This document shows positions 1 to 37,501 of a stretch of DNA of 37,501 nucleotides, piece by piece (position 1 is the first letter of the stretch; each line of letters begins with the position of its first letter). The DNA lies in assembly GCA_032718475.1 (NCBI GenBank), contig JAUCBJ010000898.1:1-37501 (forward strand), in the 5' to 3' direction. The DNA is from Nemertoderma westbladi (Eukaryota; Animalia; Xenacoelomorpha). A model generated the notes under the pieces. It was not told the origin of the DNA. It searched no databases and saw only the letters and a program-made list of their open reading frames with translations. Made by a program: the position numbers and the translations under genes.

Positions 1-12
1 CTGTTATACTGT

Positions 13-176
13 ATATACAAATACTACTACAATTTTCGATTATTTAAAAACAACAAAATTTTATATATAATCATAAAATATTTATAATATAGTTGGATAT
101 ACAAATACTACTACAATTTTCGATTATTTAAAAACAACAAAATTTTATATATAATCATAAAATATTTATAATATAG
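13..176. repeat. Exact 80-bp AT-rich direct duplication
   Basis: ATATACAAATACTACTAC...TTTATAATATAG at 13-92 and 97-176, separated by TTGG. Confidence 0.9.
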
Positions 177-213
177 AGGGAAAAGTTGGAATAGTCAAGA
201 ATCAATGATATTA

Positions 214-642
214 TCATAAATATTCAACATTATCCACTGATTCTTCAGGTTCGACAAAGGATTCTTTTGAAATCATTACAATAAAGAAAGACATAATTTC
301 GTAGGGGCTATGTCGATTTAGCCGTATTTCAAACTTTTCACCAGCTTCGTTGTATTGTGTAATAAAAATAAATCCTTCTATCATGGCTAATAGTAAGATG
401 CTGGTTAATTTTCCTCCCTCATGCTCAGCTTTCAGGTTGTAATCTAAAAGATGAATACTATTATCTGAAGCATCAATATCGATTGAGCTTAAAACTTTCC
501 TGGCTTTTTCAGAAAACTCAATTTTATATTTATCATCTCCCTGACGGTAAATTGTATAATCAATAACAATATAGGCTTGACCATCTTCTGCAAAAAATGA
601 ATGCCTTACCATTGGCATAACCATATTGGAATCAGAAGACAT
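214..642 (-). CDS. Hypothetical 142-aa protein, intronless, no recognised family
   Basis: ATG-to-stop ORF in very AT-rich DNA with globular-looking composition and an acidic C-terminus; no motif recognised. Confidence 0.45.
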   Translation of the reverse strand: MSSDSNMVMPMVRHSFFAEDGQAYIVIDYTIYRQGDDKYKIEFSEKARKVLSSIDIDASDNSIHLLDYNLKAEHEGGKLTSILLLAMIEGFIFITQYNEAGEKFEIRLNRHSPYEIMSFFIVMISKESFVEPEESVDNVEYL

Positions 643-878
643 TATTTAATTTATTTTATTGTAAATCAAACAAACAAAGTAAAAACTTTTAAACTAAAAC
701 CATTACAAATGATTAATTGCGATTAAAGCAAGAGATTATATATAAGATATTTTCAAAAATAATACAGGTCTTAAACTGGGAAATAGCCTAAATTCGGTTT
801 ATTGATTGGTTGATTAGCCGGTGGGTAACTACTGTACAGTACAGTACAATTAAATAAAAAATTACGGTCAAGGTTGAG

Positions 879-1390
879 TAACTATGGAAATGTTCGTATA
901 CGTGTAGCTGGAAACGTGGCGGAATTTCAACACGTATCCTACTGCAGGACTGGTAGGCTGCTTGGTTGGTTGGATTGGTGACAGCCGTGATGGAGTTGGC
1001 AATCAATATAATATCTGCTGTAGTTGGTGGCCACGTTGTCAGCATATACAGTATACAGTGGTTGGTTGCGTGAATAGGAAATAACTATGGAAATGTTCGT
1101 ATACGTGTAGCCGGAAACGTGGTGGATTGGTAGGTTGCTTGGTTGAATGGATTGGTGACAGCCGTGGTGAGTTGGCGATCGATTCGATATAATAGGGTAG
1201 TGTGGGGCTAGCCACGCGATGAGAGGTTTGGGTACGCGAAGATGAATATGCTATGGTTGGTTGATGCAACGACACGAACCAATACTGACGGGAGGTAACA
1301 GCTGTAGGAGTAAGGAGGGCATCGCGAGGTTAGGCTACGCGTAGGTGATACGCAGCGATTGGCTGAAGGCAACGACGCGAATCAATATTG
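879..1390. repeat. Diverged local duplications (about 203-bp period, then about 103-bp period)
   Basis: 30 identical nt TAACTATGGAAATGTTCGTATACGTGTAGC at 879 and 1082, followed by shared GGATTGGTGACAGCCGTG; GCAACGAC(A/G)CGAA(C/T)CAATA at about 1266 and 1369. Confidence 0.75.
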
Positions 1391-1699
1391 ATGGTGACAG
1401 ATGGTCATTAAACACCTCGATTTAGCACCGAAATTTGGCATTTTTAATAGCCCTCTGAGATCTGGCCCGTAGCCCAGGCTAGGGAGGAGTTAGCCGAGAA
1501 CTATGCTTCTCCTACTACTTATGTTGTTATCGTGTATAAGTGAAATTACAGGAAATAATGTTTGAGTTGAACTTTCCTGGGTAACTGTCCCGCAACGATT
1601 CTATAAACATCGCCGTATGTCTACTGCGATAGTCCGATAGTCTCAACTAATATGCAGTCAATCTCTAGATTTATATCTGCATATACGTGTAAGTTTGTT

Positions 1700-2247
1700 G
1701 GAAGACTTCTGCTACCTGGGATCATGGATCCCAGGATAGGTATAGGTATCCTTCGAATGCGTATATAGCAGCATTGAATGGGCTGTCCAGGATTTTGGAA
1801 TCACATGGAAAGCAAACTTAAGAATATTAAGATCCGATTATTTAGAGCAGGAGTAGTACCAGTGTAGTGTAGTCTACTCCTATGGGACTCCGTCTGGGTT
1901 CTAGATGTTGAGGATACCTAATCTCTGTAGCGAGTGGTTGTTAAAAACGGCCAAGTACGGTAGCGTAGGGTTGAGCACAGTGGAAGCATAAGATGGTATT
2001 GACAGATGGGAGGCCATGAGGAGATAAATAAAAGGTATAAAAGGTATCAGATAGTATTTCCAGGTCTATCTTTTACCTGAGCCGCTAGCTGAATGGTTAG
2101 AGCGTCAGACTTCCAACCCATCATTTGATGGGTTGGAAGACGGTCATCAGTTCGATCCCATCTGGGCGTCATTGCCGACTTTGCAAAAACTGTGCCCAAC
2201 AAAAACTTATAAATCTCTGGATGGCACTTCTACAAGAATGCTAAGAA
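1700..2247 (+). mobile_element. Degenerate fragment of the same RTE-like LINE family as 35495-37501, split by an insertion at 1928-2211
   Basis: GACTTCTGCTACCTGGGATCATGGATCC, CCGATTATTTAGAGCAG and AAATCTCTGGATGGCAC..ACAAGAATGCTA match, in order, the reverse complement of about 36140-35895. Confidence 0.8.
2079..2171 (+). pseudogene. tRNA-derived sequence (SINE head or tRNA pseudogene) with a hairpin in the anticodon region
   Basis: A box-like TAGCTGAATGGTTAGAGC, B box-like GTTCGATCCC; 14-bp perfect inverted repeat at 2110-2139. Confidence 0.65.
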
Positions 2248-3744
2248 TCCTACCCGACACGGGAGAAGAAGCATGGTAGACAACCCATTACTTTCTTGCG
2301 ACGCGAACTTTCGATGAATAACTTACACATGCACACACCCCGAAACTTTGATAGGACTCGGTCAACTGCGTTTGCAACCTAGTCTGATTCTGGAATGACT
2401 TATCCTCCCATAAGATCATCTCCAGACTCCAGAACCGATTCCTAATTCCTTCGAAATTACCTTGGTATGGAACTGTTAATTATGAATGAATGAATATAAA
2501 AAAATGCGGACTGCAGTACTGTTTCTGGTAACATGAAAGTTTATTTTATATGATAGGGCAAAGGTGGGGCAACATATCTAACGGACGAACTAATATGAAT
2601 ATTAGTCTGTGTCGCTGTCGCTAGTTGGCTGGGCGCTACAAAAATGTGCCATTTTTAAGATACAGTAAATTAATTGTAAAATGTAATAACTAATTATTTC
2701 AAAACGATTGTATGATACTTTTGTGCATAGTTAAAATGAAGTTGTTAAAGTCGGAACAAAATATTCCAGATATTTTTAATTGTTCTCAGTTTACGAAAAT
2801 TTTAATAACTCGAAAATAGCTAACTGTACTTCTAAGCCGTTTCCAGATTTCAGGTTTTCACTACAGGGGGGCAATTTCGACTGGGACACCGGCTATAACA
2901 TACGGTATATAGACCAGCTTGAAAGGCATAGGCCTACTGGATTTGAGAGAAACAAATTGCGACACCAATGGAGAATCGCGAAGCTTTTAAAAAAAGGATC
3001 TAATTTCTACTGCCTGAGTTCGCTAGACCTAGTAGTAGTTTAGTATAAGTGCCGGGAAATATGATATGGTGACCCACTCCCTGAAAGGTGGGATGGAGGG
3101 ACATGACGCACAACCCCCCCCCCCCCCCCCCTGGCTGCGCCACTGGTCCTGCAACATTTATATAAAGATCAACTATACTTGAATATAACTTGGAGTTTGG
3201 ATATATCTTATCTTAGTTATATTAATTAATTATCAACCTAATTAAAAGGGTTAATAAGTTTTGTAATAATTAGTTTTATTCGTATCCTACAGTAAGATCT
3301 AATATTCTAGACATTAACATAAATGTACATTTTCTGATTTCTCAGTAAATGAGTAAACTGTATAATCTTGAATTTAAAAGCTACAAATTACCAGATATAA
3401 CTTTTGGCGAGTAATCATGTCACTCAACTCAAACAGCAGTCACGATGTATTTTACGATATACACAAATGCAATATAAACGTTATGGATATACGGCCCACC
3501 AGAGATCCCGAAACCAGGTTTCGAGATGAAGAAAAACAGATTTAGAAACCTGACAAGGCCGTGGGAAACGGAACCGAAATGGTCGCCGAGCGTATTCAGA
3601 ACATTCTTTGAGACTAAGAATTTTTAATAGCTACTTTTTTCTAGCTACTCTCATAATAAAAATACTTGTACTGGAACAATATAGAACATAAATAATATAT
3701 ATAAATATATATGTAATATATATCGCGTTCTAGAACTCGCCATT

Positions 3745-3758
3745 GTTGCCATAGTAAC
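3745..3758. promoter_or_regulatory. Candidate RFX X-box
   Basis: GTTGCCATAGTAAC matches GTNRCC(N0-3)RGYAAC; no target gene identified. Confidence 0.3.
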
Positions 3759-4458
3759 AATGATTAAAGGTTTAAAAAGTGTAGTGCTATACGGAACTCT
3801 AGCCCATTTGTTCACTTTAGAGTGCCTCCCACCATTTATTTTAGATTTGCTTTCTACTATTTGTTCTTTTTTCTTATAAATATTCTATGTCGTGGTGGAA
3901 AATCGTCACTACAAACACTGAATTGTTCTGATTTCAACATAAACTGTATATTAATATTCATACTGTATGATCATTTATGATCAGTTCAAGCTAAAACTTG
4001 GCAGATGTACAAGAACATAGGCTGCGTCGTTAATGGTACGCTTATTAGTCTGTAGTCTCCCACTAGAGGGCGAAACGTCTGTAAGTGAAAACTTCTGCCA
4101 TTTCGTCTGATATCTTGATATCTGGCACATTTTTTTTCTATTTGTCTCAATTTTACGAGGGTTTAACCCTTCTGCAATTATGCAGTTTATGCTAGAGGGT
4201 AAAATTGTTCAGGGGGAGATATTATGTTTACATGTTATTTATAGGCCTAACCCTTTCGAGTTTATACTTAGTATAAAGTATTAGTAAATTTATCTCACGT
4301 GCTGCGCGAAGGTGCCACTTCGTACTGAAAGTATCCCTGGTGGTAAATTAAGTAATATAATTTAACGGCAGAAAATTAATTCAATGGTAACGAAAATTTG
4401 TATTTAATTATATTTTTGAATCTAATACAGTATTTTCAATAACGATTTGGTTGGTGCA

Positions 4459-4870
4459 CCAATTACAAACTTGTAACAAGTTAGGCACGGGATCGACCAA
4501 TTACAAACTTGTAACACGAGTGGGGCATTCGTGCCGCAGAAGCTGCAAGCCATCTTAGCGAACAATTATAATTATATGGCTAGTTATATATTGGCTTCCG
4601 ACACACACACACACTGACACACACACAGACTTTTAGAAAACGGCCATAGTACAATTATGACAGTTCGCTGATGGCTCGCAGTTTTGACTCGCCCCACAAG
4701 TCAGGCACGGGATCCACCAATTACAACTTGTAATAAGTTTAGGCTCGGATCGGCCAATTACAAACTTGTAATAAGTTAGGCACGGGATCGGCCAATTACA
4801 AACTTGTAACAAGTTAGGCACGGGATCGACCAATTACAAACTTGTAACAAGTTAGGCACTGGATCGAACC
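4459..4870. repeat. 38-bp tandem array (about 6 units) interrupted by a roughly 180-bp insert containing (AC)n
   Basis: Unit CCAATTACAAACTTGTAACAAGTTAGGCACGGGATCGA starting at 4459, 4497, 4717, 4754, 4792, 4830; internal palindrome AACTTGT-A-ACAAGTT. Confidence 0.9.
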
Positions 4871-5123
4871 CGCAACACCCCAGCTGGAAATAATGGGAAT
4901 GACTACTCTTCCGCATCTTGCTGGTGTGATGGTCTGTCCATCATTCCGTCTGTACAGTATCTATGACTGCGCGGTATGGTGCGGTGTCAGTAATATTTTG
5001 ATGGCTTGCGAGTGACAAAGAGAAAAGCCAAATTTTTAGCCCACTTATAATTATGCCAGTTTCTGTAGATTTTAGATTTAATATACTGTATGTATAGATC
5101 CGCTAAATACAGTATATGAGTAA

Positions 5124-6301
5124 ATGATTAAATGTTACCAAAATAAAATAAAATTACTATCCAAAAACTTCGATAAAAAACAAAATAAAATGATAAAAAA
5201 AATAAAAATTGGGCACCAAGGCCGATCAGAATTCCGGAAAAAACGGCGTATAATTATTGCACTGGTTGTATTTGTGTTAGTGGCGATTGCAGCTGGTTTA
5301 ACAGGGTGGCTTCTGGGAAATCCTATCAAGGAGAATAGATTGGGGATACCAACATCGACAGTCCCAAATACTACCGGCATTGGAACTACTGGTTGGGAAG
5401 GAAACACTGGGAGTACAACTAGTTCTGAGTTAGCCACCACCGAGAGTACAGCTAGTACTGAGTTATCCACCACCGAGAGTTGGCCTACAGCTAGTACTGA
5501 GTTATCCTCCACCGAGAGTACAGCTAGTACTGAGTTATCCTCCACCGAGAGTACAGCTAGTACTGAGTTATCCACCACCGAGAGTACAGCTAGTACTGAG
5601 TTATCCACCACCGAGAGTACAGCTAGTACTGAGTTATCCACCACCGACACCGACATTACTATTGTCTCTACAGCAGTCACTTCAACAACAATCTCCATAG
5701 AGGACAAGTTTTATCACTCGTTTATTGAATGCATTGAGCTACAATGTGATCCCTACGCTCATTCCGATGTATGCGAAAAGGCTACACAATCCGGGACCCA
5801 ATATACCGTCGATACAGCTGATCCCATTAGTCCATCTACCGACGGCAATCAACTGAGATGCGACGGTGGCTGGATTATATTCTATAGTCGCATCGATAAC
5901 GTCATTGGCATCTGGGAAGACGTTACTTCTAATACTGTAGGTACGGCGGATTCGGAGATCCAAACGGATCTTACTTCCTAGGTGGTTTGACTAATATCCT
6001 TCGGCTGACTTACGGGAAGGATTGTTACGTAAAGGTCGACTTGGGTAACTCGACGAGACTCTATATTAACTTTACTATAGGGGGTAGTCCTTATTATAGC
6101 CTAAAGATAGCAAATTATGCCAATTCAGGTACTACTGGGACCGCTGCTACCGGTGTATTGGATAATGGAACATACGATCTAACGGTCCTGGATAACAAGA
6201 AGTTTGACTTCAGTAATGTATGTTGGACTAGTGGAACTCATCCAAATGAATGGGAACTGCAGAGGAAAACATTAGAGATGAAACTTAAATGCAAGTCGTG
6301 A
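5124..6301 (+). pseudogene. Type II membrane protein: signal anchor, Ser/Thr mucin-like stalk and divergent fibrinogen-related domain (FReD); one -1 frameshift near 5933 (pseudogene or sequence error)
   Basis: KKRR then hydrophobic IIIALVVFVLVAIAAGLTGWLL; TESTASTELST repeats; CDGGWIIF in the first frame; in the frame of ORF 5987-6301, from 5933: YCRYGGFGDPNGSYFLGGLTNILRLT..NFTIGGSPYYSLKI..EMKLK, matching the FReD motifs GGW, GFGD, F-LG-L--I--LT. Confidence 0.7.
5411..5648 (+). repeat. Coding 33-bp tandem repeat (about 7 units, 11-aa TESTASTELST)
   Basis: ACCGAGAGTACAGCTAGTACTGAGTTATCC(A/T)CC repeated; one unit carries an in-frame TGGCCT. Confidence 0.9.
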
Positions 6302-6551
6302 CGAACCTATAACTGTACCGTAGCCCGTAGCATTAGGTTGCTGATTGTGTTTCTGTAACAAACCAATATAATAGTCAACATATAGTAAGCAACAATAATA
6401 GAAACAGAAATACAGTAGTTAGACCAACATGTTTTAATAATATCCTCTGAGTTACAATAAACAAATGAACGGCACTGCCGTAGGTCGTGTGGCCTCCGTT
6501 GGGAACGTCGGTTCCAGGAACCGCGGTTGGAAACCCATAAAGGATAGATGG

Positions 6552-6730
6552 AACCCATAGACCCAACAGGTATCCCATGGGTTACATACAACCAGTAGAC
6601 CCAACGGGTAACCTATGGGTTACAACCAAACCATTGACCCAACAGATAACCCATGGTTTATATACAACCCGTAGACCCAACGGGTAACCCATGGGTTACA
6701 TCCAACCCGTAGACCCGACGGCTAACCCAC
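6552..6730. repeat. 38-bp tandem array (about 4.7 units) with a 16-bp palindrome
   Basis: GACCC at 6560, 6598, 6636, 6674, 6712; perfect palindrome GTAACCCATGGGTTAC at 6684-6699. Confidence 0.9.
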
Positions 6731-6744
6731 AGACATCACTTTTG

Positions 6745-9700
6745 AAGTTGTCGGGGTGGGTTGATATAAAGGTTTCCATTAGGGGTTTTTCATTTACTAA
6801 ATTCAGGACTAATGTTGAGGAGGCAGATTTATGGAGACAGATCATTCTTTTTATATGTTGCATTTTAATTTTGTCGAGTTCCTTGAGGTTATTTAGTGTG
6901 AGATATTGACCAATACTTGTTGAGGTAAAGTGGTGCTGGGGCTATCTTCATATTGAAAAGTTTTAGTCCGGTTTCGATGGAAAGTAGAGGTAACTTACTT
7001 AGGGATCCAATTATTGAGAAAGCGGAAGATTTCTTTTGTTGGATATGTTCGGAGAAACATAGGGAAGGATGTAGAGTTAAACCTAAATATTCGTAACGAT
7101 TTGTTATAATGAGGGGGGTTCCATTGTATGTAAAATTATCAGCGGCCAGTTTTACGAAATTTCATTATTTTTGTTTTCTTGATGTTTACATTCATACCAT
7201 TTAGGATACACCAGTCGTGTAGAATATCTAGGGCATGTTGGAGGTCGGCTCGATCAGTTGAGTATAAGACCAGGTCATCCGCATAGAAAATGAGCTTTAT
7301 TAGATTACATACATTTAGAATTGTGTGGGCAAGGTTGGTAATGAATATAAGGAAGCAGGTTGGTGAGATACAGTCTCCTTGGAGGATTCCGCGGAGCTGC
7401 TTAATAGCGTTGGTTAAACGAAGGCCGTCGTAGGTCTTCCCACGGATTCTGAGTTGGTATATCTTGTAAAGGAGGACCCTACTGACGACGTCGAAAGCCT
7501 TACAGAAGTCGACGAACGCGGCGCACAGGACACGCTTTCCGTTTACCAGGGTTTGAAATGCCGCCCAGATATCGGGTAGGAGCTGATCCACGGCCTGGCG
7601 GGTGGATCTCCCAGGTAGAAAGCCAAATTGAAAATTGGGTATAAGATGAATTATATTTCGAATGACACGTTTGTATATCATGGCAGTGAGGATCTTAAGT
7701 AGAACGGATATAAGGGCTATTCCTCTATAATTGTTGGGGTCATTGACCTCGCCTTTGTGCTTATATAATATTGAGATTATACTTTGCTTCCAGAGTGATG
7801 GTATCTTACCTAGGTTAAGACAGGCATTGAATATGAGAACCATAAACGGTATAACACGTGACATAACATGTGTGGGCCGCACATTTTGAATGTTCGTAGA
7901 GTAGACGATCTGGGCCACAGGTTTTGTTATTTTTGGAGCCAGTTACAGATTGTATAACTTCGTCAGGAGTAATGGGATCATTGTACCACTCGGTTGAGTT
8001 TCTCTCGGCATTGGAGGAGACTGGGATTATTTGGCAGTTGGGGGGAATGTTTGGGGTCCCAACTAAGTTGGTAAAGTGAAGTTCGAGACGTGAAGCATCG
8101 ATTGGGGCGATTGAGGATTTCTCCTCCTCTCGAAATAGGAGCCACGGTTTTGTTTACGATTTACTGAGTTTCTCTAGGAGAGACTGCTCTTCGAATTTCT
8201 CACGTTTTGTTTTTAGTAGTTCCTTGTAGCGTTTTCTGAGGACCCAATATTGTTGGTTGCTGGTGGTTGATTCTTTGTGGTTCCGCATTGCTGATAACAG
8301 GGATTGTTTGGTCTGACGACACTCTGAGTCGAACCAAGGCTTGCCGGGGTAATTATTATATTTCTTGTGGTTGGAGCAGTCGATTAGGGTTTCCGACAGC
8401 AGGGTGGAGGCGGAGTTAATATCGTGTTGTCATAGTGCATTTGTAATTCGGCCTGAGAGGATGTTTGGGTGGGACTGAAGTTTGCGTAACTAGGTTGACT
8501 TTTCGACCTGGTAGTGGGGGGCGGGTGTCAATGTGGATGAAAGGCTCGGGGATTTCAATTGTAGCAGACACTCGCAGGTGTTTTCGTGTGGGGTTATTCA
8601 TGATCGTAATAGTGCTTGTCCAATTAGGATTATGTGATCTAACAAAGATCAGATCGATGCAGCTTTTGCCTTGCGGAGAGATATGTGTCGGAATGGTTGG
8701 GTCATTTAAGAGTAGGAAACCTAGGTTGCTCAGGTAGTCGCTAAGTTTCGAACCTCGGACCCCAGAGTCGATGCGACAATTGAAGTCACCCCCGATAATA
8801 ATAGTTTTATTGGGGTCAGTGTGTGTGAGTGCGCTGGCGATCGTTAGGATAACATCCTCCATCGCATTCATTGGGTTGAGGTAGAAAACGAGGATATTCG
8901 CTGAATGTGTATCGACAATCATAAATTCATTTTCTGTTTTTATCTGAGACGGGTTTAGCATGGGTTTTGCATAAGATAACTAGTCCCTCGGAGGGGCGCC
9001 CTCTGAGTTGGTTGTTTGCTGATTGGATAAATGAGTAGAAGTTGTTTATTGTATGTAGGGTAGATTTTGTGTAAAACGTTTCAGTTAGCAGAAGGATGTC
9101 ATCGTTACAGGGGAACTCAGCTTTGGGGAGATGGGCCAATAGATATTGCAGACCCACTACATTCCAAATTGAGATGGTAACCGACTGGGGACGATTTACT
9201 GTTGCGAGTGGTGAGGTTGGTTGTCGTCAACTACTACTGTCCCCCGAGACAGCGGGAGCATCACCAATAATATCGCTTGGAGGGATGGTGTGACTGTGAG
9301 ACGGTTCGACGGTGTGGTGCGGTCTTGCGCCATAGGGGATACGCTCTTCGTTGTTTAGCCTGTAATTGCGGATGCTGATGCCATCGTCCCAGTGAGAGGC
9401 CTTTGATCACACACGACGTGGAAACTTACAAAAGATGAGTCCAGTCTCGGAGGAATGGGTATCACTTCCTTAAATGTGAGTTTTTCCTGAGTTAGGTAAT
9501 CAGAAATTTCTTCAGCGGAGACTGAGGGATCGATCCAATCTGCCTATGTGTATGTGGGCTTTCCTTACGGGGGGTGTCGGGGGTTTTACGACACGGAGGG
9601 TTCCATCTACCTTATTACCTTGAACCGATTGTGATTGTGCATGATTGTATCGAGAACCCTGCAGGGGTATTGGTTGAACCGTTTGTGCATGTTTGGAGGT

Positions 9701-9960
9701 GTGAATTGGGGTGGCTGGAATTGAGTGAACTTGAGTGGTGGAGACTTGTCGGGTAGCGGTAGGGAGGGGCAGAGACCACGCACCATTTGAAGGTTGGGTG
9801 CGGCCTGACGAGTTCAGCCGGAGCAGCTCGTTTTTAGAGGATATCGCATCGCCCTGGGCCTCAGCGAGCTTCCCAAGGGTTATGGTGTACATGGAAGACA
9901 TTGTGGCGAGTTTTTCGGATACGGACTTTTCATCCTCTGCGGATATGCTTTTTTTTTTTT
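6745..9960 (-). mobile_element. Degenerate two-ORF LINE (ORF1 remnant, APE endonuclease, RT), truncated at both ends
   Basis: APE motifs ISIWNV, LLLTETF, IGGDFNCRI, SCIDLIF; RT motifs NNYRGIAL, QFGFLPGRST, FVDFCKAFD, GILQGDCISP, FYADD; several frameshifts and stops; ORF1-like HIGRL..HWDDGISIRNY at 9350-9901. Confidence 0.9.
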
Positions 9961-11740
9961 ACAAGACTGCACGAGCTTGAGAATGTCGTCTTGAAGAGAA
10001 ACAAAATTATCGGCATCCATTGGTAAACGAGGATAAAATAATAACAGGGTGAATCAAGCAGTTTGTAGGTCAGAGTTATTTCGATGTAATACGCAATTTT
10101 AATACTGCTATACAGTCCCAATCCCAATAAACATTAACTTGGTCATTTTGGCGGCAAAAACGACCAAAATGGCCAAATATAAATTGCGGCATTCATGAAA
10201 GGAACTTCTGAGGCACGTTGGCTTGTCAATCACAGCCAGTGAATAGAGGCTGAGTGTAAGTAAAGCCCAGGATGTTGGAAGATAGAAAAAGGCTTCGATT
10301 TCCGGACAATCCCTCCCCAACCCCCCCCCCCCCCCCCCCCCCCGGACAGTTCCATTCCGTTCGAGTAGGACACTACTGTTTTATAGTTCGCACGTTTATT
10401 TTTCATTTTGTAAGGTAAACGGACCGCTTGTATCCAGACAAGTTGTACAGTATCCAATTTCCCTTTCTTAGCTCAGAAATTTATATTTTGCTTCCCGATT
10501 TTACATTTTGTATCCACGTTTTATTTATGGATTTCATCAATTCAATTACACTGTATTGTTTGCTAATCTTTAAACAATTAATTAGATGACCTATATATTC
10601 CATCTGTTTCTCCTGTTCAAAACAAAATCAAATCATGAACACTTTTTCACTGTAACTCGTAACTTAACCAATTGGTCCTTTTTCGAAGAAATCCTACATG
10701 GGCATTTTGGAGCTAACCCGCCACTACTGCTTGGCTCACTGGAAGTGTATTTAGGTAAAGCTCTATTGTAGGCTGTGGCTCTGTTTAAGCTTAGCTGAGC
10801 CAAGATGACAGACATTAGGATGGGAACACGAACACACCATATTATCCTTCCCCTATTCATTTCAATGATAGCTGCTAATCTTTCCCGCACTGGGGGTAGA
10901 CCATTGCCATTGGTTAGTTGTATGCTATTGTAATTTACAAAGAGAGCGGCGCAGGATAAAGAGAAATGCCGACCTCACTAATAATGGGCTGGTCCCACAG
11001 GTCACTTTAAGGTACGTAGTAGTATTTAGTATGATTTTCCTACGTATTCTGTTATAACACTACTAATATAACTAATACCTGTGGAGTTAGAAGTTATTAT
11101 TATATGCCTGAGGGTTAGCTATGCTTAAATTAACTCTTAAAATTTAGTCACCCTGTCTTACTCTATATTCTAGAATTATATTTATTAGTATTTATTTATA
11201 TTAAATATTATTTTAAATTTTGTATAGGGCTGTAGGGAGGGGCTTTAAATTCTTTTCAGTGAATTACAGTATCAATGTAATGGGAAAAAGAATCGTCCCC
11301 TTTCATGCTGCTTATGACAATAGCCTTTACAGAGGTTTTACTCTGTTTGAAACTGTCTTCTGTTACAGTACAGTAGGCCTTTTTAACAGAGGACTAACAG
11401 GGTCGTAAAACTCACCCTTTCTTGTTTAACAGGGCTTATCAGACAGAGGACTGACTAATATAGTCGATAACTCACCAACTAAAAATACCAGCCAACAAAA
11501 CGTATCTGTTACTAGCTAATATCACTATCCTGCTATCAGAAGCAATTATTGCTCATCGCCCCTCAGGACTGGACAAGTACTGAAGTCTGAAGTAGGCCAC
11601 TGGCCACTGTAGCACTGACTGCAGACTGCAGGACTGACTGAAGTACAGAAGTATGACTATGAAGTACAGAAGTAAGTACTGGTATAAAATAAAATAAACG
11701 GGAACCAAGAACATAATACAAAGAACAAAATACTAATATA

Positions 11741-14700
11741 CTAGTAATATACTATTAATCTGTTAATCGGTGAGCACAATTCAGACAATAAATAAATAAT
11801 AAAATATGATTGACATGCAGGTGAGTACAATTCAGACAATGTCGAGTATTTAAATAACACAATCATTGACATACATAGATTGGATAAAGTAAGTATGATA
11901 TGTACGTAAAGGTGAGCAAATAAATAAATAAATAACTGACAAACGTTCAGGCGAGCATAATAGATAATAGAATATTCAGGCGTCATAAATAATTCAAACA
12001 AATTACAATAAATAATTGACATACTACATACAACGGACTATTCAGACAATCAACGTGTGAGGGATATATTGTAGGACTAGGGTTCTAAATCATCATTGAA
12101 TTTTACTCCGAAGCTATTAAGCAATCGTGAACAAAAGACAAAAGTGATTGAACATCATCCGATTTAAATAACTCAGTAATTGACGAAAACGGTAGGTCCG
12201 TATATTTGTTATTTGCGCGTATACTGTCTGTTAGCGCGCAGTGCAGAAGGGCGTGCTCCTCAGTTTGTACAGCATTGCTGCCACAGTGACATATGCGTCG
12301 CTCACGTGGAATACGTGACCACCTCCCGGTCTCTATTCGTAGTTTGTGGGCCGATAAACGGCTCCGTGTCCACGAGAGACGGTGGATTTTGTTATTACTT
12401 ACTTTTTCATTATAAATTTTCGTATTTACTTTTAGTTCTGGATTTATTTTTCTATATATTTCAGTTTTTGGAGAGCTCGTGTCTCTCGAAAGTCTGTTTA
12501 TGCGTTCTGACATGTCCGCTTTGATAGGGTCAGATTCCATGGCCAACAGTTTATCTAAGTACAGCGCCATGGGGCGGGGCTACGTACCGATCTAGCCAAG
12601 TTTAGAGCAAACAGTAGTGGTCCATGCTTATCTCCAGTCTTAGAGACAGACGAAATGAAAAGCCTCTGCCTGGACTTGATTAGAGCTTTTACGGAGGGAA
12701 TTCCTAATTCAACTAGACATAGGTCATTAGAACACGATTTACGGACCCCAAGGCAGGACTTTATAACGTCTACACACATTGATTCTACACACTGTAGTTG
12801 TTCTGTCAGCCATGTTTCGGAGCCATATAAAATTGACGATAATAGTGCTGCATCCATTACTTTCCTTTTGACCCAAAATGGGGAGTTGTAATTTTTGGCT
12901 AAGAACGCGTTGTATTTATTTTTATGGCACTCCTTTTCCTTCAGGTGGATTGTGATTGCACTTTGGACTTTCCCGTCTTGTGTTATAGGTGACCCGAGAT
13001 ACATGTATAACTGGCAGTTCTCAATATCTATCTTTCCTGTCAGCCTGTTGGGATACTCATGCGGTCAATGTCATCTCCATTGATAACTAAAAATTTTGTT
13101 TTCTTCTCATTAATCTTAACACGGTATCTCTCGCAAAACTGTATTAACACTGCTACCTTTTCAATAAGACGTTCACGGGATGTTGCAGCCATGCTACCTT
13201 TTCAATAAGACGTTCACGGGATGTTGCAGCCAATCAGCCAATACCGAGTCGTCCATTAGGATTAGTGAATGGAGAGACTGTATGAAACCATCTGGTTTGA
13301 GTTTCTTTAGTAACCTTATTAATGGGTTTATAAAAACTAAGAAAAGTAAACAGCTGCTGGGTGCACCTTGACGAACACCTATATATGCCTGAATTAGGCA
13401 ATTACCTAATAAAGCGAGTGTTCTAGAATATATACAATTTATAAACTGGACCATAATTCTACCACACCCTAGAGAAATCAGCTCGTCTATTAATATTTTC
13501 CTGTCCACAAGGTCGTACGCGGCCGAAAAATCAACAAACAGGAGAAACAACTTTTTCTTTTGCACTCTAGCTATATCGATTAAAAGGCGGAGAGTCATGA
13601 TATGTTCAATACAGCTTCTACCTTTTTGAGCACCGGCTTGTTCTGTATCGGGACACCACCATAGACTGAACCTTCAATAAATAATCAAGTCGAGTAATTT
13701 GGGTAATAGACCAAGGATGCTTATTCCCCGGTAATTGCTGCAGATAGAACGCGCTCCTCGCTTAAAAACCATAAACAGTTTACAGATCCGCCATGATTCT
13801 GGGTAATCACAGCCAAGGAATACTAGATTAAATACATTAAGAATAGCTAATAACCATTGGATCGGCAATTTCTTCAACAAGCCTGGAGCCAAATTATCAG
13901 GACCACAGGCCTTATTAGGTTTCATCTCATCTATGGCCTCTACGACTTCCACTAGTGTGATTGGTCTATCCAGAATTGGTACATCAGGACAAGAGTGAAT
14001 GTTGCTGGCTGGGATTACATTATTATCATCGTCTGGTTTTGATAGCAATGTACTTAGATACTGTGCAAACTCTTCATCAGATGGTTCATCAGCTGGTTTC
14101 GCTTGTATGACCGGTGCAAATACCCCCCTTGAAATTGATTGCCGACCAAATATCGCCGTAGTTATTGGATGTCAGTAGTCTTTCCCACCGAGGACCATAT
14201 CCGTCATTTTGAACAGACTTTAATTTACTTTGTCGAGCGAGATCTTGTAAGGTATTCGTAATTACTGTACACTTGTCTAAGATACCACTGGACAAACTCG
14301 CAACTGGGTCAGTATTAGCTGCCAAATTGGCAAAATGCAATTGGTAAATTTTACTGAAAGGTATTCCAGAATTTTTCCCGTTTATTGTAGGTTGTAAATA
14401 ATTTTGTATAGATTCTGCACGTGTGTGGAGTTCTATAACATCTAAGCGCAACGGTAATGCAATCTCTAATGTAATAGGCGCATGGTTGGAAGGGTAAAAC
14501 TGGTCATTATGCACCATAAAACAATTAATGTAATTTAATGCACTACGGGATACAATAACATAATCCGACACCCATCTATCAGTCATACGGAAGGTTAGGC
14601 CTGTTGGGTATGACACAGAATTATAACAGATGTTATTCAGGGGTAATAAGTCGCAAAATTTGCACAAGTTTAAAAGCGACCTACCATGTGAGTTGATAAC

Positions 14701-15560
14701 TCTATCATGGTTCGGTTTGTAATTTATTATACTGTCACATAATGACAACGGGTTTCCAATCTTACAATTTAAGTCGCCCAAAATAAACACATTAGTACCA
14801 GACTCTTGGGCTGCCACACATTTAGATTGCAAATTTGCGAAACAGTTATCATTGAAATATTGGGAGTCTGATGGTGGGATATATAACAAGCTCCAAAAAG
14901 CATATTTGGTGCAAATGTTAGGCTAAACCACACTTGGTCAGGCAGTCAGGGAAAGCAGTATCTACATTACATATATACTTATAAATATGGTTATGTACAA
15001 ATAATGCTACACCTCCGCGGTTGTAAGCTTTACCTATAGGTTTTGTGCGTATGGGCTCAGAGAACCCAGGTACTGAGAACCGGAAAGCTGTTTTAACTTC
15101 TGATAATAGAACGATATCGTAATTCCTAATCAATTCCAGTACTTGTGTATTTTCCAATTTGTCCTTTATACCATTGATGTTCCAACAGATAAATTTTGCT
15201 GTGCTAATCACCCGGCCCTTTAGTTTTCCGACAACTGGCTTTCTTTACAGCTTTATGAACCACTACCAGACTACACCGTCCCGTTTAACTGAACGCTCTT
15301 TCCAGTCTATACGCATATTACATCCAATATTTACTGGTTTGTTACGTTCATCGCGGAGAACTTTTCTCAAATCAGCGTCCCGTTTACGTTTCGTGTCGGA
15401 TTCATCCTTGTTTAAGAATACCATGTTAAATTCATCTATGTCCTTGAGCTTTTTCCCAAGCGAGAGTGCCTGGTTTCTGGCATCGATTGTGTTCAGTGAT
15501 ATCAGGAGGCGGGGAGGGCGGGAACCCGAGATGTTCGAAACAGCCCCTAATCTGGGGGTA
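11741..15560 (-). mobile_element. Degenerate two-ORF LINE (3' end of ORF1, ORF2 with APE, RT and C-terminal CCHC)
   Basis: ICWNINGI, LLSEVK, ILGDLN, SNHAPI; NYRGISI, FVDFSAAYD, GVRQGAPSS, LMDD; HKLRIETGRW..CHC..HALLHC; ORF1-like RLG..RPPRLL..VFLNKD at about 15265-15560; several disruptions. Confidence 0.9.
13151..13232. repeat. Exact 41-bp tandem duplication within the LINE RT
   Basis: TGCTACCTTTTCAATAAGACGTTCACGGGATGTTGCAGCCA twice, at 13151 and 13192. Confidence 0.9.
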
Positions 15561-16211
15561 CAAGTACTGAAGTACAGACTGCCTGACTACAGTACAGACA
15601 TAAGCAGATAAGTAGGCCTACTTAAGTACAGGAAGTACTACTACTACAGTCAGACAGTACTACCGGTGACTGACCGATTGACAGTTGACCGGTACAGGCA
15701 GACCCAGACAGGCTGACTGCGACTGGACTGGGGTGAACTGCTCCGTACAGCCGTATGTATGCCGTAGTTATTAGGCCTATCAGTCTGTCAGTTAATATTT
15801 AACTTTTTATCACTGTACCCTATCATATAGCCTATAGGCCTATAACGTATTTTTCTACCGTTATTACAGTATTATTAGGCCTATTATACATACCGGTACG
15901 ATGCAGCGATGTCTGATGGACAAGCAAAATTGTAAATTGTAAATCGTGACGTTATATTTAATGACGTAATACCAGTCGCCTGAATACTGTAATACAGTAA
16001 TAATATTACTGTAATAAAGATGAATAAATTACTACTTCTATTGTCAGATCTAGATCTGCAGATTGTGTTAATGTTACTGCTGTACTCGTACCGGTCAGCG
16101 GTCAGCCGGTACTGTGATATATTTGTCGATTTGTTGATTGTGACCTGTGGTGCGATATACTTTTGCTGTTTTGTTTATTGTTAGGCCTACAGGCCTATGT
16201 AAGTCAGTAAG

Positions 16212-17940
16212 TATTTATTTATTTATTTATTTACACGAGGGATCAAGTAGTTAAAAACAGAACATAACACAATACAATACACGAATAAAACAATCGGTCA
16301 AACAAACACAACATTACAGTAGTTAAGTAACTTGTACATACTGACATAAGGTAAACAGCAAAACGAATAAAAATAAAACACGGACATGTAAAAAGTAATG
16401 TACTGTAGTTGTCGTTAGCTAAAACGAGTGGTCGTGGGAGAGAACCACCCAGGCTCAGGGCACTTATCTGCTTATGGGTGTGAATAATTGTATACATAGT
16501 GATTAATATAAAAAATGGTGATGATCGAAAATGAAATGAAAAATAAAAAAAAGTAAAGAAAAGAAAAAACTGGAATCAACGAGTGAATTTTGCGTGGGTA
16601 AGTCTGTAAGTAAGTCCGTTTTTAATAATTGCACGGAGAAAATATTTATACTTTTGGCATCAACAGCTTGTGCTGGTAATGAGTTCCACACGGGCACAAC
16701 ACGGTGAGAAAATGAATGCTTACAGATTTGAAGTCTACATTGGAGAACATACAGTTTATGATTATGACCACGTAGACCAGCTCTTGGGGCACTTGTGAAC
16801 ATCTTATTGAAATCTATATCTACTAAACCATGCTTTATACGATACAACATTTTGAGGTCGAAAATAATTATACGCACCTCTAACGGTTGCACAGATAGAT
16901 ACTGTATGCGATTGAGGTAACTGACATACGGTAGTTTGCAGCGAGCGTACAATCGCCTGGTAAAGTACCATTGTACTTTCTCAACAAGGTCAATACTTTT
17001 TTTGTGAAAGGGCAGAAGCCAGAAGGGGACCATATGCTGATATGGGTGTGCAATATTCCAGCAACGGTCTTACCAGAGTCTTGTATGCGTTAGCAGGGCT
17101 TTAATATTAGCTGTCCCTGTCAGTACACTACGAAATATCCAGTTCAGTATTCTATACGCTTTTGCAACTTGTTCCCTACAGTCTGACAGTATTTATCAAA
17201 TTTTAGGTCCGTACACACGATTAAACCTAGATCCTTACAGTATGTATCTGATTTAAGCACTGCACCATTTAAATTATAAACAAATTTATTATTATTTCCA
17301 CCTACGTAAACAACCGAGCATATGTGCGCATGTGTGCATTTTGAAGGGCTGAGGCTAGAGAATCACAATCTTCCTCCGGTGCATAAAGCTTAAGGTCATC
17401 AGCAAATAGTTTATTACATACAGGTAACAATGCATCAGGTAAATCATTAATAAATAAAAGAAACAATACTGGCCCCAACCCCAAGACACTGCCTTGAATA
17501 GTTCCCGATGTAACTACACTACACAGTAGTCCGATGATTCGGTACCTACAAGTACATTTTGGGTTCTATTACATAGAAATGCACGTATCCATAGAAACAG
17601 ATCTCCGCATACACCGTAGTGAGCTTTGATAGTAATTTAGAGTGAACTACCGAATCAAAGGCTTTTGCAAAGTCTATATATATATAATGTCCAGGTTCTT
17701 TCGTTTATCAATTAAATTGAACCAATCAGTAACACATTCTAGCATTTGAGTACAGGTGGATTTACGATGTAAAAAACCGTGTTGTGCCCTATTTATTAAT
17801 TTATGAGAAAATAAATAATCTATTAAAACCTGTTTAATGCGCATTTCCATGAGTTTACAAGCGATACAGATAAGGGATATAAGCCGATAGTTATAAGGAT
17901 CTGACAGTCTGACGGATCGCCTTTTTTGAACATTGGTATT
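16212..17940 (-). mobile_element. 5'-truncated degenerate CR1-clade LINE with (AAAT)n tail
   Basis: NYRLISL, QHGFLHRKST, LGPVLFLLFINDLP, KLFADDLKLY, LRGHNHKL, FSHRVVPVWNSLP; (TATT)n at 16212-16232 on + strand. Confidence 0.9.
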
Positions 17941-18494
17941 ATGTTGGCCGTCAGCCAGACAGATGGTAATGCGTGCGTTTCGAATGATTTCGAAGTACTT
18001 TGTCAATAAATATACCGGTAGGTATGCGGTATACAGGTAGGCCAGGCCTATATATATAAATAGAAATATATATATACAGCAGTACCGTACAGCGGAAGGA
18101 TCCATTGCTGCATTGTCATTTCAACATGTCATTAGGCTGTTAGTACTATAGTACAGGTAGGCCTACTGCATAAATTGTGTTCGGTGTTAGGCTGTTAGAC
18201 TTAGATGGATGGATGGTTAGGTGTTGTAATCAGGTAATGGTAACTCTGCGATCTGCTTCTGGCTTTTAGACCCACGCCAGTTTGCTATCTCATGTGCCGG
18301 TATCTCTGTATCTCCCTATCTCAGACCACGACACCGGCACCGGACACACGAACTCAACGCAACCTCCAGTGTTTCAGACCTTCGTACTGTCGTAGTCAGT
18401 GAGGTAGTCAACGCAGCAACGCGGCTCGCCTATCCCGGCACCTGCGACCTGCAGCGCAGTACCTACAGTCCATCACCACTTTCTGACCTTTATC

Positions 18495-19208
18495 ATGGAA
18501 TCTACGACCGGGAACGACTGGAACTCTGTCCCGTCAGCGAACTCCCAATCAAAGCGCTCTGCCTCGGTAGTGAGTAGCACATCGGGGATCCTCCGATGCG
18601 ACATGCTGCAACGAGCTGTCTGGGTCAAACTCAACGTGGGCGGCCAGACCTTCCTAACGACACGGCAGACGTTGTGTAAGGACACGCAATCCTTCCTGTA
18701 CCGACTGTGTCAGGAGGACAACGACCTGCCATCCGATAGAGACGAGAATGGGGCTTACCTCATCGACAGAGACCCTAAATATTTCAGCCCAGTCCTCAAC
18801 TTCCTTCGCCACGGGAAACTAATCTGCGACAAAGACGTTTCGCTTGAAGGTGTTCTTGCTGAGGCGGAGTTCTACAATTTATCGGAACTTATCGTGGTTA
18901 TAAAGGCTAAGTTAGACTTGGTGGCCCGGTCGGGGGGTCGCTCTTTGAAACACGTCTACCGGGTTATCCAATGCCAGGAGGAGGAGTTGACGCACGTTGT
19001 GTCCACCATGAGCGACGGTTGGCGGTTCGAGCAACTCATTAACATCGGGTCGCAGTACAACTATGGGAACGAAGATCAGTCGGAGTTCCTTTGCGTCGTC
19101 AGTCGCGAGTGTACCGGGACCAACGATTTCAACGGAGACGACGATAAAATATTCACGGATCGCGAACTTAAAGTCTTCTCGACTCATCAGGCGCCCAGTA
19201 GGAGGTAA
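18495..19208 (+). CDS. KCTD5: BTB/POZ (T1-type) protein of the KCTD2/KCTD5/KCTD17 (insomniac) family, Cullin-3 adaptor; single coding exon
   Basis: [53 protein letters not shown] and family-specific [54 protein letters not shown]; intact ORF; AATAAA at about 19628. Confidence 0.93.
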
Positions 19209-21766
19209 CTGTAGTTCCCCATCCATATCATTATCTTTAATTACCGTAATATATATAATTTTTTTATTCGGAATTTTATGCGACGGTTATTGTTTTTGGG
19301 GGTCTCTTTCCCGTTTGCTCCACAGCTGTTCTAAACCCCCCATAACTCCCCTTTCCCCTATCTCTCCTTGTCCCCTATATACCGGTATATATATATATAT
19401 ATATACCGGGACACTACCACTGGGCCTCTAACATGATAGAAGAGCCTACACATACACAACACCTAATTCATTGGGAACTCATACGTGTGTCCCATATGAA
19501 ATGTAGGGCCTACCCGACTTTCTTCTGATATATTTCACTTTGCAGCTTACTGACCCCCACCCCATGTGAAGAATACCAGGTTTGAACTAAAGTCCCAGGT
19601 TTTAGAGGGACTGAATCGAACCAAAACAATAAACTAATAAGTATCTGTAAGTAAAGGTTATAAAATCTTAATAAGCGCTATAAAATACCCTACTTTAAAC
19701 CCTACTCTTCGTTACGTGCGTTATGTGGGATGTCTAGTGGGTGCATACGTTCCTTAGTTGTTGATATATTGCACATAATGTGAGGTCTGTGTGACTCATA
19801 CTGAATGATGAGCTGATTTTTGTGCAATATCTCGGGAACTGTTAGGTAGGCCTAAACGCTTTGTTCTGTTTGTGTCTGACGAGTCTGCTAATAACCTACT
19901 TACCCAAAAATCATTATATTGCGGTAGTATTAGCCTAATGATGATGGCATTATGAGCTTCTGAAATGTAACATAACTGTAACAGTACCGGTAGGCCTACT
20001 ATGGCCACTGAAGTCTGGTCTCCGTTTCCTTTCTTACGGGCACTCTCGGATATTTCGATATTTGGTTTATTATTTTGGTTAGGGTTGCGGCCGCGCCCCT
20101 ATTATAACTTGCCTAAATTAACACAGCCAGTATTATAACCTATTTTTTGGCTTTGATTTGTTCCAAACTTAATATTTCTCGTTTTGATAATTTATTAAAA
20201 CGTTTAACTTTTCATTTTATAGGGTAAACTTATTGTCTGCGAAGTTTCCCCCCGACTTTGTTTAGGTTTTGAAGGCTTCTAATTCTCGAAAGTGAAATAA
20301 TCTCAAACACAATTGAATTCCAAGCTTACGTAATGATATTTATATTTTTCTCTACTTATTTCCTTTAGGAATTACAATTTTAAGTATTTATAACAATTTC
20401 TTTAATTCTATTATAATGATTGGGTTCCGCTATCTACCTACCGGTACTTATAATAACCAACACCGCAGTTTTAATTGCAATTTTCTGATTGATTACATAT
20501 TGTAATCTATTCTATATAGATTATATTACTATCGATATATTTAGTTTACCTACCTGGGTAATAAACCATTTTATTCATTATGAAGCTAATTGAAGTTATT
20601 GTGTTATTTAATATTATTATGAGTGGTACATTGTTCTTTCAGTATCCGGTATGTAGTATATTAATATCATTATACAACATCTGTTACAAAAGACACTCAA
20701 ATTTCTTTCCGATATTTTGTGATTGATTATATCTGTTTTTACAGCTGCAAACTTATGATAACTATTTATATATTCAAAGAAATTTCCTCTTTTGCGATGT
20801 AATTTAATTCATTAATATTTGACCAAAATAAGCAAATAAAATAGCGAACCGTGAATCACGGAGCGGTGTAGCTTCAATTAATATCATATTGTTTTATTTA
20901 CTCAAAGTCCTCTTTAAGTTATAAGATAGTTATTTAGATAAGTTATTGTTATAACCAGCTACATAACTATATTGTATTTACATTATCATAGTTATGTAGA
21001 TTTAACAATAACATAACAACAATAACAAAAAACGATTGATTTTTAAATTAGGAAAAATGTTTACTGTTTCATTATTTTATTGTACATGTTGAGGAAATAT
21101 TCAATTTCGAATCGGTACTTAATATTTATATATCACATGGGAAACAAAGTATAACTTTTTTTCACTATTCTCTCTACCCTTTATTAACCTCAATTCCCAT
21201 ATATAATACGTAATTTTTTCTTAAATTTGTACTTTTTTATTGCTAAATTCTTCAATAAAAGATAGAGCGATATATAGTGCTACAAAATAAATTGAACTGC
21301 AGTATTTTACTGCTAACTGCGATTAAAATTATTGTACTCTACAATTCCTGATGCTGCCTTACTCAATGTTAAATAATTTAGTGTTCTCGAATATTTATTA
21401 CGTAACTAGAGAGCCGCTTAACAACATAAAACCAATATTGGATATTGAGTTCCGTTTTGGAGTTCACCATGCAGAGACTAAAGTTGCAATAACTGTTGAG
21501 TGTGTCAATGGATTTTGTTCAAATTACTTGCAAACCTTTTCTACGCGATGCTCTTTTAAAAAGGAAATTCCACGAAAATTGTATAATTTACTTTTTTCGC
21601 CGGGAAAAAAGTAAAATTAATAATCGTAGACGCCTATGGATTACTTTATTTCCCTCGGGGAAAAAGTACTCATCTTTTCTCCCGATTTTGGCCGATATTT
21701 GAGCGAAAAAGTAACAATTTAAGAATAAAAGCGATAGTTATAGCGAAAAGTGTATTCAACCGGGTA

Positions 21767-22077
21767 CCCTTGGAGTCCCGAATAGATGGGGCGACACGGC
21801 TATTAATTTTTGAAAAAAAAAATCCACCCACAATTCTCTTATTCCAGACTATTAATTTTTTCTAAAAAAATTAGTACATTTTTTATTATGAGTAAATAAA
21901 AGTTTGTTCTCATAATAATTGAGAGTTGAAAGTGAAAGAAAATAAAAACAGTGTACCGAGTATACCACAGGTAGCCGTAGGTACTACTGTACCTGTACGC
22001 CTATATATACTGTATATTACTGTATGTTAAGTAAGTTAAACTATTCCCCCACCCCGACTATTCGGGACACCTTTAGT
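21767..22077. mobile_element. MITE-like element of about 310 bp
   Basis: Terminal inverted repeats GGAGTCCCGAATAG (21772-21785) and CTATTCGGGACACC (22058-22071); TSD not clean. Confidence 0.5.
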
Positions 22078-22802
22078 GTCAAAGAAAGGCCTTTTTGCTT
22101 CGCCCATTAATAAATATTTAGTAAACATAGAAACTACTTCTTTACCATAATAATAAAATAGTTATTAGGCTACGGGTATATGAATGATCTTTTTTTTATA
22201 TTATACGATACATGTAGGTAACTTGATTTTGTTACATTACACTTACAGTACGAACATGGTACATTATTATATTATTGTGTGTTAATTTCATTGATACAAA
22301 TTGCTGCTCTCTTTCATAAACATGTTATAACCGAAATCATTCACGTGAGAGTCATCATATTTTCGACAAAATTATTTCAACTAATTTGGGAGGTGTTGTG
22401 TAGGTCAGTTTATATTGTGCCAAGGAATGTATCATACTTATTTTTTTATTTTCCTTTAGATTTTGAGTCGGTAATTTATGTGGGTACCCAAAGTGAATGT
22501 TAAATATTTCCCCATTATAATTTGTATTTTATTTACTGAAAATTGTTAATAATTTCCACGGGTGTTTCTATTATTCGATATTTCCAGTTTATTGTTGTTA
22601 TTTTATTTCTCTAACCAATCAATATAAATGTCACTTTATTATCTTACACACTTCGCCTCGTAAACTCAGTATATTCAATTATACCACTTCCATATAACTC
22701 ACATATTTTCCTTATAAATTATTTTCCTTTATATTAATTATCAATTCCGGAATATTCGACATCCGGAATATATGTCAGAAAAAGCAGGAAAACACTAAGC
22801 GC

Positions 22803-23200
22803 TTGATTGATATGAACAATAGTCTATTATTATACGGTCTTGGTCTTGGTCTACCTGATGAATCTCTCAACCGACTTCAGATTGCCTTAAATTCATCTAT
22901 CTCCTCAACGAATCGAGTGATAATACCCTATACTTCCAGATTTGCTCACATAACCCCTATCTTAAAATCCTTACATTGGCTTCCAATAAAACTGAGAATT
23001 GAATATAAAATAGCGACTCTTACCTGGATGGCCCTAAATAATAAATAACCCGAATATATTCTCAATCTATTGATACCGAATTATTCTGCTACAAGAACTA
23101 ATTATCTCTGAACCCTTAAAGTTCCGCAATACAACCTAAAGTCTTACGGCGGTCGCTCCTTTTCCATCGCTGCTCCGACTGTGTTTCCGTCGAGATCTAA
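22803..23200 (+). mobile_element. L2-clade LINE 3' fragment
   Basis: LNRLQ..HITPILKSLHWLPIKLRIEYKI then, past a stop, YGGRSFSIAAP: typical L2 ORF2 C-terminus. Confidence 0.8.
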
Positions 23201-23427
23201 AGTCCCATTTCTTTAACGTGCGTTCCACTGACTGTTTAAATTTTCTAGCTTTGCTAATTTATTGGCGCCTTTGAACTAACTATAGTGATTGTGTGCAAAT
23301 AAACCAACGAAGATTGGAACACTATAAAATTATTTTGTACCTAGTATACTGTGGTTTTATTTCGAAATCGTAACGTTGCGAAACATATGAATGAAAGCCG
23401 TTTGAAGTCGGTTTTACATGGTGGTTA

Positions 23428-23860
23428 AAAAACCTGTACCTAAAGGTACAATGGGTACCCCTGTAAAGTCCTATATAAACTTTAATTTGTATCAAAACAC
23501 ATCGAATTTTTGTAGTCGGTCATTTGAATAGTTTTGAACACTAAATATCAATATGTAGAGCATTTCACCAATTGTCCGTCTGTCTGTTTGTCCGTCTGTC
23601 CGCTTCAAGCTATCTTACGAACGGTTGACCCGATTGCAAGAATTTTTTGTTGCCATGGGGCCACTAAGTACTAGTGATAAAAAAGGTAAATTGTTTATTC
23701 TCAGTTGCCATAGGAACGAGTTGCTATGAATCAGGGTTTAGACAAAACCCATACGAATAGCAGATTTTCAACTGAAAACCAGCCAGATCTGAGGTAAAAA
23801 TATAAATTGAGTACTGCCGCGCACATTCCCAACATCATCAATACTCATTACCATAACAAT
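23428..23860 (+). mobile_element. Non-autonomous repeat with GTCY microsatellite (Helentron/DINE-1-like), copy 1; may extend to about 24360
   Basis: GTCCGTCTGTCTGTTTGTCCGTCTGTCC at about 23575; whole segment is an inverted diverged match to 26678-27046. Confidence 0.55.
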
Positions 23861-24390
23861 AATCGTTGGAATTGCTGAATTTTAGAAAAAATTGTACATT
23901 TTTCGTTAGAAGCAGGAATGTGTAACAACTGAGAAGGTAAAATTGCTTTGAAAGAACACCAATAACATGAATTTAATCTACTGTTGGTATGTTACCAAGG
24001 AAACTAGCTGCGTTATATGTTCCATGCTTTACATTTCCGATCCCTTTCATTGTCCTTTATTCCAATGTCACCGACATCTGACCAGCTGTGAAAATTTTCT
24101 TCAAAACTCGTTCATATAAAATTACCAGATCGTATACAGTAGGCCTAGTACCACATAACAAGTTTCATTTTCGAACAGATATTCCGTGGATGGGTTGAGA
24201 ATTTTCGAAAACACGAAATGTCTTAAAACTGAACTCTAAGTATATACACCCACCAACGTATTCAGGGCGAAAATTTAGACTCCAGGGGTAATTTATCACG
24301 TAAACGAATTTATTCAGTCGAACCCCAAGTTGTCAACACGTCGTCGTAGCCCCAACTACTACTACTACTACTGTACTACTACAGTACTAC

Positions 24391-26677
24391 GAAAAGAGTA
24401 AGGGAAAGCTATGGACCTTTCAATAACCTAATGGAACCAAAGCACAACTGGATTACATCCTTATAAAAACAAAAAGTGGAGAAACCGCATGATCAACTGC
24501 GAGGCATACAGCTCGTTCAACCTAATTGGTTCGGACCACAGAATTGTGACTGCAGAGATCAGACTCAGTTTGAGAGCCAGCAAACCCAGGACAAGCAAGC
24601 AAATCAAATATGACTGGGAGAAACTCAGAACTGACAATGCTGTAAAGGATGCTTATACAGTAGAAGTTCAAAACCGCTTTGAAGCACTTCAGTCAATGGA
24701 TGAAGACCAATCCACCAATTCAATATACCAGAATATAATAACAGCCCACAAGGAATCAGCTAAGAGGCATATCCCCCAGAAACCCAAACGAAAACAGTAT
24801 GTGCCATGGCAAAACTCTGAGGTTACTTGTAAGAGAGAAGATCTTAAGAGAGCCTACAAAGTTAAAACCGAACAACCAACAACCGAAAACATTAACAAGG
24901 TTGAGACAGCTAAGGACGATTTTAAATTGTCCTACAACATCAGCCAGGAAAAGTACATACATGATAAAACTGAAGCAATTACAACTGCTCACATACAGCA
25001 ACAATCAAGACTTACCTGGCAAACTGTAAATGAGGTATCTGGTCGGAAAAGTTGTGCAAAGGGGCGCCTCAAAGCCGATAGTCCTGAAGAACGTGTTGGG
25101 AATGGAAAAATCACTTCAGCAACTTGCTTGGGCAGCCACCAAACATCGTGGTCAGCCCTACAAGGAAAATATATGACAAGACACTACCTATAGAAACAGG
25201 GGACTTCACACATGCCGAATTCCAAAGAAGCATTATGTCCAATAATAAAGCGAGTGGATTAGATGAAGTCCCAGCGGAGGTATGGAAAACCGGAGTGCTA
25301 AACAGACCATTATTGAATGTCTGCAACCGGATGTTAAAAGGGGAAAAGCCACCACCAATTTGGACTAAAGGTCAACTAAAGCCTCTCCCCAAGAAAGGTG
25401 ACCTCGGCATACCAACAAACTATCGTGGGATCTGTCTGCTTGTGGTAGCTGCCAAAATATACAATAAAATGATTCTATATAGGATTAGGCCACACATAGA
25501 GAAACTACTGCGTAAGAGCCAAAATGGATTTCGACCAAGTAGATCAACAATAGCTAAGATACTTGCACTACGGAGACTGATTGAAGGAATTAAGTCAAAG
25601 AATCTCCCCGCAGTCATGACTTTTGTGGACTTCAAGAAGGCATTTGACTCCATCCATAGAGGTAAAATGCTTGAAATCCTAAGAGCTTATGGAATACCAG
25701 AAGTGATTGTTGCTGGCATTGGATTGTTATATTGTGACACAGAAGCGCAGGTACTCTCACCAGATTGTGAAACTGAGTTTTTCTCAATCCTGGCTGGCGT
25801 ACTGCAAGGTGATACATTAGCACCATTACTATTTGTAATTGTGCTGGATTACGCAATGAGGACGGCCACAAAGGGTGAAGATCTGGGATTCACACTTCAA
25901 GAACGCAGAAGTAGTAGATATCCGGCAACTACAGTCACAGACACAGACTTTGCGGATGACATCGCCCTGCTCTCTAATACGCTAGCAGATGCACAGCTTC
26001 TGCTAAATAAAGTGGAGAGGGCTGCTAAGGAGGTTGGATTGCATATAAATGCTACAAAGACCGAATTTATGACCTTTAATGTTGATGAAAACTTGACAAC
26101 CATTGATAATAATCAACTAAGGAAGGTCGATGACTTCCAGTACCTTGGAGCATGGATAGAGAGTAGCAAAAAGGACATAGAAGTTAGGAAAGCAAAGGCT
26201 TGGGTAGCTCTATTAAAAATGGATACCATCTGGAATTCAGATCTCTCCAGGCACCTGAAGACTAAGTTCTTTCGAGCTACAGTGGAAATTGTATTTTTAT
26301 ACGGGGGTGAGACCTGGACACTGACTAAATCACTTGAACAACGAATTTATGGTTGCTACACAAGACTACTAAGGGCAGCCCTAAACATCAGCTGGAGACA
26401 ACACATGACAAAGCCGAGCTTTATGGTACAATACCACCTGTATCAACCACCCTCCGTGAACGCAGATTAAGATTCAGTGGGCACTGCTGGCGAAGTAAAA
26501 ACGAGGTCATACCAGATCTACTTCTCTGGCAACCAACTCATGGAAAGCGTAGTCGTGGACGACCTGCCATAACATATATAGATCAACTTGAAAGGGATAC
26601 TGAACTTGGGAGAAATGAAATTGCGACAACTATGGAGACTGTCCGAGTTTGCTCGACCTAGTAGTAGTAGTAGTAGT
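24391..26677 (+). mobile_element. 5'-truncated RTE-like LINE (end of APE, RT), two frameshifts, (TAG)n tail
   Basis: QLDYIL, IGSDHRIV; NYRGICL, QNGFRPSRST, FVDFKKAFDS, GVLQGDTLAP, DFADDIALL, RRLRFSGHCWR; frameshifts near 25100 and 26410; TAG repeats from 26660. Confidence 0.93.
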
Positions 26678-27046
26678 TGCTATTGTATCGGTGATTGACG
26701 ATGTTGAGAATTTGCAAGGCATTACTCAATATATTTTTTTACCTCGGATCATAGCAACCGGTTGCTTTGGCAACTGCGAATAAACAATGAACATAGTTTA
26801 TCACTAGGGAGGGGCCCGGCCCCATGGTGACTCATACAAAATATTGTGGCAATCGGTCCAGCCTTTCATGAGATACCTTGAAACGGACAGACGAACAAAC
26901 AGGCAAAAGGACATTTGTTGAATGCTCTATATATAGGTTGATTATTTAGTGTTTAAAACTATTCAAAAATCCGACTACAAAATTTCGATGTGTTTTGATG
27001 AAAATTTAAGTTTTTATAGCACTTTACATGGGCACAGGTTTTTTTT
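26678..27046 (-). mobile_element. Helentron/DINE-1-like repeat, copy 2 (inverted relative to 23428-23860)
   Basis: CCGACTACAAAATTTCGATGTGTTTTGAT is nearly the reverse complement of ATCAAAACACATCGAATTTTTGTAGTCGG; GGACAGACGAACAAACAGGC microsatellite. Confidence 0.55.
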
Positions 27047-27403
27047 TACTTCCCCGTAGTACCGGTAAGTCTAATGATAAGACAGACAGGACTGTTCAAA
27101 AATTATTAGATCGCGAATTTCCATAGGAAATCTATATATACAAATTTTCTGATTAATAATTGTACTGTAGGTCCGAGATTAGACAATACCATATATGTTT
27201 TCCTTTTTTTGGTAATAGTTTTACTGCGAATATGCCCGAATACAGTATTGGGCTCCTATACTTGATTTCATTAAACTGAAACGTATAATGCACAATATAC
27301 ATGTGCACCCTTTACCACGGATGTTTGGCCAAATTTCATTTCATTCACAGCATATTATTGCGCTGTAGAAGATTCATGTTGTTATTAAACAAGCGCGAAA
27401 TCG

Positions 27404-27475
27404 CGGAATGTGGGGATTGAACTCGGTACCTAGAGATTCCAAGTCCCACGCTCTGCGAAGTGAGCTACTGGGATC
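27404..27475 (-). pseudogene. Degenerate tRNA-like sequence (SINE head or tRNA pseudogene, TGG in loop position)
   Basis: Minus strand GATCCCAGTAGCTCACTTCGCAGAGCGTGGGACTTGGAATCTCTAGGTACCGAGTTCAATCCCC: A- and B-box-like motifs, imperfect stems. Confidence 0.55.
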
Positions 27476-28201
27476 GTACGCAGCTTTAATACCAAAACAC
27501 CAATTATTATTATATTATTGTCATGCCATGAAAAATATTATTATGAACATTATCAAAATTACACAGAAACACGACCATTATCAAAAATCATACATAAACA
27601 TGACCAGTATTAAATGTATATTACAAATGAATAACCAATACCAACAACACCATTAACTATTCATTATTTATTTAATTACTATTAATTATTATTAATTAAG
27701 CATTAACAACAACACCAACACCCCAACATCACCGAGTGAATACTAGATGTGGGCAATTCCACGGTGTCGGACGTTATGGATATTCTCGATTTTTGAATGT
27801 TTTTCTTTAAATTTACGAAAATACTTGAATTTTTGACATCAGATTGCGTTAAATAAATGAGACAAAATATTAATCTTTAAGAATATCGCAAATACTCTGT
27901 TTTGGGAAACGTTATTCTTCTTAAACAGTTGACTTTAAAAAGGTATCGGACGTTACAAAAATAGGATACATTTTAAAGTACATATTTTACTTTTGATTGC
28001 AATTAATGCCGAAGAATAATAATTAAATGCTTGAGTTAATACAATTATTTTATTCTTTAATTGTCAAGCTGAAGTAAAAACCTTACCGGTAGGTATGCCA
28101 GTACAGTACGATACAAATACTAAAATAAAAAAGCAACTGACCATTAGACGTTGCATGCAATCAGTAATCAGCTGACAGCCGTCAGCTGATTACTGATTGC
28201 A

Positions 28202-28522
28202 AACCGGGTATTGTACAAATTTAGGAATCGCGTAATTTTTCTTGAAATTAATATCTCATATCTCTCCAAACCACGTACGCGTTTCGACCTTACTTGGGTC
28301 TCATCAGCGTGGTGTCGGATTCGAACCTGGGACCTCGAGGTGGAAGCCGAGACTACAACCACTAGGCCACATGGTCTTGAGATATGGAGTATTAATTTCA
28401 AAGCCAGCTGCCATTTTATTAGCCCCTGATTTTTATTATTGATAGTAACAATGTGTTGGCAAGCTGTATTTTTCGAGGTATTTGTTATTATACATTTATT
28501 ATAGGAAGGGATCTAGGGGTCT
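28202..28522 (-). mobile_element. Retrozyme-like element, inverted partial copy spanning the monomer junction
   Basis: Reverse complement matches about 28942-28982 joined to 28571-28851 with few differences. Confidence 0.85.
28265..28319 (-). ncRNA. Minimal type I hammerhead ribozyme, copy A
   Basis: Minus strand ACCACG CTGATGA GACC-CAAGTAA-GGTC GAAA C GC GT A CGTGGT. Confidence 0.88.
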
Positions 28523-28677
28523 AGTATAACAAATATATATAACTCTATAACTCTATAGTCTCTATAACATATACCTCGAAAAATACAGCTTGCCAACACA
28601 TTGTTACTATATCAATAATAAAAATCAGGGGCTAATAAAATGGCAGCTGGCTTTGAAATTAATACTCCATATCTCAA

Positions 28678-28737
28678 GACCCTGTGGCCTAGTGGTTGTA
28701 GTCTCGGCTTCCACCTCGAGGTCCCAGGTTCGAATCC
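28678..28737 (+). promoter_or_regulatory. tRNA-like internal Pol III promoter directly upstream of the hammerhead (mirrored at about 28317-28376 on - strand)
   Basis: A box TGGCCTAGTGG (28685-28695), B box GGTTCGAATCC (28727-28737). Confidence 0.8.
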
Positions 28738-28788
28738 GAAACCACGCTGATGAGACCCAGTAAGGTCGAAACGCGTACGTGGTTTGGA
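28735..28788 (+). ncRNA. Minimal type I hammerhead ribozyme, copy B
   Basis: Stem I AAACCACG/CGTGGTTT, core CTGATGA 28747-28753, stem II GACC-CAGTAA-GGTC, GAAA 28768-28771, palindromic stem III ACGCGT, predicted GUA cleavage after 28777. Confidence 0.9.
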
Positions 28789-29668
28789 GTGATATGAGAT
28801 ATTAATTTCAAGAAAAATTACGCGATGCCTAAATTTGTACAATACAGGGTTAAAAAGTACGCATGAGATCGGATTAGTCCTACAATTGCGCACATAAAAG
28901 ATAAGTTATTTTCGGTAAACTAAACTTATCACTCGAGGTTAAGACCCCTAGATCCCTTCCTATAATAAATGTATAATAACAAATACCTCGAAAAATACAG
29001 CTTGCCAATACATTGTTACTATAAATAATAAAAATTTGGACCGTGCGGAACGTTACGTGTTGGACGTTACATAATAATTAGCAATATTTAGCCACCTCTC
29101 TCGGCTTTATTATTCATCTTTGGAATGAGATCTAGATATCATTAGAACCGCCTTCATCTGCAGATTCCGAATATGAAAACCATTTTAAATTTCACCAATA
29201 ATTGACAAACATATTATCAAAATACTAAGGTGTGAATTTTGAGTCGAAAATATCGTCTTTAATATGAATCACACTTTGAACATACTCGTTAGATTGAACC
29301 AATGTTGTACGAAATTGACCGACAATCAATTTGGTTTTAGTCCAGGACTGGGTACCGAGACTTGTATAAATATGTTGAATACCACACATATAAAATATTA
29401 TTATAAATATAAAGTTAAAGTTAAATAAAAGATCAAGTTACAGGATTATAACTCTAAATATTGTAAAGTTTTGCCCAATATCGTCGAAATGGTCCAATAA
29501 GTCACATTTTCATAGTTTTCTTCATCATCTGATCAAATATTCTAGTTGCATTTTCATATCTTTCTTTCTCCATTTTAGATGATGCTCGTGCAACTTTTAT
29601 AGATATTAATTCCTTCTCAAAAGTTTATTGACTCGGATTTCTCAACACATTATCCCCCATTTTCGGCA

Positions 29669-30187
29669 CTATTGTAATTTTCTTTGGAGTCCAATAATAT
29701 AACATATCATTACAGTAATTAAATAATTAACGGACACCATCCACAGAGGGTGGAGCGTGGGGATTCTACACAACCACATTGCAGAGTTCCCGCGCCACAA
29801 GGCGACAGAGAGCCGTTGGAAGAGGTGGCGAATGGCTTCTCCTGTAGGGATTCCTCGTCTGAGACCTTGCATTCTGGCAATCTCACGAATGGTGGAGGAT
29901 GAGTGAGAATCCCATCCACCTAGGGCTTCAACCACAAGTGGGGTGAAGCCTGTTCCGGAATTCCTGCACTCAACCAAGTGAGCAGCAAGCTTGCGGTCTC
30001 TGGCGATGGATTGGGCGTGGCCTGCATCAGCAGCAGCGCCATCTACAGTTCGGGCCTGCAGGGAGGAAATCACTGTGATATCTAGGGCCATTGGGTGACC
30101 ATGATGCCAATTCGGTAGGAAAATGTCGGCAGGGCGGCTGCGGGAACCTGGAATGAGGCCTGGCACAGGCAAAACCTGGCACTTCAC
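29669..30187 (-). mobile_element. 3' fragment of a non-LTR retrotransposon with a restriction-like endonuclease (CRE-like)
   Basis: RPADIFLPNW..MALDITV..FTPLVVEALGGW..LFQRLSVALWRGN; GC-rich island in AT-rich transposon DNA; possible GGCACT TSD (29665, 30178). Confidence 0.8.
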
Positions 30188-31699
30188 TCCGGGGCGCTAA
30201 TCCGAGTCGAAAATCGCAATTATTGAAACCTATTTTTATTTATTTATGTCTTTTATACTATACACTACAATTTAGACATTAAATAATAATAGTGTCGGAC
30301 GTTACAAGTGTCGGACGTTACAAACTTCATTTACTGAAATCACAGCCTTTGTGGTAGCCTGAATTGCTGTAAATGGCATAAGAGACGCCATCTTACGTCG
30401 GCATTGAGTTATTTGAATTTCGATATGGTTTGCCAAACAATAGAGAAGTAATTGAGAAAAATTGTGTCGGACGTTACATTTGGATACAGGTAGCTTGTAA
30501 TGCTTATTGTATGATAAGCGTTTTATGTTTATGTGGTAGAACTACCTCATTGGAATGTGCATTTACGGCAGATTTCAATGATACCAAGGATAGCCTATAT
30601 GGATAATAAGTAAAAAAATATTTCGCCTTGAATTTTGGTATTTTTTTTTTCGTTTTTACGAGTTTTATGTGTTTTCTTGATGATGGTCGTTATAATCGCA
30701 AAATTTCCTACTTTATACCCTCAAATCAATGTAAATTTTGTCAAATTCGAAAAATTTAGAAAATTTTAAAAAATAAATCATGACATATTGCTTATTTTTT
30801 AAAGATTTATTTTTTTCATATCGTGGCCCCTTTTCTCTGGAAATGCCCATGTCTCGCTACACGGACCTAAAAACATATTTCGTTTGAGCAGTAATTACTA
30901 ACTACTGCCCTACATATAAATATATGACTAATAATAAGAATGCAAAATGCTGCAAAAAATTCAGGAAAAACCGCGAGAAAAACCGCAAATGATTTTAGAG
31001 CAAAACAGAACAATCTTAACACATCATGCAACTAGTGAACTATTATTACTAACTATTATATTCTCGAACAAAAATAATAACTATTTGAACTCTGAAGTAC
31101 TGTAGTAGCTAAATAGGTAAACCAAGAATCATTAATTGTTTTATTTATTTGTATCACATGACATTAATTTCGCGCTACCAAATCGCCAGGGATACATATT
31201 TTCTAACTTTACATCGCAGTGCGACATTATTTCTCTGTATGTCCTTACGCCATACATTTTACTGTACTACTATGTATTTACACATTTTCCAGTATGTCAC
31301 CAGCGGCATTTTAAATACAGTATAATCAATCACATGACGTCATTCGAATATACACAATATCTATTTCACAATTCTAAAACTTACAAAAATGAAATTGGTG
31401 AAATCAAACCTCCAACGGGCTTTGCATTCATTACCCATGAAAGCTTTTAGTAAAAACATATATTCTGGAACAAATATTTTTGTTCTCGAACGAATTTTAT
31501 AAAAGCTTTAAAAAATGTTTTCATTAATGTGGTTGCATTATGTCACGGAAATTATGTTTTCTATGTTTTCTAGAACATTGTATGTTAAATGTATATTTAT
31601 AGCCAAGATTAATAGCTAAGACGCTTATAGCTGCGAAACTCCGAAACTTGAATAATATTTCAATAATTCAATATTTTTTTATATTTCATCCAGAGCTGT

Positions 31700-32200
31700 C
31701 CGTCAATTAAAAGCATACTATCTGTCTAAAACATTCCCTCTATTGGTTTTCGTTGTCGGCGACTTAATTTCTGATGTCATATATCAAAATTTGGCCTTGT
31801 CGGTACTGTCTGTATGCCTGTCAGTCTGTCTGTCAAAATAAAACAGACAGTCTGACAACCAAGCAGACAATTTGGAAGTCAACAAATGTTAAAATTGACA
31901 CTCGAAATGAATTTTGCGACCAGGAGAACCCCGTTAGCTAAACTTTTGGCTAGATGGTGCGCCTTTTTCTTATATTTTTTTCAGACAGATAAGTCGGTTA
32001 GTCAGAAGGACCGACAGACAGACAAACAAGATTTCATTAAAAGTGATAACTGACCTCAGAAATAAAATAATCGACCAGGAAAACCCCCACATCAAAAATC
32101 TTAGCATGAGTTTATGCTTTCTTGTTGCTATATATATATATATTGACCGACATTATCACATATTTACAGACAGTATTTGCGCGGGAAGGTTCAAACTTTA
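31700..32200. repeat. Probable non-autonomous repeat with (GTCT)n and (GACA)n tracts
   Basis: TGTCAGTCTGTCTGTC at about 31820, GACAGACAGACAAAC at about 32013, repeated GACC..GGA(G/A)AACCCC at about 31918 and 32073. Confidence 0.35.
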
Positions 32201-32771
32201 AATTATTTATGTTGGACAAAGCTTTGCCCTGTTACTACTATTGGTTTTCAGTGAAAAAACTGTGTTAAGATAGCGCTACCCCCCAACCCCCCCCCCCCCC
32301 CCCCCCTTAATGCATTTTTAACCATCGAGGTTTTATAATCATTATAATCATTTTTATTCTAGAACACTTACAGTAGCTATTAATAGCTAATTTCAACAAA
32401 TAATGTTTAATTTCAGCCAAAGTAATAGGCATTTACTATGTTATGGGTACCCAATTTTTTGTCCAATTTTTTCATATGAAAATGACTTTTAACATTTTTG
32501 CTAGTATTTTATTGAAATTGTAAATAAATGTGAAAACAATGATTGATATTACAGGTTTAAAATACAACAGGTTAACCAATAGTTTATAGTTTATATTATT
32601 TTTTTCTTATATTTCTTATTTTCATTTTAAAAAACAACGTGAAAACGAAAATTTTGTCTTCCATGTGTTGTAAATATAACAAGATTATAGTGAAAAAATA
32701 TTTTTAACACTATAAAAAAGTTTGTTGAAAAATGGTGTCCCATTGAAAATGCCGGAAGGACCAACGTTTAA

Positions 32772-34797
32772 CCCTATTAGTACCGGGCTATAAAATGTTG
32801 TACAAATACAGGAGGGTGGTCATATTGACACCCTTCCCCTTCTAAAATCTACAAATTTTTACGAAAACGTCTGATTTTTTGTTTGTACGTAGATATCACT
32901 AGTCTGGATCCTACCTTTCTAATAAATGTAATGGGGTGGTTATATTGCAGCACCAAAATTACAAGTAGTGCATAATTTTCACAAAATTTGAAAGTTACAT
33001 TTTTCGGCTAATTGTTTTTCAATACAGGTTTTCTGGGGAGCAAAATACATTGGAGAATATTTAGAAATGATATAATTACTATAAATGGCTGTTTTGTTTA
33101 GTCCTCTATGCGTAGGAAAAATATGAAAAAAACAAGTAACCAGCACTTTTCAGTTAGATTACACAAAATTTTTTAATTCACTTATACGATGCTATAAATT
33201 AACATTTTCAGGTTTTCTAGGGCACTGATTCTAATGGAATACATTTCTAATATGTCAAATCATTGCTACTTGTATTTTTCGGCTTAATTTGGCAAATTTT
33301 GGTGCTACTGTAGCACCAAATTTCGTACCAATCACCAAAAATTACAAGTTTGCGATGTCCAGTGCTGTTTTTATTGATTCCATCGGATTCAGAACCATCA
33401 TAAACCCGTCTAACACAAGAAACAAAATGATACTATCACTGATAAATTTGCTTATTTTTCAAAAATGTGGTGCTGGCACAACAATTTTCACCCACCGGCG
33501 AAAAATACAACTTAGAAAACTCTTATGAAATTTTTACTGATTCCATTGAATTCAGAACCCTCACAAACCCGTATAACGCAAGAAACAAGGTGACACAATC
33601 AATTGATATATTTGATGATTTTCAAAATTTGGTGCTAGCACCACATTTTGCACCCAGTTCCGAAAAATACAAGTTTGATATATCTAGTTCGATAATTATG
33701 TATTCCATTGAATTCAGAACAGCCATAAACCTCTAAAACGCAAGAAATAAATTGTCATAAGCAATTTTATCTGGATAGTTGGAAATTAAGCACACAATCA
33801 AACACAACCAAACACACCCAAACACAATCAAACACAGTCCAAATGTTAACCAATTTTGTCAAACACAGTCCAAATCAGAAAGCCAAGGTAATTCTACGTC
33901 AGTTTGTATAAAAATTATTTTCAAAATGTCCGCACAATGCCACTATTATTGCCAATTTATATCTCAACGCACAGCTGGACTGGTTGCTAGGCACTAGTGA
34001 CGTTGGCCTTATATCCCCTGTACACTGATGTACATACAGTACAGCCTCTGGTAGAGGTAGGCAAGGCATAGGTATTTCAGTATTGCTATCACATACCGGC
34101 TGACCGGTAATTTGCGGTAATCGAAATTTGCAGTACTGCAGTAGCCCTAGCTGCCTAGCCCTACAGACAGACAGAATAGATTAGGCCTACTGGATTACGG
34201 GTACCATAACAAATAGCGGAATAAAATACAATGATTTAATGGATTTTCAAAATTTCGTGCTAGTACCAAAATTTGCACACAGCACCGAAAAATACAAGTT
34301 TGATACGCTTGGTGCAACTCGTATATATTTCATCGAAACCAGAACCCCAAAAAACCCCAATTGCGTAAAAAACAAGTTTCAAACAATCAATTTACAAAAT
34401 TTACATATTTCAAAATTTGGTGCTGGCACCAAAACTTTGCACCCGCTGAAAAAAACAAGTTTAAAATTTCTAAATTAAATTATATGAATTCCATCCAATT
34501 GCTAAAACCAAAAAACCAGTGTAAATCAAAAATAGAGATGTTACAAATCATATTTAATGAAATGAAATTTTCAAAAAACGTCTCAAAAAAGTGCCAAAAC
34601 TACGGTTAAAAACTGGTGCTATAACTCGAAAATTACCCAATATTTTTGAAAACGGTTTTCAATACTAGGAAGACAATAGATTTTTAGGAAAAGTATCAAA
34701 ATTTCAGATTCCCAACTGCGTTTGTTTCAGAATTATAAACAAAAAAACCACGGGGGGGGGGGTTCATATTGACCCCCCCCCCCCGGGTTTAATAGGG
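32772..34797. mobile_element. Non-autonomous piggyBac-like element (2026 bp) with internal repeats of about 165 bp
   Basis: TTAA-CCCTATTAGTACCGGG ... CCCGGGTTTAATAGGG-TTAA; subterminal TCATATTGAC at both ends; AAATTTGGTGCT-type motif at about 33294, 33463, 33625, 34250, 34413; no transposase ORF. Confidence 0.85.
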
Positions 34798-34913
34798 TTA
34801 ATCTCATGAACTTATGTTATTATTTTATTATTATTATATTATTTCATATCGTACATAATTTATTGTTTCCGTAACTCTTCGTCTCCTATAAAAACACCAT
34901 CAATAATTTGGTT

Positions 34914-35633
34914 ATGGCTGTATTTATCCATTCCTATCCAGACTGGGTTAGGCAAATGGAGGATTATATGGTGAAATGCGAAATGTTGATTAGTTGTTTT
35001 ATTTATGATATAAATGTAGTCACGCAAACTTTATGGACACAACTAAAGAGATTTAAATATGACTCAGCGTGGATGGAGCATGATAACTTCAAGAAAGCAT
35101 TAAACTTAAAAACGTTGAATGCAAATCACGAAATTTTTGCAAGTTTACCACATATCATCTCTGGAGAGCTGTCCTATTCAATTCCAAATATTGAAATTAC
35201 AGTTCCTGAAATTATATCTTATAAGTTAGATTATTATCCGACCCAGGAATTCTTGGATTCGCCTGACACCGTAAGAGAAACAGAGGAAAACTATCGAATG
35301 TATGGTTGCTGGGAAACCAACAGGGAAATGTATCCTCGTTTCATCCAATGGTACGAGGTATGGACCCTTAAAATGCTGCAAGCGAAACACCTGTACGAGA
35401 ACTACTTCCGCTGGGCAGTGAAGGAGGCCTATAGGAATACAGATATGCGAATAATTGAGTCTTATCTGTCTGCAGAGTTGAACAATGGCGATAGAGGTAG
35501 GTCTAAGGTCTGGGGTGCATGCTTACTACTAGGATCGGCATGCTGCATTGCAGCTGCATTTTTAAGAATGCTGTGCCGGCTTGTCAACAAAATTGCACCG
35601 CCACAACTCCCTATCACCCATGACATTTCCTAG
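34914..35633 (+). CDS. Hypothetical intronless protein; about 195 native codons, then read-through into the antisense LINE tail
   Basis: Long open frame in AT-rich DNA; TATAAAAA at 34887, 27 nt before ATG 34914; last about 45 codons overlap the LINE 3' end. Confidence 0.5.
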   Translation: MAVFIHSYPDWVRQMEDYMVKCEMLISCFIYDINVVTQTLWTQLKRFKYDSAWMEHDNFKKALNLKTLNANHEIFASLPHIISGELSYSIPNIEITVPEIISYKLDYYPTQEFLDSPDTVRETEENYRMYGCWETNREMYPRFIQWYEVWTLKMLQAKHLYENYFRWAVKEAYRNTDMRIIESYLSAELNNGDRGRSKVWGACLLLGSACCIAAAFLRMLCRLVNKIAPPQLPITHDIS

Positions 35634-37501
35634 ATCATCCGCATCTTTAAGGCCAGTGTCCTTTAAGATGCGTCTCAAGAAAGTCATGGGCTGTCCACCA
35701 TGCTTATTCACTCCATGAGGCTGCCAAAGTACAAGATTATGCACTGGCTGGTCCTCACGGCGAAAGCAATGTCCTGCAAAGCGGAGGCGATTTTGTTCTA
35801 GTGTCAAGCTTGGGGGAACCAATGAGACACCTCCAATGTTATATAGTGTCTGGTTGGAGATGTGTGCATTGTACTTGACACAATGAACCCGGCGTAGCAT
35901 TCTTGTGAATGTGCCATCCAGAGATTTGGTGTCCTCAGCAGTTAGAGCCCAGCATGGACTCCCGTAGAGGAGTACTGGAACTACTGCTGCTCTAAATAAT
36001 CGGACCTTAAGTTTCCGATTAATTCTCGGTGACTTCCAAATCCTGGAAAGCCTATTCAAGGCTGCCCATGCCTTTCCCTTACGTATTCGAAGGTCCTCAC
36101 CTGACTTCCGGATCCATGATCCCAGGTAACAGAAGTCGTCCACATGCTCAAGCATACCATCCTTTGAGCTTATGCTCATCCGATCAGAGACTTGCTGAGG
36201 ACTTTCAAAGTTAACTGTCAGAATTTTGGTCTTTCTGGAGTTAATAAAAAGACCAACACTAGAAGCAGCATGTTCTAATGAGCTGAGGAGCCGTTGGGCT
36301 CCCTCTAATGATTCTGAGAGTACTCCTAAGTCATCAGCAAAGTCTAGATCAGTTAGGTACTTGGCAGGATTTCCTCGACTTCTGGAGCCAGTAGGTGGAG
36401 TTATCATCACCCCATCATCATTATGATGATCTAAGGACATGCGTAGAACATAGTCAACCACAATAATGAACAAGAATGGTGCAAGTGTGTCTCCTTGGAG
36501 GACGCCCCATAACACTTCAAATGGTTCTGTGTCACCGTCAGCAGTAGACACAAATGTTGTCGAACCATCGTATACTGATCTGATTGCTGCAATAATTTCA
36601 TCAGGAATCCCATATAATGAAAGTATGCTGAACACACGTGAGCGAGAGACTGAATCAAAGGCCTTGAAGAAGTCAATAAAGATAACAGCCAGATGCCTGT
36701 CTTTCTTTTTTGATAATTCTTCAATTATCCTTCTAAGTGCCAAAATGGGCTCCATGGTCCCACGACCTTTACGGAACCCATTCTGATTTCCACGGAGCAG
36801 TCTCTCAATGGGATCCCTGATGCGATTTAATAGAATCCTATTGTATAGCTTTGCAGCAATCGAGATCAATGAGATTCCCCGAAAAGAACCATAGAGTGTT
36901 AGGTTGCCCTTCTTGGGAACTGGCACCAACTTATTTGTTTTCATTTCTTGTGGGACTCTTGTTGTACGGTACATGTCTACTATGATGGGATAGATGAGCT
37001 TTAAACACTCAGGTATTTTAAAGACCTCAGGGGGAACACCATCTACTCCACTGGCACGATTGGTCTTAATGCTCTTTGCAGCAGCCTTCACTTCTGCAAA
37101 GGAGATATCGCCAATGGGAATATCTGGGAGTACAGACTCAGACACCTTTACTTCTATAAAGTTATCAGGCAATACCCTGTCATTATTGAGGAGCTTTTCA
37201 AAGTGGGCTTTCCAACCATTGAGGCGATCGGCTGGTGATTCAGCCTTAACCTTGGTGGTTGGTTGGCTTTTCCGCCCAGTAAGTAGATTGATGGATTTCC
37301 ATGCCTGGGATGATTGCCTGCTGTCGTCAGCATCATTGATGGCATCAACCTGTTGGTTTATTAGCTCCTGTAGATTAACAGAGTACTGCCTGTTCAGGGA
37401 CCTAGATGCAGCCTTAACTGCATTCTTGGCCGCTGTAGTCTGTTTGAGTCGGGACTCTTTCTGCGCCTTAAGAAGGTCATTTCGTGCATGCTTAGCATTC
37501 T
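35495..37501 (-). mobile_element. Young RTE-like LINE; RT ORF uninterrupted from the window edge to the stop at 35562
   Basis: Frame open from 37499; SFRGISLIS, QNGFRKGR, FIDFFKAFDS, GVLQGDTLAP, DFADDLGVL, RLRFAGHCFR; no stops or frameshifts seen. Confidence 0.95.

Follow-up and report, generated by a model that had tools for sequence, protein, structure and literature searches.

A probable tRNA-headed hammerhead retrozyme in Nemertoderma westbladi with the probable footprint of Penelope-type insertion

Type I hammerhead ribozymes go with Penelope elements (PMC4209133; bioRxiv 10.64898/2026.07.22.740005), and in S. mansoni hammerheads occur as opposite-strand pairs 100-700 bp apart, as reported in PMC4209133. 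The typical Penelope insertion (PMC8557442, PMC3846280) combines a partial tandem with an inverted, 5'-truncated copy, the two standing head-to-head. In purified form, a Penelope protein cleaves AT-rich DNA, carries out extension on both strands and starts inside the RNA (PMC11167929), at a point that subtraction of the published positions places about 85-92 nt downstream of the hammerhead cut; the same source has the protein using uncut RNA, ribozyme cleavage being dispensable. Metazoan non-LTR retrozymes, described in PMC7229834 and bioRxiv 10.64898/2026.07.22.740005, are low-GC units of 150-450 bp that occur in many copies and carry type I hammerheads, with Penelope elements as their proposed partner. 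A hammerhead with a one-pair, palindrome-capped helix III represents the dimer-dependent form (PMC4209133, PMC7229834). The schistosome element Sm-alpha has a layout in which a Pol III promoter is followed by the hammerhead (PMC6765202, PMC2770079 and PMC8490949). For the animal retrozymes, the mobilising enzyme, the promoter and the need for a circular intermediate are still open questions in the literature available.

The locus considered here lies in a window of 37,501 nt from Nemertoderma westbladi, by which the whole stretch of DNA analysed is meant, and consists of two oppositely oriented arms of one 412-bp unit joined through a short filler (Table 1). It is probably a tRNA-headed hammerhead non-LTR retrozyme, a non-autonomous passenger of Penelope elements that has been inserted by the Penelope-type mechanism. 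A sequence-only reading of the same DNA had described a 412-bp monomer with terminal redundancy, a forward copy amounting to a 1.1-mer, a reverse copy that starts near 28942 and runs through the monomer junction as a different permutation, and divergent arms of about 280 bp around a stutter filler. That anatomy has held up, with some refinement. The redundancy, of about 60 bp, is carried by a direct repeat at 28564 and 28976 with a spacing of 412, which makes the forward copy a 1.15-mer, the period being 411 in the one contig that covers the full loop (from run X4, below). Inverted matches connect 28202-28488 with 28564-28851 and 28429-28522 with 28942-29035; in all, 28202-28522 corresponds to the forward copy through three inverted blocks, and when the monomer is doubled in silico, positions 371-693 of that dimer match the inverted arm continuously. 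The filler is likely the product of templated or slippage synthesis during joining. Two features of the unit were not named in the sequence-only reading, namely the type I hammerhead and the Pol III A and B boxes.

Table 1. Positions of the arms, ribozymes, promoter-like heads and junction features within the window.
Feature	Position	Strand	Description
Forward arm	28564-29035	+	472 bp, a 1.15-mer of the 412-bp unit; stops at the preferred A-rich 3' end of the family
Inverted arm	28202-28522	-	321 bp; read in the sense direction, begins at unit position 28942, crosses the monomer junction and ends at 28851
Filler at the head-to-head junction	28523-28563 (to 28570 as earlier drawn)	.	10-nt echo of 28976-28985 plus CTCTATA stutter
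Terminal redundancy, about 60 bp	28976-29035	+	Second copy of 28564-28625
Type I hammerhead	28741-28783	+	Intact core; predicted cut after 28777 (GUA)
Type I hammerhead	28270-28313	-	RF00163, 26.7 bits, under the gathering score of 34
Predicted long stem	28653-28675 paired with 28791-28811	+	Encloses the tRNA-like head and the hammerhead
tRNA-like head	28678-28737	+	A box 28685-28695, B box 28727-28737; predicted Pol III start at about 28678
tRNA-like head	28317-28376	-	Both boxes identical to those of the forward arm
Weak predicted hairpin; TCACTC (presumably Inr-like); 5'-end cluster	28900-28930; 28929-28934; 28932-28945	+	From junction ends and folding
Stretch absent from the empty host repeat	28016-29049	.	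Joint of 28015 to 29050 with 25 other letters; seen in X1, X2 and X3
Perfect palindrome, 21-bp arms	28156-28201	.	Outer left junction

Both arms contain a type I hammerhead that is intact, predicted to cut itself, and of the form that depends on a dimer. Helix I has 6 bp, helix II 4 bp and helix III a single base pair capped by a palindromic CGCG, and two copies of the motif are predicted to cofold through this palindrome. Rfam finds a hammerhead in each arm, the hits being HH9 (27.3 bits, gathering 52) and type I (26.7 bits, gathering 34, E 1.2e-4 in a local search), both scores lying below their gathering cut-offs. The long stem that encloses the head and the ribozyme gives folding z-scores of -4.3 in the forward and -4.7 in the inverted arm; for the complete 412-nt circle the gain over shuffled sequence is only modest (z = -1.6). 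The exact hammerhead pattern had no match among metagenome records. A relaxed pattern of B box plus core picked out eight loci and was set aside, none being a hammerhead or a relative of the unit and three being ordinary tRNA genes with a chance motif.

Directly 5' of the ribozyme, the A and B boxes match at 11 of 11 letters each, 42 nt apart, the consensus against which they were scored being one that we take to be the standard; the pair occurs in none of 300 shuffles of the window. The tRNA-like head breaks off behind the B box and passes directly into the hammerhead, whose helix I begins 4 nt after that box. Neither ARAGORN nor Rfam calls a tRNA anywhere in the window, as is to be expected because the 3' acceptor half has been replaced by the ribozyme. 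Downstream, Pol III might terminate at a T4 run at 28909, ahead of a full turn of the unit, and the motif TCACTC at 28929-28934 is one that we take to be Inr-like; TCACT is named Inr-like in a pLTR in PMC3846280. The region is low in GC, with a content of 0.37 over 28001-29000, and the unit is apparently protein-free and has no RT motif, its stop-to-stop frames on the antisense strand being two, of 97 and 114 codons. Elsewhere in the window, a second tRNA-like head of SINE type with degenerate A and B boxes lies on the minus strand at 27405-27477 and is, by eye, unrelated to the unit.

The two arms differ from each other at 11 of 382 aligned bases. In the forward arm a 2-nt insertion is private and one A is missing, as compared with the full-loop contig of period 411. 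Rare letters common to both arms occur at 28680, 28842 and 28984, where they are carried by 0.2-1.6% of the depth in run X1, and the arms thus come from one parent lineage. Private changes are spread unevenly, nine in the forward and two in the inverted arm, a difference that is not significant (p = 0.07) and would also allow two templates or two events. One X1 contig, at depth 54.9, is identical to the forward arm over the 118 nt of 28812-28929, including letters held by less than 1% of the family depth, so that the variants of this arm are real, with the caveat that X1 may be the source sample.

The abundance of the unit and the ends of its copies were examined by mapping the window with contigs from five public sequencing runs (X1-X5), six of the nine listed runs containing part of the stretch. 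The mapped contigs number 2502 in X1, 4497 in X2 and 2010 in X3. Across these three runs, summed depth reaches 1e5-7e5 over the unit against about 1e2 at 29286-29500, summed depth not being the same as copy number; crude limits derived from X1 are about 220 and 6900 copies, and a single X3 contig would correspond to some 400 copies at a single-copy depth close to 30. The unit is therefore an abundant family with, as a crude floor, at least hundreds of copies. The head-to-tail joint 28982 to 28571 occurs in X1 and X5, in a second mapping that gave the best 15 of 22 junctions, and in X4 one contig of 441 nt forms a closed 411-nt loop of the majority sequence, a signal that, in both cases, 1.1- to 1.25-mers would give identically. 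The X4 loop was not accepted as evidence of a circRNA: trace DNA of a high-copy repeat would look alike, and X4 is RNA only by guess. No tandem array with two hammerheads appears among the unitigs, which cannot show one.

Joints from the inverted to the forward arm, that is, head-to-head junctions at other loci, number 14 among the best 15 of 94 and the best 12 of 69 junctions; three of these 14, on the best-supported rows, recur in X3, which belongs to a second study, and some of the short joints may have arisen from mapping. Eight of the 14 have an end within 28926-28945, and seven of the eight ends among them that can be mapped only in 28852-28941 lie within 28932-28941, both ranges having been picked after the data were seen. 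One joint of the 14 has an end near the cut site (28780), and none has an end at the tRNA head (28678). At the other side of the unit, 3' ends passing into long unlike flanks at the A-rich site were seen in 17 X1 contigs among the best 18 of 1143 loose-end rows and, in a second mapping, in 30 X1 and six X5 contigs among the best 12 of 177 rows; the private insertion at 28608 breaks the alignments, so the true 3' ends lie a few bases further on. The ends are thus not random on the unit circle, the copies having one preferred 3' end and one preferred 5' end, and the tRNA head is neither. The start of the inverted arm at this locus, 28942, coincides with the 5'-end cluster of the family at 28932-28945. 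Among the mapped contigs there is also a multi-copy one of 1831 nt from X5 (depth 401) that matches 28702-28810 at 90%, with a change in the hammerhead core at 28749, contains a piece from 28927 and continues into more than 1.4 kb of other sequence; it is possibly a longer partner, or a decayed copy within another repeat.

At the insertion site, the stretch absent from the empty host repeat includes, at 28016-28190, pieces of other repeats. The host repeat itself extends over 27751-30480, has six GGACGTTA motifs, is multi-copy in X1-X3 and is interrupted by the retrozyme complex and by other repeat fragments. Another multi-copy repeat, which contains a hairpin, begins at 28143-28201; contigs leave the window sequence after 28190 in X1 (13), X2 (13) and X3 (15), and because these other copies continue differently past that point, the copy here appears to have been cut at the hairpin by the insertion. 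The 11 nt at 28191-28201 probably arose at this locus when a shorter hairpin of the target repeat snapped back and was extended, and we infer that this snap-back preceded the switch to the element. No target-site duplication was seen at the 28202 junction, where the flanks have no word of 5 or more letters in common; an 8-nt AT-only match between 28015 and 29024 was judged to be chance, and a MIR6217 match on the palindrome (E 0.63) was attributed to a generic hairpin.

The remainder of the window contains broken LINE copies with endonuclease and RT frames at 6889-9958, 12103-15611, 16503-18120, 24432-26661 and 35562-37499. None of them has Penelope RT motifs, and none was found in the 37,501 nt as a whole, where the RT motifs are of LINE type only, in agreement with the earlier remark that the window lacks a Penelope RT. 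Next to the locus, a 175-codon frame occupies 29669-30196 on the minus strand; its product looks like the restriction-like endonuclease at the C-terminal end of CRE-type non-LTR elements. An uninterrupted BTB gene resembling KCTD5/KCTD2 (18495-19208, plus strand), with 49-73% identity across many animal phyla in a protein search for the KCTD5-like product, may be intronless or a retrocopy, and frames at 5124-6301 on the plus strand combine a transmembrane-like segment, 11-residue Ser/Thr repeats (a 33-bp tandem) and a region that is presumably fibrinogen-like.

The insertion mechanism that would account for this structure starts from a partial-tandem or multimeric RNA in which the hammerhead is uncut or re-ligated, a circle being allowed and not required. 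A Penelope-type RT-endonuclease supplied in trans would cleave both strands of an AT-rich target, and the 3' ends so freed would each prime reverse transcription at an internal site of the RNA: the right target end at the A-rich position 29035, the left one at 28851, 74 nt downstream of the hammerhead cut site, after the 11-nt snap-back of the target. The left cDNA would stop near 28942, at the RNA 5' end or at the foot of a hairpin; the 5' cluster of the family may accordingly mark an RNA start at the TCACTC motif (28929) or a pause of the RT at the weak hairpin of 28900-28930. End joining would then link the two cDNAs back-to-back, leaving the stutter filler and a target deletion with no duplication. 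In the source arrays, Pol III would start at the tRNA-like head, and two hammerheads would pair through the CGCG palindrome and cut out monomers, as in Sm-alpha and newt-type elements.

Unrolled as a linear RNA from 28931, the inverted arm corresponds to positions 12-333 and the forward arm to 46-517, with a single hammerhead; one linear partial-tandem RNA of 517 nt fits both arms, and a circle is therefore not required. Of the circular or multimeric template proposed by the sequence-only reading, the multimeric form stands and the circular one is not established; to a circular template we would give slightly less than an even chance. Likewise, its suggestion of a template switch or fold-back is retained as far as retro-copying is concerned, and priming at the two ends of the target, as PMC11167929 leads us to infer, is a better account than a single switch or fold-back. 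Its comparison with Penelope insertions has gained in strength from the head-to-head junctions at other loci, seen in two studies, and from the type I hammerhead, a motif that Penelope pLTRs and retrozymes typically carry. On the other side, no Penelope partner was found in the window, whose RT motifs are of LINE type; the offset of 184 or 228 nt between the two 3' ends departs from a 30-40-nt tail; and an A-rich end would suit a LINE as well. The Rfam scores below the cut-offs, the missing tRNA call, the T4 run and the modest folding of the circle likewise weigh against the favoured reading.

The alternative that survives best, though it is improbable, is a SINE-like element that is tRNA-headed, hammerhead-bearing and mobilised by a LINE, of RTE or CR1/L2 type, which would copy it from the A-rich end and produce the inversion by twin priming. 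Such an element would account for the exact A and B boxes, the preferred A-rich 3' end suits a LINE partner too, four sets of LINE-type RT motifs are present in the window, and PMC7229834 leaves LINEs open as partners of retrozymes. An ordinary LINE-mobilised tRNA SINE would, however, have its 5' end at the head and be flanked by a duplication; here both arms include upwards of 110 nt on the 5' side of the tRNA head, none of the 14 joints counted above ends at 28678, and the 28202 junction is free of a duplication. Twin priming by L1 on one RNA gives little arm overlap, in contrast to the overlap of about 290 nt between the arms of this locus, and the type I hammerhead is the companion of Penelope elements in the sources cited at the outset.

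Slightly less probable still is a rearrangement at the DNA level, by which an existing forward copy was duplicated in inverted orientation by fork switching or the repair of a break, reverse transcription having occurred only once. The three rare letters in both arms, the snap-back palindrome at the left junction together with the templated filler, and the apparent deletion of adjoining DNA would all fit such an event. The inverted arm, however, joins 28942-29035 to 28624-28851, an order absent from the forward arm unless an extra switch through the terminal repeat is invoked, and junctions of this shape, sharing its preferred 5' end, exist at other loci. Very unlikely is an assembly artefact, either a fold-back, doubted already in the sequence-only reading, or the collapse of a high-copy repeat: no listed contig of X1-X5 spans the whole stretch, and the filler at 28523-28554 has no contig cover in X1 or X5, a hole that proves nothing, but the arms differ at 11 positions and in permutation, the X1 contig described above reproduces private variants of the forward arm, and similar junctions occur in independent short-read data.

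The unit, for which we favour Penelope-type retro-insertion, stands close to three described kinds of element. Like Penelope pLTRs, it combines a partial tandem with an inverted, 5'-truncated head-to-head copy, an arrangement that recurs across copies, as well as a hammerhead and a probable internal RT start downstream of it, and its opposite-strand hammerheads, about 470 bp apart, fall within the range seen in S. mansoni. Unlike Penelope elements, it has no RT/GIY-YIG ORF and has a tRNA-like head; its two 3' ends differ by 184 or 228 nt, in contrast to the optional 30-40-nt tail that Penelope elements may show between them, a feature not seen here. With metazoan non-LTR retrozymes it has in common the type I hammerhead with an intact core and a newt/axolotl-type helix III, head-to-tail joints, a short low-GC unit without RT and many copies, in the terms of PMC7229834 and bioRxiv 10.64898/2026.07.22.740005. 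Those retrozymes form arrays of at least two tandem hammerheads and, after self-cleavage, accumulate as circular RNA; this locus has only a 1.15-mer. The tRNA-like Pol III head also sets it apart, the term 'Pol III' being absent from the accessible text of PMC7229834 and 'promoter' used there only for T7, as does the head-to-head geometry, 'inverted' having no match in the main text of that paper. Like Sm-alpha, the unit places a tRNA-derived promoter of Pol III type directly before a type I hammerhead, is a few hundred bp long and has a high copy number, and the promoter, in Sm-alpha and by layout here, ends at the 3' end of the cut monomer. The likeness meant here is one of layout, and Penelope-type inverted insertions are not described for Sm-alpha in the available parts of its literature.

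The element is thus of a known kind, the retrozyme class, and its modest claim to novelty is the combination of tRNA head, ribozyme and Penelope footprint. Each ingredient, the Pol III head, the dimer-type hammerhead and the Penelope footprint, is already published separately; literature joining all three was not found in a search that lay outside subscription journals, Repbase and supplements. It is conceivable, though rather doubtful, that a Penelope passenger captured a tRNA-derived Pol III promoter within the stem of its hammerhead and turned into a circular-RNA parasite able to transcribe itself, effectively a SINE of Penelope elements, independently of Sm-alpha. If that were true, Sm-alpha itself would be Penelope-mobilised, and the fixed RT start, the stop site and the target snap-back would map two-ended Penelope integration in vivo. 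With the Pol III head, the dimer-type hammerhead and the Penelope footprint in one short element, the three questions of enzyme, promoter and circular intermediate become testable in one genome.

What the first reader, a model, noticed from the sequence alone, without database searches (positions are those of the whole stretch)
28678..28811. tRNA-type Pol III promoter fused directly to a minimal hammerhead ribozyme
Seen: A box TGGCCTAGTGG and perfect B box GGTTCGAATCC. The B box 3' end (TCC-G-AAACCACG) is also the 5' strand of hammerhead stem I, followed by an intact core (CUGAUGA, GAAA, GUA site after 28777). Both copies keep every core base. Established: type I hammerheads with a tiny palindromic stem III (here ACGCGT) occur in Penelope-like elements and animal retrozymes and can cleave as dimers; tRNA-related hammerhead repeats are known from schistosomes. 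Inference: a self-promoting, self-cleaving small retroelement (SINE/retrozyme hybrid). A transcript starting near 28678 would be cut to about 100 nt; a T4 run at 28909-28912 is a possible Pol III stop.
Basis: partly seen in the sequence, partly recalled or inferred. Interest (0 to 1): 0.9.

Follow-up and report, generated by a model that had tools for sequence, protein, structure and literature searches.

The report
tRNA-promoter hammerhead repeat, Penelope-type ends
This is one locus of a very abundant 411-base animal repeat that has a tRNA-type promoter sequence just before an intact hammerhead ribozyme motif and has Penelope-style inverted ends; it likely cuts its own RNA into unit lengths that a borrowed Penelope enzyme would copy back into the genome, and the promoter-plus-ribozyme design is already described in blood flukes.

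Summary
A box, B box and a complete type I hammerhead lie at the stated coordinates in two copies, far above chance. The hammerhead is canonical, not 'minimal'. The 134 bases are not the element. They are the middle of a 411-bp unit of a very abundant, homogeneous animal repeat. Here it lies as 1.15 units (28564-29035) with an inverted, head-to-head copy (28522-28202). Other copies in public DNA runs end most often at one place, in a hairpin loop, and carry inverted 5' pieces with variable breakpoints, as Penelope-like elements (PLEs) do. Copies include sequence upstream of the tRNA start and beyond the T4 run, so the template is not a start-to-T4 transcript. Most likely this is a Pol III-driven retrozyme: tandem source loci give read-through RNA, the hammerhead cuts it to unit length, and a PLE enzyme copies it. 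Transcription, cleavage, circles and the partner enzyme are inferred, not shown. Promoter followed by hammerhead is known from schistosome Sm-alpha. This scan also noted similar tRNA-headed PLE-type repeats in other animals. Verdict: new member of a known kind, of moderate interest.

The parts
28564..29035 (+). Plus copy: 1.15 units of the 411-bp repeat (one unit plus about 60 bp repeated at the end)
   Evidence: 28564-28625 matches 28976-29035 at 94%; unit closes 29034->28626 with 2 letters between, 411 nt, in runs X4 and X3
28202..28522 (-). Inverted, head-to-head copy; starts at the equivalent of 28942, carries promoter and hammerhead, and is cut off at 28202
   Evidence: 7 mismatches in 286 aligned bases and 2 indels against the plus copy; 2 mismatches in 94 against 28942-29035
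28523..28563 (.). 41-bp filler at the inversion junction, made of short imperfect re-copies of element sequence (TATAAC-type)
   Evidence: sequence; other copies also have short extra letters at inversion joints (table 5c)
28678..28737 (+). Degenerate tRNA-derived head; position +1 is inferred from the A box being tRNA position 8. Predicted to fold as a rod, not a cloverleaf
   Evidence: ARAGORN tRNA-?(Gly|Trp) only at 80% threshold; fold
28685..28695 (+). Pol III type 2 A box
   Evidence: matches the consensus quoted in PMC8969392
28727..28737 (+). Pol III B box; its last three bases also pair in distal hammerhead stem I
28735..28788 (+). Canonical type I hammerhead; predicted cleavage after 28777 (GUA); stem III is the palindrome ACGCGT
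   Evidence: the minimum-energy fold of two copies is the double hammerhead, -43.3 kcal/mol
28652..28676 (+). 5' strand of a long closing stem; lies upstream of the tRNA start
   Evidence: pairs with 28789-28812; pair probability 0.94-0.95 in both copies
28789..28812 (+). 3' strand of the closing stem; lies just downstream of the hammerhead
28586..28649 (+). Hairpin whose A-rich apical loop (28609-28626) holds the family's commonest 3' end; candidate internal start site of reverse transcription
   Evidence: fold; loose-end cluster at 28434/28435, equal to 29029/29030 and 28619/28620
28909..28912 (+). Only T4 run on the sense strand of the unit; possible leaky Pol III stop
   Evidence: kept in the X3 contig; T4 scarcity is not significant
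28942..29035 (+). Terminal segment that is typically duplicated (pseudo-LTR-like)
   Evidence: depth is higher at 28938-28989 in X1; 7 of 13 shown inversion joints restart at 28921-28955
28359..28369 (-). A box of the inverted copy
28317..28327 (-). B box of the inverted copy
28265..28319 (-). Hammerhead of the inverted copy; core intact, one extra A in loop II

Best explanation
This locus holds 1.15 units plus an inverted copy of an abundant, non-coding 411-bp repeat with Pol III-type boxes directly before an intact type I hammerhead motif, and it is likely a Pol III-driven retrozyme that a Penelope-type reverse transcriptase/endonuclease would copy in trans. Steps: (1, inferred) at tandem source loci Pol III starts at the tRNA head and reads through the single T4 into the next unit. 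(2, predicted) Two hammerheads pair through ACGCGU and cut after GUA, dropping a 100-nt leader and releasing a 411-nt monomer whose promoter now lies near its 3' end. (3, inferred from published retrozymes) The closing stem and stem I hold the ends together and a host ligase circularises the monomer. (4, inferred) A PLE protein nicks AT-rich DNA, starts internally in the hairpin loop (29029 equivalent) and copies a little more than one turn. (5, shown in DNA) The products have a preferred 3' end, a short terminal duplication and often an inverted 5' piece. Copies under about 1.9 units, including this one, would be dead ends.
For: Motifs are intact and non-random. The family is abundant and homogeneous: depth 4-9e5 over 28652-29015 in X1 and 1.7-4.6e5 in X4, against 0-365 at 29250-29400; the tool warns this is no copy number, and 'thousands of copies' is my inference. 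The unit closes on itself at 411 nt in DNA run X4, and X1 has a like joint. 3' ends cluster at 28434/28435 (X1 7+17 contigs, X4 9) with unrelated AT-rich flanks (18 of 534 rows shown), and this site is a hairpin loop. There are 13 distinct head-to-head inversion joints with variable breakpoints (7 of 15 rows shown in table 5, 10 of 12 shown in table 5c). PMC8557442 gives partial tandem plus inverted 5' copy as PLE hallmarks; PMC11167929 shows internal RT start in a stem loop and AT-rich targets for a PLE. The closing stem needs sequence upstream of the tRNA start: 0 of 2000 shuffled partners paired as well in either copy (strands picked after seeing the fold). The dimer folds as a double hammerhead. 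The promoter-then-hammerhead logic, with only tandems propagating, is described for Sm-alpha.
Against: No autonomous PLE partner was found: none of 20 window ORFs hit GIY-YIG, the RTs present were not classified beyond RVT_1, and the genome is not held. Tandem loci with two hammerheads were not resolved, because the contigs are short. The terminal duplication here excludes the hammerhead, whereas PLE pLTRs usually contain it. The T4 run must be read through, and T4 depletion is not significant (P 0.54-0.69). The whole circular unit does not fold better than shuffles (z -1.5, 7 of 100 as good, on the diverged plus copy). The effect of the closing stem on hammerhead folding is opposite in the two copies. 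A second 3'-end cluster lies about 60 nt away (28967-69, X4), not the 30-40 nt of published tails, and two tail-to-tail joints also occur. Eight of nine Xenopus retrozyme dimers did not cleave in vitro, and in one PLE cleavage was not needed for insertion.
Confidence: 0.6

Rival explanations
1. A PLE-mobilised retrozyme whose RNA comes from Pol II or other read-through transcription. The tRNA-derived boxes are a captured relic kept as an RNA rod, or give only short by-product RNAs.
For: T4 lies inside the unit. The tRNA head is predicted to fold as a rod that pairs the A box and part of the B box. A review states that metazoan retrozymes seem to lack promoters and rely on read-through (PMC7761336).
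Against: Both boxes are perfect and 31 bp apart. No variant at 5% or more was listed inside them (table 3, all rows shown), while the tRNA's acceptor and D stems have decayed. Sm-alpha is reported as Pol III-transcribed.
Confidence: 0.2
2. One reading: each copy makes a Pol III RNA from 28678 to T4, cut to about 100 + 135 nt, and is spread by a LINE such as the RTE- or CR1-like elements in the window.
For: Promoter geometry; hammerhead stems I and II form with probability 0.91 and 0.99 in a nascent +1 to 28790 transcript; LINE RT fragments are common in the window. Such short RNAs may well be by-products.
Against: The A box lies 121 and 153 bp inside the two copies, not 10-15 bp from the 5' end. 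Family depth covers sequence upstream of +1 and downstream of T4. The commonest 3' end is internal unit sequence about 120 nt past T4.
Confidence: 0.08
3. A DNA-level repeat (satellite, foldback or MITE-like) amplified by recombination or replication slippage, with promoter and hammerhead as passengers from an old retro-event.
For: Large inverted repeat at this locus and 25-bp inverted repeats around the promoter/hammerhead. Li et al. discuss local tandem expansion after seeding by PLE ends. A core-dead variant is itself amplified in X5 (contig depth 401, changes at G5, A13 and U16.1).
Against: A preferred 3' end with many unrelated flanks, and variable 5' inversion points with filler letters, fit priming and reverse transcription. 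G5 is changed in only 0.5% (X1) and 0.4% (X4) of depth.
Confidence: 0.12

Closest known systems
Sm-alpha / Sj-alpha SINE-like hammerhead repeats of Schistosoma (PMC6765202 and PMC2770079, passages seen; the primary papers Ferbeyre 1998 and Laha 2000 were not seen)
   Same: Pol III promoter followed by a hammerhead; after cleavage the promoter sits at the 3' end of the monomer, so only tandem copies propagate; more than 10,000 copies; tRNA-related.
   Different: Sequence homology to Sm-alpha was not tested. Sm-alpha-like hits were tRNA-Gln-derived; this head is called Gly/Trp at low threshold. PLE-type inverted ends are not mentioned for Sm-alpha in the passages seen. The host phylum here is unresolved.
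Metazoan non-LTR retrozymes (PMC7229834, passages and parts 2 and 4 of 6; bioRxiv 10.64898/2026.07.22.740005, parts 1-3 of 5; PMC7761336, passages)
   Same: 150-450-bp non-coding unit, canonical type I hammerhead, GC under 50% (39% here), PLEs proposed as the mobiliser.
   Different: They are described as apparently promoterless; this one has intact A and B boxes. This locus is not a tandem of two hammerheads. RNA circles and cleavage are not shown here.
Penelope-like elements and their non-autonomous derivatives (PMC8557442, passages; PMC4209133, parts 1-2 of 4; PMC11167929, parts 1-2 of 4)
   Same: Partial tandem (pseudo-LTR), inverted 5' copy, 3' end in a stem loop, AT-rich flanks, hammerhead with a palindromic helix III.
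   Different: No ORF; the hammerhead lies outside the duplicated end in this copy; tRNA-type promoter; partner element not identified; the two 3'-end clusters are about 60 nt apart, not 30-40.
Cassandra/Helenus/Ajax, Pol III-type small-RNA-bearing non-autonomous LTR elements (PMC10886601, search listing and passages)
   Same: A non-autonomous element carries a small-RNA-derived sequence inside a repeated unit rather than at a SINE-like 5' end.
   Different: Those are LTR-type; this element has PLE-type ends and a hammerhead.

Membership tests
Metazoan non-LTR retrozyme | Type I hammerhead with intact core | tested here: met
   core kept in the family majority
Metazoan non-LTR retrozyme | Short (150-450 bp), low-GC, non-coding repeated unit | tested here: met
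   411 nt; 39% GC; the one stop-to-stop frame of 110 aa or more over it has no Pfam hit
Metazoan non-LTR retrozyme | [quoted passage not shown] | tested here: inconclusive
   Not met at this locus (1.15 units). The unit junction exists in DNA runs, but short contigs cannot show full dimers
Metazoan non-LTR retrozyme | Self-cleavage and expression as unit-length linear and circular RNA | not testable with these tools
   Needs bench work or raw RNA reads; only folds were computed
Sm-alpha-like Pol III hammerhead repeat | tRNA-type A and B boxes immediately before the hammerhead | tested here: met
Sm-alpha-like Pol III hammerhead repeat | Pol III transcription into multimeric RNA | not testable with these tools
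   Sequence only; the internal T4 is a caveat
Sm-alpha family proper | Sequence homology to Sm-alpha in a schistosome host | not tested
Not filed as Sm-alpha itself
Non-autonomous Penelope-like element | Partial tandem forming a pseudo-LTR | tested here: met
Non-autonomous Penelope-like element | Inverted 5' copy next to the 5' end | tested here: met
   This locus, and 13 distinct joints among the rows shown
Non-autonomous Penelope-like element | Optional 30-40-bp tail between two RT start sites | tested here: inconclusive
   Clusters at 29029 and 28967-69, about 60 nt apart; tables truncated
Non-autonomous Penelope-like element | Hammerhead inside the duplicated pLTR | tested here: not met
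   The duplicated part 28942-29035 excludes the hammerhead. The claim is therefore 'works like a PLE passenger', not 'is a PLE pLTR'
Non-autonomous Penelope-like element | Homology to the terminus of an autonomous PLE of the host | not testable with these tools
   No genome held; no GIY-YIG hit in 20 window ORFs
Classical tRNA-SINE | Promoter 10-15 nt from the 5' end | tested here: not met
   A box is 121 and 153 bp inside the copies
Classical tRNA-SINE | Target-site duplication | tested here: inconclusive
   The left end is cut off at 28202 by another repeat; no duplication visible

The most novel reading that the evidence does not exclude
This is a 'Penelope SINE': a Pol III-promoted, self-cleaving, circular-RNA retroelement mobilised by PLE machinery. 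It arose independently of schistosome Sm-alpha. Together with the similar ~400-bp tRNA-headed repeats noted by this scan in other animals, it forms a widespread, uncatalogued class in which a tRNA promoter solves the promoter problem of retrozymes and a hairpin loop is the PLE internal priming site.
Probability: 0.4. Interest if true: 0.65.

Novelty: new member of a known kind. Interest (0 to 1): 0.42.

Why it matters
How animal retrozymes are transcribed and what mobilises them is open. One review says they seem promoterless, and PLEs are the proposed but unproven partner. This family has a textbook Pol III promoter, one hammerhead, a defined 3' end in a hairpin loop and PLE-type inverted junctions in 411 bp, with very many near-identical copies. 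It gives sharp tests: RNA ends at 28777/28778, a circle junction, T4 read-through, source loci of about 1.9 units or more, and use by the host PLE protein. It also suggests that Sm-alpha is not a schistosome oddity. The design itself is not new.

Tried and rejected
Whole genome: not held, so no copy census, no source loci and no partner search. Expression: no RNA holder listed. X3 is only guessed to be RNA, is labelled as another organism, and its single 441-nt contig (411+30, a closed cycle) could equally come from trace DNA of a high-copy repeat; it is used only for unit length and sequence. B box + hammerhead pattern scans gave 8 hits in metagenome contigs and 1 in viral contigs. None resembles the element beyond short words. 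L002, L005, L006 and L009 are tRNA loci; Rfam finds a hammerhead only in L009. Genome contigs was not scanned. T4 depletion: not significant. Whole-circle fold: not significant. The idea that the closing stem helps the hammerhead fold held for the plus copy (0.17 to 0.91) and reversed for the minus copy (0.37 to 0.13), so it was dropped. The plus copy's differences from the family mostly avoid the promoter/ribozyme block (1 of 14 listed positions in 99 of 409 bp); this is too few to count. Host placement with the KCTD5-like ORF failed: identities to named vertebrates, echinoderms, molluscs and arthropods overlap (about 50-73%), so 'animal' only. Pfam scan: 20 of the 31 ORFs were scanned. Ferbeyre 1998, Lunse 2017 and Rojas 2000 were not held. 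No earlier scan notes by sequence or place.

Full report
Observation. The A box (28685-95), the B box (28727-37) and a complete type I hammerhead (28735-88, cut predicted after 28777) are present, and again on the minus strand. The promoter pattern occurred in 0 of 100 shuffles, and the composite with the hammerhead in 0 of 2000. Rfam matches both hammerheads only below gathering scores. The helix sizes fit the canonical metazoan type I form with a palindromic helix III (PMC4209133, parts 1-2 of 4 read). Two copies of the motif fold at minimum energy into the double hammerhead. The tRNA origin rests on the boxes and on a low-threshold ARAGORN call, tRNA-?(Gly|Trp); default ARAGORN and Rfam are negative.

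Anatomy of the locus. The two copies form a large inverted repeat. The plus copy runs 28564-29035: one unit plus about 60 bp repeated. The minus copy starts at 28522, which equals position 28942 of the plus copy, and reads leftwards to 28202, where another repeat begins. The copies are head-to-head, with 41 bp of slipped filler between them. They differ at 7 of 286 aligned bases and two indels. They share three letters (28680, 28842 and 28984 equivalents) where about 98% or more of family depth has another letter, so they likely come from one insertion event.

The family. One search listed 7 runs, 6 of which hold at least part of the stretch, in 4 studies; I laid 4 of them twice. Depth over the unit is 4-9e5 in X1, 1.7-4.6e5 in X4 and 1-8e3 in X5, against 0-365 at 29250-29400. 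The tool warns that this is no copy number; thousands of copies in X1 and X4 is my inference, and X1 may be the source of the window. The unit closes 29034->28626 with two letters between, 411 nt, in X4 and X3, with a like joint in X1. The plus copy differs from the majority at 14 listed positions, none in the boxes or core (40 of 130 rows shown). G5 is changed in 0.5% (X1), 0.4% (X4) and 18% (X5) of depth; the X5 figure is one contig with three core changes. At the 5% level no variant inside either box was listed.

Ends and junctions. The largest loose-end clusters of the element lie at 28434/28435 (X1 7+17 contigs, X4 9), equal to 29029/29030, with unrelated AT-rich flanks (18 of 534 rows shown; for the mapping). 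The plus copy ends there too. This site is the apical loop of hairpin 28586-28649. A second cluster lies at 28967-69 in X4, and smaller ones at 28795, 28813 and 29020. Thirteen distinct head-to-head inversion joints appear among the rows shown (7 of 15 in table 5, 10 of 12 in table 5c; 52 and 29 rows hidden). Seven of them restart at 28921-28955, several carry only a 20-35-bp inverted 3' end, and most have filler letters. Two tail-to-tail joints also occur. Partial tandems, inverted 5' copies and tails are the PLE hallmarks (PMC8557442, passages; PMC8969392, passages). A purified PLE protein cuts AT-rich DNA and starts reverse transcription internally in a stem loop (PMC11167929, parts 1-2 of 4).

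Mechanism. Copies include the 52 bp upstream of the tRNA start and about 120 bp beyond T4, so the template cannot be a start-to-T4 RNA. A long stem pairs 28652-76, upstream of the start, with 28789-812 (probability 0.94-0.95 in both copies; 0 of 2000 shuffled partners as good, with strands chosen after seeing the fold). It can form only in read-through, unit-length or circular RNA. The 170-nt domain folds at z -4.8 and -3.9. The simplest model follows Sm-alpha and published retrozymes. Pol III starts in one unit of a tandem locus and reads through T4. Paired hammerheads release a 411-nt monomer, a host ligase closes it (RtcB in vitro in PMC7229834), and a PLE protein copies a little more than one turn from the hairpin loop. 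To be a source, a new copy must reach back 763 nt, 1.86 units; this locus has 1.15. Shown: motifs, unit length, abundance, ends, inversions. Predicted: folds and the dimer. Inferred: Pol III use, read-through, cleavage, circles and the PLE partner.

Results against this reading. No PLE partner was found among 20 of 31 window ORFs scanned, and no genome is held. Tandem source loci are not resolved. The duplicated end excludes the hammerhead. T4 depletion and the whole-circle fold are not significant. The closing stem helps hammerhead folding in one copy and hinders it in the other. Eight of nine Xenopus retrozyme dimers did not cleave in vitro, and cleavage was dispensable for insertion by one PLE.

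Comparison and novelty. A promoter followed by a hammerhead, with only tandems propagating, is described for schistosome Sm-alpha (PMC6765202 and PMC2770079, passages; primary papers not seen). Animal retrozymes as non-autonomous PLE derivatives are in print (PMC7229834; bioRxiv 10.64898/2026.07.22.740005, parts 1-3 of 5; its supplements were not seen and may list such families). PMC7761336 (passages) says retrozymes seem promoterless. PMC5680766, PMC10886601 and PMC6309819 (passages) added nothing on this point. I found no paper describing a Pol III-boxed retrozyme with PLE-type ends in searches (0 papers; 2; 2; 13; 3; 6; 1; 0). Most listed papers were seen as listings only, subscription papers are missing, and Dfam and Repbase could not be searched. 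This scan's own unchecked notes describe four similar tRNA-headed repeats in other genomes; they are leads, not support. The host is an animal of unresolved phylum. Verdict: real, a new member of a known kind, interest 0.42. The bolder reading, a widespread PLE-dependent SINE class, has probability about 0.4.

Noticed in passing
L009:949-1277 (IMGVR_UViG_3300001605_000031): Viral tRNA cluster with hammerhead motifs between tRNAs. One core starts directly behind the tRNA at 949-1022, with stem I apparently overlapping the tRNA 3' end (read by eye; fold z -1.4). A second is a weak Rfam Hammerhead_1 match at 1224-1277 (26 bits, below gathering). A GOLLD-like RNA lies at 1666-1992. Hammerheads in phage tRNA clusters are known, from recall only.
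   Followed up: partly
window 28134-28201: Near-perfect 46-bp hairpin (28156-28201) abutting the cut end of the inverted copy. It is part of another multi-copy repeat (depth 1.5-3e4 in X1); the weak MIR6217 match is likely chance.
   Followed up: partly
window 29081-29251: Another, older multi-copy repeat of about 170 bp with defined ends (loose-end clusters at 29081 and 29251).
   Followed up: no
window 23455-27035: LINE with a 460-aa RT frame (25088-26470, RVT_1; RTE-like by recall) lying between inverted repeats 23455-23729 and 26749-27035, likely a LINE inserted in a TIR element.
   Followed up: no
window 18408-19208 +: KCTD5/KCTD2-like BTB protein encoded in one uninterrupted frame; possibly an intronless gene or a retrocopy.
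   Followed up: partly
window 5124-6301 +: Two overlapping frames: a predicted membrane anchor, a Ser/Thr-rich stalk from a 33-bp tandem repeat, and a weak fibrinogen C-terminal match (E 0.0025, below cut-off).
   Followed up: no
window 29669-30196 -: 175-aa frame that resembles the restriction-like endonuclease end of R2/CRE-type retroelements (recalled motif; no Pfam hit).
   Followed up: no
window 33294-34455: 162-bp tandem and dispersed repeat with palindromic cores.
   Followed up: no
window 34875-35633 + and 214-645 -: Open frames of 252 and 143 aa with no Pfam hit.
   Followed up: no
run X5, contig matching window 28243-28352: A core-dead variant of the hammerhead repeat is itself amplified (contig depth 401) in one data set where the family is far less deep than in X1 and X4; this may be a different population or species under one label.
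   Followed up: partly
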